From contig CAZJEQ010000004.1 in NCBI GenBank assembly GCA_964545165.1, forward strand, positions 17,716 through 81,715: DNA of 64,000 bases, in the 5' to 3' direction. A program made the position numbers and the translations under genes. The notes under the pieces are model-generated. The model had not been told where the DNA came from, ran no database searches, and saw only the letters and a program-made list of their open reading frames with translations. This stretch comes from an uncultured Candidatus Saccharibacteria bacterium. GTDB taxonomy: Bacteria; Patescibacteriota; Minisyncoccia; Phycocordibacterales; UBA2100. Positions 1 through 64,000 of the stretch are shown piece after piece. Numbering within the stretch: the stretch's first letter is position 1; each line of letters opens with the position of its first letter.

Positions 1-282
1 CCTATTAATTGGGGAGCGGCCGTTGCCTTTTATCTGGTCTTTACCATCGGTATGTACTACTTTGCCGTCCTTCCTGCGCACGCGAAGCACTCGCTCGCTG
101 CAGCCGCGCTCGCGGGCGCGCTCTACGGATTTTTCACGTATGCGACGTACGATCTGACGAACATGGCGACCTTAAAGGCGTGGCCACTTTCGATAACGCT
201 CATCGATATTGCATGGGGCGTATTCATCGGTGCTGCGCTCGCCTCTGCGGGGTACTTGCTGCTCGCATTTTTCTCTCGCTAG
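1..282 (+). CDS. membrane protein, C-terminal part (5' end lies outside the window)
   Basis: Open frame runs from position 1 with no stop; hydrophobic segments; stop codon at 280-282. Family not identified. Confidence 0.5.
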   Translation, partial: PINWGAAVAFYLVFTIGMYYFAVLPAHAKHSLAAAALAGALYGFFTYATYDLTNMATLKAWPLSITLIDIAWGVFIGAALASAGYLLLAFFSR

Positions 283-301
283 ATCGTGCAAGTAACAAAA
301 C

Positions 302-336
302 AAAAAGCGCCGATAAGGCGCTTTTTGTTTTTGTTC
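302..336. terminator. bidirectional rho-independent terminator
   Basis: AAAAAGCGCC-gataa-GGCGCTTTTT hairpin with flanking A and T runs, lying between convergent genes. Confidence 0.6.
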
Positions 337-341
337 ACTAT

Positions 342-509
342 TTACTGGGCGCCGTTCTCGCCGATGTTGATCTCGAGGCTAGCACCATCATCTTTCGCCA
401 TGCCCGGGCCGTATGTCTTGTACCACCACACGCCACCACCGACGAGGACCAAGAGCACTACGACAAGAAGGATCGTATTCACGTTGCTCGAATTATTATT
501 CATACGCAT
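342..509 (-). CDS. small membrane protein (55 aa)
   Basis: ATG..TAA ORF encoding MRMNNNSSNVNTILLVVVLLVLVGGGVWWYKTYGPGMAKDDGASLEINIGENGAQ with one TM helix; missing from the ORF track because it is under 60 aa; ends next to the terminator. Confidence 0.4.
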   Translation of the reverse strand: MRMNNNSSNVNTILLVVVLLVLVGGGVWWYKTYGPGMAKDDGASLEINIGENGAQ

Positions 510-543
510 TCAAAATTACTGCTATGCCAAAATCGTAGCACGC

Positions 544-1197
544 TTAGGCGCGGGCGAGTGCGATGAGTGAGACGTTCGCGCCAGCGCGGCGAAGCGGTGT
601 CGCGGCGTTGACCAGTGTCGCGCCCGTGGTGGTGACGTCGTCGATGAGAAAGACGTGTGCGTTTTTGAGGAGCGCAGGATCGGGCAAGGCGAACGCACCG
701 GCGACATTTGAGAGGCGCTCGGATCGATGGAGCCGTGTTTGCTGCTTGGTTGCCTTCGTGCGCATGAGTGCGTGCGGCATGAGCGTCGCCGTGGTTCCCG
801 TTTTGAAATCCGCTGGCAGTGCATTGAGGACCATCGCTATTTGATTGAAGCCGCGCTCTTTCTCGCGTGATCGGTGGAGTGGGACAGGGATAATCAGCAC
901 GGTCTTTTGTGAAAAGGCTTTGTGCGAGGCGATTTCTTCGGCCAGGTATTCTTCAAGCAATTTTGCGGCGATAGATGCGGCATGCACCGATCGATCGTAT
1001 TTGAGCGACCGGATGAGATCTTGCACCGACGGCTCGCGATACTCCATGAGTGTCACGATTTTCGCGCCAAGCAGCTCGTGCACGGACGGGGAGAGCGAGA
1101 AATCTACTGCTGTGCGCGATTGTGTGCGTGCGGCACGAGCACGCAGGGGGAGTATCGCATCGAGTACCAGCTCCAGCGCTCGCCAGAGTGCTTTCAT
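544..1197 (-). CDS. comF: ComF-family phosphoribosyltransferase (competence protein ComFC-like)
   Basis: C-terminal PRTase motif VFLIDDVTTTGATL; upstream Cys-rich region. The 355-aa track ORF is an artefact that overlaps the divergent pterin dehydratase gene; start taken at internal Met (MKALWRAL). Confidence 0.7.
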   Translation of the reverse strand: MKALWRALELVLDAILPLRARAARTQSRTAVDFSLSPSVHELLGAKIVTLMEYREPSVQDLIRSLKYDRSVHAASIAAKLLEEYLAEEIASHKAFSQKTVLIIPVPLHRSREKERGFNQIAMVLNALPADFKTGTTATLMPHALMRTKATKQQTRLHRSERLSNVAGAFALPDPALLKNAHVFLIDDVTTTGATLVNAATPLRRAGANVSLIALARA

Positions 1198-1230
1198 ATA
1201 CAGATAATAGTATCGCGCTATAATCCCGTC

Positions 1231-1557
1231 ATGACAGAACTCGCACAAAAGAAATGCGTCGCCTGCGAAGGTGGCACGAGTCCGCTTAATCGCACCGAAG
1301 CAGAAATACTGCTCAAACAGCTCAACGACTGGCGCCTCTCGGGCGATGCGCGCTGGATTTCCAAGGAATTCAAATTCAAGGATTTTGCAGAGGCGATGGC
1401 CTTTACCAACAAAGTCGCCGACATTGCCGAAAGCGAGGGGCACCATCCAGATCTTCAGGTGTCGTGGGGCAAAGTCGTCGTCGAGCTGACGACACACGCC
1501 ATCAAGGGTCTGAGCGAGAATGACTTCATCGTCGCCGCGAAAGTTGACGAGTTGTAA
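1231..1557 (+). CDS. pterin-4-alpha-carbinolamine dehydratase
   Basis: MTELAQKKCVACEG...GHHPDLQVSWGKVVVELTTHA, the PCD/DCoH signature; TATAAT at 1219-1224 lies 6 nt upstream of the ATG (leaderless). Confidence 0.8.
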   Translation: MTELAQKKCVACEGGTSPLNRTEAEILLKQLNDWRLSGDARWISKEFKFKDFAEAMAFTNKVADIAESEGHHPDLQVSWGKVVVELTTHAIKGLSENDFIVAAKVDEL

Positions 1558-1635
1558 GAATGCCCACATAAATACGACAGCTGCGGCAAAAGCTGGATTT
1601 CCCAGATACACCAGCGGCGTGGAAAGGGCTACATC

Positions 1636-2145
1636 ATGGCGCCTCTCTCTACCTCAGCGCAGACCAGTCGTCTGTCGATCCTGAGGCTGATTGGTTCGGT
1701 CACGATCGTTCTCGGCGAGGACCTCGATCCAGAGACCTTCTTTCGTACAAGGGACTTGTTCGTGTCAGATGAATTCCTAAACAGGGTTGTTCCAAAGGCG
1801 CGACGCGTGCCGGCCGGCACGACCTTTACGGTCGACATCGCTGTCATCGGTCGTGAAGCTGCGGATGGGGTGACCGACCAGGAGATCAAAAGCGCGCTGC
1901 CGAGCAACTACCTGTTCGACGAGACGCAGCTTTGCGCGGTCATCGCGGGACTGATTGCGATGCGGTCTTGGGGTGAAGCAGATACCTGGTGGAAGAACAT
2001 GTACAGCAACTTTCTGTACACCGATTCCGGCGTCGCCAGCATCATGTGGGCCGAGGGTCGCGGTCGCAGTCGTCACGTCGACCTGTGGGAATACAACGAT
2101 CGCAAACGGCGCCCTGGTTGTCGGGTACTCAAGCTTGCCGGATGA
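1636..2145 (+). CDS. hypothetical protein
   Basis: 169-aa ORF with genome-typical codon usage; GGAAAGGG Shine-Dalgarno 8 nt upstream; the antisense ORF looks like junk. Confidence 0.5.
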   Translation: MAPLSTSAQTSRLSILRLIGSVTIVLGEDLDPETFFRTRDLFVSDEFLNRVVPKARRVPAGTTFTVDIAVIGREAADGVTDQEIKSALPSNYLFDETQLCAVIAGLIAMRSWGEADTWWKNMYSNFLYTDSGVASIMWAEGRGRSRHVDLWEYNDRKRRPGCRVLKLAG

Positions 2146-2269
2146 TAAAGCGCTGCAACCATGTCGGCCTGCGGCAGACAGGATCCTCGGGCCTCCACCG
2201 CGTGTGCCCGAGGATTTTTTATGACGTTCCATCATCTAGTGATGCGAGCGGGTGGTATAATTTTGCTCA

Positions 2270-3421
2270 ATGGCGTTCTCCTTGAGCAATTTATTGAAAA
2301 ACATCCCCGGTGTCGGGGGCGGCGGAGGAGAAACGAGCGTGCTGGGCATCGATATCGGTGCCTCGAGTGCCAAAATCGTGCAGCTTCGCGCGGCGCGCGG
2401 CGTCGCCGTCTTGGAGACCTATGGCGAAATCGCGCTCGGTCCCTACGCAGAGCAGCCGATCGGCAAGGCAGTGAAGCTCTCCCCCGAGAAACAGGCGGAA
2501 GCACTGAAGGATCTCATGCGCGAAGCCAATGTGACCTCACGTTCTGCGGGCGTCTCCATCCCATTTTCTGCGAGCCTCGTGTCGGTACTTGAGTTGCCAC
2601 CCGCGGATAGCGAGTCGCTCAAGCGCATCGTCCCCATTGAAGCCCGCAAATACATTCCTGTGCCTGTCTCGGAGGTCTCACTCGACTGGTTTGTGATTCC
2701 TCACGAAGAGGGGACGGACTCGGCATTTGATCAGCTACAAGACAAGTCCACGATGCGTGCTCGCGGTCAGGAGATCCTGCTCGTGGCCATTCAAAATGCC
2801 ACGCTCAAGGCGTTTCAATCGATCATGAACGGGCTCGGCGTGAGTGCGAGCTTCTATGAAATGGAAATATTCGGCACGATGCGCTCGTGTCTGTCGCACG
2901 GACTCGCTCCCGTGTGCATCGTTGATCTCGGCGCCTCGACTACCAAGATGTATATCGTCGAGCGCGGTGTTGTGCGCATGACGCACCTTCTCTCGGTGGG
3001 TGGTCAGCAGATGACCGAGACCTTGGCGCGTTCGATGAGCTGGGAATTTGATAAGGCAGAGCGCGAAAAGCGTGAACGCGGGCTGGTGCCGACCGACTCG
3101 TTTAGTCAGGAAGAGAACGATCGCATTCGTGAAGCGCTGTTATCAACACTCACGCGAGTGTGTGGAGAGGTGAATCGAGTACTATTGAGTTACGGGCAGC
3201 GATACAACAAGAATGTCTCGAGCGTCGTTTTGACCGGAGGCGGGTCAGCGCTACCCGGCATCGCAGGAGCCACGAAAAGCCTCTTGAGCGCGGAGGTGAC
3301 CATAGCGGACCCGTTTTCAAAGACCGAAGCACCGGCGTTCCTTGCCAAAGTCCTCTCCGGAATCGGCCCAACCTTTGCGGTAGCCGTCGGACTCGCACTC
3401 AGAAAGCTCAAACAAAACTGA
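2270..3421 (+). CDS. pilM: type IV pilus assembly protein PilM (actin-like ATPase fold)
   Basis: GIDIGASSAKIVQL... and VDLGASTTKMYIVE actin-like motifs; first gene of the pilMNO set; TATAAT 8 nt before the ATG. Confidence 0.85.
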   Translation: MAFSLSNLLKNIPGVGGGGGETSVLGIDIGASSAKIVQLRAARGVAVLETYGEIALGPYAEQPIGKAVKLSPEKQAEALKDLMREANVTSRSAGVSIPFSASLVSVLELPPADSESLKRIVPIEARKYIPVPVSEVSLDWFVIPHEEGTDSAFDQLQDKSTMRARGQEILLVAIQNATLKAFQSIMNGLGVSASFYEMEIFGTMRSCLSHGLAPVCIVDLGASTTKMYIVERGVVRMTHLLSVGGQQMTETLARSMSWEFDKAEREKRERGLVPTDSFSQEENDRIREALLSTLTRVCGEVNRVLLSYGQRYNKNVSSVVLTGGGSALPGIAGATKSLLSAEVTIADPFSKTEAPAFLAKVLSGIGPTFAVAVGLALRKLKQN

Positions 3422-3437
3422 TCTACGCATACTTTTT

Positions 3438-4199
3438 ATGGAAAGCGGCATTCAATCATCATTCATCCCACAAGACGCGGGGAAGGTCACCGTCTCACCC
3501 CGGCAGCCGAAAGGCGGTGGTCTCGGGGATTTAATGTTTTTGATTGCGATTGTGTTGTTTGTGGTCTCGATTGCGCTCGCGGGCGCTGTCTTTCTCTACA
3601 ATCAGTATCTCGGGACGAGCGTGACCTCAAAAGTCGAGCAGTTGAAGAGTGCGCGCGAAGCATTCGAGCCGGCACTCATTCAGCAGCTCACTCGTTTGGA
3701 TGATCGTATGCGCGCAGCGGACAGCGTGCTCTCGGTGCACATGGCACCGACGGCATTCTTTCTCGCACTCTCGCAAGTGACGCTCACCAACGTGTCCTTC
3801 CGAAGCATTGATCTTGATGCGAGCGACCCCAAGAAGATTACCGTCAAGATGCCGGGCGTTGCGCAGAGCGTGAATTCCATTGCGCTTCAAGCGGATCTCA
3901 TGAGCAAAAACGGCGTCGTCACGAATCCTATTTTCTCCAACATCTCACGACAAGCAGATGGGGTGCACTTCGACATGACGGCGCACATCAATCCTGCAGC
4001 AGTTAATTTCGTATCGCTCGTTGGTGCTGCCACTCGTGCACTCGCTCCGCAGCAGACTGAGGTATCAGGACAAGGCGTGTCGCCTTTTGAACAGCAAGCA
4101 GCAACGCCTGATGCAGCGACACAAACGCAGGCGCAAACACCGACACCGACGACCGAGACAGGGGATACTTCGGGTGCGAGCCCCTTCACCAATCAATAA
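3438..4199 (+). CDS. pilN: PilN-like pilus assembly protein (single TM, periplasmic domain, Thr/Pro-rich tail)
   Basis: N-terminal TM helix; position after pilM; coiled region. Confidence 0.7.
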   Translation: MESGIQSSFIPQDAGKVTVSPRQPKGGGLGDLMFLIAIVLFVVSIALAGAVFLYNQYLGTSVTSKVEQLKSAREAFEPALIQQLTRLDDRMRAADSVLSVHMAPTAFFLALSQVTLTNVSFRSIDLDASDPKKITVKMPGVAQSVNSIALQADLMSKNGVVTNPIFSNISRQADGVHFDMTAHINPAAVNFVSLVGAATRALAPQQTEVSGQGVSPFEQQAATPDAATQTQAQTPTPTTETGDTSGASPFTNQ

Positions 4200-4201
4200 C
4201 T

Positions 4202-4777
4202 ATGACGCGCACCATCGTATCGTTCATCGCACTCATCGCCGCAGCGGGTGTGTTCTTTGGGTACACGAAGCCGGCGTATGACTCTTCCAGCGCGGTACGC
4301 GGGCAAATCGCTGAATACGACACGGCGCTCTCGAAGGCGAGCGAATTGCAGGCGCTCAAACAAAACCTCCTCGGGCGATACAACTCGTTTAATCCGGCAG
4401 ATATCGAGCGCCTCCAAAAGCTCTTGCCTGACCATGTCGACAATGTCCGACTCATCCTTGATCTGGACAATCTTGCGGGTCGCCATGGTCTCGCGCTCCA
4501 GAATGTCGCGGTCTCCGCGCCGCAGACGGCGAGCGATTCGCAGACTGCTGCTGGATCAATCTCGTCGTCCAAGCAGCGCTACGATTCACTGACGCTGAAA
4601 TTCACCACCGTCGCGACGTACGACACCTTCCTACAGCTGCTCGCCGATCTCGAATCCTCGCTTCGTATCGTCGATCTCGTGTCGTTGCGCCTCGCGCCCG
4701 CTTCGGGTACGGAGTCGCGCTCCGCGCAGCCGCTCTACACGTACGACATTACTATCCGTACCTATTGGCTCAAATAA
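4202..4777 (+). CDS. pilO: PilO-like pilus assembly protein
   Basis: N-terminal TM helix; position after pilN; typical size. Confidence 0.65.
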   Translation: MTRTIVSFIALIAAAGVFFGYTKPAYDSSSAVRGQIAEYDTALSKASELQALKQNLLGRYNSFNPADIERLQKLLPDHVDNVRLILDLDNLAGRHGLALQNVAVSAPQTASDSQTAAGSISSSKQRYDSLTLKFTTVATYDTFLQLLADLESSLRIVDLVSLRLAPASGTESRSAQPLYTYDITIRTYWLK

Positions 4778-4781
4778 CCAT

Positions 4782-5135
4782 ATGCAGTGGATCAAGACAC
4801 ACCTGCTCCTCTTCATCGGCATCGTCGTCGTGGTGGCGGGTGCCATGTGGTACGGACTTACACAAAACGCAACGCCGACGCCGGTGTTAACGACGGTGAC
4901 GACCTCGGGATCACCGACGCAAGAGAGTGCCGATCAGGAACTTGTCGCGACACTCTTGACGCTTCGCGCCGTGACGCTCTCGGGTACGATTTTTCAAGAT
5001 CCGGCATTCGTAACGTTGCGCGATTTCGGTACGACCATCGTCGCGGAACCGATTGGTCGTCAAAATCCATTCGCACCACTTGGCAGCCGCACTACAGGTA
5101 CCACCGCATCCACGACCGGAGGCACTCAACGCTAA
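4782..5135 (+). CDS. small membrane protein in the pilus operon (PilP-like position)
   Basis: TM helix plus Thr-rich linker; its stop codon abuts the pilB start. Confidence 0.5.
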   Translation: MQWIKTHLLLFIGIVVVVAGAMWYGLTQNATPTPVLTTVTTSGSPTQESADQELVATLLTLRAVTLSGTIFQDPAFVTLRDFGTTIVAEPIGRQNPFAPLGSRTTGTTASTTGGTQR

Positions 5136-5139
5136 GAGT

Positions 5140-6798
5140 ATGGCGGGGGATGACGAAACACAGGTCGAGGTGCCAGTGCGCACTATCGGCGATACAAAGA
5201 TTCCATACGACGTGCTCAAGGTCGTGCCCGAAGAGAGCGCGGCGCACTACGGGCTCGCGCCACTGGGTATCGTCGACGAGTGCCTTGAGATCGGTATGCT
5301 CGATCCCGGCAACATTGAGGCGATAGACGCGCTCAATTTCATTTCGCGCACCTCCGGATTGCCCTACAAGATCTTCAAAATTACCAAAGAGGATTTCGAG
5401 CGCGTGCTGACCATGTATCGCGGTTTGCGCGGCGAGGTGGCGCAGGCGGTCTCGGATCTCGCGACAGAGACGAAGCCCGAGACACCGCAGAAGCCGCAGA
5501 GCGAGACGCCGCGACTCGATATCGACAGTCCGACGCTCTCTGCGGGTGCCGCCATTCAGGAAGATGCACCGGCGATCAAGATTGTGTCTACGATTTTGCG
5601 CTATGCGATCGATGGGAAGGCGTCAGATATTCACATCGAGCCGCTCCCTGCAGGTGTGCGTGTGCGTTATCGCGTCGACGGTGATTTGCATACATCGGTG
5701 GTACTCCCGCTCACTACGCATCGCGCTATCGTCGCTCGTATCAAGGTGCTTTCTTCCATCCGCCTCGACGAGAGCAGAAAGCCACAAGACGGTCGTTTCT
5801 CGGCGACGATCGATAATCGTCAGATCGACTTCCGTGTTTCGACCTTCCCCTCGTATAGCGGCGAGAAAGTCGTGCTCCGTATTCTTGATCGCGAGCAGGG
5901 CTTCATACCCCTCGACCAGATTGGACTCACTCCCGCGCACTTGGCGACGCTGCGCCGTGCGATTAATCGACCGAATGGCCTCATTCTCATCTCCGGTCCA
6001 ACCGGATCGGGTAAATCAACGACACTCTATTCACTGCTCTCGGAGCTTGATCGTGAACACAAAAACGTCCTCTCGCTGGAAGATCCGATCGAGTATTTCA
6101 TCGACGGCATTATTCAATCGCAGGTACACCCGGAAATCGGGTACACCTTTGCCTCGGGTCTGCGCACGACACTTCGTCAGGATCCGGATGTGATCATGGT
6201 CGGCGAAATCCGCGATGGCGAAACAGCGAAGCTTGCGATCCAGGCGGCGCTCACCGGTCACCTCGTACTCTCGACGATTCACACCAACGACGCGATTGGT
6301 ACGATTCCACGCCTCATCGACATGGGTGTCGAGCCGTACCTCATCCCGCCGGTCTTGGTGTGCTCAATTGCTCAGCGCCTCGTGCGTACCTTCTGTCCGG
6401 GTGCCGAAAAAGAAATTGAGCTTTCCGTAAGTGAACAAGAAGAGATCCGTGCAAATATGGAAACATTGCCGGCGAGCGCGCGATTCCCGGTGCCGACGAA
6501 GGCGTGGGAAGCGGTGAAGCTCCCGACCTGTCCGACTGGTATGCGCGGTCGTATGGCGGTATTTGAGATTCTCGAAATGAATCCCGAGATTGAGCGCATC
6601 GTGCTCTCGAATCCGGTGGAGTCCAAGCTCTGGGCCAAGGCGCGATCGCAGGGCATGCTCACCATGCGCGAAGACGCGATTCTCAAAGCGCTCGATAAGA
6701 AGGTGCCGTTTGCGGAAGTGAATACGTTGCGCACCCTGAGTCTGCCCGAAGAAGAAAAAGAAGAAGTGGAGAAGCCTGCTCCTGCACCTGCGGTATGA
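5140..6798 (+). CDS. pilB: type IV pilus assembly ATPase PilB (GspE family)
   Basis: GSPII_E N-terminal domain; Walker A GPTGSGKST; Asp and His boxes; tetracysteine motif. The track ORF is longer; start set at ATG 5140 immediately after the upstream stop. Confidence 0.9.
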   Translation: MAGDDETQVEVPVRTIGDTKIPYDVLKVVPEESAAHYGLAPLGIVDECLEIGMLDPGNIEAIDALNFISRTSGLPYKIFKITKEDFERVLTMYRGLRGEVAQAVSDLATETKPETPQKPQSETPRLDIDSPTLSAGAAIQEDAPAIKIVSTILRYAIDGKASDIHIEPLPAGVRVRYRVDGDLHTSVVLPLTTHRAIVARIKVLSSIRLDESRKPQDGRFSATIDNRQIDFRVSTFPSYSGEKVVLRILDREQGFIPLDQIGLTPAHLATLRRAINRPNGLILISGPTGSGKSTTLYSLLSELDREHKNVLSLEDPIEYFIDGIIQSQVHPEIGYTFASGLRTTLRQDPDVIMVGEIRDGETAKLAIQAALTGHLVLSTIHTNDAIGTIPRLIDMGVEPYLIPPVLVCSIAQRLVRTFCPGAEKEIELSVSEQEEIRANMETLPASARFPVPTKAWEAVKLPTCPTGMRGRMAVFEILEMNPEIERIVLSNPVESKLWAKARSQGMLTMREDAILKALDKKVPFAEVNTLRTLSLPEEEKEEVEKPAPAPAV

Positions 6799-7190
6799 CG
6801 CACACACCACCTACCATACTGCTCGTTGATGACGACAAGTTCCTCCTCGACATGTACGCGATGAAATTCTCGAAAGGCGGCTTTGAGGTGCACGCCTGTC
6901 TGTCCGTCAAAGAGGCGCTCGATGTGCTGAAGCACGGTTTTGATGCTGATGCGATCGTCTTTGATCTCACGATGCCAGAGATGGACGGGTATGCGCTCCT
7001 CCAGGCACTCCGCGATCAGAAACTAGGCGCGGGGGCGAAGAAAATTGTGCTCTCGAACCAGGCGACCGATGCGGAGAAAGCGAAGGCGATGGAGCTTGGC
7101 GCGGAAGAATTTTTGGTGAAAGCAACGATGATCCCGTCAGAAGTGGTTGCCAAGGTGAGCACCATCCTCGGTGTCGCCGTGCCTGCATAA
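6795..7190 (+). CDS. single-domain response regulator (CheY-like receiver, PilH/PilG-like)
   Basis: LLVDDD...D-LTMPEMDG...K receiver motifs; ATGA overlap with the pilB stop codon. Confidence 0.8.
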   Translation: MTHTPPTILLVDDDKFLLDMYAMKFSKGGFEVHACLSVKEALDVLKHGFDADAIVFDLTMPEMDGYALLQALRDQKLGAGAKKIVLSNQATDAEKAKAMELGAEEFLVKATMIPSEVVAKVSTILGVAVPA

Positions 7191-7257
7191 ACTTACACAC
7201 AATCAACGTGCGCTATCGAGGACGTGCACGGTATAATAATGCGACGATAGAGGCTCT

Positions 7258-8319
7258 ATGGATTACGCGGCACAACTCAAAAAGTATCTCAACATCGTCA
7301 TGCACGAAGGTGCGTCTGATTTGCACCTCTCGAGTGGTGCACACCCGACCATACGTGTCGCGGGGCAGTTGACGCCGATGCTTAAGGAAGAGGTCTTGAA
7401 ATCCGAAGATACCAAGGGCTACCTCCATGCGCTCATCTCGCCAGACAAAGAGGCGCGCTTTATGACGACACAGGAGGTTGATTTCTCATACCAGAGTGAA
7501 GACGGACAGCGATTCCGTGGCAATGCGTATTTTGAACGCGGCTCCATCTCCATTGCGCTTCGCGTCATCCCCAAGGTCATCAAGACTGTGCAGGAGCTCA
7601 ACCTGCCGGAAGTGCTCACCTCGTTTGCGCGTCGCAGCCAGGGCTTTTTCCTCGTGGTCGGCCCGGTGGGGCAGGGGAAGACCACGACACTCGCGGCACT
7701 CATCGAGATGATCAACACCGAGCGCATGGAGCATATCGTGACCATCGAAGATCCGATCGAATATCTCTTTGAGCCGAAGCAATCGCTCATCGATCAGCGC
7801 GAGGTCAAAATCGATACCAAGGATTTCCAGACGGCGCTCACCAGTGCCTTCCGTCAAGATATCGACGTGCTTTTGGTCGGGGAGATGCGCGAGCATGAGA
7901 CGATGGCAGCAGCAGTCACTGCCGCTGAGACCGGACACCTCGTCTTCTCCACGATGCACACCAACGACGCGGCACAGACAGTCGAGCGCATTATCGACAC
8001 CTTCCCGGCTGGTCAGCAGGACCAAATTCGCTTACAGCTCTCCGCGTCGCTCGCGGGCATCTTCAGTCAGCGCCTCGTGCCGCGTATTTCGGGTGGGCTC
8101 ATCCCTGCGTGCGAGCTCCTCATCAATACCAAAGCGGTGGCTAACCTCATCCGCGAGAAACGCACCCATGAATTGAACACCGTCATCGAGACGGGCTCAT
8201 CCGAGGGCATGATCGATATGAATCGTTCGCTCGCCGAGCTCGTCAATCGTGGCGAGATTACGCAGGAGACCGCGTATGCGCACAGCCTCAATCCCAACAT
8301 TCTCCAGAAGCTCATCTAA
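7258..8319 (+). CDS. pilT: twitching-motility (pilus retraction) ATPase PilT
   Basis: Walker A GPVGQGKTT; the PilT-specific AIRNLIRE-like motif (AVANLIREK). Confidence 0.9.
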   Translation: MDYAAQLKKYLNIVMHEGASDLHLSSGAHPTIRVAGQLTPMLKEEVLKSEDTKGYLHALISPDKEARFMTTQEVDFSYQSEDGQRFRGNAYFERGSISIALRVIPKVIKTVQELNLPEVLTSFARRSQGFFLVVGPVGQGKTTTLAALIEMINTERMEHIVTIEDPIEYLFEPKQSLIDQREVKIDTKDFQTALTSAFRQDIDVLLVGEMREHETMAAAVTAAETGHLVFSTMHTNDAAQTVERIIDTFPAGQQDQIRLQLSASLAGIFSQRLVPRISGGLIPACELLINTKAVANLIREKRTHELNTVIETGSSEGMIDMNRSLAELVNRGEITQETAYAHSLNPNILQKLI

Positions 8320-8322
8320 TCT

Positions 8323-9534
8323 ATGGCTGTCTTCAACTACACCGCGCTCGACCAGGAGGGCAACAAGCGCGAAGGATCGATCGATGCGATCAACATGGAC
8401 GTGGCCATCGCGGCGCTGCAACGTCGCGGCCTTATCATTTCGCAGATAGACGAGCCCGCAGAAAAGCGCTCAGGACTCTCCAAGCAGATCACTTTTTTCA
8501 GCGGCGTGAAGAACGCCGATGTGGTGATGCTCTCGCGTCAAATCACCACACTCTTCGAGGCGCAGGTCTCAGCGTTGCGCGCCTTCCGCCTCCTCGCTTC
8601 TGAGGCACGCACGCCTGTTCTGGGCGACAAGCTCACCGAAATCGCCAACGACATTCAGAGTGGCTCGCCGATTTCGGTCGCGCTCGGCAAGCAGCCGGAC
8701 ATGTTTAGTCCCTTCTACGTCAACATGGTCCGTGCAGGCGAAGAGTCAGGCAAGCTCGATGAAACCTTTGCCTTCCTGGCCGATTATCTTGATCGCAACT
8801 ACGAAATCACCCAGAAGGCTAAGAATGCTTTGATCTATCCGGCCTTTATCTTCTCGACATTTCTGGTCGTGATGGGCCTCATGCTCACCTTTATTATTCC
8901 AAATCTCGCGGAAATGCTTCAGGGAACAGGGCAGGCAATTCCGATCTACACAAGAATCGTCATCGGACTCTCTGACTTTATTCGTCATTACATACTGCTC
9001 ATTTTGATTGCACTCGTCGGTGGCGGCGTCTTCTTCTACCGCTACGGCAAGACCGCCCCAGGACGTGCGATGCTCTCGCGTGCACGACTCGAGACACCGG
9101 TCATTGGCGGCATCTACCAGAAGATCTTTCTCTCGCGCATCGCCGACAACCTCTCCACCATGCTCAAGAGCGGTATTCAGGTATTGCGTGGCATTGAAAT
9201 CACTGCCACGGTCGTGGAGGATGCGACATACGAACGCATTTTGAAGAGTGCCGCAGAGGACGTGAAGGCGGGCCTACCCGTTTCCGAGGCGCTCCGAAAA
9301 TACCCGGAAATGCCCGGTATTGTCGTCGCGATGATGAAAATCGGTGAAGAGACCGGCAACATGGGAGAGATTCTCGAGACCATGGCGCGCTTTTACCGTC
9401 GCGAAGTAAATAACGCCGTCGACACGATGGTGGATCTCATCGAGCCGGTGATGATCGTCGCGCTTGCTGTCGGCGTCGCCACGCTGCTCGCATCGGTTTT
9501 GGTGCCAATCTACAACATCGCCTCCGGCTTTTGA
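8323..9534 (+). CDS. pilC: type IV pilus platform protein PilC (GspF family)
   Basis: Two T2SS-F domains; three TM helices. Confidence 0.9.
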   Translation: MAVFNYTALDQEGNKREGSIDAINMDVAIAALQRRGLIISQIDEPAEKRSGLSKQITFFSGVKNADVVMLSRQITTLFEAQVSALRAFRLLASEARTPVLGDKLTEIANDIQSGSPISVALGKQPDMFSPFYVNMVRAGEESGKLDETFAFLADYLDRNYEITQKAKNALIYPAFIFSTFLVVMGLMLTFIIPNLAEMLQGTGQAIPIYTRIVIGLSDFIRHYILLILIALVGGGVFFYRYGKTAPGRAMLSRARLETPVIGGIYQKIFLSRIADNLSTMLKSGIQVLRGIEITATVVEDATYERILKSAAEDVKAGLPVSEALRKYPEMPGIVVAMMKIGEETGNMGEILETMARFYRREVNNAVDTMVDLIEPVMIVALAVGVATLLASVLVPIYNIASGF

Positions 9535-9658
9535 CCCCGCCCTAGAGGCTCGCCGCACCGCGGGCCGACGAGCGTTGTTATCCACATGATGGGACGCCGG
9601 AAGAGCGTGAAGCGGTACAATGTCGATACTTATAAACTATTTCATTTTGCCCCTATAT

Positions 9659-10192
9659 ATGCGTAATTATTCTGGCCGTCGCGGCTTCACCCTCATTGAA
9701 TTGCTCGTGGTGATCGCCATTATCGGTATCCTCTCGTCGGTCGTACTTGCATCGCTCAACTCCGCCCGCAAAAAGGGTCGTGATGCGCGCCGCGTTGCCG
9801 ATGTGAAACAGCTCCAGCTCGCGCTCGAACTTTACTACGATGCCAATGGTTCATACCCGGCTACGACATCGGTCGCGACACTCGTGACTCCGGGCTACAT
9901 CGCGACGATTCCGACGGATCCGACGAACGGTGCCACCTATATCTACGTTCCGTATGCAGCTTCCGGCTCGACAGCAATCTGCAACGGCTATCACCTCGGT
10001 ACCTCGCTTGAGACCGCTGATCATGTTGGCCTCGACGCAGACTCTGACGTCGCTGCATTCCCATCAGGCCTCGCACTCTGCACGGCCTCGGGCGTTGCTA
10101 CGGGCCTCGGCTCGAGCGACATGAACGGTGTGGATGACAACAAGTGCGCTTCCACCGACGCTGGTGTGACGTGCTACGACGTCCGCTCGTAA
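9659..10192 (+). CDS. pilA: type IV pilin (major pilin candidate)
   Basis: Class III signal peptide: MRNYSGRRG, then FTLIELLVVIAIIGIL with Glu at +5; C-terminal Cys pair. Start set at the internal ATG. Confidence 0.8.
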   Translation: MRNYSGRRGFTLIELLVVIAIIGILSSVVLASLNSARKKGRDARRVADVKQLQLALELYYDANGSYPATTSVATLVTPGYIATIPTDPTNGATYIYVPYAASGSTAICNGYHLGTSLETADHVGLDADSDVAAFPSGLALCTASGVATGLGSSDMNGVDDNKCASTDAGVTCYDVRS

Positions 10193-10206
10193 ACTGATTC
10201 TCAATC

Positions 10207-10238
10207 ACGAAAAAGCGCCCCTCGCGGGGCGCTTTTTC
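10207..10238 (+). terminator. rho-independent terminator after the pilin gene
   Basis: AAAAAGCGCCCC-tcgc-GGGGCGCTTTTT. Confidence 0.6.
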
Positions 10239-10242
10239 GTGT

Positions 10243-10375
10243 GTACACCCAACGTCCCGTCCCTGCGGGGACGTGTCCGGGTGTAACTCAAGGTTGCACC
10301 CCACGTCACACTCCTGCAGGGGTGTGTCCGGGCGTAACTCTTCAAATTCTCTGGTGAGAATTTGAAGGTTATACT
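10243..10375 (+). repeat. structured intergenic repeat, two tandem units (locus A)
   Basis: Consensus CCACGTC-hairpin-TGTCCGGG-nGTAACTC-hairpin(TTCAAATTCTC/GAGAATTTGAA)-GGTTATA(CT); the second unit ends in TATACT 8 nt before the pilD ATG. Related copies at 17395 and 50491. Confidence 0.6.
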
Positions 10376-10383
10376 TGCCTCTA

Positions 10384-11181
10384 ATGCTTTCCGCCCTGGT
10401 ATTCGCATGCTTCGGGCTCATCATCGGGAGCTTTCTCAACGTGGTCATTGTGCGCCGCTCGATTCGATCGCTTGCCGGTCGAAGCGGCTGCCTCTCTTGT
10501 TGTGCGCAGCTGCGGGCAATTGATCTCGTACCGATCGTCTCGTGGCTCGCGCTTCGTGGTCGCTGTCGCTCCTGCGGCAGTGGGATCTCGATGCAGTACC
10601 CGCTTGTCGAGGGAGCGACGGCGCTCGTCTTTGGGATGATCGGCGGTGCAGGCCTCCCGCTCATCTCGAGTGCGCTCGCCTGCGTTATCGGTGCGCTCCT
10701 GATCGCTATTGCTGCATACGACGCACGTCATACCATCATTCCCGATGAGTGGGTGTACAGCGCGGCGCTGCTCGCGCTGGCTTTTGCGCTGAACGAGCAC
10801 GGATACTCATTAGCACTGCTTCTCGCGGGGCCGATTGCGGCGCTCCCGCTCTTTGCATTGTGGCTGGTCTCGCGTGGTCGTTGGATGGGTTTGGGGGATG
10901 CGAAGCTTGCGCTCGCGATGGGGTGGTTGCTGGGCCCCGTGTATGGCATCTATGCGGTCGGAAGTGCGTTTGTGATCGGTGCGATGCTCTCACTTGCGAT
11001 TCTGGTGCCGCTTCCGCACTATGTGCGCGCGCTTAAAAAAGCGGGGATAGTGCGCGCCCACCGTGCGACGTCATATACAATGAAAAGCGAAGTCCCATTC
11101 GGACCGTTTCTGATACTTTCATGCTTCATCGTATGGTTCGCGCTACTCTTCGCTTTACCGCTTCCCGGCGCTTTCTTCTAG
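10384..11181 (+). CDS. pilD: prepilin peptidase PilD (A24 family)
   Basis: Cys-tetrad N-terminal region CxxC..CxxC; multi-TM; catalytic Asp motifs (DARH, GLGDAKL). Track start 10375 is a TTG; the ATG at 10384 is preferred. Confidence 0.85.
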   Translation: MLSALVFACFGLIIGSFLNVVIVRRSIRSLAGRSGCLSCCAQLRAIDLVPIVSWLALRGRCRSCGSGISMQYPLVEGATALVFGMIGGAGLPLISSALACVIGALLIAIAAYDARHTIIPDEWVYSAALLALAFALNEHGYSLALLLAGPIAALPLFALWLVSRGRWMGLGDAKLALAMGWLLGPVYGIYAVGSAFVIGAMLSLAILVPLPHYVRALKKAGIVRAHRATSYTMKSEVPFGPFLILSCFIVWFALLFALPLPGAFF

Positions 11182-11753
11182 TGCGCGAGCGAGGCTTTAC
11201 GTTGATCGAGCTCCTCGTGGTCACGGCTATCATGATCTTGATCAGCGGCGTCGTGTTTGCCAACAGCAACGCGTTCGGCGGCAAAGTGTTGCTCCAGAAT
11301 CTGGCGTACGATTCAGCGCTCACGGTGCGACAGGCGCAAGTGTACGGCATCTCGGTTCAGCGATTTGCTGATGATATTTTCGCCGATGGGTATGGTGTGC
11401 GCTTCACACGCAATACAAACCCGACGGTGCAGGATCAGTTTGTGCTCTTTGCCGATGTGATCGATAAAAATGGTCTGTATGATTGTAGTTCAGCGCTCGC
11501 GTGTGAGCTGGTTGCCGCAAATCTTTTGCGCAGCGGCTACCACATCGCTGATATCTGTATTCCCGCATCGCAGGTAGAGCCGTGTGGGCACAGTACGCTC
11601 GATGTGACATTCCGCCGCCCTGATCCCGATGCGTATATCCGTGCTGACGGTCTCTCAACGTTGTATGAATCCGCGCGTGTCATATTTATCTCACCCCGCA
11701 GCGAGACACAGTCGGTCGTCGTTGAGCAGAATGGTCAAATTTCCGTGCAATAA
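11181..11753 (+). CDS. pseudopilin / minor pilin
   Basis: GTG at 11181 overlaps the pilD stop and gives a canonical short leader MRERG|FTLIELLVV; alternative ATG at 11133 gives a 21-aa leader. Confidence 0.6.
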   Translation: MRERGFTLIELLVVTAIMILISGVVFANSNAFGGKVLLQNLAYDSALTVRQAQVYGISVQRFADDIFADGYGVRFTRNTNPTVQDQFVLFADVIDKNGLYDCSSALACELVAANLLRSGYHIADICIPASQVEPCGHSTLDVTFRRPDPDAYIRADGLSTLYESARVIFISPRSETQSVVVEQNGQISVQ

Positions 11754-11756
11754 GCT

Positions 11757-12404
11757 ATGAAAAAAATTGAACGCTATATGAAAGTTTTCGCCGGCCCGTG
11801 GTCGGGCCGGCATGAACCGCCTCCTATCGGCAGAAGCCGACAGTCGGCCACTACGGGCGCGCCTTCGCGCGGGTTCACCCTCGTCGAGATGATCGTTGCT
11901 GTCGGCCTCTTTGCTGTCGTGATGCTCGTCTCCATCTCCGCGCTTCTGTCGCTTATCGATGCCAATAGAAAGGCGCAGGCGCTTCAGTCGGTTATGAACA
12001 ATCTCAACATCGCCATCGACGGTATGGTGCGCTCCATACGAGAGGGGAGCAGTTATCGATGTGGTGGGCAGAATCCCGGCAACCCTGATTGTCCGGAGAC
12101 CCCCGGCACGGTCTTCTACTTCCGACCAAGCTGTGCGGATTCGTGCAGCGACTGGATCTACAGTTTCCACGACGGCCGCCTCTGGCGCTCCACCACGGGA
12201 TTTAGCTCAGGGGAGCTTCCGCTCACCGCACCGGAAGTAACCATCGAATCGGTCTCGATGTACGTGATTGGTGCGACGCGCGGTGACAATATTCAACCGA
12301 AGGTCGTCATCATTATCAAAGGCTCTGCAGGTGCGGCGCGGACAAATGCGCGCACGACCTTCCACATTCAGTCGACTGCCGTGCAACGCGTGCTTGATAT
12401 TTAA
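11757..12404 (+). CDS. pseudopilin / minor pilin with a long leader
   Basis: ...SRG|FTLVEMIVAVGLFAVV class III motif preceded by a 38-46-aa leader; Cys-rich C-terminal domain; alternative start at 11778. Confidence 0.65.
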   Translation: MKKIERYMKVFAGPWSGRHEPPPIGRSRQSATTGAPSRGFTLVEMIVAVGLFAVVMLVSISALLSLIDANRKAQALQSVMNNLNIAIDGMVRSIREGSSYRCGGQNPGNPDCPETPGTVFYFRPSCADSCSDWIYSFHDGRLWRSTTGFSSGELPLTAPEVTIESVSMYVIGATRGDNIQPKVVIIIKGSAGAARTNARTTFHIQSTAVQRVLDI

Positions 12405-12406
12405 TA

Positions 12407-13113
12407 TGAAATTTAATATCCCTAAGGTTTTCGTCGGTTCAATTGCGTCGTCGGAACGTGCTCGTTCCGACGTGAATCTTCTCCCATCGGCCATGAGCCG
12501 ACAGTCGAACCGCTTGCAGCGGCGCCTCGCGGCGGATTCAGGCTTCACACTCATCGAAACGCTTGTGGCGATTTCACTTTTGACCGTTGCGATTGTTGCG
12601 CCGATGTCGCTCGTTACGCAATCACTCTCATCAGCGTTTTATGCGCGTGATCAGGTGACCGCATACAATCTTGCGCAGGAAGGTATCGAAGCACTTCGTG
12701 CGGTCCGTGACGGCAATATTCTCGCCAACGCGCTGGAAAGTGCTGGTCGCGGACTTCTCGATGGGATTCCGATAGGCAGTGCCTTCACCATCGATGCACG
12801 CGAATCGACGGCGGAAGACGCGATTGAAGTCTGCGCGGCGAATCCGTGCCCTCCACTGCAGACAGACGGCACGCTCTACGGATATGCAGCAGGTGATCGG
12901 AGTGTCGCTAATCGTGACCCCAATTGGGTCAATACGAACTTCACACGCACGCTCATTGCTGCATACGTTGGCCCTACTGATGTGAATAGTGGACACGATG
13001 CTATACGCATCTCGGTCACGGTCTCGTGGCGCACCGCAAACAATCAGACTCGCTCGTTTACGATTTATGAAAACATGTACCGTTGGGTAGAGGATGGTGC
13101 GGCTGCTGAATAG
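12407..13113 (+). CDS. pseudopilin / minor pilin with a long leader
   Basis: ...DSG|FTLIETLVAISLL motif; the leader is homologous to the previous gene (KVFxG...SRQS); alternative internal ATG gives a 17-aa leader. Confidence 0.65.
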
Positions 13114-13115
13114 CT

Positions 13116-13637
13116 ATGAAAAAGATCTCACAATCACAACGCGGCTTCACGCTCCTGATGGCGGCACTCGTCGCCTCTATCGTGCTCATGCTGGGCTCAT
13201 CGATTTTCTCGATTGCGCAGAAGCAAATCATTCTCTCATCCATCGGGCGTGATTCGCAGTTTGCGTTCTATGCAGCAGATACTGCAGCTGAGTGTGCGCT
13301 CTATCACGATATTCGCTTGCAGGCATTTGGTACGGCGGAAGATCCGACAGTGGCGACGGTGACGTGCGATAAGGCAGCCGATGGTTCGGACCTGACTGCA
13401 GAAACGACCATTATTGATGGCGACACTGCTGCGACCTCAACTTTTTTGATGGAATTATTCGAGCGGAACGTCTTTACGAACGAAGCAGCGGCGAATACGA
13501 ATTGTGTCGAGGTCACTGTCGCCAAGAATCCCAGTACACCCTTTACGGTTATTCACGCAGACGGGTATTCGACACCGTGTGCGGGGATTACCACCAGCGC
13601 GAGAGCCCTACAGAGGTCTATTGAACTGAGATACTAG
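13116..13637 (+). CDS. pseudopilin-like protein (PilX-like, non-canonical FTLLMAAL)
   Basis: MKKISQSQRG|FTLLMAALVASIVL; no Glu at +5; last gene of the pilus cluster. Confidence 0.6.
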   Translation: MKKISQSQRGFTLLMAALVASIVLMLGSSIFSIAQKQIILSSIGRDSQFAFYAADTAAECALYHDIRLQAFGTAEDPTVATVTCDKAADGSDLTAETTIIDGDTAATSTFLMELFERNVFTNEAAANTNCVEVTVAKNPSTPFTVIHADGYSTPCAGITTSARALQRSIELRY

Positions 13638-13663
13638 ACGGCTGTTTTTTCCTGCCACTCTAG

Positions 13664-15975
<2,312 letters not shown>

Positions 15976-15976
15976 T

Positions 15977-17386
15977 ATGGATCTCTCAAAAATCACGCTC
16001 AAGAGCGCACGCGAGTCGCTCGATAAGAAAGAGTTTTCCTCCCGCGAACTAACGGACGCCTATATCGATGCGATTAAGCAGAAAGACGGTGATGTACATG
16101 CGTATCTCGAAGTCTGGGAATCGGAGGCCCGTACTGAAGCAGATGCGGCGGATGCGCGCATTGCCAAAGGCAGTGCGAGTGCGCTCACCGGCATCCCGCT
16201 CGGTATCAAGGACAACATCCTGATTGAAGGCCGTACGGTTTCTGCTGCGTCGAAAATGCTTGAGCATTACCGCGCTTCGTACGATGCGACGGTCACGACG
16301 AAGCTCAAGGCCGAGGGCGCGGTTCTCTTGGGTCGCACCAACATGGATGAATTCGCGATGGGCAGCTCTACGGAGAATTCCGCATTTGGGGTCACGAAAA
16401 ATCCACTCGACCTTACGCGCGTGCCTGGCGGCTCATCTGGCGGCTCTGCTGCTGCGGTCGCAGGGGATATGGCGGTAGCCGCACTGGGGTCGGATACCGG
16501 TGGATCTATTCGTCAGCCTGCCTCTCTCACCGGCCTCGTCGGGCTCAAGACCACCTACGGGGCGGTCTCACGCTTTGGCCTTATCGCGATGGGCTCGAGT
16601 CTCGATCAAATCGGTCCGCTGACAAAAACGGTTGATGATGCACAGATACTGTTCAACGCCATCAAGGGATACGATGCCAACGACAGCACCTCGCTTCCAG
16701 ATGTCGCGATGACTGCAAAGCAGCCGCGCGTGATCGGCGTGCCGCGCGCATTCTTTGCACATGGCGTCGATCCAGATGTGCTCGCAGCATTCGAGAAGAA
16801 GCTCGCGGGTCTTAAGGATGCCGGCTATGAGCTTCGCGATATTGAATTGCCGACAGCCCCATACGGGCTCGCCGTGTACTACATCGTGATGCCGGCAGAA
16901 GTGTCGACCAACCTCTCGCGTCTTGATGGTATCCGCTACGGCCACTCGGTGCAGGCTGAGACGATCGCGGAGGTGTATACCGCATCGCGCGGTGAGGGCT
17001 TTGGCCCCGAGACCCGACGCCGTATTTTGGTCGGCAGCTTTGTGCTCTCGGCGGGCTATGCCGATGCGTACTATCGTCGTGCCAAAGCCGTGCGCGCCGA
17101 AATCACTCGTGAATTCAAAGCGGCATTCGAGAGTGGTATCGATGTGATCGCCACTCCTACCACGCCATCGCCCGCATTCAAGATCGGAGCGAAGTCTGAC
17201 CCTGTTGCGATGTATGCGGAAGACCTTTTCACCGTGCCGATGAATCTCACCGGCAATCCGGCGATATCTCTGCCATCAGGCATGGTTGAGCGAGATGGAA
17301 AAAAACTCCCTGTCGGCATCCAGCTCATTGCGCCACATCGCGGCGAGGAAACTTTGTTTACAATCGGCCGCGATCTTGAGCAGTAG
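15977..17386 (+). CDS. gatA: Asp/Glu-tRNA amidotransferase subunit A (amidase)
   Basis: Amidase signature GGSSGGSAAAVA, with the Ser-cisSer-Lys triad context. Confidence 0.9.
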   Translation: MDLSKITLKSARESLDKKEFSSRELTDAYIDAIKQKDGDVHAYLEVWESEARTEADAADARIAKGSASALTGIPLGIKDNILIEGRTVSAASKMLEHYRASYDATVTTKLKAEGAVLLGRTNMDEFAMGSSTENSAFGVTKNPLDLTRVPGGSSGGSAAAVAGDMAVAALGSDTGGSIRQPASLTGLVGLKTTYGAVSRFGLIAMGSSLDQIGPLTKTVDDAQILFNAIKGYDANDSTSLPDVAMTAKQPRVIGVPRAFFAHGVDPDVLAAFEKKLAGLKDAGYELRDIELPTAPYGLAVYYIVMPAEVSTNLSRLDGIRYGHSVQAETIAEVYTASRGEGFGPETRRRILVGSFVLSAGYADAYYRRAKAVRAEITREFKAAFESGIDVIATPTTPSPAFKIGAKSDPVAMYAEDLFTVPMNLTGNPAISLPSGMVERDGKKLPVGIQLIAPHRGEETLFTIGRDLEQ

Positions 17387-17394
17387 CGCGGTAT

Positions 17395-17545
17395 GCCCCA
17401 CGTCGTATTGCTGCACGAATACGTCCGGGCATAACTCCTGAGATTCTCTGGTGAGCATCCGGGTGACACCCCACGTCACATTCCTGCGGGAATGTGTCCG
17501 GGAGTAACTCTTCAAATTCTCTACTGAGAATTTGAAGGTTATAAT
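17395..17545 (+). repeat. structured intergenic repeat, two tandem units (locus B)
   Basis: Same family as 10243 and 50491. Unit 2 is CCACGTCACATTCCTGCGGGAATGTGTCCGGGAGTAACTCTTCAAATTCTCtactGAGAATTTGAAGGTTATAAT; the TATAAT at 17540-45 lies 6 nt before the ATG at 17552. Confidence 0.6.
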
Positions 17546-17551
17546 CTCCAT

Positions 17552-18250
17552 ATGCAAGGAGATCCTACGGTCGCTCACGGCGTCGGCTGGGCGTTTCAAT
17601 CAGTACTCGAAGTGATGTTTCGCTGGGTGCCGGCGACGCTCCTGACGATGACCAACACCTCGTCGTATCCCAATCCTGATCCCATCAAGACGCCACTGAC
17701 GCAGCCGGTCTCGACGACCGACGTGGTGAACTTCCTCCAAATAGCGTCGCCCGCATCGTTTGATCAGCTCTTCCATCAGTGGGCGCTGTTTGTCGCGATT
17801 TCCATCATGCTCTCATTGCTCCTGGGTGTGGCATGTCTCTACTGCGGTATTCGTATTTGGCAGGTACGACAGAATGAGCGCGCAAAGCGCCTTGCCTTTG
17901 CCCATACGGTGGCTGCCAAGGATGTGCCGAAGACGCAGCTCCGCTGGAATCGCATTCGCGAGCAGATTGCCGCACCGAGCGAAGATCAGTGGCGTCTCGC
18001 GATTCTTGAAGCCGACATCATGCTCAATGAGCTGCTCGATGTGCAGGGTCTGCGTGGAGAAACCATGGCCGACAAGCTCAAGCAGGCGAATCGTTCGCAA
18101 TTCCGTACCATCGATCTCGCATGGGAGGCCCATGCCATGCGTAATCGGATCGCGCACGAGAGCATGCACAAGCCACTCGACGAACACGAAGCGCGTCGCA
18201 CCATCGGAATGTTTGAGCAGGTATTTCGTGAATTCCAATTTGTTGAGTAA
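17552..18250 (+). CDS. hypothetical membrane protein with a C-terminal HEPN-like Rx4H motif
   Basis: One TM helix (ALFVAISIMLSLLLGVACLY); the C-terminal helical region ends ...AWEAHAMRNRIAHE (R-x4-H). Confidence 0.55.
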   Translation: MQGDPTVAHGVGWAFQSVLEVMFRWVPATLLTMTNTSSYPNPDPIKTPLTQPVSTTDVVNFLQIASPASFDQLFHQWALFVAISIMLSLLLGVACLYCGIRIWQVRQNERAKRLAFAHTVAAKDVPKTQLRWNRIREQIAAPSEDQWRLAILEADIMLNELLDVQGLRGETMADKLKQANRSQFRTIDLAWEAHAMRNRIAHESMHKPLDEHEARRTIGMFEQVFREFQFVE

Positions 18251-18263
18251 CTATAAAAAGTCG

Positions 18264-18293
18264 ATCCCGGCAGACTGATGCCTGCCGGGTCGG
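18264..18293. terminator. bidirectional terminator hairpin
   Basis: CCCGGCAG-actgatg-CCTGCCGGG lying between convergent genes. Confidence 0.5.
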
Positions 18294-18302
18294 ATGTACT
18301 GC

Positions 18303-18803
18303 TTAGAGCAGGATGAGCTGGGGCGGCTTGTGTATATCGATCGGCGTCGTGCATTGTTTCGGACGTCGCCGTACGCGTACGCCAGCAGCTCGCTTCTTCG
18401 CATTGGCGCTTCTTCGTATGTTGTTGCGCCGCAGGAAAATCCACATAATGCCCGCGTGGAACCCCTGGAACTTCTTCCTCCTGGGGTAGTCGATCTCAGG
18501 GTAATCCATGCGGACCGTCTGTTGCACATGCAGCTGCAGCTTCTCCGTGGGATGCCACGTTTTGCTTGAGAGATTGAACAAGCGCTGAAGCTCCCCGTAC
18601 TGCAGGTCTTGTCGCCACCACTTCTTCGACGTGGCGACATGCGAAATGGCATCTCGAAGTTCAAGATCGCTGGCGTCTGTGTGCTCGGGACGTTCGTAGG
18701 TCGGCTTCGCGACGGTGCGAATTCCGTACTGGTCGAACATCTCCGCATACGTGTCGGGTGGGGCAAAAGGTGCGTGGACCTCGGCCATGTGCATGCTCCT
18801 CAA
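18303..18803 (-). CDS. hypothetical protein (basic C-terminus)
   Basis: 166-aa ORF with protein-like composition; the overlapping alternative-frame ORF 18251..18766 is Ser/Arg-rich junk. Confidence 0.5.
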   Translation of the reverse strand: MRSMHMAEVHAPFAPPDTYAEMFDQYGIRTVAKPTYERPEHTDASDLELRDAISHVATSKKWWRQDLQYGELQRLFNLSSKTWHPTEKLQLHVQQTVRMDYPEIDYPRRKKFQGFHAGIMWIFLRRNNIRRSANAKKRAAGVRVRRRPKQCTTPIDIHKPPQLILL

Positions 18804-18927
18804 TCACGTGAGAGGGGAACGCTACGCTGGCGTCGTTATACCGCGGTATCGGTGTGCTTTCAATGAGTCTCGTCGGACAGCGATTCATTGCGAGCCCATT
18901 CGCTTTGTAGTAAAGTACTCCGACGAT

Positions 18928-18999
18928 AGCGGGGTGGAGCAGTAGTAGCTCGCCAGGCTCATAACCTGGAGGTCGGGGGTGCAAGTCCCTCCCCCGCAA
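18928..18999 (+). tRNA. tRNA-Met (CAT), initiator-like
   Basis: Cloverleaf AGCGGGG..CTCATAA..; unpaired 1:72 (A:A); close to E. coli tRNA-fMet (CGCGGGGTGGAGCAG...CCCCGCAACCA); CCA not encoded. Confidence 0.8.
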
Positions 19000-19003
19000 C
19001 ATG

Positions 19004-19039
19004 AAGACAAAACACTCGCTTTCGCGAGTGTTTTGTCTT
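19004..19039 (+). terminator. strong terminator hairpin after the tRNA
   Basis: Perfect 16-bp palindrome AAGACAAAACACTCGC-tttc-GCGAGTGTTTTGTCTT. Confidence 0.6.
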
Positions 19040-19049
19040 AGGGCGACTT

Positions 19050-19229
19050 CTAATCGTTGAGAATACTAATGACTACTTGTGCAATGAGTCCGACAAGGAG
19101 AAATACGAGCGCGATCCAAAATGGCTTCCATACCCAAAAGAAGACCGCCTGCATTGCCGTATAGACGAAAAAGATAAAGACGAGGGGAAGCACCACGAAG
19201 GAGTTGAACATGAGAATCTTGTTCCACAT
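19050..19229 (-). CDS. small membrane protein (59 aa)
   Basis: MWNKILMFNSFVVLPLVFIFFVYTAMQAVFFWVWKPFWIALVFLLVGLIAQVVISILND; TATACAAT 6 nt upstream (leaderless). Confidence 0.4.
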   Translation of the reverse strand: MWNKILMFNSFVVLPLVFIFFVYTAMQAVFFWVWKPFWIALVFLLVGLIAQVVISILND

Positions 19230-19306
19230 GGTTGCATTGTATACCTTTTCAGGTGTGCTCTCCCGCTCGCAAAAGAGCAAGATTTGCGATATTCTCTCGG
19301 GTAACG

Positions 19307-19383
19307 TCGGGGTAGCTCAGTCGGTTAGAGCGAGCGTTTCATAAGCGCTAGGTCGTGGGTTCGAATCCCACCCTCGACACCAA
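19307..19383 (+). tRNA. tRNA with CAT anticodon (elongator Met or Ile2-lysidine)
   Basis: GTCGGGGTAGCTCAGTCGGTTAGAGC...TTCATAA...GGTTCGAATCC...CACCA; CCA encoded. Confidence 0.85.
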
Positions 19384-19391
19384 GAAAGAGG

Positions 19392-20771
19392 TCAGCTGAA
19401 GAATCCGATCATGAAGTCGGTAATACCGAAGAAGTCGAGGAGGAGTTTGACGTTCAAGACGACGATGATCGTTGCGACGATCCACGCACAGATCTGGAGC
19501 CAGAGCTTGTTGGCAAACTCGCCCATTTTGACCTTGTCGCTCGTGAAGAGGACGAGCGGAATGACCGCGAAGGGGAGCTGCAAGCTGAGGATGACCTGAC
19601 TCAAAATGAGCAGTTGCGCAGTACCATTCTCACCGTAAAACATCGTGACGATAATGGCTGGCACGATTGCCAAGAGGCGCGTCGCGAGACGGCGCATCCA
19701 CGGGGCGATCGTGATCTTGAGGAAGCCTTCCATGACGATCTGTCCGGCGAGCGTCGCGGTGAGTGTAGAATTTTGTCCCGAGGCAAGCAGTGCGAGTGCG
19801 AAGAGCGTGCTCGCAGCGCCCGCGCCGAGAAGCGGCGTGAGTAGCTGATACGCGTGCTGGATTTCGGCGACATCATTTTGCCCGCGGGTGAAGAAGGATG
19901 CGGCGGCGATGATGAGAATCGCGGCGTTGATGAAGAGCGCAAACATGAGCGCCACGGTCGAATCGATGGTCGCGAATTTGATTGCTTCACGCTTGCCGGC
20001 AACATCGGTTGCGTAGGTACGCGTCTGCACGATGGACGAGTGGAGGTAGAGATTATGCGGCATCACGGTCGCGCCTAGAATGCCGATCGCGATAAAGAGC
20101 ATCGCGGGATTCTGGATGATTTCAGGGCGGGGAATAAAGCCGCTGAGTACTGCCGCGATCTCCGGCTGCGCCATGACGACGACGGTGAAGAGGCAGGCAG
20201 CGACGGTCGCGATGAGCGCGATGACGAGTGCTTCCAGGTAACGGAAGCCCTTATTCTGCAAGAAGAGAATGAGGAGCACATCGAATGCCGTGATACACAC
20301 GCCCCAGATCAGCGGAATGCCGAAGAGGAGATTGAGTGCAATCGCGGTACCGATTACCTCCGCGAGGTCGCACGCGACGATGGCGAGCTCACAGAGCATC
20401 CACAGTGCCAGTGAGACCGGCTTCGAGAAGTGGTCGCGGCAGGCTTGCGCGAGATCGCGACCAGTGACGATGCCGAGCTTGGCGGCAAGTGCCTGCAAGA
20501 GGATCGCCATGATATTGGAAATCAAAATCACCGCGAGGAGGGTATAGCCAAAGGAAGACCCGCCCGCGAGGTCAGTCGCCCAATTACCCGGATCCATGTA
20601 GCCGACAGCCACGAGGTACCCCGGACCAGAGACGGCCAGGAGCTTACGCCAGAAGGTGGCGTTGACGGGGAAGTGAATGCTGCGATTCACTTCGGGCAGA
20701 CTCGGCACCGTATTTTCGAGGCGCCAGGTCTTGCCGCGCAGACGCGCAGAATAGACATCGAGAAAACTCAT
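19392..20771 (-). CDS. mntH: NRAMP-family divalent metal (Mn2+/Fe2+) transporter MntH
   Basis: DPGN motif and MPH motif; 11 TM helices; 459 aa. Confidence 0.85.
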
Positions 20772-20921
20772 AGAAGTACTAGTAGTAGATAGAGAAACGA
20801 ATAATAAGTAATGGAGAAGCTCGCGCTTTGGCGGGCTCTCTTCAATAGGAGTGGGACGAATCCCGAAACAGTTACTCCATTACCATAGCTGAAGCGCGAC
20901 AGGTCGTCAAGGGTATAACGC
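20772..20921 (-). promoter_or_regulatory. structured 5' leader of mntH (candidate Mn2+ riboswitch-like element)
   Basis: Minus-strand TTGACG-17-TATGGT promoter, then GGAGUAACUGUUUC-GGGA-UUCG-UCCC-ACUCC nested hairpin and long-range pairs (GUAAUGGAG/CUCCAUUAC); contains GGAGUAA, resembling the yybP-ykoY GGGAGUAG core. Confidence 0.3.
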
Positions 20922-20946
20922 AAAAATGCCCCGTAGGGCATTTTTG
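20922..20946. terminator. bidirectional terminator (terminates tRNA-Asp on the minus strand)
   Basis: AAAAATGCCC-cgta-GGGCATTTTT. Confidence 0.55.
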
Positions 20947-20952
20947 CTTTTG

Positions 20953-21026
20953 CGCGAGTGACGGGACTCGAACCCGCAGCCTCTCCCGTGACAGGGGAGT
21001 GCTCTAACCAATTGAGCTACACCCGC
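20953..21026 (-). tRNA. tRNA-Asp (GTC)
   Basis: Reverse complement GCGGGTGTAGCTCAATTGGTTAGAGCACTCCCCTGTCACGGGAGAGG..GGTTCGAGTCCCGTCACTCGCG. Confidence 0.85.
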
Positions 21027-21126
21027 ACATTCGGATGCACAGATGTGCGCCCGTAATGACGAGAGAATATACTAAAAAGACCTTTTTTGCGAGCCTTTTA
21101 AACTACTCACAGCTCTTACGGGGCGT

Positions 21127-21681
21127 ATGGGATCGATGCCATACAATGTATCTATGTCTCAGCACATGGGAGGAGGGAAAGAGAAAATACAGCTGAATCA
21201 CGCTCCCGCGAATTTTGAGGTCTCAGATATGCACAAGCTACATCTGAGTGATACGACTGCCGTCGCGGGTCTTAAAAATATGCTCAAGAGACGGACCATA
21301 TTGGACCGATTCCACAAAAAAGAATCCTTGCGTGACAACCTCGACATGTTTGAAGAGGAGAACGGTGGGAAAATGTTTGCGATCCGCGAGGGCGAGACTA
21401 TTAAGGGCTTTCTCGGTCTTACGATTGAGCAGACAGACGCCGGGCGTGTCGCGCATATCAAGAGTCTGCGCACGGCGGAGCGCAATCCGGAGATGATGCA
21501 AGCGCTTATTAAAGAAGCACTTGCGTATCTGGAAGGCAGGGCGGATACCGTGTCACTGGCCTTTTCCGCAGATCAAGCACATATCCTTCACGAAAGTGAG
21601 CATGTACTGACTACCTTAAAGTTTGAAGCACGAGGCCACGATGAGCGGGGGTACGAGATTTTCTCGAAGAGTCTGCACTAA
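21127..21681 (+). CDS. hypothetical protein, possibly a GNAT-fold acetyltransferase
   Basis: Weak GNAT-like motif (IKGFLGL...RVAHIKSL...); start uncertain because several Met codons are available. Confidence 0.45.
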   Translation: MGSMPYNVSMSQHMGGGKEKIQLNHAPANFEVSDMHKLHLSDTTAVAGLKNMLKRRTILDRFHKKESLRDNLDMFEEENGGKMFAIREGETIKGFLGLTIEQTDAGRVAHIKSLRTAERNPEMMQALIKEALAYLEGRADTVSLAFSADQAHILHESEHVLTTLKFEARGHDERGYEIFSKSLH

Positions 21682-22070
21682 GCGCTCGCGCCCGGGAGTG
21701 ATGAATTATCTCTGCTCGGCACGTGCCGAACTTTTTTGAATTCTTCATCGAGCTCGCGGAGTTTGTCCTCGACATCTTCTTCGATATCGATCAGCTCGTT
21801 GCGTGCGGGGTCAGTGGCTTTGATGAGCTCGTCGAGTTTGAGCTGGATGGCATGTGCGTCGCGATTCTGAGTGTTTTGAATCAGGAAGACCATGAGGAAG
21901 GTGAGGATGGTCGTCGTGGTGTTGATGAAAAGCTGCCACGTAGTCGAGAAATTAAAGATAGGCCCCACGACCGCCCAGACGATGACTACCAGTGTGGCGA
22001 CCACAAACGCCCAGCCCGAGCCCATAATCCCGCTCGCTTTGTGTGCGATCCGTCTGAAAAATTCTTGCAT
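21678..22070 (-). CDS. low-affinity iron permease family membrane protein (PF04120-like)
   Basis: WAFVVATLVVIVWAVVGP...LIQNTQNRDAHAIQLKLDELI. The 273-aa track ORF overlaps the HD-domain gene and is an artefact; start set at MQEFF. Confidence 0.55.
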   Translation of the reverse strand: MQEFFRRIAHKASGIMGSGWAFVVATLVVIVWAVVGPIFNFSTTWQLFINTTTTILTFLMVFLIQNTQNRDAHAIQLKLDELIKATDPARNELIDIEEDVEDKLRELDEEFKKVRHVPSRDNSSLPGASA

Positions 22071-22136
22071 GTAATGAGAAGTGTACACCCAAAATCCGAC
22101 CCCCGTCCCGTTTTCTACACATGCTAGAGTTGAGTT

Positions 22137-22784
22137 ATGACCGCAGTAGAGATCTACAAGCAATACAAGATTCCGCCTTTTTTGCAGCTCCATCAGCTCC
22201 GTGTCGCGGCAGTTGGTAAACAGATTGCGGATAATTTTCGCAGTACGCTCGATAGTCGTTCGATCATCCTCGCGTGCTTGTTCCACGATATGGGCAATAT
22301 CATCAAGGTCGATTTCTCGCGATTCCCAGAGACCTTTGAGCCGGAAGGCGTCCCATATTGGCAGCATGTGCAGGAAGATTTTAAGCGTCGCTTCGGACCC
22401 GACGAACACCATGCGACGATTGCCATCGTCCACGAGATGCACCTGCCGCTCCAAGCGGTGAAATATATTGATGGCGTCGGATTCTCGAAGCTCAAGCATA
22501 CGAGCGCGACACCTTCGTACGAGCAGAAGATTGTCGAATATGCGGATCTACGTGTCGCGCCGTTTGGCGTGACGAGTATGCGCGACCGTCTTGAAGAGGC
22601 CCGTATTCGCTACGCGGCGCGTGAGAGCGACATGCCAAAAGACGCCGATCGTTATAGCGAGCTCCACGCAGCTGCCGAAGCAGTCGAGCGCCAGATTTTC
22701 TCCAGTGCGAGTATTGAACCAGACGATATTACCGATGCTTCAGTACAATCAATCGTCGAAGAGCTGCGCTCGTATTCGATCTAA
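22137..22784 (+). CDS. HD-domain phosphohydrolase
   Basis: H...HD motif (LFHDMGN) plus downstream His/Asp residues. Confidence 0.75.
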   Translation: MTAVEIYKQYKIPPFLQLHQLRVAAVGKQIADNFRSTLDSRSIILACLFHDMGNIIKVDFSRFPETFEPEGVPYWQHVQEDFKRRFGPDEHHATIAIVHEMHLPLQAVKYIDGVGFSKLKHTSATPSYEQKIVEYADLRVAPFGVTSMRDRLEEARIRYAARESDMPKDADRYSELHAAAEAVERQIFSSASIEPDDITDASVQSIVEELRSYSI

Positions 22785-22795
22785 GACGATGTTTT

Positions 22796-22871
22796 TGGAG
22801 CCGCCTCGCAGATTTGAACTGCGGACCCCCGCTTTACGAAAGCGGTGCTCTACCAACTGAGCTAAGGCGGC
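22796..22871 (-). tRNA. tRNA-Thr (CGT)
   Basis: Reverse complement GCCGCCTTAGCTCAGTTGGTAGAGCACCGCTTTCGTAAAGCGGGGGTCCGCAGTTCAAATCTGCGAGGCGGCTCCA; CCA encoded. Confidence 0.85.
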
Positions 22872-22951
22872 GAACCTGCACATCCTACGGTATTACACTT
22901 GGTTTTTCAATCAAACTCGGCTATTCTCACTTTGTTCCATCAAAATAGTAA

Positions 22952-23024
22952 GCCGATGTAGCTCAGTTGGTAGAGCACGTCATTGGTAATGACGAGGTCT
23001 CCGGTTCAATCCCGGACATCGGCT
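22952..23024 (+). tRNA. tRNA-Thr (GGT)
   Basis: GCCGATGTAGCTCAGTTGGTAGAGCACGTCATTGGTAATGACGAGGTCTCCGGTTCAATCCCGGACATCGGCT. Confidence 0.85.
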
Positions 23025-23074
23025 CAAAGAAGTGTGCTCTCGCGCGGCGCAGTCGTGCACCTTATACTGCTCGC

Positions 23075-23956
23075 ATGTCCCGCAAGGAAGAAGTCGAGGC
23101 AAAGATCGCAGCGATAGAGCTCGCCATGGGTGCGGCGGATTTTTGGAGTGACAAAGACAAGGCACAGACGACGCTCAAGGAATACCAAGATCTCAAGACG
23201 CAGCTCGCGAGTGGTACCGGGTACGACAAGAGCGATGCCATTCTTACCATTATTTCGGGCGCCGGGGGTGATGATGCCGAGGATTTCTCGCGCATTCTCT
23301 ACGAGATGTACCGCAAGTACGTCGCATCGAAGGGATGGAGTGCGAGCGATATTGATGAAAACAAAAACTCCATGGGCGGGTACCGCTCCGTCTCGTTTGA
23401 AATCAAGGGAAGCGGCGCCTATGGCACGCTCCGCCGTGAAGCAGGTGTGCATCGGCTCGTACGCATGTCACCGTTTAATGCTGCGGGCAAGCGCCAGACC
23501 TCGTTCTCGCTCGTCGAAGTGTTGCCCAAGGTACCGGATCAAGGAGATCTCCACATTCCCGATAGCGAACTCGATGTTGCAGTCGCGCGCTCGGGTGGTC
23601 CTGGCGGCCAAAACGTCAACAAGCGCGACACAGCGGTGCGCATGACGCACCTTCCGACCGGCATCGCCGTGCAGGTCACCTCGGAGCGCTCGCAGCTTTC
23701 CAACAAAGAGAAGGCGCTCGAGATGATTCGCGGCAAGCTCTTCAAGCTGCGTGAAGATGCTGCAGCGAACGAGGCGCGTGGTCTTTCTGCTGGTACGACC
23801 ACCAAGATCGAGTGGGGTAGTCAGATTCGCTCGTATGTCCTGCATCCCTATCAATTGGTGAAGGATCACCGCACTGAGCATGAGCGCCGCGATGTGGAGC
23901 GTGTCCTTGAGGGTGATATCCAGAGCTTTGTCGACGCAGAAAAGTCACTTGAATAG
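23075..23956 (+). CDS. prfB: peptide chain release factor 2, N-terminally short (293 aa)
   Basis: SPF tripeptide (RMSPFNAAG) and GGQ (SGGPGGQNVNK); aligns to E. coli RF2 from about residue 33 onward. Only 50 nt separate it from the upstream tRNA, so there is no room for the usual frameshift cassette. Confidence 0.8.
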   Translation: MSRKEEVEAKIAAIELAMGAADFWSDKDKAQTTLKEYQDLKTQLASGTGYDKSDAILTIISGAGGDDAEDFSRILYEMYRKYVASKGWSASDIDENKNSMGGYRSVSFEIKGSGAYGTLRREAGVHRLVRMSPFNAAGKRQTSFSLVEVLPKVPDQGDLHIPDSELDVAVARSGGPGGQNVNKRDTAVRMTHLPTGIAVQVTSERSQLSNKEKALEMIRGKLFKLREDAAANEARGLSAGTTTKIEWGSQIRSYVLHPYQLVKDHRTEHERRDVERVLEGDIQSFVDAEKSLE

Positions 23957-24086
23957 GGAGTTTTCCGGAATAATGAAGTCTGCGATTGAGCCGCTCGTGA
24001 GACGCGGTATACTAATAACTCCCGCACGAATGCGTAATATGCGTCGCGCATAGGACGTCTCATTCAGAGAGCTATACTTCATTCCC

Positions 24087-24770
24087 ATGATCTATTTTGA
24101 GAAAGTAACCAAAATTTACGCAGATGGAGGACCTGCGGCCGTAGCCGATGTCACGCTCGGCATTGATCCGGGCGAGTTCGTTTCGCTCGTGGGTCACTCG
24201 GGTGCCGGCAAGACCACGCTGCTCAAAATGCTCTTCGCTGAGACGTATCCGACCGAAGGCTCGGTCTTTTTCGGGTCACGGGATATTGCCGCACTCTCAC
24301 AAAAGGATCTGCTGCACATGCGCCGCAACATCGGTACCGTCTTCCAGGATTTCCGACTCTTGCCGACAAAAAATGTGTACGAAAATATTGCCTTTGCCCT
24401 TGAGGTAGCAGGGAAGAGCGATGAGGATATCCAGGCAGATGTGCCGCATGTGCTCGAGCTGGTGGGGCTCGCCGACAAAATCTGGAGTTTCCCGCGGCAG
24501 CTCTCCGGTGGTGAGCAGCAGCGCGTGGCGATTGCACGTGCCATCGTCAATCAGCCAGAGGTGCTCATTGCCGATGAGCCGACAGGCAATCTCGATCCCA
24601 TCAATGCGCACGACATCGTAGAGATTCTCAAGAAGATCAATGACCTCGGCACCACGGTGCTCCTGACTACACACAATAAGTCCGTCGTAGATTCTGTAGG
24701 ACGTCGTGTGGTGACGATGGATCAGGGGCGTGTGATTCGCGACGACAAGCAAGGTAAATACGTGCTCTAA
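24087..24770 (+). CDS. ftsE: cell division ABC ATPase FtsE
   Basis: Walker A GHSGAGKTT; LSGGEQQR signature; ~227 aa; followed by ftsX. Confidence 0.85.
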   Translation: MIYFEKVTKIYADGGPAAVADVTLGIDPGEFVSLVGHSGAGKTTLLKMLFAETYPTEGSVFFGSRDIAALSQKDLLHMRRNIGTVFQDFRLLPTKNVYENIAFALEVAGKSDEDIQADVPHVLELVGLADKIWSFPRQLSGGEQQRVAIARAIVNQPEVLIADEPTGNLDPINAHDIVEILKKINDLGTTVLLTTHNKSVVDSVGRRVVTMDQGRVIRDDKQGKYVL

Positions 24771-24799
24771 ATAACTACCAACACATAACTTTCAACACC

Positions 24800-25729
24800 A
24801 TGGACTTCTGGACCACAAGCAAGCGAGTGATGCGATACGGTGTTGCCGGATTCGTGCGCAACGGCTTCGTCTCGCTGGCGGCGATTCTCATCATGACGAT
24901 CACACTCTTCGTGCTCGCCGGACTCACGATCGGGGGCGCTGCCCTCAATGCGACGCTGACGACGCTCACGCAGAAGGTAGATGTGAGCGTGTATTTCACC
25001 ACCACCGCATCAGAAAATAATATTCGCGAGATCGAGAGCCAGCTGAAGGCCTTGCCAGAAGTCGCGAGTGTGAATTACATCTCGCGCGAGGAAGCGCTGA
25101 CGGCGTTTCGTGAGCGACACAAGAACGATCAGCTGACGCTCCAGGCGCTCGATGAGCTTGGTGAGAATCCGCTGGGTGCCTCGCTCGAAATCCGTGCGAA
25201 AGAAACAAGCCAGTACGAATCAATCGCAACCTATCTCAACAATAAACAATCCGCTGGCGAAGGCGCTGGTGCCTCGATTGATAAGGTGAACTTCTTCCAG
25301 AACAAGACCGCGATTGATCGTCTGACCAATATCATCCAGACGTCGCAACGCCTCGGTATCGCGATCGCGGCGTTTATGATCCTCGCGTCGGTACTCATTT
25401 CATTCAACACTATTCGTCTCGCGATCTACACTTCACGTGATGAGATCGGAGTCATGAATCTCGTCGGTGCAGGGCACTGGTATGTGCGCGGACCCTTTAT
25501 GATCGCAGGTGTTCTCTACGGTGCGGTAGCAGGTGTCGTGGTCCTCCTGCTCCTCTACCCGGTCACGATCTGGTTGGGCCCTGGCTCTGAGCGATTTATC
25601 GGCTCGTTCAATGTCTTCAACTACTTCACGAGCTCGTTCCCGATGATGTTTTTGATTGTGATGGGATCGGGCATCGCCCTGGGGGCCCTGTCGAGCTATT
25701 TAGCTGTCCGCCGCTACCTCCGAATGTAG
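24800..25729 (+). CDS. ftsX: cell division permease FtsX
   Basis: FtsX topology: TM helix, periplasmic loop, three C-terminal TM helices; position after ftsE. Confidence 0.85.
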   Translation: MDFWTTSKRVMRYGVAGFVRNGFVSLAAILIMTITLFVLAGLTIGGAALNATLTTLTQKVDVSVYFTTTASENNIREIESQLKALPEVASVNYISREEALTAFRERHKNDQLTLQALDELGENPLGASLEIRAKETSQYESIATYLNNKQSAGEGAGASIDKVNFFQNKTAIDRLTNIIQTSQRLGIAIAAFMILASVLISFNTIRLAIYTSRDEIGVMNLVGAGHWYVRGPFMIAGVLYGAVAGVVVLLLLYPVTIWLGPGSERFIGSFNVFNYFTSSFPMMFLIVMGSGIALGALSSYLAVRRYLRM

Positions 25730-25732
25730 CGA

Positions 25733-25850
25733 ACCGCAGAAACGCAGGCATTTCGTCGTTGTGGGGCCCATCTCGGGCCTCACCGTACGCTTAGTACGGC
25801 TCAGCCCTCGATTTCCCCACGCCTAGAACTGCCTACGTTTCTGTGGCTCG
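25733..25850 (+). other. structured intergenic element (candidate ncRNA or cis-regulatory RNA) between ftsX and pyrG
   Basis: 15-bp long-range helix GCAGAAACGCAGGCA (25736-50) / TGCCTACGTTTCTGT (25830-44) encloses inner helix GTGGGG/CCCCAC and two hairpins (GGCCC-atctc-GGGCC; CCGTAC-gctta-GTACGG). Confidence 0.4.
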
Positions 25851-25868
25851 TGTTACAGTGCAGCCTAT

Positions 25869-27527
25869 ATGACGCGTGCGCAGTCATCTGGCCATAAATA
25901 TATTTTCGTCGTGGGCGGCGTAATGTCTGGCGTCGGCAAAGGCATCACTACCGCATCTATCGGTAAGATTCTTGCAGCCCGTGGCCTCAAGGTGAATTTG
26001 ATGAAGGTAGATCCGTATCTCAATGTCGATGCGGGCACCATGAATCCGACGGAGCATGGCGAAGTCTTCGTCCTCGACTCGGGTCTTGAGACCGATCAGG
26101 ACATGGGCAACTACGAGCGCTTCTTGGGCCGCGATCTGGGTCCGGAGGATTACATGACGAGCGGTATGGTCTACGCCGAGGTCATTCGTCGCGAGAGAAA
26201 TCTCGAATACGGCGGTAAGTGTGTGGAAGCGGTCCCGCATGTGCGCGATGAAATCGTGCAGCGTTTCCAAAAATCCGCTGAGCTCGCGCAGTCTGATGTG
26301 ACGGTTGTTGAAATCGGCGGCACCATCGGAGATTTCTCCAACGCGCTCTTCATCGACGCCGCTCGCGTGATGCACCTGCAGCATCCACAAGATTCGATTT
26401 TTGTGATGGTCTCGTACTTGCCGGTACCTGGCACCATCGGTGAGATGAAAACGAAGCCCACGCAAAACGCCATGCGCGATTTGAATGCCTACGGGGTACA
26501 GGCCGATATCTTGATTGCACGATCCACCCACCCGCTCGATCAGAAGCGCAAAGAGAAGCTCTCTGTCTCGTGCAATGTCCTGCCGGAGCGCATCATCTCA
26601 GCGCCGGATGTGGATTCGATCTACGATGTGCCCTTGAATTTCGAGCGCGACAAGCTTTCAGAGATAATACTCGATGCGCTCTCGATGGATGCGAACCGCA
26701 CCGCAGATCTCGGTGAGTGGAAACAGTTCGCCGAAAAAGCACACAACGGCTCAAAGGAGGTGAAAATCGGCATCGTCGGCAAATATTTTGATACGGGCGA
26801 TTTCGTCCTCTCCGATGCGTACATTTCCGTCATCGAAGCGATCAAATTCTCTGCGGCCGCACTCGGGGTCAAGGCAAAGATCGAGTGGCTCAACGCCAAG
26901 ACCTACCAGCAGGAGCCCGAGAAGGTGCATGAGCTCACCGGCTACGACGGCATTCTTGTTCCGGGCGGCTTTGGCGAAACCGGTATTGAAGGCAAGATTG
27001 CAGCGATCAAATTCGCTCGCGAGAACAAAATCCCATACTTCGGCCTCTGCTACGGCATGCAGCTGATGACGGTAGAGTATGCCCGCAATGTCGTGGGGCT
27101 ACAGGATGCCAACACCACCGAGATCAATCCCGAGACGCCGCATCCGATCATCGCGATTTTGCCGGAGCAGATCGAGAAGCTGAAAAACAAAGACTACGGC
27201 GGCACCATGCGTCTCGGTGCGTATCTGCACGACATCGAGCGCGACACCATCGCGTATGAGGCCTATGGCGGCAAGCTCCAGGTCTCTGAGCGTCACCGCC
27301 ATCGCTTTGAGGTAAATCCCGAATACATCGCGCAGCTCGAAGGTGCAGGGCTCGTCTTCTCAGGCAAATCTCCCGACAAGCATTTGATGGAAATTGCCGA
27401 GCTTCCAAAATCAGTGCATCCCTTTATGCTCGGCACCCAAGCACATCCGGAATTGAAGGCACGCCCGCTCGATCCACACCCGCTCTTCACTGCGTTCCTC
27501 AAAGCGGCGATTGAGCGCAACGGGTAG
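25869..27527 (+). CDS. pyrG: CTP synthase
   Basis: Full synthetase domain plus glutamine amidotransferase domain (GLCYGMQ, HRHRFEVN). Confidence 0.95.
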   Translation: MTRAQSSGHKYIFVVGGVMSGVGKGITTASIGKILAARGLKVNLMKVDPYLNVDAGTMNPTEHGEVFVLDSGLETDQDMGNYERFLGRDLGPEDYMTSGMVYAEVIRRERNLEYGGKCVEAVPHVRDEIVQRFQKSAELAQSDVTVVEIGGTIGDFSNALFIDAARVMHLQHPQDSIFVMVSYLPVPGTIGEMKTKPTQNAMRDLNAYGVQADILIARSTHPLDQKRKEKLSVSCNVLPERIISAPDVDSIYDVPLNFERDKLSEIILDALSMDANRTADLGEWKQFAEKAHNGSKEVKIGIVGKYFDTGDFVLSDAYISVIEAIKFSAAALGVKAKIEWLNAKTYQQEPEKVHELTGYDGILVPGGFGETGIEGKIAAIKFARENKIPYFGLCYGMQLMTVEYARNVVGLQDANTTEINPETPHPIIAILPEQIEKLKNKDYGGTMRLGAYLHDIERDTIAYEAYGGKLQVSERHRHRFEVNPEYIAQLEGAGLVFSGKSPDKHLMEIAELPKSVHPFMLGTQAHPELKARPLDPHPLFTAFLKAAIERNG

Positions 27528-27530
27528 GCC

Positions 27531-28262
27531 ATGCCGTTCAAGCTCATCTCGATTAATATCGAGTGTTCAAAGCATCTTGAGCGCGTCATCCCATTTCTGC
27601 AGCGTGAACAAGCGGATATAGTGTGTATCCAGGAATTAATGGAACGGGACGTTGCACAATTTGAATCGGCGCTCGGCACCCAGGCGTACTTCGAGCCCAA
27701 GACACAGATGCATGCAGGGGTAGAGGGCATGGGAATCTTTACAAAACATCGTGTTCTGTCTCGCGGGGCGCTCCTCTATGCGGGCGAGAGCGCACTGCGC
27801 AATTTTGATGAGACGAGTGCCACAACGAAGCATGCGACCCAGAGGCACCCGATACTTTTTTGTGATATCGAAGTCGATGGAAGGATCGTGCGCATATGCA
27901 CGACACATTTCACGTGGACACCAGATGGCCTGCCTGATGATTTGCAGCGCGCAGACATCGTGCGATTCTTGAGGGAGCTTTCTGCATTTCCCGAATTCAT
28001 ACTCTGTGGCGACTTCAACGCGCCACGCGGAGGAGAGATCTTCGCGCAGCTCGCGCGTGCGTATACAGACAACATTCCTCCACACTACCTGACCTCTATC
28101 GATGTAGCGCTTCATCGGGCGGGGAAAGAGCGCCCGCACGAGCTCGCCGACAAGATGGTGGATGGACTCTTTACGACGCCGGGGTACCGAGCATCGGATG
28201 TCGTCCTCGTCGACGGAGTAAGCGATCATATGGCGATTGTAGCTACTATCGACCAGGCTTGA
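27531..28262 (+). CDS. endonuclease/exonuclease/phosphatase (EEP) family protein
   Basis: EEP catalytic motifs (IVCIQE ... CGDFN ... SDH). Confidence 0.7.
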   Translation: MPFKLISINIECSKHLERVIPFLQREQADIVCIQELMERDVAQFESALGTQAYFEPKTQMHAGVEGMGIFTKHRVLSRGALLYAGESALRNFDETSATTKHATQRHPILFCDIEVDGRIVRICTTHFTWTPDGLPDDLQRADIVRFLRELSAFPEFILCGDFNAPRGGEIFAQLARAYTDNIPPHYLTSIDVALHRAGKERPHELADKMVDGLFTTPGYRASDVVLVDGVSDHMAIVATIDQA

Positions 28263-28290
28263 CGTATAGGAAGAAATGATAGAATAGGCC

Positions 28291-29334
28291 ATGGCAGTGA
28301 AGATTACTGAAGGATTTACATTTGATGACGTACTCATCCGACCCGCGGCCTCTGCCATGGAGCCATCGGAAGCGTCGCTGAAAACAGTGGTAGCAGGTAT
28401 CGAGCTCTCGGTGCCTTTTTTGAGTGCTGCAATGGATCGCGTGACGGAAGCTGAGATGGCCATCGAGCTCGGGAAGCTCGGCGGCTTGGGTGTTTTGCAT
28501 CGCAATTGCTCTATCGAGGAGCAGGTGGCGATGGTGAGAGAGGCGAAGAAGGCGGGCGTCAACGTCGCGGCGGCATGCGGCCCGTTTGCGGTGGATCGCG
28601 CGAAGGCGCTCGACGAGGCGAAGTGTGATGCGATCGTCATCGACTGTGCCCACGGCCACAACATGAACGTCGTCGCGAGCGCCAAGAAAATCAAACAATC
28701 GCTCAGGCACGCCAAAATGATTTACGGCAATATCGCGACCGGGGAAGCGGCTGCGGCGGTGTGCGGATTCGTCGACGCGGTGAAAGTCGGCGTGGGTCCC
28801 GGCTCTATTTGCACGACGCGTATTATCTCCGGCGTCGGTGCGCCGCAGCTCTCGGCGGTTATGGAGGTCGCCGATGTGGCACGCAAGAAAAAAGTCCCCG
28901 TCATCGCCGATGGCGGCATCCGCACCTCGGGTGATATCGCCAAAGCTCTCGCCGCGGGAGCCTCGGCAGTGATGTGCGGCAACATGTTTGCCGGCACGGA
29001 TGAGACACCGGGCAAAATCGTCACCAAAGCCGGCACCAAATTTAAAGAATATCGCGGCATGGGATCAGAAGCCGTGATCCGCAGCGCCTCCGGCAATGAG
29101 CGCTACTTTACCCACGGCCGCAAAGCCGTTGCCGAGGGTGTGGAAGCACTCGTGCCGTACAAAGGGCCGGTGAGCGAGATCGTCGCGAGCCTCGCCTCAG
29201 GTGTGCAAGTGGGCATGGGCTACGTGGGAGCAAAAACCATTGCCGAATTTTGGAAGAAAGTGCAATTCATCAAGATCACTCACGCTTCCATCGCGGAGGG
29301 TAAGCCGCATTCGCTCTCGCAGATTACGCGCTAG
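28291..29334 (+). CDS. IMP dehydrogenase family enzyme lacking the CBS subdomain (IMPDH or GMP reductase)
   Basis: Catalytic loop GIGPGSICTTR; 347 aa; no CBS pair. Confidence 0.8.
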   Translation: MAVKITEGFTFDDVLIRPAASAMEPSEASLKTVVAGIELSVPFLSAAMDRVTEAEMAIELGKLGGLGVLHRNCSIEEQVAMVREAKKAGVNVAAACGPFAVDRAKALDEAKCDAIVIDCAHGHNMNVVASAKKIKQSLRHAKMIYGNIATGEAAAAVCGFVDAVKVGVGPGSICTTRIISGVGAPQLSAVMEVADVARKKKVPVIADGGIRTSGDIAKALAAGASAVMCGNMFAGTDETPGKIVTKAGTKFKEYRGMGSEAVIRSASGNERYFTHGRKAVAEGVEALVPYKGPVSEIVASLASGVQVGMGYVGAKTIAEFWKKVQFIKITHASIAEGKPHSLSQITR

Positions 29335-29353
29335 GCTGGTTTTTTTCTTCGTG

Positions 29354-30298
29354 ATGTGGGAGCGTGTCGCTATGGATACCTTTTTCTCTTTCGTCATTTC
29401 GCTCGCGACGATGATCGCCGGCCTCTTTGGGAGCAGCTCACACGAGACCGTGTTTCTCGCACAGCCGCTGGTGCCAAAGCCGCCTGAGGCCGCCCTCCTT
29501 TTCGGCGGTGACATGATGTTTGACCGCTCGATTCGCCTCGCTGCAGAGCGAGAAGGGGAAGACTTTATTCTCTCGTGCCTCGATCCGATCTTGGCAGAGG
29601 CGGACCTGGTCGTCGCGAATCTCGAGGGGCCGATCACGGGAGAGCCTTCAGTGAGTGCGAGCTCTGCCATCGAGAGCCCCGAGAATTACACGTTTACCTT
29701 TCCGCTCTCAACGGGCGAGGTGCTCGCGCGGCACAATATTCGCATGGTGAATATTGGCAACAATCACATTGAGAATTTTAAAATAGAAGGTGTCCGATCG
29801 ACCATGCGCGTGCTCGAGAGCGCGGGTGTCGCGTATTTCGGAGATCCGCTTGAACAGCGTGTCGCATATACGGAGATCAATCGAGTGCGCATCGCGGTAG
29901 TGAACTTTAACCAATTCGCCCGGAGCTCTACCAAAGAGAAAACAATTGAGCAGATCCGCGCGGCGAAAGCAGATGGACGAGTGGTGATCGTGTACGCGCA
30001 CTGGGGCGAAGAGTATCTGCCCGCCACGGACTATGAGAAGGAGCTCGCACATGCATTTATCGATGCGGGCGCAGAGATCGTCATCGGCTCTCATCCGCAT
30101 GTCATCCAAGAGCATGAAGTGTATGCAGGCAAACACATTTACTATTCGCTCGGGAATTTGGTATTTGACCAGTACTGGGAAGAGGCGGTGCGCAGCGGCC
30201 TCCTGCTCTCGGTTCGCATCACTTCGCGGGGCGTCGTGGGCGTAGATGAGGTTCCGGTCACCCTTGAGCGTAACCGGCAGACGTGCCCTAGTGCGTAG
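29354..30298 (+). CDS. CapA-like metallophosphatase (poly-gamma-glutamate capsule synthesis family)
   Basis: N-terminal signal anchor; CapA/PGA_cap motifs (ANLEGP, NHIEN, GSHPH); alternative start at 29372. Confidence 0.75.
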   Translation: MWERVAMDTFFSFVISLATMIAGLFGSSSHETVFLAQPLVPKPPEAALLFGGDMMFDRSIRLAAEREGEDFILSCLDPILAEADLVVANLEGPITGEPSVSASSAIESPENYTFTFPLSTGEVLARHNIRMVNIGNNHIENFKIEGVRSTMRVLESAGVAYFGDPLEQRVAYTEINRVRIAVVNFNQFARSSTKEKTIEQIRAAKADGRVVIVYAHWGEEYLPATDYEKELAHAFIDAGAEIVIGSHPHVIQEHEVYAGKHIYYSLGNLVFDQYWEEAVRSGLLLSVRITSRGVVGVDEVPVTLERNRQTCPSA

Positions 30299-30340
30299 TG
30301 CACATTGTCTTTTCATCTGCGCCGAGTACCATCGTGCGAT

Positions 30341-30820
30341 ATGGTAAAACAAACGACGTATCGCTGGGTCACGGCTGGCATTCTCGCGCTGATTCTCATC
30401 CTTATCGGCACCGTCTTGTATATGAACGACGGTTTTGGGATCAATCCGTCTTCTTCCGCCCGCTCTGCGGTTGAGGAATTTGGCACGCATCTCCAGAATG
30501 TCTCACTCCTCGCACCCGACGCCACGAGCACGATGGCGACGACGTACGGACCGTTTGTGACTCCCGAGCTGCTCCAATCGTGGGAGGCCAATCCCCAGGA
30601 TGCTCCGGGCCGCCTCACCTCCAGCCCATACCCGGATCGCATCGAGATCACGCGGATCGACAAACAGGGAAGCGGGTACATCGTAAATGGAACGGTGGTC
30701 TACCTCACCTCGACGGGCGAAGCAGGGCGCGCACCGGTCGTGATTCAAATCATCCCGCAGGACGGCAAGTGGCTCATCGCCGCATACGAAGAGCAGGCGC
30801 CCGAGAATACCGGTGCCTAA
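30341..30820 (+). CDS. hypothetical membrane-anchored protein
   Basis: Start at MVKQTTYRW; one N-terminal TM helix, then a soluble domain; no recognizable family. Confidence 0.5.
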   Translation: MVKQTTYRWVTAGILALILILIGTVLYMNDGFGINPSSSARSAVEEFGTHLQNVSLLAPDATSTMATTYGPFVTPELLQSWEANPQDAPGRLTSSPYPDRIEITRIDKQGSGYIVNGTVVYLTSTGEAGRAPVVIQIIPQDGKWLIAAYEEQAPENTGA

Positions 30821-30877
30821 TTGAATACGGACCGTTTATCGGTTAATCTTCACCGCATTGCGGCGCGAGCTGCATAT

Positions 30878-30948
30878 TGCGGGATCGTCTAATGGTAGGA
30901 CTACTGCCTCTGGAGCAGTGTATCTTGGTTCGAATCCAAGTCCCGCAG
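30878..30948 (+). tRNA. tRNA-Gln (CTG)
   Basis: TGCGGGATCGTCTAATGGTAGGACTACTGCCTCTGGAGCAGTGTATCTTGGTTCGAATCCAAGTCCCGCAG; U1-A72, G73 as in bacterial tRNA-Gln; CCA not encoded. Confidence 0.85.
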
Positions 30949-31118
30949 CAAAATGAGCTTCGCGAATTTTGCGAAGGGATTTGGATTCGAACGGGAAAGG
31001 GGTCGGGAAAACACCTTGTTTTCCCGTGGAGGAAGGTATGGGAAAACCGTGGGCGCCCCGAAGAAAGTACCCTTGGGGTGTTTCCCAGGGGTTCGCAGTC
31101 CAAGTCCCGCAGCAAAGT
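30949..31118 (+). other. structured 170-bp element ending in a partial direct repeat of the tRNA-Gln 3' end
   Basis: 31090-31118 GGTTCGCAGTCCAAGTCCCGCAGCAAAG versus the tRNA 3' end GGTTCGAATCCAAGTCCCGCAGCAAAA (18/18 identical core); internal helices GGGAAAACACC/GGTGTTTCCC, TTTTCCC/GGGAAAA, CTTCGC/GCGAAG. Confidence 0.4.
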
Positions 31119-31157
31119 TGAAATCGAGGTGTTTGGTCGGCACAGTATACTTATCGT

Positions 31158-31493
31158 ATGTTCGGCGTGAACAAACATCTTTTGATCGGGATACTTTTCG
31201 CGCTCCCGTTTTTTGCCTTGAATGCACTGGTGGTATCGGGAGCAGCAATAGGGGTGGCGTTTCGCACCGCGGTCAACTCGACGGGGTATGGGCAACCATT
31301 CATTCTCGGCCTTCTCGCGTTGGTATTTGTCGGTGGGGTAGTCGCATTGTATCCGGTGATCAAGACTCGCCGCCTGATGCTGTTGAATATTGTCGCGGGG
31401 GTACTTCTCGTCGGTTTCTCGATTATGGCGGGGTACGGTCTGGGAGTCGATGTATATCACTGCGATGTACTGAAGATCCCCAATTGCGACTAG
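31158..31493 (+). CDS. small integral membrane protein (3 TM helices)
   Basis: 111 aa, hydrophobic; TATACT 6 nt upstream of the ATG (leaderless). Confidence 0.5.
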   Translation: MFGVNKHLLIGILFALPFFALNALVVSGAAIGVAFRTAVNSTGYGQPFILGLLALVFVGGVVALYPVIKTRRLMLLNIVAGVLLVGFSIMAGYGLGVDVYHCDVLKIPNCD

Positions 31494-31525
31494 TGAATCT
31501 TCCGGCACAATCAGGCTCGTCGCGC

Positions 31526-32095
31526 ATGAAAATTATTCTTGGCTCAGCATCGGCAGGCAGGAAGCTCATCATGGAAGAGCTGGGATATGATTTCGTCGTC
31601 ATGCCCGCTGATATCGATGAGAAGGCGATCAGGCGAGACGAGCCGAAGGAGCTCGTGATGGCTATAGCGCAAGCAAAGGCGGACGCACTCCTCCCGAAAA
31701 TTCACGAACCCGCACTGCTCGTCACCGCCGATCAGGTCGTGCTTTTCAAGGGTGTCGTGCATGAGAAGCCGGTTGATGCAGCTGAGGCAAAGCGATTTCT
31801 CGCGAGCTACGTCGATGCGCCCGTTGAGGTCTGCGGTGCGATCGTGGTGGTGAATACCGGCACAGGCACGCGTGTGCAGGCATTGCAGTCGGCCAAGGTG
31901 TACCTCAAGCCGCTCCCAGAAGATTTTATTGAGCAGTATGTGCAATCGGGTGAGGCGCTGAAGGGCGCGGGAGGATTTATGATTCAAAATCCCATCTTCG
32001 CGCCGTATATCGAGCGCGTTGAGGGATCCTTCGATGCGCTCGTCGGTCTTTCAAAAGACGTATTGCAGCAATTGATGCACGAAGCATCGCAGTAG
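31526..32095 (+). CDS. maf: Maf-like nucleoside triphosphate pyrophosphatase
   Basis: ILGSAS...R and ADQVV motifs; 189 aa. The 380-aa track ORF is an upstream read-through artefact. Confidence 0.8.
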   Translation: MKIILGSASAGRKLIMEELGYDFVVMPADIDEKAIRRDEPKELVMAIAQAKADALLPKIHEPALLVTADQVVLFKGVVHEKPVDAAEAKRFLASYVDAPVEVCGAIVVVNTGTGTRVQALQSAKVYLKPLPEDFIEQYVQSGEALKGAGGFMIQNPIFAPYIERVEGSFDALVGLSKDVLQQLMHEASQ

Positions 32096-32102
32096 CCAGG
32101 CC

Positions 32103-32501
32103 CTACTGTGCGAGGTGCGTTTTGATTTCTGGAGCAAGATGCGCGAGCGCCGCAAGAATTGCCGCGCCGGTTTTGGGCGGGAGGCGGCCGCCTGTCGTGA
32201 AGATGCGCCGCGCGTGATTGCGTAGCCGCACCGGGATGATGAGCGGCATCTCGAGCCACTGCAGAGGTCGCTTGAGGCGCTGCACCGAAGAGAGCGTGAT
32301 ACGGCCACGAGAGATGTGACCTGATGCCACGTGGGTGAATTCATTCTTGCGAAGGATGAGCACGATCTCGTGCTGCACTTTTTTAAAAGATGAGGTCACT
32401 GGCTCAGTGAGCGAGCCATTTCTCTCGAGCAGTACGAGCCGCTCATCGCTGAGAGGGAGCACGTAGGCCACGCATCTATTATAACGCGTGGGTTCATGCA
32501 C
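32103..32501 (-). CDS. hypothetical protein
   Basis: 132-aa ORF with no recognizable family; start uncertain. Confidence 0.4.
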   Translation of the reverse strand: MHEPTRYNRCVAYVLPLSDERLVLLERNGSLTEPVTSSFKKVQHEIVLILRKNEFTHVASGHISRGRITLSSVQRLKRPLQWLEMPLIIPVRLRNHARRIFTTGGRLPPKTGAAILAALAHLAPEIKTHLAQ

Positions 32502-32530
32502 CGGTCATATACACGCGGTATAATTCATGC

Positions 32531-32986
32531 ATGCAAACACTACACACGGAGATTTTTATTCAGGCACCACGCGACAAGGTGTGGGATGTCATGCTCGGTG
32601 ATGCGACCTATCGCGAATGGACCAACGCATTTCATCCCGGCTCGTACTACGTGGGCGACTGGAGCGAAGGGTCCAAGATGCTTTTCTTGGGACCCGACGC
32701 AGAGGCCGGGAAGGAAGGAGGCATGGTGAGTCGGATTAAAGAAAATAGGCGACCGGAATTTATCTCGATCGAACATATTGGCATGGTGAAAGACGGTGTC
32801 GAAGATACGACAGGGGAAGAGGTGAAGAAGTGGGTTCCCGCATTCGAAAACTACACCTTTACCGAACAAGATGGCGGGACCCTGCTCGCCGTCGACATGC
32901 AGGCCGAAGCCAGTGAGTACAAAGAAATGTTTGAGCAGATGTGGCCAAAGGCACTGCAGGCGCTCAAAGAAATTGCAGAGAAGTAG
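32531..32986 (+). CDS. SRPBCC-fold protein (AHSA1 / polyketide-cyclase-like)
   Basis: EIFIQAPRDKVWDVM...YREWT, typical of Activator-of-Hsp90-ATPase-homolog-like bacterial proteins. Confidence 0.7.
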   Translation: MQTLHTEIFIQAPRDKVWDVMLGDATYREWTNAFHPGSYYVGDWSEGSKMLFLGPDAEAGKEGGMVSRIKENRRPEFISIEHIGMVKDGVEDTTGEEVKKWVPAFENYTFTEQDGGTLLAVDMQAEASEYKEMFEQMWPKALQALKEIAEK

Positions 32987-32994
32987 GTTTGGAT

Positions 32995-33351
32995 ATGACT
33001 CTCTTTGAAGAGCGCCCGCTCACTCATAAGGTGGCGAAGAAGACGTTTAGTGAGCGAGTTGTCGCGCTCGCGCTCGCAGTGCCTGCCGGCAAGGTGACGA
33101 CGTATGGTGCACTCGCCAAAGCGGCGGGCGGTGGTGGTATGGCCGCGCGCAGCGTGAGCGGCCTTCTCGGGAAGGCGTGGGATGCGGGCGAGCACGGCAT
33201 CCCGTGGCATCGTATCGTGTACTCGGATGGTCGCGTGTGGGTGAGCAGCGACACGCGCAAGAAGCGTATGGCCCTCTATAAAAAAGAGAAGATACAGCTC
33301 GATAAGAGCGACCGCGTCGTCGATTTTCAAGACAAACTGTACGAATTTTAA
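32995..33351 (+). CDS. alkyltransferase-like protein (ATL; MGMT DNA-binding domain with Cys->Trp)
   Basis: VPAGKVTTYGALA...GIPWHRIV: PWHRIV replaces the PCHRV active site, as in ATL proteins. The track GTG start is ignored; ATG 32995 used. Confidence 0.65.
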   Translation: MTLFEERPLTHKVAKKTFSERVVALALAVPAGKVTTYGALAKAAGGGGMAARSVSGLLGKAWDAGEHGIPWHRIVYSDGRVWVSSDTRKKRMALYKKEKIQLDKSDRVVDFQDKLYEF

Positions 33352-33397
33352 AGCGATCAGATTTTGATATTGCACGGAGATGCGGTAGCTTCTCTCC

Positions 33398-34858
33398 ATG
33401 AGTGCTGATTCGACCATCGTTCGCTTTGAAGACGTCTCCTACGAGTACGGCCCGAAAAAGCCGATTCTCGACGACGTGTCTTTTCCTATTCGCCGCAATG
33501 CCAAGCTCACGCTCATGGGCCAGAACGGTGCGGGCAAGAGTACGATATTTGGGCTCATCACCGGTGCCATCGCACAGGACAGTGGTGTGATCCATATCGA
33601 AAAGGGACTCACGATCGCCGTTGCTCGCCAGGTGATCCCGCGCGACGAGCTCGATCTCACGGTGCGCGATTTCTTCCAGAAAGTCTTTCCAAAAAAGGTC
33701 TACGACATTGATGTGCGCATCGATGCGGTCTTGGAGATCGTGAATCTACAAGGCCACGAGAAGGTGCATGATCGAATCGTGCGGTCATTTTCTGGTGGCC
33801 AGCAGGCGCGCCTCCTCCTTGCACTCGCTCTTATCCAAGAGCCGGACATGCTCCTCCTTGATGAGCCGACCAACAATCTGGATAAGGCGGGCATCGCACA
33901 TCTGACGCAATTTCTCATTGCGTATCCGAAGACCTGTATCGTCATTTCGCACGATGCGGACTTTCTCAACGCATTCACGCACGGTGTCTTGTATCTCGAT
34001 GTGCATACGCACAAGGTGGAGCAGTACGTCGGTAACTACTACGATGTGCTCAAAGAAGTCTCCGCACGCGTCGAGAAGGAGGAGATGAAAAACGCGCGCT
34101 TGCAGAAAATCATCAGCGCCAAGAAAGATCAGGCCAATGTCTTCGCGCACAAAGGTGGTGGGCTGCGCCTCGTGGCCAAGCGCATGCGTGCGGCAGCAGC
34201 GGAAGCGGAGGAGTCGATGGTGGAGGTGCGCAAAGAAGATAAGACCATTCGGGATTTCAAAATTCCCGCGCAGGAAGGGCTTTCTGCCGAAGTGATGAAC
34301 ATTTCATTCTTCAAGGTCATCAAGAATTACAAACCGGTCGTCAAAAAGAAGGCGATCGCGCTGCGTAAAAATCAGCACCTCCTGCTCCAGGGACCCAACG
34401 GTATCGGCAAATCGACGCTGCTCGAGGCGCTCGCGAGCGGAGAGGCAGAAGGCGCCACCATCGCGAAGGGGGTGCGCGTCGGATACTACCGCCAGGATTT
34501 TTCCAACCTCGATTTTAGTGCAACTGTTCGCGATGAATTATTTGCCGCGATGGACCGACCTGTCGAAGAGACTATGCGAGCGGTCGCGGCGAGCTTTCTG
34601 CTCACCGGTGATGTAGTAAACACGACGATTGGACACCTCTCTGAAGGCCAAAAGGGCCTCGTCGCATTTGCACGGCTCGTGCTCCTGCGCCCCGGCCTCC
34701 TCATCCTCGATGAGCCGACCAACCATATCAACTTCCGCCATATCCCGGTCATCGCCAAAGCGCTTGATGCCTACGAGGGTGCAATGATCCTCGTCTCACA
34801 CGTGCCAGAATTCGTCGCCTCGATTCGTATCGACGAGACACTCGACCTCGCGAAGTAA
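33398..34858 (+). CDS. ABC-F family ATPase (two ABC domains, no TM domain)
   Basis: Two Walker A motifs (GQNGAGKST, GPNGIGKST) and two signature motifs (SGGQQAR, SEGQKG) separated by a linker. Confidence 0.85.
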   Translation: MSADSTIVRFEDVSYEYGPKKPILDDVSFPIRRNAKLTLMGQNGAGKSTIFGLITGAIAQDSGVIHIEKGLTIAVARQVIPRDELDLTVRDFFQKVFPKKVYDIDVRIDAVLEIVNLQGHEKVHDRIVRSFSGGQQARLLLALALIQEPDMLLLDEPTNNLDKAGIAHLTQFLIAYPKTCIVISHDADFLNAFTHGVLYLDVHTHKVEQYVGNYYDVLKEVSARVEKEEMKNARLQKIISAKKDQANVFAHKGGGLRLVAKRMRAAAAEAEESMVEVRKEDKTIRDFKIPAQEGLSAEVMNISFFKVIKNYKPVVKKKAIALRKNQHLLLQGPNGIGKSTLLEALASGEAEGATIAKGVRVGYYRQDFSNLDFSATVRDELFAAMDRPVEETMRAVAASFLLTGDVVNTTIGHLSEGQKGLVAFARLVLLRPGLLILDEPTNHINFRHIPVIAKALDAYEGAMILVSHVPEFVASIRIDETLDLAK

Positions 34859-34939
34859 TCGATCGTAAGGGTTTGCGGCGTATACGTGCTACAGTTGCGC
34901 CTCGCTGTCCCTTTACTCGCCACACTAATCATCATTCTC

Positions 34940-35059
34940 ATGAACGATACAACTCCGGAAACGATGGCTCCCGACGCTCCTGCAATGGAACCGGTTGTCA
35001 CCGAGACCCCTGCCCCTGAGGCAGAGACGCCTGCAGCCGACGAAACCGCCACTGCATAG
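34940..35059 (+). CDS. small acidic Pro/Glu/Thr-rich peptide (39 aa), speculative
   Basis: MNDTTPETMAPDAPAMEPVVTETPAPEAETPAADETATA, ending 4 nt before a strong terminator. No family support. Confidence 0.25.
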   Translation: MNDTTPETMAPDAPAMEPVVTETPAPEAETPAADETATA

Positions 35060-35062
35060 TCA

Positions 35063-35098
35063 TAAAAAAACCGCTGCGACACGTAGCGGTTTTTTTAT
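35063..35098 (+). terminator. rho-independent terminator
   Basis: AAAAAAACCGCTGCG-acac-GTAGCGGTTTTTTTAT. Confidence 0.6.
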
Positions 35099-35135
35099 TT
35101 GGGACACTACGCTACGCCTTGCGCAAAGTGATAGG

Positions 35136-35729
35136 ATGTCACGCATGACGGATATGCTCATGACGAAGGAATTTGTCGCGCTGATTGCAGCACTGCTCGC
35201 CATTGTCGGCAATGTACCGTACGTACGCGATGTGGTGCGCGGTCGCGTGAAGCCACATCCCTATACGTGGTTTGTGTGGACCATCGTCTCGGCGGTCGTC
35301 TTTTTCGGACAACTCGCGAAGGGCGCGGGCATCGGCGCGCTGCCGACCGCAGCCTCGGAAATATTCACGCTGATCATTTTCCTCCTCTCACTCAAATACG
35401 GTTTCAAACACATTCGTCGTATCGATACAGTATTTCTCTGCATCGCGCTCCTCGGCCTTATCCCATGGTGGCTCACCAAAGACCCGACCGTCTCGGTGAT
35501 CATTGTCGTCACGATAGACGTGATCGGATTTATCCCGACGCTCCAAAAGACCTGGCGTGAGCCGGAGACCGAGGTGCCGCTCCTTTTCGGCACCAATGTC
35601 GTGCGTCACATTCTCATGCTTTTCTCGCTCCAGGCGTACAACGTCGCGACCACGCTGCATTCCATCGCGATGATTACCACCAACAGCCTCATGACCCTTT
35701 TCATTCTGTTTCGACGGTCGGCAAAGTAG
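35136..35729 (+). CDS. hypothetical polytopic membrane protein
   Basis: Start at MSRMTDMLMT; about six hydrophobic helices. Confidence 0.55.
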   Translation: MSRMTDMLMTKEFVALIAALLAIVGNVPYVRDVVRGRVKPHPYTWFVWTIVSAVVFFGQLAKGAGIGALPTAASEIFTLIIFLLSLKYGFKHIRRIDTVFLCIALLGLIPWWLTKDPTVSVIIVVTIDVIGFIPTLQKTWREPETEVPLLFGTNVVRHILMLFSLQAYNVATTLHSIAMITTNSLMTLFILFRRSAK

Positions 35730-35819
35730 TACGCAATTGACCCGCTCTTCTCTTCTGATACGGTGGTGGCAGTTTTGCGTTCCCGCGAGTGATGCTCGCA
35801 TCAGCAAGGAGAGTGAGCG

Positions 35820-36257
35820 ATGCAACGTGCTAAATTCGACTTTTCGACGCACATCCTGTGCTTCGGCGTTGACCCGAAGACCGCGCAAGAGATCGAGGCC
35901 CGGCTCAAAGAGAGCCTGTCCGATGATCCGCAGAGGTGGTCCGTCGAAGGTGCTGACGTCCAGACCCTCGCGCAAGCGATCGCCTACATCGAGGCCAATC
36001 CGGGCCTCGAGGTCTTGGTGATCCCGCGCCAGGCGTTTCGAGGTGCCCGTACGTATCCGGACATGCTCGCCGATATGGAGCAACTCGCTGTGGCGCTCGC
36101 AGCTCATCCGCACAAGCCGTGGGTCGCTCTGAACACCGACTACTGTGAAGACGTGGAGCCGATCTTTGAGAAAACCGGTGTCGACGTCTGCACCGGCTAT
36201 CTAAGCAACATCGTGCGGCAGAGATGGCGCTCGCAGATCGTCTCCATCGCGGCTTAG
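35820..36257 (+). CDS. hypothetical protein
   Basis: 145-aa ORF; the antisense 241-aa ORF has junk composition. Confidence 0.45.
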   Translation: MQRAKFDFSTHILCFGVDPKTAQEIEARLKESLSDDPQRWSVEGADVQTLAQAIAYIEANPGLEVLVIPRQAFRGARTYPDMLADMEQLAVALAAHPHKPWVALNTDYCEDVEPIFEKTGVDVCTGYLSNIVRQRWRSQIVSIAA

Positions 36258-36267
36258 GCGATGAAAA

Positions 36268-36310
36268 GGGAGGGGGCAGCGAATGTCGCGCCTCCTCCCA
36301 TGTGTTTTTT
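36268..36310 (+). terminator. rho-independent terminator
   Basis: GGGAGGGGGC-agcgaatgtcgc-GCCTCCTCCC followed by TGTGTTTTTTAT. Confidence 0.5.
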
Positions 36311-36335
36311 ATAAAACTGCGGTATGATATCGCGC

Positions 36336-36449
36336 ATGGGAAGAATACCTGATATTCAGCAGAAGAAGTCTCGCTCACGCAAGACAGGTAAGCGCCTCGC
36401 CGCCAAGGCTGCGATGCTCGCCGCTCGATCTGCCAAGAAGCGCCGCTAA
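36336..36449 (+). CDS. small highly basic protein (37 aa), ribosomal-protein-like composition
   Basis: [37 protein letters not shown]; TATGAT 7 nt upstream (leaderless); its stop is 1 nt before the cyclophilin ATG (coupled). Confidence 0.45.
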
Positions 36450-36450
36450 C

Positions 36451-36927
36451 ATGAAAGCGACGTTGCATACGACGAAGGGCGACATCACGCTTGAGTTGTT
36501 TGAAGCGGATGCGCCGAATACTGTTGCCAATTTCGTAAAGCTCGCGGGGAGCGGCTTTTATGACGGGACCAAATTCCACCGCGTCATCCAGAGCTTTATG
36601 ATCCAGGGCGGCGATCCGCTCACCAAGGACGATAGTGAGGTCAATTTCTGGGGCACGGGAGGCCCGGGTTACAAATTCGCCGATGAGATCCACGCGCACA
36701 ATCAGAATGATGTCGGCACGATCTCAATGGCAAATGCCGGACCCAATACCAATGGCAGCCAATTCTTCATCAACACCGCGGACAACAATTTCCTTGATAC
36801 TAAGCACACCGTCTTCGGCAAAGTGACTGCCGGTATGGATGCGGTCACTGCTATCGAGACCACGCCCGTCGGTCCCTCAGATCGCCCGGTTGAGCCGGTC
36901 GTGATCAATTCCATTACACTCGCGTAG
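36451..36927 (+). CDS. ppiB: peptidyl-prolyl cis-trans isomerase (cyclophilin type)
   Basis: [14 protein letters not shown]...GSQFFI cyclophilin signatures. Confidence 0.9.
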
Positions 36928-38179
36928 CTGCGGCGGCAGTGCCCGCTACGAATCCGCTCGTCCAACACAGCTGCAAGCTGTAGCCGCCCGATGGACGATT
37001 CACATCAAGCAGGTCGCCGATGATGTAGAGATTGTCGTATTTGAGCGAGCGCATATCCTTGGTATCGATCTCGGTGAGTGGCACGCCGCCCGAGGTGACG
37101 ACCGCCTTTTCGAGCCCAAGCAGATGCGATACCTCGACGGCGAAATGCTTGAGTGTTTTCATCAAGCGTACGCGCTCATCGCGTGTCACGCTGTTGCACA
37201 TTTTTTCGCCATGAATCTCGGCGCGCTCCAAGACGACTGCCACCAGCGCGGGTGGCACGACACTGCCGAGTGAATTGCGCACCATTTTATTCGCATGCGC
37301 CTTTAGTGTCGTCTGCAGGAGTGTGTCTATTTTCTCGTACCCTTCGGCAGGGAAGAGGTCGATTTCGATGATCACCGGGCCGTGGATCAAGAGCTGTCCG
37401 ATTTCGCGACTGAGGTTGAGGGTCGCAGGGCCCGAGAGGCCGACATGAGTAAAGAGAATTTTGCCCGTGTGCGTGCCTTGCTTTTCGTTGTCTTGAAAGA
37501 GTGTGAGTTTGGCGCGTGCACTCACGCCCGCAGCGCGCGTCGTCGATGTGCCCTTGAGCGCAACGGGTACGAGTGCACCGCCGCTTTCATCAATGGTGTG
37601 CCCGATGTCTCGCAGCATGCGGAAGCCATCTCCCGACGAGCCAGTCTCTGGTCGCGAGAGGCCGCCGGTCGCTAGAATAAAGGACCGTCCACGAATGGTA
37701 TTACCGCCGGAGATTTTCGCCGCGACAATCGTGCCATGATCGACGACGAGCGATGCGACCGGTGCATTCGACACAATCGTCACGCCGTGACCGCCGAGAT
37801 AGCTCACGAGTGCGTCGTAGACACTTCGTGCAGTATTCGAGGTAGGAAATGCACGATTGTCCGCCTCGATCTTGATCGGCATACCGCGTCCTTCGAAAAA
37901 ATCGATCGTGCTCTTCGAATCCCATACCGAAAAGGGTGACGCCAGAAATTTGCCCGCGTCTTTGTAGTAGGAGAGCAGTTTTTTTACATCGGACTCCGCA
38001 TTGGTTACGTTGCAGCGGCCGCCGCCAGTGATGAGGAGCTTCTTGCCGGGCGCAAGATTCTTCTCGAGCAGTACGACTTGCGCACCGCACTCAGCTGCGC
38101 GACCCGCCGCCATCATCCCTGCCGGCCCGGCGCCGATCACGACGACGTCCCAGATTTTATCGAGAGGAGTTGGCTTCAC
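36914..38179 (-). CDS. NAD(P)/FAD-dependent oxidoreductase, HI0933/BaiN-like flavoprotein
   Basis: N-terminal GAGPAG dinucleotide-binding fold; ~420 aa HI0933-like architecture. Confidence 0.8.
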
Positions 38180-38208
38180 CGCGTCATGCTAGCATCGAAG
38201 AGACGCCC

Positions 38209-38475
38209 ATGCATTACGTATATATATTGAAGTGTGCGGATAGCACCTTCTACATCGGCTATACCAACAATATTGCGAAGCGTCTCGCGATGCACAATGG
38301 CGGCAAAGCGGGAGCGAAGTACACGAGAGCGCGTCGTCCTGTCACACTTCTCTATAAACAAGGATTTCGGACGCTCTCAAAGGCACTCAAGCGGGAATAT
38401 GAAATGAAACAATGGTCCCGCGCAGAGAAATTGGCTTTTTTGCGAAAGAAACGCCAACTCTTGCAATCTTCATGA
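38209..38475 (+). CDS. GIY-YIG nuclease family protein (UPF0213 / YhbQ-like)
   Basis: YVYILKC...FYIGYTNN..RL..HN GIY-YIG motif. Track start is a TTG; internal ATG used. Confidence 0.7.
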   Translation: MHYVYILKCADSTFYIGYTNNIAKRLAMHNGGKAGAKYTRARRPVTLLYKQGFRTLSKALKREYEMKQWSRAEKLAFLRKKRQLLQSS

Positions 38476-38542
38476 TTTAGTTGCATAGTGCGGATATTAC
38501 ACGCCGTGTGCCACTAATTATCAAGGTTTTAAGCCATATTTT

Positions 38543-40225
38543 ATGACTAAAGTGATTGTTTCTGTGATCTCTGGAGCCCTGCTCCTCACCGCCTCCGCTG
38601 CATCGGCGCAGGCCTATTACCCGTCGACGAGTGCGAATTGTGCAGGCATCAGCCGCGATCTCTCGGTCGGGAGCCGTGGCGCTGATGTGACGACACTCCA
38701 GCGTCTCCTTGTCGCGCAGAACTATCCGGGTGGCGGTAACTGGATGGTGACCGGCTACTACGGTGCAGCAACCGCAGCAGCGGTGCGCAACTACCAGACC
38801 CAACATGGCATCCCAACCACGGGCGTCGTCGACAGCGCGACGCGCGCATCAATGAGCGGTTGCGGCTCTTACAATCCGGTGATGCCGTCATATCCGTCAT
38901 ACCCGACCTATCCGACGACGCCGGTGTACCCAACCACTCCCTCGTATCCGACATATCCTACGTATCCGACGGGCAACGCGCCGTACCTCACGTCGCTCTC
39001 AATGACCTCGGCGACACAGTCGACGAGTGTCACGGTATACGGCACCAACTTCCAGTATGGCAACACCGTGGTGCGCATCGGTTCGACCAACGTCGCACTC
39101 ACCAATGTCAGCAACACGGCGGCAACCTTCACGGTGCCTGCTATGAATCCAGGCACGTATCAGATTTACGTCGTTACGAATTACGGTACCTCTAATCCGC
39201 TTTCGTTTACGGTCTCGCCGTCGATTCCGTGCAACACGTATCCGTACGGTAATTGCGGTACCTGCATCACGTACCCAGGCTATGGCTACGGAGTTATGGG
39301 AGCGAACTTCGGCACACAGAATTGCTCCGGCGGTCCTATCTCGCTTTCGTACCTCTCGCCATCTGAAGGCGCGATCAGCTCGCAAGTCACGATCTACGGC
39401 AGCGGCTTCTCCTCAACCGGCAACACCGTGCGATTCGGTCAGGGTGTTATCGCGAATCTCAATTCGTTTGACGGCACGAGCCTGACCTTCACGGTCCCGA
39501 ATCAGCTCACGGGCTACGGCTCAAGCCAGGTGTATCTTGGTATGTACTACGTGTCGGTCACCAATGCGACCGGCAACACGTCGAATGCATTGCCGTTTAC
39601 CGTGACCTCGCTCACGCCGGCAGGCACGCCGACGATCACCGGTATCTCGGGCCCGACGACGCTCGCGACGAATTCCACCGGCACGTGGACGCTTGCGACG
39701 AATAACCCGTCTGGCTCATACGCAACGCTCTCGATCAATTGGGGCGATGCGACGGGCGCGTATTCACAGCAGCTCGGCACGTCAATTGGCGCGCAGGGCT
39801 ACACCTTCTCGCATGTGTACGCACAAAGTGGCACCTACACCATTATCTTCACGATCACCAATGCTGCCGGACAGTCCAATGCAGCTTCGGCAACGGTCAA
39901 CGTCTCAGGTAGCGCGTCGGGCACGGCCACGCTCTCGTACGTGACGCCGCAGTCTGGTCGCGTGGGTACGCAGGTGCTCCTCGTCGGCGGCGGATTCTCG
40001 CCGCTCGAGAACACCGTCCATTTCGGCATCGGCGGTACGCAGCATCTCGTGAGCAACAACGGCACGACGATGTACTACACGATCCCGTCGTACGTCTCGA
40101 CCTGCGATCTCTCGAGCTACGGCTGCGGCGCTCCCGCACAGCTCGTAACTCCGGGCTCCTATCCGATCTACGTAACGAATCAAAATGGCGTGACGAGCGT
40201 GGTCAATTTCACGGTCACCCAGTAA
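38543..40225 (+). CDS. secreted surface protein with a peptidoglycan-binding domain
   Basis: Signal peptide; PG_binding_1-like helical bundle (LQRLLVAQNYPGG...GYYGAATAAAVRNYQ); (S/T)YP(T/S)YP Pro/Tyr linker; then four to five IPT/TIG-like repeats and a PKD-like domain. Confidence 0.75.
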   Translation: MTKVIVSVISGALLLTASAASAQAYYPSTSANCAGISRDLSVGSRGADVTTLQRLLVAQNYPGGGNWMVTGYYGAATAAAVRNYQTQHGIPTTGVVDSATRASMSGCGSYNPVMPSYPSYPTYPTTPVYPTTPSYPTYPTYPTGNAPYLTSLSMTSATQSTSVTVYGTNFQYGNTVVRIGSTNVALTNVSNTAATFTVPAMNPGTYQIYVVTNYGTSNPLSFTVSPSIPCNTYPYGNCGTCITYPGYGYGVMGANFGTQNCSGGPISLSYLSPSEGAISSQVTIYGSGFSSTGNTVRFGQGVIANLNSFDGTSLTFTVPNQLTGYGSSQVYLGMYYVSVTNATGNTSNALPFTVTSLTPAGTPTITGISGPTTLATNSTGTWTLATNNPSGSYATLSINWGDATGAYSQQLGTSIGAQGYTFSHVYAQSGTYTIIFTITNAAGQSNAASATVNVSGSASGTATLSYVTPQSGRVGTQVLLVGGGFSPLENTVHFGIGGTQHLVSNNGTTMYYTIPSYVSTCDLSSYGCGAPAQLVTPGSYPIYVTNQNGVTSVVNFTVTQ

Positions 40226-40240
40226 TCGCGCAAGCGAACC

Positions 40241-40272
40241 AAAACGCCCCGGCTCATGCCGGGGCGTTTTGG
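40241..40272 (+). terminator. rho-independent terminator
   Basis: AAAACGCCCCGGC-tcat-GCCGGGGCGTTTTGG. Confidence 0.6.
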
Positions 40273-40289
40273 TGATGCATAATAGGCGG

Positions 40290-40940
40290 ATGAGTCGCAC
40301 CTGGCGGGTTCTCAATGTCGGCATCGTGCTCGCGCTCCTTGGGGCGTCGCTCATCATGTTTGTCCCGCTCGGCATGCGATATACGGAAGCTCGATATATG
40401 TACGACGAGGTCCGTGATATTCCGAGTACGGAAGCAGCGCTTGTGCTCGGTGCGTCGGTGAGTGGCGGGAAGCCATCACCGATTCTGGAAGAGCGCGCAC
40501 ATGCGGCGGTGCAGCTCTACCTCGAAGGCAAGGTCAGCAAGATTTTGGTCACGGGGGACAATAGCGCACTCTCACACGATGAGGTGACACCGGTGCGCAA
40601 ATACCTCATCGATGCAGGCATCCCAGCAGGAGATATTTTCCTCGATCATGCGGGCTTCGATACGTACTCGAGTATGTATCGTGCACGCGATGTGTTCGAT
40701 GCCTCATCGGTCACGATCGTGACACAGGATTTCCACCTACCGCGTGCGCTCTTTATTGCACGGACACTCGGGCTGACGGCGTACGGACTGCATACGCGCG
40801 GTGGTGGCTCAGGCCATGATTACTTACGTGAAGTCCCGGCGTCGATAAAAGCGCTCCTCGATGTAGTGATTGATCGTGCACCGAAATACCTTGGAGAGAA
40901 AATCCCGCTCTCTGGCGATGGTTCTACGACATGGTATTAA
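40290..40940 (+). CDS. SanA/YdcF (DUF218) family protein
   Basis: N-terminal TM helix; DUF218-like core (KILVTGDNS...D..GFDTY). Start ambiguous between 40269 and 40290. Confidence 0.65.
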   Translation: MSRTWRVLNVGIVLALLGASLIMFVPLGMRYTEARYMYDEVRDIPSTEAALVLGASVSGGKPSPILEERAHAAVQLYLEGKVSKILVTGDNSALSHDEVTPVRKYLIDAGIPAGDIFLDHAGFDTYSSMYRARDVFDASSVTIVTQDFHLPRALFIARTLGLTAYGLHTRGGGSGHDYLREVPASIKALLDVVIDRAPKYLGEKIPLSGDGSTTWY

Positions 40941-40946
40941 TAGGGC

Positions 40947-41240
40947 ATGAAAATTTCACTACCGCATCGCGGCACTGAGGCAGAGGGTATTGCCCAAATA
41001 AAAAAGATGCTCGAAGAGCACCGCCAGAAAATCGCAGAGAATGCTACTGAGGTAAAGACTGATTGGCAGGATAACGTCATGACCTTCGGCTTCACAGCCC
41101 AGGGTTCCCATATCGAAGGCACCGTCACGGTGGTCGACAAGGAATTTCAGGTGTATGCGAAGCTTCCGCTTGCGCTCCGGCTCTTCGAGGGCACGATTGA
41201 GCGCATGGTCTCCGCCGAGATTCAGAAATTGAAGCTATAA
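40947..41240 (+). CDS. hypothetical small protein (possible PHA-granule-region family)
   Basis: 97 aa; family assignment from memory only. Confidence 0.45.
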   Translation: MKISLPHRGTEAEGIAQIKKMLEEHRQKIAENATEVKTDWQDNVMTFGFTAQGSHIEGTVTVVDKEFQVYAKLPLALRLFEGTIERMVSAEIQKLKL

Positions 41241-41247
41241 TATCTGC

Positions 41248-41385
41248 ATGCGTCAGTTGATACGTATTCTCGTGCCGCTCGCGTTTCTCCTTGCGATTGT
41301 CTATCTCGGATGGGTCGCGTACGCACGCCCCACTGAGGCCGATAAGGCATGTCCGCAGGGTGAGTGCGATTTTGCCCGCTACTAG
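41248..41385 (+). CDS. small membrane protein (45 aa) with a C-terminal Cys pair
   Basis: MRQLIRILVPLAFLLAIVYLGWVAYARPTEADKACPQGECDFARY; TATAAT 6 nt upstream (leaderless). Confidence 0.4.
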   Translation: MRQLIRILVPLAFLLAIVYLGWVAYARPTEADKACPQGECDFARY

Positions 41386-42146
41386 CGGCTGAGCGAATCG
41401 AGTCCACTCATGTCGCTCTCGTCGAGCGAGAAGTCGAATATGGCGAGGTTCTCTCGCATACGCGCTTCCTCGGCCGACTTCGGGATGGTCACCATGCCGT
41501 GCTCGATATTCCAGCGGAGCATGATCTGTGCCGGCGTGCGCAGGTGTTTGTGAGCGATCGCGAGAATGGTCTCATGAGAAAAATACGCACCGCGGCCGAG
41601 CGGCGAGTACGCCTCGAAGACGATGCCTGTTTGTGCACAGTAATCGAAGAGCGTTCGATCAAAATCAAACGGCGTGCATTTGAGCTGATTAACCATCGGC
41701 GGAATCTTCGCCTCCATGAGCGGCTGTAACTCGTCGATGCCAAAGTTTGAGACTCCGATTGCCCGCGCGGTCTCGTCTTTGTAGATACTTTCCATCGCGC
41801 GCCATATATCAGGAGGCATTTCTGGAGATGGCCTATGGATCAGATAGAGGTCCACGTAGTCGAGTCCAAGCCGCTCCAAACTTTGCGAGAGGGCCGCTTT
41901 CGGATTGCCGAAATCCGTGGGCCAGAGTTTGGTGGTCACGAATATTTCTTCGCGCGGTATCGATGATGCACGGATAGCCCGCCCGACCCCCACTTCGTTG
42001 CCGTACATCATCGCGGTATCGATATGCCGATATCCCATTGCAAAGGCGAGGGGAAGGACGGATTCCGCGATCTCGTCATCCATTTTCCAGGTGCCCAGTC
42101 CGAGCATCGGGATCTTCGTGCCATTGGGCAATTCGACATCCTGCAT
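41382..42146 (-). CDS. aldo/keto reductase
   Basis: AKR signatures (GLGTW, IDTA..YGNE, LYLIHRP, IPKS..R..EN). Start set at MQDVELPNG; the track ORF extends to 42188. Confidence 0.8.
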   Translation of the reverse strand: MQDVELPNGTKIPMLGLGTWKMDDEIAESVLPLAFAMGYRHIDTAMMYGNEVGVGRAIRASSIPREEIFVTTKLWPTDFGNPKAALSQSLERLGLDYVDLYLIHRPSPEMPPDIWRAMESIYKDETARAIGVSNFGIDELQPLMEAKIPPMVNQLKCTPFDFDRTLFDYCAQTGIVFEAYSPLGRGAYFSHETILAIAHKHLRTPAQIMLRWNIEHGMVTIPKSAEEARMRENLAIFDFSLDESDMSGLDSLSR

Positions 42147-42194
42147 AGCCCCAGTATACGCCGTACACATGAAGAGAAGTGGTACCATACGCGC

Positions 42195-43106
42195 ATGTCG
42201 AGGGTGCTGGAGGTCACAGATTTGCGTAAAGCGTACGCCGACCAGGTTGCGGTCGCTGGTATTTCATTCGCGCTCAAGCGCGGAGAAATTGTCGGATTCC
42301 TTGGTCCCAATGGGGCAGGCAAGACCACAACCATTCAGATGCTGCTGGGTATCACGACGGCGACGAGCGGCACCATCAGCTATTTCGGCAAAGATTTCTC
42401 GCAGCACCGCGAGCAGTGTCTGCAGCGTATTAATACGACCTCCGCTTTCAATACGCTCATGGGGCGTATTTCGGTGTGGGAGAATCTCGTCGTCTTCGCC
42501 GAGCTGTACGAGGTCAAAGATGCTCGCGCGAAAATCATATCGCTCCTCAAGGAACTCGAAGCGGAAGAGATCACGCATCGCCTTTACAAGGATCTGTCGT
42601 CGGGGCAGAAGACGCGCGTCAATCTCGTGAAGTCGCTCCTCAACGATCCCGAGATTCTGCTTATGGATGAGCCGACCGCCTCGCTCGACCCCGATATCGC
42701 TGACAAGACGCTGACTCTGATTGAACGACTGCGCGTTGAGCGTAATCTCTCGATCCTCTACACGAGTCACAATATGAGCGAGATCGATCGCATCTGCGAT
42801 CGTGTGATTTTCCTCGATCATGGGAAAGTCGTCGCTGAGGATACGCCGAAGAATCTCACCAAACTCGTCTCGGGCGCAACACTGCGCGTTGTATTTGATC
42901 AGAGGACCGAAGCGTTGGAGAAATATCTTGCAGAGAAAGCGCTTGATCATTCGTTCCCCGAGCATGCGACCATCGAGGTGCGCGCTAGTGAGCGGGAGAT
43001 TCCGGGTATTCTCTTTGAGCTCAGCAACACCGGTATCTGGATCGAGGATATCGAAGTGGTAAAGCCGACGCTCGAAGATGTCTTCCTTCAATTTGCACGA
43101 AAATAA
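42195..43106 (+). CDS. ABC transporter ATP-binding protein
   Basis: Walker A GPNGAGKTT; signature LSSGQKTR; Walker B LLMDEP. Track ORF is longer; ATG 42195 used. Confidence 0.85.
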   Translation: MSRVLEVTDLRKAYADQVAVAGISFALKRGEIVGFLGPNGAGKTTTIQMLLGITTATSGTISYFGKDFSQHREQCLQRINTTSAFNTLMGRISVWENLVVFAELYEVKDARAKIISLLKELEAEEITHRLYKDLSSGQKTRVNLVKSLLNDPEILLMDEPTASLDPDIADKTLTLIERLRVERNLSILYTSHNMSEIDRICDRVIFLDHGKVVAEDTPKNLTKLVSGATLRVVFDQRTEALEKYLAEKALDHSFPEHATIEVRASEREIPGILFELSNTGIWIEDIEVVKPTLEDVFLQFARK

Positions 43107-43107
43107 T

Positions 43108-43896
43108 ATGAACCTTCGACGCATCAAGGCAATATTGTGGCAGGAGCTGTACGTGACGTACCGCTCGGGGGAGGTCTTCGCGGATATCTTCGTCTTTCCG
43201 TTTGCCAACATTTTGGCGTTCGGCTACATCTCGCTGTATCTGAGCCGAGAGAACCCGGCTGCCGGCGAGCTGGTACTGCTCGGTATGCTTCTTTGGCAGG
43301 TGATATGGATTGTGCAGTATTCCGTGACGCTCGGGAGCCTGTGGAATATCTGGTCGCGCAATCTGACCAATATTTTCATCGCGCCCATTCGCGTGAGTGA
43401 ATACATCTTTGCCCACACGCTCTCGGGCACGATCAAATCACTGGTCGTGGTGGGCTTCGCTGCGGTGCTCTCGTATTTCGCCTTCGACTTCAATCTCCTT
43501 AAGATCGGCATCGCACCGCTTGCGCTGATATTTCTCAACTTCGTGCTTTTCGCCTACGCGCTCGGTATCGTGCTCCTGGGGCTCATCTTCCGTTACGGGA
43601 CGCGCATCCAGGCGGCGGCGTGGGCGGTGGTGTCTTTCTTCCTGCCGCTCTCGGCTGCCCTCTACCCAGTCGAGGTTTTGCCACTTGCGTTGCAATATTT
43701 CTCGAAGCTTTTCCCCGCCACATACGTCTTTGAGGCAGCACGTCACGCGCTCGCGACGGGCGGGGGAATAGCGTGGCCACTGTTCTCCATCGCGACCGGA
43801 CTCAACATTATCTACTGTCTCGTCTGCTCTCGCTTTTTCCTCTACCTCTTCGCAAAATCACTCGAAACAGGGCAATTCTCACGCAACGAGTCGTAA
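43108..43896 (+). CDS. ABC-2 type transporter permease
   Basis: Six TM helices; immediately follows the ATPase. Confidence 0.75.
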   Translation: MNLRRIKAILWQELYVTYRSGEVFADIFVFPFANILAFGYISLYLSRENPAAGELVLLGMLLWQVIWIVQYSVTLGSLWNIWSRNLTNIFIAPIRVSEYIFAHTLSGTIKSLVVVGFAAVLSYFAFDFNLLKIGIAPLALIFLNFVLFAYALGIVLLGLIFRYGTRIQAAAWAVVSFFLPLSAALYPVEVLPLALQYFSKLFPATYVFEAARHALATGGGIAWPLFSIATGLNIIYCLVCSRFFLYLFAKSLETGQFSRNES

Positions 43897-43931
43897 TTCA
43901 TCGCAGGTACACAGAAAGAATTGTTATACTG

Positions 43932-45449
43932 ATGCGTCTGATCAGTATGAGATATACCCACGCTTTTTTTGGATTGCTCCTTTTTACCGCACTTGTCGCA
44001 CCGAGTTCGACCTCGGCACTTGAGATCTCGGGATGGGTGCCGTATTGGCGTACCGCCACGGGGACCGCGGATACCATCGCGCACCTGAAGGATGTGACCG
44101 AGGTGAACCCCTTTGTCTATACGATCAAGAGCGACGGCACGCTGCTCGACAATGGTGCGATGAATCAGGATCCGTGGCAGTCGTTTGTCGTGGCGGCGCA
44201 TGCTCAAAACGTGCGCGTGATCCCCACGGTCATGACCTCCAATGGCACGCTTGTGCACGAACTCTTGAGTGACCCGCTCAAGCGTGAGCTGCTCGCTACA
44301 CGCATTTCATTGATGGTGATTGCTGGAAATTACGACGGTGTCGATATCGACTTCGAGGGCAAAAAGGCAGAGACGCGTGACGGCTTCTCGGCATTCCTAA
44401 AGAGTCTCTCTGAAAAGCTGCCAAACAAGTGGCTCTCATGCACCATCGAGACGCGCATTCCCGCAGAGGATCGCTACTACGGCACGACGATTCCGCCAGA
44501 TTACGGACAGTTTTCGAATGATCTCGTGCAGATCAATAAATACTGCGATCAGGTCAAGATCATGACCTACGATCAGCAGCGCATCGACCTCAAGCTCGCG
44601 GCAGATGTGGAATCGACAGGGGAATTGCATGCGCCGGTCGCGGACCCACGCTGGGTGGAGAAGGTCGTCAATCTGATGTCGAAAGACATCGATAAATCCA
44701 AGATCATGATTGGTGTCCCGACCTATGGATACGAATATGCGGTCACGGCGTATGCGGGACCGCAATACGTGTATGACATTCTTTGGACCTTTAATCCGGG
44801 GTACGCAACGCCGATTGCGCAGCAGCAGGGCATCACGCCGACGAGGAATTCCTCGGGTGAGCTGTTCTTTACCTATATCACCAATGTCACCACACCACCG
44901 CTCTCAGGGGGCACGAGTGCCATGCTTGCCGCCGCTGCCGCGAGCACCTTTGCGCAACAGAATAATTCCAACACGACCTTCCGCATGCTCACCTGGCCGG
45001 ATGCGCAATCGCTCCAGCAAAAGATCGATCTTGCGAAGCGTCTCGGCGTGCGCGGTGTCGCGATATTCAAATGGGATGGCGGTCAGGATCCTGCGATGTG
45101 GAACGTGATCGCGAATGCTGGTGCGACGAAACAAGTGGCGGCACCAACGAGCGCCACCGTGCCTGCGACTCCTGCCGCTGGCGCGATTACGCGGGCGCTT
45201 GCCGTCGGGTCTACTGGTGCGGATGTGAAGACACTGCAGCGTATCCTCAATCTTGCGACCGACACACGAGTCGCCGCGAGCGGGGTCGGATCTTCGGGTA
45301 GGGAATCGACGACCTTCGGTCCGGCGACACTCGTCGCACTCAAGAAATTCCAAGTGAAATACGGCATCGCGAAAGCGGGCGTTGTCGGCTATGGCTCCGT
45401 CGGCCCCAAAACCCGCGCCAAATTGAACGAACTCCTTACGAGTCTCTAG
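43932..45449 (+). CDS. GH18 family glycoside hydrolase with a C-terminal peptidoglycan-binding domain
   Basis: Signal peptide; GH18 catalytic motif DGVDIDFE; C-terminal PG_binding_1-like domain (TLQRILNL...LKKFQVKYGI). Confidence 0.75.
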   Translation: MRLISMRYTHAFFGLLLFTALVAPSSTSALEISGWVPYWRTATGTADTIAHLKDVTEVNPFVYTIKSDGTLLDNGAMNQDPWQSFVVAAHAQNVRVIPTVMTSNGTLVHELLSDPLKRELLATRISLMVIAGNYDGVDIDFEGKKAETRDGFSAFLKSLSEKLPNKWLSCTIETRIPAEDRYYGTTIPPDYGQFSNDLVQINKYCDQVKIMTYDQQRIDLKLAADVESTGELHAPVADPRWVEKVVNLMSKDIDKSKIMIGVPTYGYEYAVTAYAGPQYVYDILWTFNPGYATPIAQQQGITPTRNSSGELFFTYITNVTTPPLSGGTSAMLAAAAASTFAQQNNSNTTFRMLTWPDAQSLQQKIDLAKRLGVRGVAIFKWDGGQDPAMWNVIANAGATKQVAAPTSATVPATPAAGAITRALAVGSTGADVKTLQRILNLATDTRVAASGVGSSGRESTTFGPATLVALKKFQVKYGIAKAGVVGYGSVGPKTRAKLNELLTSL

Positions 45450-45463
45450 ATAAAAATTAACAA

Positions 45464-45486
45464 GGGCCGCCTCTCTCAGGCGGCCC
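45464..45486. terminator. bidirectional terminator hairpin
   Basis: GGGCCGCCT-ctctc-AGGCGGCCC lying between convergent genes; a second 9-bp hairpin at 45496-45519. Confidence 0.5.
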
Positions 45487-45505
45487 TCTCCATTTCACTG
45501 TCACA

Positions 45506-46174
45506 CTACCGTGACAGTGGTTGTACATCAGGAATCATTGATCCCTGCGGCTGGTCGAACGGCGTTTCCGCTCGCGTGATACGGGTGCGGCATATCCAGT
45601 CGGCGATAGGAAGCACTACATTGAAGTTCCTGCCACGCATATCGTAGTGGTGGAGCAGGTGACGGGCATTGATCCTCTTGAACCAGTCGGTCTTTTCGAT
45701 CCGACTCGCAAGCGGCTTGAACATCATCTGGTACCAGGGCGTGCCCTCGATCCAGAGCACTACCGGCTTGTGCATCACCCAGTGTGTCGACTCGTAAGCC
45801 CCGTAGTACAGCAGGATGATGATGGCCTCGGTGCCGCAGCATGTGAGCACGATACGCCACGGTACCCAGTCCATCAGCGCGAGCGGAAACGATATGAGCG
45901 CGAAGGGGATGGTACCGAGTACGACGAGCAGTGGTCCGTTCCACCACGCCATGGGAATCGTCTCCTCATCCGCGGGATTGTGCAGATGGTAGCTCGCGTC
46001 CGAGCCAAAGATGCCGTGATGCGTCTCGGCGTGCGCCTTGTACGGGTAATCAAATACCCATCCGAAGATCCGGAGCGGCTGGTGCATAACGAATCGATGC
46101 AGCCAGTACTCAGCGAACGAGGTATACGGTATCCCAAGTGGCAGCGTGAAGAGGATTGTCAAAAAGATATCCAT
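45506..46174 (-). CDS. fatty acid hydroxylase / sterol desaturase superfamily membrane protein
   Basis: Histidine boxes HRFVMH, HAETHH, HHYDM; multiple TM helices. Confidence 0.75.
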   Translation of the reverse strand: MDIFLTILFTLPLGIPYTSFAEYWLHRFVMHQPLRIFGWVFDYPYKAHAETHHGIFGSDASYHLHNPADEETIPMAWWNGPLLVVLGTIPFALISFPLALMDWVPWRIVLTCCGTEAIIILLYYGAYESTHWVMHKPVVLWIEGTPWYQMMFKPLASRIEKTDWFKRINARHLLHHYDMRGRNFNVVLPIADWICRTRITRAETPFDQPQGSMIPDVQPLSR

Positions 46175-46242
46175 TGCCTACCCCCAGCGTTGTCTCGTTG
46201 GAGTATACGTGCAAATGTGCACCTCGAAAGAGTGGTGTAACT

Positions 46243-46317
46243 TTGCCTTGCGAAGTTCCTGGCTCCGTCGGCCCCAAGTCCCGCACCAAGCTCAACGAAG
46301 CCCTCGCAGCTCTCTAG
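46243..46317 (+). pseudogene. remnant duplicate of the 3' end of the GH18 gene (PG-binding domain C-terminus)
   Basis: GGCTCCGTCGGCCCCAAGTCCCGCACCAAGCTCAACGAAGCCCTCGCAGCTCTCTAG encodes GSVGPKSRTKLNEALAAL*, about 75% identical in nucleotides to 45392-45449 (GSVGPKTRAKLNELLTSL*). Confidence 0.4.
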
Positions 46318-46371
46318 TTGCTCAAACATAAAATCGTTGTAGAATATTTTCTCGTTCTTTGATACGAGATG

Positions 46372-46421
46372 GTTGCCATAGCAGAAAGCGGCTCGATAGG
46401 GCAATTCTCTGCTGTGGCAAC
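46372..46421 (+). promoter_or_regulatory. hairpin in an AT-rich 5' leader upstream of 46490
   Basis: 13-bp stem GTTGCCATAGCAG / CTGCTGTGGCAAC with a 24-nt loop; AAGGGGAAAGGA Shine-Dalgarno follows. Confidence 0.3.
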
Positions 46422-46489
46422 GTCAGGTGACGATGCCCTAAGTGCCCTAGAGGCAGCAGCTACGCCCCAGAAGGGGAAAGGATAGCGTC

Positions 46490-47143
46490 ATGACTCGCTT
46501 ACAGAAAGACGGTCTCGGCCCACTCGCTCGCGCTGCAGCAAGTGTTCCCCAGGCGCGCTTCGATCTGCTTACCAAAGTGGTGTCGAGCGTGGACAATAAT
46601 CGCGAGGGTCGTGGGCACGCGTGGTACGCGTTGCTCGACGACTGGCGTCGACGGACGATGCCATCCATTTTGAACGAAGAGCCCGTCTGCGTCGATCTTG
46701 GAGGCTTTGTCGTCGATTTCGACCAACCGTTGACGGACAAGTTCTTCATGTGCTCGATCCACAAGACGTTGCGGGACGCTGCCGCATCGCAGATCAACGA
46801 GTGGTTCGCGGAGCCGCGCACAGGTCGTCATACGGTCAACGTGCGTGCCATCAACTTCGCGGTGGCTACCTCGGACCTCGACTTTATGAAATGGTGTATC
46901 CCGACTGACCATATGCCGGCGACACCCAAGATCGGCTGCGACGTAATTCCCATTCTGCACCAGCAGGGCAGGGTCGGCGTATTCTCGAACCTTATCGCTA
47001 CGGGAATTCGCTCCAGACACGATGGCTCTGCGCTTGCGTGGACATACGATGAATCCTCAGCGACGACGGTGGTCTGGAAGATGAGCCCACCGAGTGACGG
47101 ACTCTGGCCCGCCGATCACTGGCACCTCGTCGTCAAGCAGTAG
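46490..47143 (+). CDS. hypothetical protein
   Basis: 217-aa ORF with genome-typical GC3; strong Shine-Dalgarno; the antisense ORF 46499..47020 is rejected. Confidence 0.5.
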   Translation: MTRLQKDGLGPLARAAASVPQARFDLLTKVVSSVDNNREGRGHAWYALLDDWRRRTMPSILNEEPVCVDLGGFVVDFDQPLTDKFFMCSIHKTLRDAAASQINEWFAEPRTGRHTVNVRAINFAVATSDLDFMKWCIPTDHMPATPKIGCDVIPILHQQGRVGVFSNLIATGIRSRHDGSALAWTYDESSATTVVWKMSPPSDGLWPADHWHLVVKQ

Positions 47144-47166
47144 AGAGCCTTTCTACGGCAGATCTT

Positions 47167-47210
47167 CGATCAGCCTCCGCCATGTCGACGCGGAGGCTGA
47201 TTCTGTTTAT
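47167..47210 (+). terminator. rho-independent terminator
   Basis: GATCAGCCTCCGCG-...-CGCGGAGGCTGATTC followed by TGTTTATT. Confidence 0.55.
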
Positions 47211-47243
47211 TGCGCGACTTTTCGATAGTGTAGAATGTTCTCC

Positions 47244-47972
47244 ATGACCGAACACCATTCACGCGGAATCAATCCCGCTCTGTATATTCCGGGAGCCATC
47301 GTGCTTGCGGGCCTCATTATCGGCGTATGTCTTATCGTCGCGCTCAAGCCTGCGGGCGGCGTCGGCACCGCGACCGGCGGCGCGCAGGTTGCCGTCAATA
47401 TCAAAGACGTAAAGATCAAAGGCGATCCGTATATCGGCAAAGACAATGCGCCCGTCGTACTCGCGTACTGGTCAGACTATCAGTGTCCATTCTGCAAAGC
47501 AGTTGAAATGGGTCACGATCAGATTCCGCAGATCCAACCCTCGCTCCCAGCGCTCATCAAAGACTATGTCGACACCGGCAAGCTGAAAATTGTGTTCAAA
47601 GACTATCCATTCTTGAGCGAAGACAGTATGACAGCTGCGCTCTATGGTCGTGCGGTCTGGGAGCTCTATCCCGCCAAGTACTGGGAGTGGCGCGAGGCGA
47701 TGTTTGTCGCGCAGGATGAGGAGCACGGCGGATTCGGCAACGAGTCATCGATCATCGAGCTCAGCGGCAAGATTGCTGGTATTGATGCGCAGGCACTCAA
47801 GGCGAAAGTCACGCAAAAACTGGATGCTTACACAGCAGATATCGAAGCAGACAAGACGGAGGGCGCAGGATTTGGCATCAATGGCACGCCGGGATTCATC
47901 ACGGGCAAGACCTTGATTCCGGGTGCGGATTCGCTCGCGAATTTTAAGAAAGCGATCGACGAGCAGCTCTAA
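47244..47972 (+). CDS. DsbA-family thiol:disulfide oxidoreductase, membrane-anchored
   Basis: N-terminal TM helix; thioredoxin fold with CPFC active site. The track start 47235 overlaps the TAGAAT -10 hexamer; ATG 47244 gives a leaderless 7-nt spacing. Confidence 0.75.
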   Translation: MTEHHSRGINPALYIPGAIVLAGLIIGVCLIVALKPAGGVGTATGGAQVAVNIKDVKIKGDPYIGKDNAPVVLAYWSDYQCPFCKAVEMGHDQIPQIQPSLPALIKDYVDTGKLKIVFKDYPFLSEDSMTAALYGRAVWELYPAKYWEWREAMFVAQDEEHGGFGNESSIIELSGKIAGIDAQALKAKVTQKLDAYTADIEADKTEGAGFGINGTPGFITGKTLIPGADSLANFKKAIDEQL

Positions 47973-48045
47973 TTGCTAAAAGTAAGAAAATAGGGCATAT
48001 TATTGCCAACGGGGTGCCCCGAAAGGGGCACTTTCCTTTGTAACC

Positions 48046-49845
48046 ATGGAAATCAGAAACATCGCCATCATCGCTCACGTCGACCACGGTAAGACGACTC
48101 TTACCGATGCGCTTTTGACGCAAACCGGCGCTGCGGAAGCGGGCGTTTCTATGGACTCAAACCAGCTCGAACGTGAGCGCGGCATCACCATTTACTCCAA
48201 AAATGCTGCCGTCATGTACAAGGGCACCAAGATCAACATCGTCGACACGCCCGGTCACGCCGACTTCGGCTCCGAAGTCGAGCGCGTGTTGCGCTCCATC
48301 GACTCGGTCTTGCTCGTCGTCGACGCCCAGGAGGGCCCGATGCCGCAGACACGCTTTGTATTGAAAAAGTCACTCGAACTCGGCATCAAACCGATTGTGG
48401 TCATCAACAAAATTGATAAGCCCGCCGCTGACCCGGCACGCTGCGAAGAGCAGGTCCTGGAACTCTTCCTCGAGCTCGGCGCTTCCGACGAACAGGCCGA
48501 TTTCCCAGTCATCTACGCGATCGGTCGTCAGGGCCTCGCAAAGATGAAACTCACCGATGATTCAAAAGATCTCACACCACTCCTTGATCTCATTCTCGCC
48601 AAGGTGCCACCAGCGGCGACCCCTGAGGCACTGCAGAAGCCTGCCCGACTCCAGACCTTCAACCTCGGCTATGACAACTTCCTCGGTAGACTCGCCATCG
48701 TGCGCGTCTACGATGGTACGTTGAAGACGGGCGACAATGTCTTCGTCAAAAAGCCGGACGGCGAGACGCGGTCGGGCAAAATCACGAAGATGTACACCTT
48801 CCTCGGGCTCGGCAAAGTCGAGGCGACCGAGGTGGGCGCCGGCGACATCGCCATGATCGCAGGGCTTCCGGACATTTTCATCGGCGAAACAGTCTCGACA
48901 GATAAAGACGCAGTCCCGCTGCCAGCGATCGCCATCGATGAGCCGACCATTTCGGTGAATTTCCTCGTGAACAACTCGCCATTCGCCGGCAAGGAAGGGA
49001 AGTTCGTCACCTCACGCCAGATTCGTGATCGCTTGGAGCGCGAACTCGAGATCAACGTCGGCCTCAAGGTCGACTTCACCGCGGTCGCAAGCGATGGCCC
49101 GGAGTCCGTCAAAGTCTCGGGTCGCGGCGAATTGCATATCGCCATCCTCATCGAGAATATGCGTCGTGAAGGGTACGAGCTCCAGGTCTCGCAGCCGCAG
49201 GTCATCTTCCATGAAGAGGGCGGCCACAAGCTCGAGCCATATGAGGAGGTCATTATCGACACCCCGCAGACCTACCAGGGTGCGATCATCGAGCGTCTCG
49301 GTACGCGCAAATTTGTTATGAAAGACCTCAAGGTGCATGAGAACCAGGTGCGCCTGACCTTCGAAGGTCCGACCCGCGGCCTCTTGGGCTACCGCTCGCA
49401 ATTCGTGCTCGACACCAAAGGCGAGGGCATTCTCTCGTCGCGCGTTGTCGGCTTCCGTGAGTACGCCGGTGAGATCAAGAAGCGCCAGGTAGGCTCGATG
49501 ATCTCGATGGCAAGCGGCAAGGCGCTTGGCTTCTCGCTGTGGAATTTGCAGGAGCGTGGCGTTGTCTATATCGGCCCAGCAGTGGAAGTCTACGAAGGCA
49601 TGGTTATCGGCAACACTTCGAAGGGCGAAGAGATGACGGTGAATCCGACCAAGGGTAAGCAACTCACCAACATGCGCTCGAAATCATCCGATGAAGCAAT
49701 GAATCTCGTGCCGCCGTATGAGCTCTCGATTGAGCGCGGCCTCGAGGTCATGGCCGAAGACGAGTATCTCGAGATCACACCGATCTCCGTGCGCCTCCGC
49801 AAGCAAGTCCTCGGCGAAGTCGACCGCACCAAATCGCGCCGCTAA
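48046..49845 (+). CDS. typA: translational GTPase TypA/BipA
   Basis: G-domain motifs [18 protein letters not shown]; 599 aa with the BipA-specific C-terminal domain. Confidence 0.9.
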
Positions 49846-49901
49846 GCACTTTTTCTCAGAAAAAGTATTGACGCACGCGCTCAGTATCGTATTCTCTCTC
49901 T

Positions 49902-49926
49902 AGGCCAATTCCGGCCTTTTTCTTTT
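49902..49926 (+). terminator. terminator hairpin
   Basis: AGGCCAATTCCGGCCTTTTTCTTTTC; followed by GGAGGGGAAG Shine-Dalgarno for the next gene. Confidence 0.5.
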
Positions 49927-49939
49927 CGGAGGGGAAGAA

Positions 49940-50422
49940 ATGACGGAAGTACTGATTACCTCAGTTGGGAGGCAAGTTCCCCGGGCGATCGAACAGCACT
50001 TCGCAAAATACGGAGTGGGTTCGGATCACTTGAGTGAGCCGTTCCGCGTCACACAGGATGAAGTGAGCGCGTTCACCCGCCTCTTCAACGACACGAATCC
50101 CATTCACACGTCCGAGAGCGGGCTCGGGGCTTCGGTTGTTCCGGCGCTTATGATTCCGCCGCTCATCACCAAGCATCGGCCAGTGCCGACGCCGTATGAG
50201 CTGGCCGGTCGGCAGCTCGGAATCAAGGAGACGGGCAAAACCGAATACCGCAAGCCGATGTTCGTCGAGGTCGACGAGGCCCGGGTGAAATATCGATTGC
50301 TCGAGGTGCCGCGGGCAACGGCGCTCGGGGTCATGATTCCGGTCGCGTATGCGATCGTCGTCGATGACAAGGACATTGTGCGCGGATCGCTCACGCTGAC
50401 CTACTTCGAACTTCGCAACTGA
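49940..50422 (+). CDS. MaoC-like (hotdog-fold) dehydratase family protein
   Basis: FTRLFNDTNPIHT motif of MaoC/hotdog proteins. Confidence 0.65.
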   Translation: MTEVLITSVGRQVPRAIEQHFAKYGVGSDHLSEPFRVTQDEVSAFTRLFNDTNPIHTSESGLGASVVPALMIPPLITKHRPVPTPYELAGRQLGIKETGKTEYRKPMFVEVDEARVKYRLLEVPRATALGVMIPVAYAIVVDDKDIVRGSLTLTYFELRN

Positions 50423-50490
50423 GAGAGCTCTATATCGAGCGCGGGACCCGATTGGTCACGCGCTCGAACTGCATAAGGGCAATTTGATAT

Positions 50491-50566
50491 GCTCCACGTC
50501 ACATCTCTACAGAGATGTGTCCGGGCATAACTCCTGAGATTCCCTGCTGAGAATCTCAGGGTTACA
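50491..50566 (+). repeat. structured intergenic repeat (locus C)
   Basis: CCACGTCACATCTCTacagAGAGATGTGTCCGGGCATAACTCCTGAGATTCcctgctgaGAATCTCAGGGTTACA, then ATG; both stems are complementary but differ in sequence from the loci A and B copies. Confidence 0.6.
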
Positions 50567-50968
50567 ATGACAAGTATGAAAAAGCCACTACCCGAAAACG
50601 AAGAGGGATTTAAGGAGATGCTTACGCCGGAAGAATATAAAGTGCTGCGTGAGAAGGGGACGGAAGCGCCATTTAGCGGCGAATATGTCCACGAAAAGGC
50701 CGACGGCACCTACGAGTGTAAGGTCTGCGGTAATCCGCTTTTTGATTCGACCTCCAAATTTGATAGTGGCACGGGCTGGCCGTCATTTGATTCTGCGCTC
50801 CCCGGCGCGGTCGAGACGCACGCTGATACCGAGCACGGTATGGTGCGCACCGAAATCACCTGCGCGCGCTGTGGCTCCCACCTCGGTCACGTCTTCGACG
50901 ACGGCCCCACTGCTACAGGTAAGAGGTACTGTATAAACTCGGTTTGTCTTGATTTAGAAGAGAAGTAG
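50567..50968 (+). CDS. msrB: peptide methionine sulfoxide reductase MsrB
   Basis: CxxC..CxxC zinc ligands; GWPSF and [10 protein letters not shown] catalytic motif. Confidence 0.85.
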
Positions 50969-50978
50969 CTCAAAATAA

Positions 50979-51018
50979 CTTGCAGATATAAAAGTGCGAT
51001 CGCACTTTTATATCTGCA
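50979..51018. terminator. perfect 40-nt palindrome acting as a bidirectional terminator
   Basis: CTGCAGATATAAAAGTGCGA|TCGCACTTTTATATCTGCAG lying between convergent msrB and the ICMT gene. Confidence 0.6.
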
Positions 51019-51058
51019 GCAGTGTTAGAGCCCGTGCTATGCACCAGCACCAGGGAGG

Positions 51059-52738
51059 CTAGTAAATACCGGGGATGAATTTCCAGGGCGTCTTTTTTTG
51101 ATAGAGAGCGTAGTCGGGATTGGACCACTGCATGAAATTGTCTTCACGCTCCGAGCGAATCCAGTAGAGGAAGAGGTACATACTCAGTCCCAGCCACTGC
51201 ACGCCGGCGGCGAGGCCGACGAGCTCGGTCACAAAAAACATGCACGCCTCCAGGGTGTAATTCGGGTGGCGCATCACGCTGTAGAAGCCGCTTGTGCGCA
51301 CACCCTTATCGGTCATGAGGTCAAAGAGAATGCCGAGATTAAAAATCGAAAGCATATAGAGGAGGTTGAGTACGAGTCCGAGGATGAGCATGAGGTAGAG
51401 CAATGGGCCTGCCGTGATGATGGGATCGATGCCGGTGAAGGCGGGGCTCATCTGCCAGATCACGATGCCGAAGAGCGGGTAGCAGAAGCCATTGGTGAGC
51501 CAGCCGGTCACCGTGAAGTCGAGGTTGCGGATGTACTTGCCCCAGAGGATGGAGAGGACTGAGTAGCCGTAGCCGATGAGGACTCCGACGACCGTGAGCG
51601 CCCAAATGAGGAATTTTGCTTGTTCAAACCATGTCTCGATCGTCGGCGCGGGGAAGCCAATCGCGAGCGCGGCCTGGATGTCGCCACGCAGAAAGCCGAG
51701 GAGTGTCGACGCAAAGGCGTACACGATAATGAGGTGCAGCGCCCAGAGGATGATGCCGCGCTGGAATGAGACGCGTTGTACGCCACTGGTGCCCTGGTAC
51801 GAAATCCATCGCCACAGCGTGAGGATCGGTGAGCGTTGTCGATAGGCCAGGTAGCCGTAATAGAGCGCGCCAATGAGCGCGTACGCGTAGGGCAGTATCC
51901 GCGTCACATCGTCGTACAGATACACGGAGGGTAGCGACAAGCGGCGTGAGATTTCAAAGGAGAGATACGCGAGAAAATATAACGGCATCTTTACCACAAA
52001 CCACGTAAAGGGAATGCCCGCGATGAGATGCGTGATCCAAAAAAAGGCCTGGCGTGAAAGCGGGATGCGACGCAGCGCCTCGCCAAGGACTATGAACGGC
52101 GAGCGTCTCGTACGTAGATAGGTGAGCGCGTATCCGAGTAGTGTGAGTGCCATCACGGCGATTTCCAGAGCAGTGAGCAGGCCATTATCGAAGAGCGTCA
52201 CCTGCGTCGCATATTGGTATTCACTCGCAAAGAGCGGTGCATCCGTCTGGCTCACGCCAATGGGTAATGCAATTTCTGAGCGCGATGCGTCCGCACGAAT
52301 AATCGACACTTGCCCGAGACTCTCTCGATCGCGAAAGATGTGGAGTGCGTCTCCCTCGTGGAGACCACTCGTCGTTCCGAGAGATACGTAGGTCCGACCA
52401 TCTTCTTCGAAGACGAGCCCATGACGACCAATGGGCCATGACATGTCGCGCGGATCAATGCGAAGTGTTGCGCGATCATTGGCGACGCTTTCTACAACGC
52501 CGGTACCAATCGGCGCCTTCCAGGTGCTGTTGAAGCGATAGAGCGTGAGGCGCTGACCGCGCTCGATGGTGGACTCTTGTGGGTCATACGTAATCGCCAC
52601 GAGCGTCTCCTCGAGCGTCTGTGTCACCGCGAAGTGCTGTGTCGCTCGTCCGTGGAAGGGGGCGAGGATGAGCAGGACGACAAAGAGGGCCAGCGTGACC
52701 TCGACCGCAATGGAGACTCCTCGGTTAATGAAGGTCAT
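51059..52738 (-). CDS. large membrane protein with a C-terminal isoprenylcysteine carboxyl methyltransferase (ICMT/PEMT) domain
   Basis: C-terminus RTSGFYSVMRHPNYTLE...E (ICMT motif); N-terminal TM helix plus soluble beta-rich domain plus polytopic region; 559 aa. Confidence 0.7.
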   Translation of the reverse strand: MTFINRGVSIAVEVTLALFVVLLILAPFHGRATQHFAVTQTLEETLVAITYDPQESTIERGQRLTLYRFNSTWKAPIGTGVVESVANDRATLRIDPRDMSWPIGRHGLVFEEDGRTYVSLGTTSGLHEGDALHIFRDRESLGQVSIIRADASRSEIALPIGVSQTDAPLFASEYQYATQVTLFDNGLLTALEIAVMALTLLGYALTYLRTRRSPFIVLGEALRRIPLSRQAFFWITHLIAGIPFTWFVVKMPLYFLAYLSFEISRRLSLPSVYLYDDVTRILPYAYALIGALYYGYLAYRQRSPILTLWRWISYQGTSGVQRVSFQRGIILWALHLIIVYAFASTLLGFLRGDIQAALAIGFPAPTIETWFEQAKFLIWALTVVGVLIGYGYSVLSILWGKYIRNLDFTVTGWLTNGFCYPLFGIVIWQMSPAFTGIDPIITAGPLLYLMLILGLVLNLLYMLSIFNLGILFDLMTDKGVRTSGFYSVMRHPNYTLEACMFFVTELVGLAAGVQWLGLSMYLFLYWIRSEREDNFMQWSNPDYALYQKKTPWKFIPGIY

Positions 52739-52808
52739 GGAAGCGCATCATAGCAAAAACCACTCTTTTTGGGGGTGCTTGCAGGCCCCTATATACGTGG
52801 CAGTATGC

Positions 52809-53435
52809 ATGCATATGGGTACATACAAATATTACATAGTCGGTGTCATGGCGCTTATTTTAGTAGCAGCAGGTGCGTTTTATCTTCTCAAGGGCGACAC
52901 GCTCACCCCGGCCTCTCAAGAGGAGACCCCGCAGGGACCAGCGATGGTCGCGACGAGCACATATGCCACCACGACCTATTCGATCGTTTACCCGAATGAC
53001 TTCACCGTTGATCCGCAGTATTCAAATACGTCAGTCAACCCGCAGAAGCCGATTGCTGGCGTAAAATTTACTATTCCGCTCGCGATGGCGACGGGCACGA
53101 ATCTCTCGAGCGATACCTATATGAGCGTCGAGCAGCTTCCGCGCGCCAAAAACTGCACGGGCGATATTTATCTGTCGGCCAATGTCACTGCCATCGATGA
53201 GACGGTCAATGGCATTTCGTACTCAGTCGCCCAATCAAGTGATGCCGGGGCGGGGAATCTCTACGAGGAAATGGTCTACGCGCGCGCGAGCTCGAATCCG
53301 TGCACGGCGGTACGCTATGTCATCCACTCGACGCAGATTGCCAACTATCCAGAAGGCACCGTGCGAGCATTTGATCGCGCCGCACTTCTCGCTTCCTTCG
53401 ATCAGATCCGTGATTCGCTGATGCTCATCCAGTAG
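52809..53435 (+). CDS. hypothetical membrane-anchored extracytoplasmic protein
   Basis: Start at MHMGTYKYY; one TM helix, then a Thr/Ser-rich soluble domain with two Cys residues. Confidence 0.5.
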   Translation: MHMGTYKYYIVGVMALILVAAGAFYLLKGDTLTPASQEETPQGPAMVATSTYATTTYSIVYPNDFTVDPQYSNTSVNPQKPIAGVKFTIPLAMATGTNLSSDTYMSVEQLPRAKNCTGDIYLSANVTAIDETVNGISYSVAQSSDAGAGNLYEEMVYARASSNPCTAVRYVIHSTQIANYPEGTVRAFDRAALLASFDQIRDSLMLIQ

Positions 53436-53446
53436 CACTAGGGGTT

Positions 53447-53482
53447 CAAAAAAAGGCACGCTCGGAAGGGCGTGCCTTTTTA
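53447..53482 (+). terminator. rho-independent terminator
   Basis: AAAAAAAGGCACGC-tcggaag-GGCGTGCCTTTTTAAT. Confidence 0.6.
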
Positions 53483-53500
53483 ATGATACGATTTCGTGAC

Positions 53501-54058
53501 ATGACTCGTAAGCAGGTCTTCATCGTCCTTGTTCTCATCGGCGCGCAATTGCTCGTCTTGCTGGCATTCGGACAGCCGCTTATCAGCGACAGCGGTGTTG
53601 TGAAATTCTGGGAGGGCAACATTCACTCAAGTGGCATGTCGCAGCATCTCACCGATTGGTACACCTTCTCGCATATCATCCATGGCATCCTCTTTTTCTA
53701 TCTGCTCAAGTACCTTTTCCCGGCGAAGCCGCTCATGTGGCGACTCGCGATTGCCGTCGGCATCGAGGCGGCGTGGGAAATCGCAGAGAACTCCACGATG
53801 GTGATTGAGCACTATCGGCAGCAGGCACTCGCGGCAGGATATACGGGCGATAGTATCTTGAATTCGATATCTGATACCGCCGCGATGATGCTCGGATTTT
53901 TCTTTGCGTCGCGCACCCGTGCCACGATCGTCATAGCTGCCGCGGTTGCGGCAGAGCTGTTTACGCTCTATATGATTCGCGACAACCTCACCCTCAACGT
54001 CATCAATCTTATACACGTGGTACCGGCGATCGACGCGTGGCAGGCAGGAGTACGGTAA
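53501..54058 (+). CDS. polytopic membrane protein (DUF2585-like)
   Basis: Four to five TM helices; WYTFSHIIHG motif. The track start 53483 overlaps the terminator stem, so 53501 is used. Confidence 0.5.
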   Translation: MTRKQVFIVLVLIGAQLLVLLAFGQPLISDSGVVKFWEGNIHSSGMSQHLTDWYTFSHIIHGILFFYLLKYLFPAKPLMWRLAIAVGIEAAWEIAENSTMVIEHYRQQALAAGYTGDSILNSISDTAAMMLGFFFASRTRATIVIAAAVAAELFTLYMIRDNLTLNVINLIHVVPAIDAWQAGVR

Positions 54059-54062
54059 GCAC

Positions 54063-54593
54063 ATGCCACCGGTCGATATTCGGATAAGTGAGCGTGCGCG
54101 GGCGATGCGCGTCGCCGTGCATCCAGGCGGGGAGGTGGTCCTCACGGTTCCGCGACGCGCCTCGCAAATGGCCATCGACCGATTCCTTGCGCGGTACGCC
54201 GTGTGGATCGAGCGTGCGCGCGCCACGTCTGCGCACGTGCGCGTCATCTCTGCGGAGCGACGGTTGCTCGCTATGTACAAGCGAGAGGCCCAGGCGCTCG
54301 CGGCACGATGGTGTGCACACTATGCAGCGAGATACAGGGTGCGATATCGCAAGATCACGATACGCGCTCAAAAACGTCGCTGGGGAAGCTGCTCGCGCGA
54401 AGGCAACCTCAGCTTCAATTACAAGATTGCGCTGTTGCCCGAGGAGGTGATGCGGTATGTCATCGTGCATGAGATTTGTCATCTGCGGCAGTTTGATCAC
54501 TCCAAAAAGTTTTGGGATCTTGTCGCGCATGAGGTGCCTAATCATCGTGCCCTGCGTGCACAGCTCAGGAACCTGGTCGTGCGCTTCTCATAA
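54063..54593 (+). CDS. DUF45 / YgjP-like zinc metallopeptidase (M48 / SprT-like fold)
   Basis: HEICHLRQFDHS (HExxH) near the C-terminus; WGSC motif. Confidence 0.7.
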   Translation: MPPVDIRISERARAMRVAVHPGGEVVLTVPRRASQMAIDRFLARYAVWIERARATSAHVRVISAERRLLAMYKREAQALAARWCAHYAARYRVRYRKITIRAQKRRWGSCSREGNLSFNYKIALLPEEVMRYVIVHEICHLRQFDHSKKFWDLVAHEVPNHRALRAQLRNLVVRFS

Positions 54594-54674
54594 GATCTAG
54601 CAGTCCGTATGGTATAGTTTCGACGCAGCAAACGGTCACGTTCACGCTCGCCTCATCATACTTTTAGGACTCTT

Positions 54675-54956
54675 ATGACAGATTTCACCCAAATGTACGT
54701 GTTCTTTATTATTACTTCACTCGCGGTCGTGGTCGTTACCCTCTTGGTGAGTCTTGCGTTGTACTATGTGGTGCGAATTCTTCGCACGGTGGATCGTTTG
54801 TCGACTGCTGCGCTGGATGAGGCAACGTTGTTGCGCGAAGACATTGCAGAGCTTCGTACGAATGTTCGCACTGAGGGTATGAAAGTGAAGTCGTTCGTGA
54901 AATTTGGGAGGAAGTTCGTGGAGCGTTTCTTCGAAGGTACACCTATTAAAAAGTAA
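54675..54956 (+). CDS. small membrane protein (DUF948-like)
   Basis: N-terminal TM helix plus amphipathic helix; 93 aa. Confidence 0.45.
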   Translation: MTDFTQMYVFFIITSLAVVVVTLLVSLALYYVVRILRTVDRLSTAALDEATLLREDIAELRTNVRTEGMKVKSFVKFGRKFVERFFEGTPIKK

Positions 54957-54965
54957 TTAATTTCT

Positions 54966-55361
54966 ATGGTGAATAAAAAACAGGTCAGTATTGGTGCAGG
55001 TGCGGTCGCCGCAGCCGCCGCTGCAGCAGCTGCTGGGTATTACTTTTATGCGAGCAAAGATGCCAAGCAGCATCGCAAAGTGGCCGCGAAATGGGCTGGT
55101 GGCCTGAAGCGCGAAGTTATCCGCGAGGCTAAGAAGCTCAAGACCGTGGATCGCGCCAAGATCGCCGCCGCAATCGACACTGCGGTCTCCGCGTACGAGA
55201 ACGTTCGTTCAGTCGATTCTAAAGAGCTCGTGCGTGCTGCAAAAGAATTGAAAAACAACTGGCGCGAAGTCGTTGCTGAGGTAGGGGTCGGCACAGCAAA
55301 GCGTGCTACCAAACGCGTGGTGAAGCGCGCAGTCAAGAAGGCTGCAAAGCGTGCACGATAG
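54966..55361 (+). CDS. Lys/Ala-rich hypothetical protein
   Basis: Poly-Ala segment and a lysine-rich tail (KRATKRVVKRAVKKAAKRAR). Confidence 0.45.
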   Translation: MVNKKQVSIGAGAVAAAAAAAAAGYYFYASKDAKQHRKVAAKWAGGLKREVIREAKKLKTVDRAKIAAAIDTAVSAYENVRSVDSKELVRAAKELKNNWREVVAEVGVGTAKRATKRVVKRAVKKAAKRAR

Positions 55362-55364
55362 CGC

Positions 55365-56303
55365 ATGCGACGACTCCTCCCGACGCTCGTAGTCCTGGCT
55401 GGCATCGGCGCGGCGGGGTACGTGTATCGAGAGCCACTCAGCGTATTTGCGAGCCAGGTGTACGGACAGGTCTTGCCCTGTACGAAGCCGATTACCTATT
55501 CGATCGGCACGATTGATCCGCGCTTCAATATCACGGAGTCCGATGTGGCTGCTGTTCTTGCTGAGGCATCGAGCGTATGGGGCGCAGCGCTCGACCGTAC
55601 GCTCTTTGTGTATCGTGAGAGTGGCGGCGCGCTGACGGTCAATTTTATGTACGATGCGCGGCAAGAGACGACGAGCGCGCTTCGCTCGCTTGATGCGGCA
55701 ATTACCGATGATAAAGATGCGTATGATGCCGTGAACGCGGAGTATCAGCGATTGCTCGCCGCCTACAAGACGGCGCAGGCTCGCTTTGAGGCTGACGCTC
55801 AGGCCCTCGGACGTGACACGGCCGCATACCAGGCGGAGGTGACACGCATCAATGCTCGCGGCGGTGCCAAGCCGGGCGAGTACGAGCGTTTACAAAAAGA
55901 AAAAGCGGTACTCGATGCACGCCAGGATGCACTCGAAACGCGCCGCGCCGCGCTCAATACGCAGGCGAGCGCGGTCAATGCCAAGGTCCAAGAACTTAAC
56001 CACCTTGCTGGCGAAGTGAATACGGGTGCCTCAACATACAACGCCGTCGCCGAAGGGCATGACGAAGAATTTGAAGAAGCGCTCTATCAGAGCGCACCGG
56101 GTACGCAAGAGATTGACGTATTTGAATATGATTCACGTGCGCGGCTAGTGCGTGTGCTCTCGCATGAATTTGGTCATGCCCTCGGGCTCGAGCATGTCGC
56201 GGATCCGGAAGCGATCATGTACCGACTCAATCAAGGTACCAAGAGTGAGCTCGTCGGAGCAGACGTTGCGGAATTGCATGCCGCATGTCGCATCGCACCG
56301 TAG
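55365..56303 (+). CDS. membrane-anchored zinc metalloprotease (matrixin/metzincin-like) with a coiled-coil insert
   Basis: HEFGHALGLEH = HExxHxxGxxH zinc-binding motif; N-terminal TM helix; long Ala/Gln/Glu coiled-coil region. Confidence 0.65.
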   Translation: MRRLLPTLVVLAGIGAAGYVYREPLSVFASQVYGQVLPCTKPITYSIGTIDPRFNITESDVAAVLAEASSVWGAALDRTLFVYRESGGALTVNFMYDARQETTSALRSLDAAITDDKDAYDAVNAEYQRLLAAYKTAQARFEADAQALGRDTAAYQAEVTRINARGGAKPGEYERLQKEKAVLDARQDALETRRAALNTQASAVNAKVQELNHLAGEVNTGASTYNAVAEGHDEEFEEALYQSAPGTQEIDVFEYDSRARLVRVLSHEFGHALGLEHVADPEAIMYRLNQGTKSELVGADVAELHAACRIAP

Positions 56304-56421
56304 TTCAGCAGCTTTTCATGGTGCATTGCATATAGTGCATCTCTCGCGGCCACGCCCTCCGGGCAGGGGAGATCCCCATCGCCGTCGTTTCCATTATCAT
56401 TATTCGTCTCATAACGTATCT

Positions 56422-56553
56422 ATGAATCAGAAACACAACGATAATCGCGATAACAAGAATGAACTCAACACCTCTCAGGTCTCTGGCCAGGGCGGCTCAC
56501 AGAGTCAGGGCGCATCGAAGGACAGTAAGGATGCGATGGAGGACACTGAATAG
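56422..56553 (+). CDS. small hydrophilic peptide (43 aa), speculative
   Basis: MNQKHNDNRDNKNELNTSQVSGQGGSQSQGASKDSKDAMEDTE, followed by a hairpin; stress-protein-like composition with no family support. Confidence 0.25.
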   Translation: MNQKHNDNRDNKNELNTSQVSGQGGSQSQGASKDSKDAMEDTE

Positions 56554-56655
56554 TTTGCTTAGCCTCGCCGTCTCGCACGAGGCGGCGAGGCATTTCTCAT
56601 GCGGTCAGCTTAAAAATCCTAAAGGCCGTGCGGAGCACGGCCTTTGGAACGAACA

Positions 56656-57060
56656 TTATTTGCGCGAAGCTTTCAGCTCGTTCGCGTAAGCCAAACAGAG
56701 GTGCACCTCGTCCCAGTAGTATTCGATGTCCTCTGCGGCCATACCCTTCCAGGGCTGCGTTTCGCGCTCGCGCTCGAGGTCATCGCGGTAGATTGTGCAG
56801 TGATGCACGAGTTTGCTCAGGGCGATATGCTTCTGAGCCTCCGGCGTGCTGCACGCGACCGAGGCGCGCTCCCCAGGCCGTAGGTACACCGGGCACTGGA
56901 AGTGCTGAGGATGGTTCGGTGCGATTCTGCTCTCCATCGTGCTCACGGCGTCTTGCAAGAGTGGCAGGACGGCGGCCTTTTCGGTATCGGCGGTGATCGG
57001 TTGTGCGCAGATTGGCGTGCTCACCGTGAGCAGCGCGAAAGCGAGAAGGAGGTGCTTCAT
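56656..57060 (-). CDS. secreted hypothetical protein (signal peptide, 4 Cys)
   Basis: MKHLLLAFALLTVSTPICAQP signal peptide; a terminator hairpin GGCCGTGC-gga-GCACGGCC followed by a U-run lies downstream. Confidence 0.55.
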   Translation of the reverse strand: MKHLLLAFALLTVSTPICAQPITADTEKAAVLPLLQDAVSTMESRIAPNHPQHFQCPVYLRPGERASVACSTPEAQKHIALSKLVHHCTIYRDDLERERETQPWKGMAAEDIEYYWDEVHLCLAYANELKASRK

Positions 57061-57259
57061 TGTGATCCCCGAATCGTGTGGCGTTGCTGGGTTATCCCAG
57101 CAAAACTATGCCCGGAGGGTGACACGCTGTCAACTGCGTGCAGGTATCGACTCATAAAGCGGTTCATCGGTGCTTCACTGCATGTGGTGTTTACTCATAT
57201 ACAGGTGGTCACTCACTAGAGTATGCTGATAGCGGCTCCTTGCGGAGCCGCTATCACAC

Positions 57260-57865
57260 GTGAATAAAATGAAACGCACCACGCGCATTATCCTTATCTT
57301 CGTTATCATCGCGGCACTCATCGTGTTTGCCGCGACCCTCGTGCATGCTGTGTGGTATGCGCCCGCTGATAATCTCCAGGTCCCGGCGACGACCACCACC
57401 GCGCGCCTCGTGCCGCCAGAAGAGCAGCCCGCACGACTCATCATTCCTGCCATCGAGGTGGATGCTGCTGTGCAGTATGTCGGGGTGACGGCTCAGGGTG
57501 CTATGGGAGTACCCAATAACTTTTCAGATGTCGCGTGGTACAAATACGGCACCGTGCCGGGTGAGCGCGGGAGCGCCGTTATCGATGGTCACGTTGACAA
57601 CGGCCTCTCGCTCGCGGGTGTTTTCAAACGTCTCGGCGAACTCAAACCTGGTGATGATGTGTATATTGAGCGTAAAAATGGTGAGCGCACGCACTTCCGC
57701 GTAGAAGCAATGGAGACATACCCGTATCAAGAAGTGCCGCTGGAGCGCGTCTTCAACAAAGATACTGATGCGTACCTCAATCTCATCACCTGCGGTGGTT
57801 CGTGGATCAAAACTGCCAAGACCTATGATCAGCGGCTCGTCGTGTATACGCGATTGGTTCGGTAA
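57260..57865 (+). CDS. sortase (class E/F-like transpeptidase)
   Basis: N-terminal TM anchor; catalytic His (VIDGHVD), Cys (LNLITCGG) and Arg (LVVYTRL). Confidence 0.8.
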   Translation: MNKMKRTTRIILIFVIIAALIVFAATLVHAVWYAPADNLQVPATTTTARLVPPEEQPARLIIPAIEVDAAVQYVGVTAQGAMGVPNNFSDVAWYKYGTVPGERGSAVIDGHVDNGLSLAGVFKRLGELKPGDDVYIERKNGERTHFRVEAMETYPYQEVPLERVFNKDTDAYLNLITCGGSWIKTAKTYDQRLVVYTRLVR

Positions 57866-57899
57866 TTCACCGCAAACCGAGACGTGATATATTGCCCAC

Positions 57900-58979
57900 A
57901 TGATCCGAACACCATTTTTCGACCCTCTCAAGAGTTATGAAGAAAATTACGATACGGGTCCGTTCGGTGCCTTCGCCGATAGTACGCGTGCCGAGTCGGT
58001 AGGCGAGCCGATGCACGAGTTTCTCGGGCAGCCTGTATATCTCCCGCTCGGTATTCCTGCAGGGCCGCTCCTCAACAGCGCGTACTGTGCTGCCGCCTTC
58101 GCCAAAGGGTTCGATATAGCGGTCTATAAGACCGTGCGCAGTGGTATCTTCCCGTGCCATCCATTTCCCAATGTCTTGGCCATTCATCCCGACGGCGATC
58201 TTACGATGGACAAACTGAAATCACCGCTGGTTGCGGATACGACGTATAGCGATCCACTCTCAATCACGAATTCTTTTGGTGTACCGTCGAAAGATCCAAG
58301 TGTGTGGCAGGAGGATGTAAAAAAAGCCATCGCCGCTGCAGGCAAGGGGCAGGTGCTGGTTCTGAGCTTCATGGGTACGGTACGACCCGACCAGTCGCAG
58401 GATGAATTCGTACAAGATTATGTCGACGCCGCTAAGCTCGCTTATGAGACGGGTGCGAAAATTCTTGAGACCAACCTCTCGTGCCCGAATATCGGCAATG
58501 AGGGACTCGTCTGCTACAACCTCGATGTCACCGAAAAGGTCGCCAAAGGGATTCGCAGCGTGATCGGATCAACGCCACTCGTCTTGAAGGTGGGGTATTA
58601 CGCACAAGATGCCGACATGGAGCGTCTCGGTGAAATCGCGAATGCGTATGCCGACGGCGTCTCAGGTATCAACACACTGCAGGCCGAAGTGCGCAACGCA
58701 GCCGGCGAGCAGGCGCTTCCCGGATCTCCCGCGAGACTGCGCTCCGGAGTCTGTGGCGCGGGCATCAAATGGGCAGGGCTCGACTTTGCACGTCGCATGA
58801 AAGCCATCAAAGACAAACGCAGCTTCAGCTTTGCAATCGAAGGTGTGGGCGGTGTGCTCAATGCCGCTGACTATCAGGAATATCGCGCCGCTGGGGCGGA
58901 CAGTGTGATGTCTGCTACCGGCGCCATGTGGAATCCCATGCTTGCTACAGAGATCAAAGCAGAAGTTTTGAATGGATAA
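57900..58979 (+). CDS. dihydroorotate dehydrogenase family protein (class 1-like)
   Basis: TIM-barrel DHODH motifs (NLSCPN, GVGGV). Confidence 0.7.
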   Translation: MIRTPFFDPLKSYEENYDTGPFGAFADSTRAESVGEPMHEFLGQPVYLPLGIPAGPLLNSAYCAAAFAKGFDIAVYKTVRSGIFPCHPFPNVLAIHPDGDLTMDKLKSPLVADTTYSDPLSITNSFGVPSKDPSVWQEDVKKAIAAAGKGQVLVLSFMGTVRPDQSQDEFVQDYVDAAKLAYETGAKILETNLSCPNIGNEGLVCYNLDVTEKVAKGIRSVIGSTPLVLKVGYYAQDADMERLGEIANAYADGVSGINTLQAEVRNAAGEQALPGSPARLRSGVCGAGIKWAGLDFARRMKAIKDKRSFSFAIEGVGGVLNAADYQEYRAAGADSVMSATGAMWNPMLATEIKAEVLNG

Positions 58980-59910
58980 ACTCGACGAACGCATCCGGCG
59001 GGCGATTGATGAGAAAGTATTTCCTGGCTGCGTGATCGGATTGTTGCGCGACGGCGAGCGCAACGTGCGCACATACGGTGAATCATATCCCGTGTATGAT
59101 GTCGCCTCGATTACAAAATCCATTCCACTGGCGTCACTCGCGGCGCTTTTTATAGACGCAGGAAAGATTGCACTCAGTGATGTGGTGGTACGTTTCGTCC
59201 CCGAGCTGCAGCACGACTACGAGGCGACCATCGAAGATCTTTTGCGATACCGTGTACACGGTACGCAGATGTCGACACTTCGTTTCGAGACGTTTGAAGA
59301 AATCCGCTCACATGCGCTCGAGCGTGGCTTCGCGGCAGCTCCCGGTGAGTCGCATTATTCCAATTTGCCCGCCTTTGTCCTCGGCATTGGGATAGAGCGC
59401 GTCGGTGGGGCATCGATTGAGACACTCGCGCATGGACATGTCTTCGAGCCGCTTGGTATGACCGAGACGACATTTTTCCCCGCGAAAGATTTGTGCGCCC
59501 CGACGGAAGTTGTCGACGGTGAAGTCATACAGGGCATACCGCACGATGAGAGTGCGCGCGTCTTTGCTCGCGCGCGACGAAGTGTTGGCCATGCGGGACT
59601 GTTCTCCACGGCGGATGATCTTCTTACCTTCGCTTGGCATCTCATCCGTGATTCTGACGGGCCCGTGGCACGGGCGGCTGAGGCGGGTCTTGGATGGCAG
59701 ATTCATGACCCCAGCTTTATGGGCACAGAGGTCAGCGGGCGGACATTTGGTAAAACGGGTTTTACCGGCACGAGCATTCTTGTGGACCCGGAGGGACGAG
59801 CCGCACTCGTGATATTGAGCAACAGGACCTACCCCACGCGTCCGGCCGAAGCATCAGCTGTGAATGCGCTGCGCCGAGATGTTGCTGATATCCTATTCCA
59901 CACGGGGTAG
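58972..59910 (+). CDS. serine hydrolase, beta-lactamase/PBP-fold
   Basis: SxxK motif (ASITKS), a YSN-like motif (HYSN) and a KTG-like motif (GKTGFTGT). Confidence 0.8.
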   Translation: MDKLDERIRRAIDEKVFPGCVIGLLRDGERNVRTYGESYPVYDVASITKSIPLASLAALFIDAGKIALSDVVVRFVPELQHDYEATIEDLLRYRVHGTQMSTLRFETFEEIRSHALERGFAAAPGESHYSNLPAFVLGIGIERVGGASIETLAHGHVFEPLGMTETTFFPAKDLCAPTEVVDGEVIQGIPHDESARVFARARRSVGHAGLFSTADDLLTFAWHLIRDSDGPVARAAEAGLGWQIHDPSFMGTEVSGRTFGKTGFTGTSILVDPEGRAALVILSNRTYPTRPAEASAVNALRRDVADILFHTG

Positions 59911-59953
59911 GTAGAAACTTGGCTTTTTACCGTTTGCGCCGTACTCTACCTAG

Positions 59954-61774
59954 ATGTGCGGCATTTTTGCGTATACGGGCAAGAAAAACGCAGGCGAGGT
60001 CCTGCTCGACGGACTCGTCTCTCTTGAATATCGCGGCTACGACTCGGCTGGTATCCATGTGCCCGAGAGCGGCTTGATTCGTGCCGTAGGTCCTGTGGCA
60101 CACCTGCGTCGCAAAGTGCCTGCCGGATACTTTGGGCTCAGCGGTATCGCGCACCTGCGCTGGGCTACGCACGGTGAGCCGAATGAAGTGAATGCACATC
60201 CGCACTCGGATTGTGATGGCGAAATCTGGATTGTGCACAATGGCATCATCGAAAATTTTCGCGAGCTCAAAGCTGAGCTTGCTGCGAAGGGACACACCTT
60301 TAAATCTGAGTCTGATACGGAAGTGCTCGCACACCTCATCGAGGATGAAATGAAAAGCGATGCGGATTTTGAGAAAGCCTCGCTCCGCGCATTGAACCGT
60401 GTGCGTGGCACCTACGGGATCGCGATGCAGTACAAGAAAGAGCCGGAGCGCCTCATTGCGGCGCGCATGGGCTCTCCCATTGTGCTCGGTCTCGGCGATG
60501 GTGAGCACTTCATCGCGTCCGATGCCTCGCCGATTTTGCCGCACACCAACAAGGTGGTCTTTCTCGAAGACGGGGAGGTGGCGGTCCTGACGCCCGGTGA
60601 ACATCGCATCTTCAAGCTCGACGCGTCGCAGGTAAAGCGCGATGCCACCGAAATTGAGTGGAGTCCTGAAGAAGCACAGCGCGGCGGCTACGAGCACTTT
60701 ATGCTTAAGGAAATTATGGAGGGTCCCGAGGTGGTAGAAAATTCGGTACGTGGACGCCTGCTTGTCGAAGCGGGCAACGTGAAGCTCGGAGGACTCGAGA
60801 GTGTGGCAGAGCAGCTCGCAAAAATCGATCGCATCATCATTGTCGCGTGCGGGACCGCCTACTATGCGGGGCTGATCGGCGAGTACATGATCGAAGAGCA
60901 CGCGGGAATTCCCGTCGAGGTAGAACTCGGCTCTGAATTCCGGTACCGAAAGCCCGTTATCAATGCACGAACTGCCGTCCTCGCGATTTCGCAGAGCGGT
61001 GAGACGCTCGATACGCTCGAAGCAGTACGTGAAGGGAAGCGCAATGGTGCGCTCGCCCTCGGTATCGTAAACACGGTGGGTTCGACCATTGCGCGCGAGA
61101 CCGAAGCCGGCGTCTATAACCATGCGGGGCCGGAAATCAGCGTGGTCTCCACCAAAGCATTCCTCTCACAGCTCACCGTGCTCTCGCTCCTCACTATTTT
61201 CCTCGGTCGCCAGCGCGGCATGTCGGAGGAGACCGGAAAGAAGCTCGCGGAAGAGCTCAAGCACTTGCCGGAGAAACTCCGCAGTATTCTTGCGCAGGAG
61301 CCCGAGATTAGAGCGCTCGCAGAAAAATACAAAGACAGTCGCGACTTTATGTTTATCGGTCGCAAGTATAATCTCCCGATTGCGTACGAAGGTGCACTCA
61401 AACTCAAAGAATGCTCCTATGTGCATGCCGAAGGGTGCGGTGCAGGGGAGTTGAAGCACGGACACCTCGCCATGATCGATGAGAATTTCCCGATTGTCGC
61501 GATTGCGACCAACGACAGCGTCTATGGCAAGGTCTTCTCTGCTATCCAGCAGGTGAAAGCCCGCAAAGGGCCCGTCATCGCGATTGCGACAGAAGGTAAT
61601 AAAGAGATGGCGGAAGTTGCGGATGACGTGATCTATGTGCCGAAGACGATCGAGATGCTCTCACCGATTCTCAACGTCGTGCCGCTCCAGCTCTTCGCGT
61701 ATCACTTCTCGCGCCAGCGTGGCCTCAATGTCGATCGTCCAAGAAACCTTGCTAAGTCTGTAACTGTTGAGTGA
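59954..61774 (+). CDS. glmS: glutamine--fructose-6-phosphate aminotransferase
   Basis: N-terminal MCGIFAY (Cys2 nucleophile); two SIS domains; C-terminal ...LAKSVTVE. Confidence 0.95.
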   Translation: MCGIFAYTGKKNAGEVLLDGLVSLEYRGYDSAGIHVPESGLIRAVGPVAHLRRKVPAGYFGLSGIAHLRWATHGEPNEVNAHPHSDCDGEIWIVHNGIIENFRELKAELAAKGHTFKSESDTEVLAHLIEDEMKSDADFEKASLRALNRVRGTYGIAMQYKKEPERLIAARMGSPIVLGLGDGEHFIASDASPILPHTNKVVFLEDGEVAVLTPGEHRIFKLDASQVKRDATEIEWSPEEAQRGGYEHFMLKEIMEGPEVVENSVRGRLLVEAGNVKLGGLESVAEQLAKIDRIIIVACGTAYYAGLIGEYMIEEHAGIPVEVELGSEFRYRKPVINARTAVLAISQSGETLDTLEAVREGKRNGALALGIVNTVGSTIARETEAGVYNHAGPEISVVSTKAFLSQLTVLSLLTIFLGRQRGMSEETGKKLAEELKHLPEKLRSILAQEPEIRALAEKYKDSRDFMFIGRKYNLPIAYEGALKLKECSYVHAEGCGAGELKHGHLAMIDENFPIVAIATNDSVYGKVFSAIQQVKARKGPVIAIATEGNKEMAEVADDVIYVPKTIEMLSPILNVVPLQLFAYHFSRQRGLNVDRPRNLAKSVTVE

Positions 61775-61836
61775 GTTGCGCTCCGCCAGCAGGCGGACTC
61801 GCCAAGTCGGTGACGGTGGAGTAAATATCACCAAAA

Positions 61837-61865
61837 CAAAACGCCGCACTACGTGCGGCGTTTTG
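61837..61865. terminator. bidirectional rho-independent terminator
   Basis: AAAACGCCGCAC-tacg-TGCGGCGTTTTGG. Confidence 0.6.
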
Positions 61866-61880
61866 GTATCGGTTACGAGA

Positions 61881-62642
61881 TTACTCGCGAATGCCGACTC
61901 GAATTTGTCGAGCGGTGAGTGAGCCATCTGCCTGAGGCGCGCCTTCTGCCTTGATCATCTTGCCGACCGTGAGATCAGCGATGGTGCCGAGCGATGGTCC
62001 TGCTCCGGTAGACGGATAGACCTGGATGCTCGTTGATGCCACCACATTCACGATGCGCGTGTTGCCATCTTTCATCTGCACGGTAATGCTCGAGTTGGCG
62101 CTCGCCGAAATGGTGCCCGCAACTTCTGCCCGATGCATATCCATGATCTGATTGCCGAGTCCCATACCGCAGGCGCGCTCAAAGAAGCCGCGGGTCATCG
62201 GACCTACAGTACCCTCGGTTGTGGAAGCGATACCCATGCGCATCTGGAATTTAGCCATGGCGTTCGCTGTGAGCGGTCCGTAAAATCCCGTGGCCTGGCC
62301 GCGGAAGCCGACTGCCGGATCCTGCGCGAGCAGCTCCTGGAGCTGCTTCACATCCTCACCCTGCGAGCCGGTGCGGAGATCGCGCTTGAGCATGATGCAC
62401 ATCTCTTTGCCCATCTGACCTGGTGGCATCATCGGCCGCTCGGCTTTTTTATCGGTCATGTATTCCGCCTTGACCATCGGCGTTGTCGAGGCGAGCAGTG
62501 TCTTGAGCTGCATCTGCAGCGCCTGGATTTGCGAGAGGATCGACTTCACCTGCACTTCGACTGATGCCGATTGTGCGGAAGCCGCTACGGGCAACATGAG
62601 TGCTGCGGCAGCGATCCCTGTAATAATGTGCTTTGTTTGCAT
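61881..62642 (-). CDS. secreted protein with a peptidoglycan-binding-like domain
   Basis: Signal peptide MQTKHIITGIAAAALMLPVAASAQSA; PG_binding_1-like region (LQELLAQDPAV...GFYGPLTANAMAKFQMRMGI); start taken at an internal Met of the track ORF. Confidence 0.6.
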   Translation of the reverse strand: MQTKHIITGIAAAALMLPVAASAQSASVEVQVKSILSQIQALQMQLKTLLASTTPMVKAEYMTDKKAERPMMPPGQMGKEMCIMLKRDLRTGSQGEDVKQLQELLAQDPAVGFRGQATGFYGPLTANAMAKFQMRMGIASTTEGTVGPMTRGFFERACGMGLGNQIMDMHRAEVAGTISASANSSITVQMKDGNTRIVNVVASTSIQVYPSTGAGPSLGTIADLTVGKMIKAEGAPQADGSLTARQIRVGIRE

Positions 62643-62721
62643 AACATCTCTAGCTATTAATAAACGTACGTATAAGTATACTGCTGACTTTCTGGTGGAG
62701 ACGCAGGTCATTGCATAAGAA

Positions 62722-62744
62722 AACGGGCGCCCGAAGGCGCCCGT
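62722..62744 (-). terminator. terminator for the minus-strand gene
   Basis: AAACGGGCGCC-cgaa-GGCGCCCGTT; on the minus strand it is followed by UUUUCUUAUG. Confidence 0.5.
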
Positions 62745-62762
62745 TGAATTTTGACGGTCGGC

Positions 62763-63677
62763 TCAGAGAGCGAGCGGACCGTGTACAGAATTGTCGTTGA
62801 TGATCTGTTTTGCGCTGTACTGCACGTAGCCGGTGACCGGCTCGTCGCCGATGGCCAGAATTACGATCTGCGTGTTGTCGCCATAATCGACAAAAGGCGG
62901 CACGAATGTCTGTGCAATGAGCGATCCTTGCTCGTAGCAGCCGCGGAGAAATTTTGCTTTTCCCTGCGGCTTCCCGATGATGACACTCTGCCGTGCTTGT
63001 CGCGCCTCGGGCCCATCCTTGTTGCAGAACTTCAGCACCACATCGCTCGGCACTGCTTCCCAAGGCGTCGTGGAGGCCATGTAGTGCCGAGGAATGCGCA
63101 CACGCTTCCCACCGAGGGCATCCAGACGCTCTTGTTCGAAGCGAGCAAGGTTGCGCTTGTCATCGAGACGCAGGCCGTCGCGCGGCAAGACGCCGAGCGT
63201 CTCGTCGTACGGGACACGCCCGTACACGTAGATCTCATCATCTGCCCACGCCCAGTCCCGGAAGTTGCAGATGTCAGACCGTTCGCCGCGATGACCTTCA
63301 AGTTCGCGCACGAAGAGCTCGAGCTCAGGCAAGTACGCTTCTTCGACCGTGGCGAAGCTGAAGGGGAATCGCAATTTGTTGGGATCGATGGGGATGTTGC
63401 TCGCCCGCGCGAGATTGAGCGCGGTGCCCCAGCCATCAACGAACGCAGCGTTGATCTCGAGGATGGAGAGCGAGTCCTGGTCGAAGTACGCATCGATCCG
63501 GTAGTAGGGCTCCCTCACCTTGAGGAATTTATTGTATGCCCGCAGCATGCGGCGCAATTCCTCGACGAGCGGTGAGGCGAGCGAGACGCCGCGCTCTGAA
63601 ACGCGGTGCCTCGCACCTTCGTAAATACAAGGGGCGACGACGCTTCGATCCATATCGAATGCTTGCAACGTGATCAT
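62763..63677 (-). CDS. hypothetical protein, possible ATP-grasp-like fold
   Basis: 304 aa from MITLQAFDM; motif SILEINAAFVDGWG. An alternative longer start at 63779 would place a GC hairpin inside the CDS. Confidence 0.45.
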   Translation of the reverse strand: MITLQAFDMDRSVVAPCIYEGARHRVSERGVSLASPLVEELRRMLRAYNKFLKVREPYYRIDAYFDQDSLSILEINAAFVDGWGTALNLARASNIPIDPNKLRFPFSFATVEEAYLPELELFVRELEGHRGERSDICNFRDWAWADDEIYVYGRVPYDETLGVLPRDGLRLDDKRNLARFEQERLDALGGKRVRIPRHYMASTTPWEAVPSDVVLKFCNKDGPEARQARQSVIIGKPQGKAKFLRGCYEQGSLIAQTFVPPFVDYGDNTQIVILAIGDEPVTGYVQYSAKQIINDNSVHGPLAL

Positions 63678-63734
63678 TTTGACCTCAAAGAACGAGTGAC
63701 TCTTTTCGGCGAGAGCCGAGGCACATAGAGAAAA

Positions 63735-63756
63735 GCCCCCTCCTTGCAGAGGGGGC
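63735..63756 (-). terminator. hairpin plus U-tract (terminator or attenuator) between metK and the downstream gene
   Basis: Minus strand GCCCCCUCUGCAAGGAGGGGGC followed by UUUUCUCUAU. Confidence 0.4.
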
Positions 63757-63851
63757 TGATCTGAAATATTGGCGCGCATCAAATCAATCCTCTCTGCATG
63801 AGGGGTGCTGATGCGGGGTCGGGAGTGACCAATACTTGCTCATATATTCCG

Positions 63852-63879
63852 AGTATACGTATCTCGCGAAGTGCGTCAA
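63852..63879 (-). promoter_or_regulatory. sigma70-like promoter downstream of metK (TTGACG-16-TATACT)
   Basis: Minus strand TTGACGcacttcgcgagatacgTATACT; 8 nt later an ATG opens a 19-aa uORF (MSKYWSLPTPHQHPSCRED). Confidence 0.4.
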
Positions 63880-63883
63880 TAAT

Positions 63884-64000
63884 TTAGATTTTCACGACCT
63901 CTTCCCACGGACGACCGGCGACGCCGAAGTGGCCGTAGGCGGCGGTCTCCTTGAAGATCGGGCGGGTGAGGCCGAGGCGCTCGATGATGGCCCGTGGGCG
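63884..64000 (-). CDS. metK: S-adenosylmethionine synthetase, C-terminal fragment (continues beyond the window)
   Basis: Reverse translation ...[38 protein letters not shown] matches the conserved MetK C-terminus. Confidence 0.8.

Follow-up and report, generated by a model that had tools for sequence, protein, structure and literature searches.

A tRNA-Gln locus with a candidate miniature insertion element, one copy of an apparently undescribed family with target-matched arms

The described systems closest to the locus presented here are the tRNA-targeting integrative elements (prophages and genomic islands with a tyrosine integrase) and the integrase-less CIMEs derived from them, which insert in the 3' portion of tRNA or protein-coding genes, supply a replacement for the gene end and leave the displaced end behind as a direct repeat. 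Their crossover region lies in the T loop, their occupancy is patchy and they accrete in tandem at one site. MITEs and REP/REPIN-type sequences (Correia, RUP, BOX, ERIC, REPIN) form a second group of small, non-coding, intergenic, hairpin-forming, multi-copy repeats mobilised in trans, with constant terminal repeats and target duplications of a few bp. In the attP(+) hairpin of CTX phage (an IMEX) and in integron attC, an imperfect hairpin stem imitates a duplex site and holds a fixed unpaired region by the crossover; non-autonomous forms carry no recombinase in cis, and one recombinase serves one type of site (dif, attI/attC). The bridge RNA of IS110 is a conserved, structured non-coding module of ~180 nt with two loops, flanked by target-covarying segments, while tmRNA combines a T-loop-related motif near its 5' side with a tRNA-like 3' end. 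Bacteria of the CPR (Patescibacteria) have tiny genomes in which few mobile elements have been recognised.

The element described below lies in a window of 64 kb, by which the whole stretch of DNA that was analysed is meant, and belongs to a family that shares the above properties of the tRNA-targeting integrative elements. Its members, on the other hand, measure only 110–180 bp, contain neither integrase nor cargo, carry an extra inverted copy of the target and use one core at 38 or more target genes; this core was absent from the phage, plasmid and viral collections searched (INPHARED phages, PLSDB plasmids and IMG/VR; three different patterns and the tRNA 3' end). Of the hallmarks of insertion at a tRNA attachment site, a direct repeat bounding an insert beside an intact tRNA was found in the window and at 77 tRNA-linked loci, and empty as well as occupied sites were found among relatives, but an integrase and cargo between the repeats were not. 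In a comparison with MITEs and REPs, the family shows many copies of a conserved core; their terminal arms, however, are not conserved but match each neighbouring gene, being inverted and direct copies of 22–50 nt of a gene end. The bias of pairing towards one strand recalls the CTX attP and attC hairpins, although the stem of the family varies with each target, and the comparison is a mechanistic analogy only. The family differs from IS110 bridge RNAs in consisting of two simple hairpins within 60 nt, in carrying long target copies instead of short guides and in having no adjacent IS110-type recombinase gene.

The target in the window is a tRNA-Gln(CTG) gene at 30878-30949 on the + strand (ARAGORN; Rfam RF00005, 59.7 bits), and the coordinates of the window element refer to the same strand. 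The last ~22 nt of this gene, from the T loop at 30928, make up a segment (B) that the element copies twice. The direct repeat of the tRNA 3' end reported in an earlier note on this DNA proved real, since TCCAAGTCCCGCAGCAAA occurs exactly at both 30935-30952 and 31099-31116 (18/18 nt), and with GGTTCG and a 1-nt T-loop indel included, the similarity widens to about 30928-30953 versus 31091-31118. With up to three mismatches allowed, TCCAAGTCCCGCAGCAAA has three matches in the window, a number that none of 100 shuffles equalled. The match at 46273-46290, CCCAAGTCCCGCACCAAG, has three mismatches, and no tRNA was called there. A third, inverted copy, which the note had overlooked, was found by a repeat search at 30966-30992 and is 85% complementary to 30928-30954. 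The layout of the locus is consequently read as the tRNA end (B), a turn, the inverted copy (B'), a core of ~90 nt and the direct copy (B*).

The spacer or "turn", AAAATGAGCTTCGCGA (30950-30965), closes the long B/B' hairpin as its loop and contains GCTTCGC, which in reverse complement reads GCGAAGC, a mini-hairpin motif that occupies this position in other copies. It is followed by the left arm B' (30966-30992, 27 nt, ATTTTGCGAAGGGATTTGGATTCGAAC), the inverted copy of the tRNA 3' end and trailer, which pairs with B in the DNA fold and with the distal copy B* in the RNA fold. A purine leader, GGGAAAGGGGT (30993-31003), mirrors the 5' strand of core hairpin 1, CGGGAAAACA CCT TGTTTTCCCG (31004-31026), itself a perfect inverted repeat of 10 bp. 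The conserved linker TGGAGGAAGGTA occupies 31027-31038 (family consensus GTGGAGGAAGGNN, of which the first G is the final base of hairpin 1) and leads to core hairpin 2, TGGGAAAACCGTGGG ... TTTCCCA (31039-31087), as delimited by alignment and consensus fold. The right arm B* (31089-31118), a partial direct copy from the T loop to 4 nt past the tRNA end, contains the exact 18-mer and has its T-loop bases changed from GTTCGAATCC to GTTCGCAGTCC. Hairpin 2, 22 nt in its standard form, bears an insertion of ~27 nt at about 31054-31080 in the window, where the core measures 90 nt versus 60–63 nt in the family.

A covariance model of the core matches the window at 30993-31063 (61.9 bits, E = 5.5e-16), and neither pattern searches nor the model run with filters off detected further element copies in the 64 kb. 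The other five tRNAs of the window are followed by plain hairpins and no element. Among them, two tRNA-Met genes lie 300 nt apart (18928-19382), a perfect 16-bp hairpin (19004-19039) following the first, and divergent tRNA-Thr(CGT) and tRNA-Thr(GGT) genes form an 80-nt inverted repeat (22796-23025). The description of the stretch between the repeats as free of ORFs holds loosely: mechanical ORFs do cross it. One of them, a 27-codon ORF at 31038-31121 placed behind GGAGGA, is not treated as a gene, given that homologues preserve neither its product nor its frame relative to the right arm (L33 loci, two junction variants).

Blocks conserved between the window and one relative, L010, were combined into a 21-nt pattern for the core motif, GTGGAGGAAGGNNTGGGAAAACC. 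The linker between the hairpins is part of this pattern, so that its constancy among the matches is forced in part by the search. The core, present once within the window, was found by this pattern in at least 120 stretches of metagenome contigs, where a few would be expected by chance (an estimate, not a computed value). From among the matches listed, 122 instances were studied, and a profile search counted 132 copies in these 122 sequences; in eight loci, further copies, more diverged, were located close to the initial one. Of two tRNA-Leu genes that follow one another in L116, each has an element of its own.

In all 122 instances the core is flanked by two locus-specific arms that correspond to the gene beside them. 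At least the last ~22 nt of the upstream gene appear in reverse complement as the left arm, and the right arm is a direct copy that runs from a fixed breakpoint to the exact gene end. At the 77 tRNA-linked loci analysed, the right arm starts ~2 nt past the core and copies the tRNA from about -22, in the T loop, to between 0 and 3 nt beyond the tRNA end, and the left arm often extends through the trailer into a long palindrome. Right arms scored higher against the upstream sequence than every shuffle in 86/113 loci. Pairing between left and right arms is stronger within a locus than across loci (medians of -20 versus -13 kcal/mol), as is that between the left arm and the upstream target (-30 versus -18 kcal/mol). 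The left arm is a better complement of the intact upstream copy than of the right arm, so the stem formed by the two arms is possibly not the helix that matters biologically. The core-proximal bases of the right arm are systematically altered, from GTTCGAATCC to GTTCGCAGTCC, from GTTCAAATCC to GTTCTTRTCC and from CTGCAAATGG to CTGCTTGTGG; the left arm, by contrast, is complementary to the unaltered motif.

The family core spans GGGGTCGG to TTTCCCAG, and seven copies, that of the window included, have insertions in hairpin 2. The other six (L020, L032, L038, L059, L065 and L128) show that these loop insertions range from 27 to 60 nt, the window version being a shortened one, with a consensus of ...GGGCGACCAATTT..GGCGGTAWTCCGC..GAAGTACYC..GGTG... 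that has no Rfam match. In the second copy of L116 and in the distal element of another locus, L076, an insert sits between GGAGGAAGG and hairpin 2. Among spacers, the motif GARCGAAGYGA recurs at many loci, and a unit of the GCGAAGC type is often present; GCGAAGC is an extraordinarily stable DNA mini-hairpin (PMC13037366).

Because the window element belongs to a family that is widespread and apparently undescribed, it is more than an oddity of a single locus. A keyword search of the literature returned no description of such an element, which does not prove that none exists, and Rfam 15 holds no family for the window element or for the long-core variants. The hosts are putatively Parcubacteria-like (CPR) bacteria; the proteins flanking the window element, Maf and a 159-aa membrane protein encoded upstream, have their best homologues in Paceibacteria/Parcubacteria MAGs. 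On balance, we lean towards reading 30950-31118 as the integrated copy of a miniature (about 110–180 bp), non-coding, non-autonomous insertion element, from a family in which each lineage is tied to one gene end. Of the three options that the earlier note had offered for the insert, a miniature integrative element fits best, given variable occupancy, tandem copies in L076 and a start in the T loop.

The range of targets is broad. Most instances (84/122) lie 48–149 nt downstream of a tRNA on the same strand, and 34 anticodon classes are represented; about 30 copies have no adjacent tRNA and are mostly located at the 3' end of rpmG (L33) or rpsI (S9). Further copies, assigned through Pfam, occur at the 5' ends of RNase H and GT4 glycosyltransferase genes, in the opposite gene orientation. 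Since targets comprise tRNAs and both the 3' and the 5' ends of protein genes, the common factor is a gene end and not tRNA biology or the orientation of the gene. More than 38 different targets carry one nearly identical core, its invariance being partly forced by the search pattern, and this is hard to reconcile with ordinary sequence-specific recombinases. Three elements (L125:9200-9470, with tRNA-Gln arms; L020; L099) have arms of the tRNA type and no tRNA within 200 nt upstream, and are apparently relics after the loss or rearrangement of the target gene.

At protein-gene targets the direct copy spans 40–50 nt and ends at the stop codon. Where the 5' end of a gene is the target, inspection by eye indicated that the distal copy keeps a start codon of its own (GT4 in L117, RNase H in L061), with a longer N-terminus too in L117. 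Of 78 codons compared between the two copies at six rpmG loci, 44 differ synonymously and 4 non-synonymously, an excess of synonymous change which indicates that both copies have been shaped by selection on the protein. The duplication corresponds to a displaced functional gene end, as found at the attL and attR of integrative elements. A target-site duplication, and with it a decaying scar, was ruled out by this 44:4 ratio.

Turning to structure, the region in the window folds far better than shuffled sequences (z = -4.3 as RNA, z = -5.8 as DNA). Among the helices first proposed from the window sequence, CTTCGC/GCGAAG was borne out (30958-30976, the turn of the long hairpin); GGGAAAACACC/GGTGTTTCCC and TTTTCCC/GGGAAAA are possible in the window copy, but 100 homologues favour other pairings, namely hairpin 1 (31004-31026, covarying) and hairpin 2 (31039-31087). 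Five pairs of hairpin 1 show compensatory changes among these homologues, for example AU<->GC in 35. Hairpin 2 is invariant in the alignment of 100 sequences, part of it having been fixed by the search pattern, and the GGAGGA between the hairpins is fully conserved, an invariance of the core that the exact-match pattern likewise forced in part. The duplex between the arms is the more stable on the + strand in 75 loci versus 24 (99 with a difference, of 101 analysed; p = 2e-8), and hairpin 1 has no preference for that strand.

Much of this would also be expected of a family of structured non-coding RNA genes, an explanation that we judge unlikely though the strongest of the alternatives, in which the core is a functional RNA and the arms form a closing stem mimicking the minihelix of acceptor and T stem. 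Such a minihelix could permit processing by RNase P or RNase Z, or pairing with the tRNA precursor, the spread of the element then being a by-product. The compensatory changes in hairpin 1, the conserved GGAGGA, the RNA fold z-score, the greater stability of the arm duplex on the + strand and the termination of the right arm at the tRNA 3' end +0 to +3 all agree with it. Against this, about a quarter of the copies lie at the ends of protein genes, in either gene orientation, and structure cannot explain a coding right arm of 40–50 nt with almost only synonymous differences. Moreover, in many copies a hairpin resembling an intrinsic terminator separates the element from the tRNA, no promoter-like site was found on the + strand at the window element, and no Rfam family matches.

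For an insertion element, the strand bias of the arm-arm duplex suggests selection on one single strand, and a single-stranded form is suggested by this bias together with the mini-hairpin turn of the GCGAAGC type. Position -1 of the leader equals position +1 of hairpin 1 in 86/99 homologues versus 52 expected by chance. The purine leader precedes GGGGTC, and its mirror symmetry with the 5' strand of hairpin 1 spans 30993-31012 in the window. Judged from its sequence, this pattern may represent a homopurine mirror repeat or a purine-motif base triple, as in intramolecular triplexes resembling H-DNA.

Somewhat less likely again is a cassette that spreads with no recombinase at all, by natural transformation and homologous recombination, with the intact gene as the left homology arm and the duplicated end as the right one. 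It draws on the exact coincidence of the end of the direct repeat with the end of between-species conservation, at the tRNA end or the stop codon, on differences between the two gene-end copies that resemble those of diverged alleles and on the lack of a recombinase nearby. The right homology, however, amounts to only 18–50 nt, and the cassette leaves unexplained the inverted copy, the constant junctions adjacent to the core, the systematic base changes at the left-hand end of the right arm and the conservation of a 60-nt core.

The behaviour expected of an insertion element is most directly seen at the tRNA-Gln locus of relatives, ranked here by the identity of the protein upstream of tRNA-Gln. 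The comparison proposed in the earlier note distinguished empty sites (L002, L135, L137) from occupied ones (the window, L010) and from a tandem arrangement (L076), and occupancy is patchy among relatives. In L002 (81%) the next gene begins after 31 bp, with the site empty; L135 (72%) and L137 (71%) are also empty, the tRNA of the latter being identical to that of the window. L133 (82%) is probably empty, the 23 visible nt after its tRNA-Gln being unlike the element spacer. L010 (69%) is occupied by a shorter homologous element, whose distal copy matches the tRNA variant of L010 itself. A different GC-rich filler of ~170 nt occupies the tRNA-Gln site of L136 (70%; L136:1575-1760), between the tRNA and a direct copy, AATCCAAGTCCCGCAGCAAAG; the spacer after the tRNA is similar, AAATTAGCGCAGCAATAATTTGCG, and the acceptor variant of the direct copy is that of the tRNA in the window, not that of L136. 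The core covariance model did not recognise this filler and had no match at the empty sites of relatives.

At L076 (1909-2323, - strand) two elements follow tRNA-Gln in tandem and the tRNA end is present in three copies, in the order full tRNA, element E1, a 22-nt copy, 24 nt, a 44-nt partial tRNA, a diverged element E2 and a decayed copy. The 44-nt partial copy begins in the anticodon loop, a breakpoint suggestive of another type of insertion at this tRNA-Gln. By spacer and right flank, the window element is of the distal E2 type, with which it shares its type of spacer, and that of L010 is of the proximal E1 type, which implies independent insertions by two lineages specific for tRNA-Gln. 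The insertion reading had been tied to variation in occupancy or to other copies of the core; across genomes, both clearly exist.

That the window element is instead the scar of a larger island or prophage, once carried into a tRNA-Gln attachment site by an integrase and since deprived of its interior, was also suggested in the earlier note and now appears very improbable. A direct repeat of the tRNA 3' end is what such a scar would leave, and gene content downstream of tRNA-Gln, up to the conserved genes that follow, does differ among relatives. More than 120 loci at dozens of targets nevertheless share the same compact architecture and conserved core, with no cargo gene between the repeats at the loci studied (in the window, the repeats enclose only ~150 bp) and no match to the core among phages, plasmids or viruses in the collections named above. 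A degenerate or miniature tmRNA or tRNA-like gene, suspected on the resemblance of GGATTTGGATTCGAACGGG to the tmRNA 5' end and on the tRNA-like 3' end that follows, can practically be discarded, as the motif (GGATTTGGATTCGAAC) is tRNA-Gln's own T loop and T stem read in reverse complement and changes with each neighbouring gene, no tmRNA was found in the window by ARAGORN or by Rfam at gathering score or even at E <= 10, the distal copy can form no T arm on inspection (its T-stem 5' strand is replaced, leaving GGGGT unpaired versus CCAAG), the candidate acceptor 5' strand differs between the window and L010, acceptor pairing is not conserved, and a tag reading frame is lacking.

Under the favoured reading of a miniature insertion element, the incoming DNA would have entered the tRNA-Gln 3' end at the T loop, bringing the conserved two-hairpin core, a hairpin turn and two versions of the gene end, one as its replacement and one inverted. 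The displaced original end would remain downstream as the partial direct copy and the gene would stay intact. As the element encodes no enzyme, its movement must rely on machinery supplied in trans. We infer a single-stranded intermediate, the kind of recombinase involved and which of the copies derives from the donor; the active form would be a folded single strand in which the paired arms imitate the target duplex and hold a constant mismatch bubble beside the core. Our best guess, by analogy with the hairpins of CTX-phage attP and integron attC, is a site-specific strand exchange between this folded hairpin and the target.

A more far-reaching proposal, which we regard as doubtful at present, takes the core as the scaffold of a nucleic-acid-guided integration, in which the arms, one complementary and one identical to the target, would choose the site by base pairing, such that a single enzyme in trans could serve dozens of gene ends and provide each with a recoded rescue end. 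The agent might be single-stranded DNA, folded so as to contain a purine triplex and turns of the mini-hairpin type. If true, this would represent a natural, programmable "insert-and-rescue" element in CPR bacteria.

A search for mobilising enzymes revealed no recombinase, transposase or reverse transcriptase recurring within 5 kb of 120 copies; when the 1464 ORFs in these flanks were clustered, all recurrent families were of the housekeeping type and none occurred in more than 10 loci. Neither an excised or circular form nor a pair of empty and occupied sites inside one population was seen. A diversity-generating retroelement was also considered and rejected, as differences between B and B* include T->C and C->G besides A->N (by eye) and no reverse transcriptase lies near the copies.

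If the reading as insertion elements is true, enzyme-less units of ~120 bp that settle at the ends of tRNA, ribosomal-protein and other genes and always restore the gene would add a new layer to CPR genome dynamics. The presence of one core with target-matched arms at dozens of genes poses the question of how the target is recognised and how new arms are made, and recognition by base pairing, should it apply, would be of interest to genome engineers. On a practical level, the partial tRNAs and copies of gene ends left by the elements can be mis-annotated.

Homing-endonuclease-like genes seem to share these hotspots. Near seven copies, ORFs of 220–238 aa that combine an HTH with a LAGLIDADG-like motif are located next to tRNA genes, outside the repeats (L068:6937-7597, L028, L048, L051, L065, L103 and L113). 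A LAGLIDADG-like ORF is present at L134:1938-2261 in place of the tRNA-Gln of relatives, and in L135 a GIY-YIG-like ORF sits between the upstream gene and tRNA-Gln. Repeats of the family also seem to break short-read assemblies at tRNA genes. Among the Logan short-read contigs of the window's strain, L001 begins at ~31076, inside the element, and L132 stops at ~30828, ~50 bp before the tRNA, positions that are consistent with repeat-induced assembly breaks.

Follow-up and report, generated by a model that had tools for sequence, protein, structure and literature searches.

The gene for a 304-aa ATP-grasp protein in the 64-kb stretch of DNA analysed here (the window) is preceded by a leader that, judging from sequence comparison, probably acts as a ribosome-mediated transcription attenuator, sensing the supply of histidyl-tRNA and controlling the downstream ATP-grasp ligase gene. 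The leader carries a terminator and a mutually exclusive antiterminator, both supported by covariation. Invariant in-frame His codons stand at a constant spacing before these structures, and the gene proper starts only after them. Attenuation of the downstream gene by a leader peptide was one of two readings offered in the initial annotation of this DNA; it is supported here, and the His codons and the antiterminator make it more specific.

Organization of the locus

All elements lie on the minus strand, where the promoter, uORF, in-frame ATG at 63779, hairpin and 304-aa ORF described in the initial annotation were each located, as was the 4-nt gap between the uORF stop and that ATG; the His codons and the antiterminator did not figure in that description. 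The first element is the 3′ end of metK, encoding S-adenosylmethionine synthetase (63884..64000, stop TAA 63886-63884; Pfam S-AdoMet_synt_C, E = 2e-7). A full-length metK is called in L081, from the same genome (labels of this kind denote related loci). The metK end in the window is followed by a sigma-70-like promoter (63852..63879; TTGACG 63879-63874, a 16-nt spacer, and TATACT 63857-63852) and by a leader uORF of 19 codons plus stop, MSKYWSLPTPHQHPSCRED (63784..63843; ATG 63843-63841, stop TGA 63786-63784). Within the uORF, the candidate regulatory codons CAU-CAG-CAC (His-Gln-His, 63805..63813) were placed by covariance-model alignment to the CAU/CAC triplets of relatives.

Four regions make up the attenuator. 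Region 1, CACCCCUC (63800..63807), has two alternative partners: region 2 and, in the minimum-energy fold of ribosome-free RNA, region 4. Region 2 (UGCAGAGAGG plus AUUGAUUUGA, 63779..63798) supplies the 5′ strand of the antiterminator and includes the uORF stop codon. Regions 3 and 4 form the intrinsic terminator stem-loop AGCCCCCUCU-GCAA-GGAGGGGGCU (63734..63757), with a U-rich tail, UUUUCUCUAU (63724..63733), directly after region 4.

Downstream of the tail lie a GUUCUUU box (63693-63687) and a Shine-Dalgarno sequence, GAGG (63686-63683), together spanning 63683..63693, with the GAGG 5 nt before ATG 63677; the box and the Shine-Dalgarno sequence after it are present again in most relatives. 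The regulated gene (62763..63677) begins at this ATG, 56 nt past the terminator stem. A search for terminator-like sites found AACGGGCGCC-TTCG-GGCGCCCGTT with a U-tail 3′ of the gene (62722..62745), which makes the gene monocistronic in this genome. The interval between metK and the leader contains no terminator, so that the attenuator hairpin probably ends metK transcripts too.

A conserved leader with two exclusive helices

A covariance model was built from a 13-sequence core of distant relatives only, all of the relatives being metagenome-assembled sequences. It gave a single match in the window (63725..63816, read from 63816 to 63725 on the minus strand; 36.2 bits, E = 4.6e-6, where E-values of this model are rough), which runs from the His codons through the terminator tail and is full-length over model positions 1-108. 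The model also has matches in 44 distinct leaders of orthologues, in each case directly upstream of the gene. Covariance-model alignments were used in place of a MAFFT alignment of the leaders, which misregistered the 3′ arm of the terminator because stem lengths differ by lineage. Since the attenuator is quasi-palindromic, with region 1 resembling region 3 and region 2 resembling region 4, reverse-strand matches arose as well, and these were filtered out of the alignment used for pair counts.

The fold computed for the window RNA is a long hairpin that pairs the last part of the uORF with the terminator. Region 2 pairs with 63759-63746 in the window folds, and this antiterminator has a folding energy of -23.2 kcal/mol, for a transcript that does not yet include region 4, compared with -20.1 kcal/mol for the terminator. 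The 1:2 helix of the window, CCUC with GAGG, is weak (4 bp, -4.8 kcal/mol).

Across the relatives, 90.3% of antiterminator cells are paired, as against 38-55% when the partners are slid by 1-3 columns. Counted on an alignment fitted to the alternative (terminator) structure, both sides of the antiterminator have changed in 15 of 22 pairs, compared with 7.7 ± 1.6 after shuffling (0 of 500 shuffles as high), the shuffle controls overstating independence because the relatives are phylogenetically related. On the same alignment the antiterminator covariation score is 0.256 versus 0.147. For the terminator and the 1:2 helix together, 90.6% of cells are paired versus 61-74% when slid; in 32 relatives the terminator helix has 91.6% of its cells paired and five pairs changed on both sides, and the 1:2 helix is 89% paired. 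In an alignment-free comparison, region 2:3 duplexes with both strands from the same locus had a mean energy of -19.3 kcal/mol, and those with strands from different loci -13.2 kcal/mol (permutation p < 1e-4), so that pairing within a locus is stronger by ~6 kcal/mol. A further helix, in which GCAUCA at the His codons pairs with UGAUGC at the stop codon, forms in the window and was not counted as selected, because no partner compensates for the CAC His codons found in other lineages.

Histidine codons in every leader

The leader ORFs of the 44 leaders were read from model-anchored positions. In-frame His codons, arranged as HH, HHH or HxH and numbering two to four, occur in all 44, and they are the sole coding feature that these leaders have in common, the host ORFs being otherwise unrelated. 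CAU and CAC interchange among the leaders, which indicates that the codon is kept and not the RNA sequence. In the window clade there are just two His codons, one on either side of a Gln (HQH). The codons sit just 5′ of region 1, which starts 0-3 nt past the last of them, and the first lies 56-84 nt before the terminator. The stop codon of the leader ORF falls inside region 2 or up to ~12 nt beyond it, 9-39 nt before the terminator, and is separated from the last His codon by 10 codons in most leaders and by 6 in the window clade.

In ~30 leaders the His-bearing ORF is the tail of a ~104-aa YerC/HisR-like protein (TIGR02531), and in L014 the His tail is fused to a prephenate-dehydrogenase-like ORF. 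Twelve leaders, including that of the window, have their His codons in a short uORF lacking a Shine-Dalgarno sequence and usually placed for leaderless translation. In the window clade, L009, L027 and L031 such a uORF is free-standing and has no yerC next to it; in L035 and L074 it is separate from and downstream of a tail-less yerC. Short His uORFs also occur in L053, L054, L077 and L080 (the L080 leader, MNTATLTSLHCHINLSCASGLV, was assigned by eye), where the upstream sequence is too short to judge the presence of yerC. In L010, which likewise has a tail-less yerC, no in-frame start codon was found for the His codons. Among the short uORFs, His is the one residue common to all.

A real attenuator could in principle respond to something other than histidyl-tRNA, such as the general translation rate, another amino acid, or an RNA-binding protein or metabolite, with the His codons persisting as a relic of the HisR tail. 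The window uORF, with only HQH, also contains prolines (PTP...HP), one Trp and one Cys, and the regulated gene has no assigned function; but none of these residues is shared by the 44 leaders in the way that the His codons are, and the CAU/CAC interchange keeps the codon in the absence of any compensating partner for CAC. The GGNUUGNNUUGAUG stretch and the inner hairpin are conserved irrespective of frame and could be a binding site, but this non-coding conservation is explained as the lower helix of the antiterminator. Moreover, an Rfam search (cmscan, positions 62000-64000, E <= 10) matched no family, including RF00514 His_leader, T-box, SAM or other riboswitches; a miRNA and a wrong-strand Thr_leader appeared at chance level, with 17-18 bits each versus gathering scores of 55-97. 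We therefore consider a signal other than histidyl-tRNA unlikely.

Promoter and leaderless placement of the uORF

The window promoter agrees with the consensus at 10 of 12 positions and is the sole sigma-70-like site in 60000-64000; with one promoter-like site found and 1.9 expected, it is not statistically unusual alone. The number of terminator-like sites (8 found, 3.6 expected) and the fold z-score of the leader (-2.7) were likewise graded weak, as single-sequence statistics. L002 and the window agree in both hexamers, in the spacing of 16 nt and in the 8 nt from the -10 hexamer to the ATG, and differ in the sequence of the spacer. The uORF itself has counterparts in L002 (MNRYWSTPTPHQHPSCRED) and L004 (MQIYWSTPTPHQHPSCRED), with synonymous changes at third positions.

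Promoters are similarly placed before the free-standing uORFs of L009, L027, L031 and L054. Taking these four with the window and L002, the promoter matches at 9-11 of 12 positions and has its end 6-9 nt upstream of the uORF ATG, and none of the six has a separate Shine-Dalgarno sequence for the uORF, the sole SD-like match among them, in L054, lying inside its -10 hexamer. The combination of uORF and promoter geometry is seen again in independent lineages. Since the window uORF starts 8 nt past the -10 hexamer and lacks a Shine-Dalgarno sequence, its leader mRNA is probably leaderless; the initial annotation had made the same suggestion, which the geometry in relatives now backs. A by-eye search near the window promoter for a HisR operator, using the Firmicutes consensus cacTTTA-N6-TAAAgtg (PMC9413887), gave nothing convincing.

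We also weighed whether the hairpin is a plain intrinsic terminator of metK (of hisR in relatives), with the uORF and the promoter-like hexamers present by chance. The promoter-like site is no more than chance would give, there is no other terminator between metK and the hairpin, and ending metK transcripts may well be a true role of it, but this leaves the rest unexplained. The hairpin travels with the ATP-grasp gene, standing 25-70 nt before it in 36 of 52 distinct leaders whatever the upstream gene (a count from a terminator heuristic that sometimes took the 1:2 hairpin or the wrong frame). An upstream complementary strand covaries with the hairpin, and the uORF and promoter arrangement recurs across lineages. 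A plain terminator is accordingly a very improbable account of the leader.

The regulated protein and its start

The predicted fold of the 304-aa protein is an ATP-grasp fold of the glutathionylspermidine-synthetase/YgiC type, by which the protein is assigned as GspS/YgiC-type ATP-grasp and, putatively, acid-amine ligase-like. It belongs to a Patescibacteria-specific family. Searches of Pfam and NCBIfam returned no family at E <= 0.1, GSP_synth included, and a profile search against PDB sequences gave only chance hits, to RPB4. Compared with glutathionylspermidine synthetase, YgiC/YjfC and Cp1B, whose branch of the ATP-grasp enzymes includes eukaryotic-type glutathione synthetase, the protein has 11-16% identity and is smaller (304 versus 370-600 aa). 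We know of no histidine connection for it.

A small ORF directly upstream of an ATP-grasp enzyme, together with the tail ...GRGLS conserved in a core group of leaders, would also fit a uORF peptide or HisR tail that serves as substrate or precursor of the adjacent ligase, in a RiPP-like pathway or by C-terminal modification. To us this has very little probability. The graspetide combination of a macrocyclase-type ATP-grasp and a conserved core peptide was not found.

In sets of 24 and 69 homologues the conserved protein start is MITLQAF, at ATG 63677. The second reading of the initial annotation, that the CDS begins at ATG 63779 (338 aa according to gene callers) with the hairpin as coding sequence, is refuted and keeps a negligible probability: the ORF is open from 63782 and the automated calls P0001 and L081 are both of 338 aa, but the 34-aa N-terminal extension has none of the protein-level conservation in orthologues that had been proposed as a check, in either homologue set, L002 has ACG in place of the ATG and an extension whose frame is not continuous with the gene, L005, L006, L007, L009, L011, L012 and L026 have in-frame stops 1-2 codons upstream of the conserved start, the Shine-Dalgarno GAGG precedes ATG 63677 at 5 nt, and the extension nucleotides are conserved as RNA helices. 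The gene model should be corrected, as the 338-aa automated calls hide a regulatory leader and a terminator within a supposed CDS.

Proposed mechanism

We propose that the TTGACG-16-TATACT promoter directs initiation at the uORF AUG itself or no more than one or two nucleotides away, which would make the leader mRNA leaderless, and that a ribosome translates the 19-codon leader while RNA polymerase makes the next 70-80 nt. With histidyl-tRNA plentiful, the ribosome would reach the UGA at 63786-63784 and cover region 2 (UGCAGAGAGG); region 3 would then pair with region 4, forming the terminator, and transcription would stop at the U-tract. With histidyl-tRNA scarce, the ribosome would stall at the CAU/CAC codons (63813-63805), its footprint masking region 1 (CCCCUC, immediately 3′). 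Region 2 would be left free to pair with region 3 and the terminator loop, so that region 4 has no partner and the polymerase may read through into the ligase gene. On RNA that carries no ribosome, for instance transcripts reading through from metK, region 1 would pair with region 2 or region 4, and as a hairpin would still abut the U-tract, termination is expected.

From footprint sizes taken from general knowledge, we infer that a ribosome stalled at the His codons would mask region 1 and not region 2, and that a ribosome at the stop codon would mask region 2, which is the geometry of an attenuator.

Gene neighbourhood and a probable link to histidine

Of 66 related loci, 55 have a YerC/HisR-like gene upstream, and 54 of 57 have a HAD hydrolase gene on the downstream side. 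In the window the neighbours are metK upstream and, downstream, the gene for a PG_binding_1/DUF5666 protein; the hisR-attenuator-ATP-grasp-HAD cassette of the relatives is not found there, with no hisR upstream and no HAD downstream, and tblastn detected no yerC, HAD or hisS homologues in the 64 kb. Given that those 55 loci have the YerC/HisR-like gene and not metK in this position, and that no SAM riboswitch was matched, the connection with SAM synthetase hinted at in the initial annotation is incidental. In two loci the unit includes hisS, which lies between the motif and the ATP-grasp gene in L010 (TIGR00442, 359 bits) and at the cassette end in L014. To our knowledge, histidine synthesis is not known in these organisms, and Patescibacteria are thought to scavenge amino acids instead of making them.

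YerC is HisR, a repressor responsive to histidine (PMC9413887). We tentatively suggest, with rather less confidence than in the attenuator itself, that the last ~13 codons of hisR (yerC) serve as the attenuator leader peptide in Patescibacteria. One DNA segment would then hold two histidine sensors, for free histidine through HisR and for His-tRNA charging through the tail codons. The two might jointly gate a hitherto unrecognised, phylum-wide ATP-grasp and HAD ligase-phosphatase cassette that helps histidine auxotrophs through shortage, the window being a derived form that has lost hisR and the HAD gene and kept the tail as a leaderless 19-codon uORF. More generally, the leader suggests that classical attenuation coupled to transcription and translation operates in the ultra-small, largely uncultured Patescibacteria, with leaderless leader peptides in some lineages, and it makes histidine limitation a testable handle on the function of two unannotated proteins, the conserved ATP-grasp ligase specific to Patescibacteria and the HAD protein that accompanies it.

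Comparison with known attenuators

Like hisL (Rfam His_leader, RF00514), trpL, pheL, thrL and leuL, the element has a short leader with clustered codons for one amino acid. It also shares with hisL/trpL-type attenuators the alternative 1:2, 2:3 and 3:4 helices, of which 3:4 is the intrinsic terminator, and the placement of the codons just 5′ of region 1, of the stop at or after region 2, and of codons and terminator at a distance of ~70 nt. It differs from hisL, which carries 7 His codons, in having only two to four and in matching RF00514 in neither sequence nor structure. Its target lies outside his biosynthesis, being the gene for an uncharacterised ATP-grasp ligase, joined in relatives by a HAD hydrolase gene. 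The leader itself is SD-free and probably leaderless in the window; in most relatives the 3′ part of a complete gene takes this role. In the literature searched, no description was found of a leader that coincides with the C-terminal end of an intact regulator gene (or, as occurs once here, of an unrelated enzyme gene).

In Firmicutes, His-leader peptides have 3-5 His codons upstream of terminator/antiterminator hairpins (Ashniev et al. 2022, PMC9413887), and HisR and His attenuators are alternative systems in different lineages, both acting on his or transporter genes; that study does not cover Patescibacteria (0 occurrences). The HisR found upstream of the attenuator in most Patescibacteria loci is of the same TrpR-related YerC family (TIGR02531). 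Unlike in Firmicutes, HisR and attenuator are physically fused in such loci, because the attenuator leader is the C-terminal tail of HisR, and the target gene is different.

In mycobacteria, leaderless polycysteine short ORFs are reported to act as Cys-responsive attenuators (bioRxiv 10.1101/834739). As reported, they resemble the window leader in that a leaderless mRNA starts at the AUG of a short regulatory ORF enriched in a single amino acid, through which one or more genes downstream are controlled, and differ from it in amino acid (Cys, not His) and in phylum, an evident terminator/antiterminator pair being present here. We regard the Patescibacteria element as a known mechanism, leader-peptide attenuation, in a new form.

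Leader elements and start codon of the regulated gene

The initial annotation's description of the leader downstream of metK was accurate, and every element was located on the minus strand. The metK stop codon read from the sequence (TAA, 63886-63884) is followed by a sigma-70-like promoter (TTGACG at 63879-63874, a 16-nt spacer and TATACT at 63857-63852), the only such site within 60000-64000, and by an upstream ORF (uORF), MSKYWSLPTPHQHPSCRED, whose ATG (63843) lies 8 nt past the -10 hexamer and whose stop occupies 63786-63784. A second ATG (63779), in frame with the large ORF, lies 4 nt past this stop, followed by the terminator hairpin AGCCCCCUCU-GCAA-GGAGGGGGCU (63757-63734), then UUUUCUCUAU, and the ATG of the 304-aa protein (63677). 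In isolation, the leader features are statistically unremarkable (one promoter-like site observed versus 1.9 expected in 60000-64000; fold z-score of -2.7), and the case therefore depends on comparison with relatives.

The initial annotation had also considered that the coding sequence might begin at 63779 and contain the hairpin, and had suggested examining protein-level conservation of the N-terminal 34 aa. A database search returned 105 homologues; every one came from a Patescibacteria (CPR) metagenome, and lengths were close to 300 aa in nearly all cases. Alignments with 24 and 69 sequences both place the onset of protein conservation at MITLQAF, corresponding to ATG 63677, and the 34-aa extension has no counterpart among the homologues. 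The closest relative (L002, 84% identity) has ACG at the position of ATG 63779, seven relatives carry an in-frame stop 1-2 codons ahead of the conserved start, and GAGG is found 5 nt ahead of ATG 63677. Together, these observations refute a start at 63779. Automated annotation nevertheless begins the CDS at this ATG, for a product of 338 aa (window 63779-62763, minus strand; protein call P0001; 1582-2598 in L081, the same genome), and so places the terminator and 34 non-conserved codons within it.

Conservation and alternative structures of the leader

The 80 related loci gathered provided 52 distinct upstream regions, in 36 of which a GC-rich, U-tailed hairpin lies 25-70 nt ahead of the start codon; in most of those 36, an upstream ORF stops 20-33 nt ahead of the hairpin. 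The leader can be divided into four pairing strands (regions 1-4), forming a 1:2 helix, a 2:3 antiterminator and a 3:4 terminator. A covariance model constructed from 13 core sequences, with the 1:2 hairpin and terminator as the supplied structure, gave a single match in the 64-kb window (63816-63725, minus strand; 36.2 bits, E = 4.6e-6) and plus-strand matches immediately ahead of the gene at 54 loci (44 distinct sequences). The model also matches the attenuator's reverse complement at 20-39 bits (L009, L012, L038 and others), an artefact needing removal in genome-wide scans; the attenuator is quasi-palindromic because regions 1 and 3 are alike, as are regions 2 and 4.

In the predicted fold of the window RNA, the uORF end CACCCCUCAUGCAGAGAGG pairs with the terminator region. 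The antiterminator is predicted at -23.2 kcal/mol before region 4 is transcribed and -17.8 kcal/mol with region 1 masked, compared to -20.1 kcal/mol for the terminator alone and -4.8 kcal/mol for the 1:2 helix; the ribosome-free minimum-energy fold (-40.5 kcal/mol) pairs 1 with 4 and 2 with 3. In a clean 32-sequence alignment, fitted to the terminator-state structure, 90.3% of cells are paired for the antiterminator and 90.6% for 1:2 plus terminator, falling to 38-55% and 61-74%, respectively, when partners are slid by 1-3 columns. Both-side pair changes number 15/22 for the antiterminator (shuffles 7.7 ± 1.6; 0/500 as high) and 7/18 for 1:2 plus terminator, with covariation scores of 0.256 (shuffles 0.147; 0/500) and 0.226 (shuffles 0.167; 0/500), although the sequences are mutually related and the shuffle controls thus overstate independence for all covariation figures. 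In agreement with these pair counts, an alignment-free comparison gave a mean region 2:3 duplex energy of -19.3 kcal/mol within the same locus versus -13.2 kcal/mol between loci (permutation p < 1e-4). The sequence comparisons point to two mutually exclusive structures, both covarying, and an attenuator with alternative structures is very likely present at the locus.

Histidine codons and their host ORFs

All 44 distinct leaders contain HH, HHH or HxH at one model position, in an ORF ending in the antiterminator, with both CAU and CAC in use. The last His codon is followed by region 1 after 0-3 nt and by the stop after 10 codons in most leaders (6 in the window clade, L074 and L027), and the first lies 56-84 nt from the terminator. 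In ~30 leaders, the host is a YerC/HisR-like protein of ~104 aa (PF01371, TIGR02531), whereas in L014 (413-1324) HisR is replaced by a 303-aa prephenate-dehydrogenase-like ORF (PDH_N, PDH_C) that shares this tail, ending in ...KRKNHHTSSESGRGLV*; the His-codon tail is therefore attachable to an unrelated gene. L035 and L074 have the His codons in a separate uORF after a tailless yerC; L010 also has a tailless yerC, with a weak motif match (E 0.17) and no in-frame start codon found for its His codons.

Free-standing uORFs of 19-32 codons occur in 12 distinct leaders (window, L002, L004, L009, L027, L031, L035, L053, L054, L074, L077 and L080), and His is the only residue common to them. The reading frame across the conserved stretch GGNUUGNNUUGAUG differs between the window and the core group, so its conservation is at the RNA rather than the peptide level. 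Such a pattern is characteristic of a His-codon leader peptide, and the element is likely to be ribosome-mediated and His-specific.

The promoters of six loci with only a uORF match at 9-11 of 12 positions and end 6-9 nt ahead of the uORF ATG: TTGACG-16-TATACT (8 nt) in the window and L002, TTGACT-17-TAGAGT (6 nt) in L009, TTGACA-17-TACAAT (7 nt) in L027, TTGACA-17-TATTCT (9 nt) in L031 and TTGACA-16-TAGGAT (7 nt) in L054. A separate Shine-Dalgarno is absent from all six, the sole similar match (L054) falling within the -10 hexamer. Both features support the earlier suggestion that the uORF may be leaderless.

Proposed mechanism

We propose a mechanism with three states. A ribosome stalled at 63813-63805 would mask region 1, leaving 2 to pair with 3; region 4 would then be unpaired and polymerase would continue past the terminator site. 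A ribosome at the stop (63786-63784) would mask region 2, allowing 3 to pair with 4 and transcription to terminate. With no ribosome, region 1 would pair with 4 and 2 with 3; a GC-rich stem would still adjoin the U-tract, so termination is again expected, and would supply metK transcripts with a terminator.

The regulated gene and its neighbourhood

The regulated protein gave a confident AlphaFold model (pLDDT 94.7), and no sequence-level family was found in Pfam, NCBIfam or PDB-sequence profile searches. Patescibacteria share a conserved three-gene cassette in which the attenuator follows a yerC/hisR-like gene and precedes the genes for the ATP-grasp ligase and, next, a HAD-type hydrolase of ~200 aa (among L005-L080, e.g. 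L012:2068-3400+, L010:693-4033 and L031:2348-4082), with yerC upstream of the ATP-grasp gene in 55/66 loci and the hydrolase downstream in 54/57. In L010 (1009-2465; = L043), hisS separates an attenuator-like motif from the ATP-grasp gene, and in L014 (2847-4094) it follows the HAD gene, at the cassette end. The window clade has lost both genes flanking the ATP-grasp gene, and tblastn found no yerC, HAD or hisS homologue within the 64-kb window.

Relatives have in common a second hairpin between terminator and start codon (UUUGCC...GGCAAA, e.g. L012:2446-2494), in the window CGGC-UCUC-GCCG (~63717-63706, minus strand, within 63733-63683), and a GUUCUUU box immediately 5' of the Shine-Dalgarno (window 63693-63687, minus strand); together these could be a translational element. 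Directly past the ATP-grasp gene is a strong terminator, AACGGGCGCC-TTCG-GGCGCCCGTT plus U-tail (62745-62722, minus strand), and another (61865-61837) lies past a PG_binding_1/DUF5666 protein gene (61881-62711). The window also contains glmS (606 aa, 59954-61774, plus strand), whose homologue in L001 has GATase and SIS domains; a 398-aa antisense ORF overlapping it (59927-61123, minus strand) is probably spurious.

Comparison with known attenuators

By Rfam search, the window element is not a member of His_leader. We found no described attenuator of this kind in Patescibacteria, nor a leader peptide within a regulator C-terminus, in a literature search whose incomplete coverage makes this absence of evidence only. 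The literature provides a link to histidine: YerC and HisR are the same protein, a TrpR-family repressor that responds to histidine, and some Firmicutes use His-leader attenuators as an alternative to it (PMC9413887). The presence of hisS in L010 and L014 adds to this link. Mycobacterial polycysteine attenuators (bioRxiv 10.1101/834739) offer a known precedent for leaderless regulatory short ORFs. In its proposed mode of action, the window element would work like hisL, trpL and similar attenuators.
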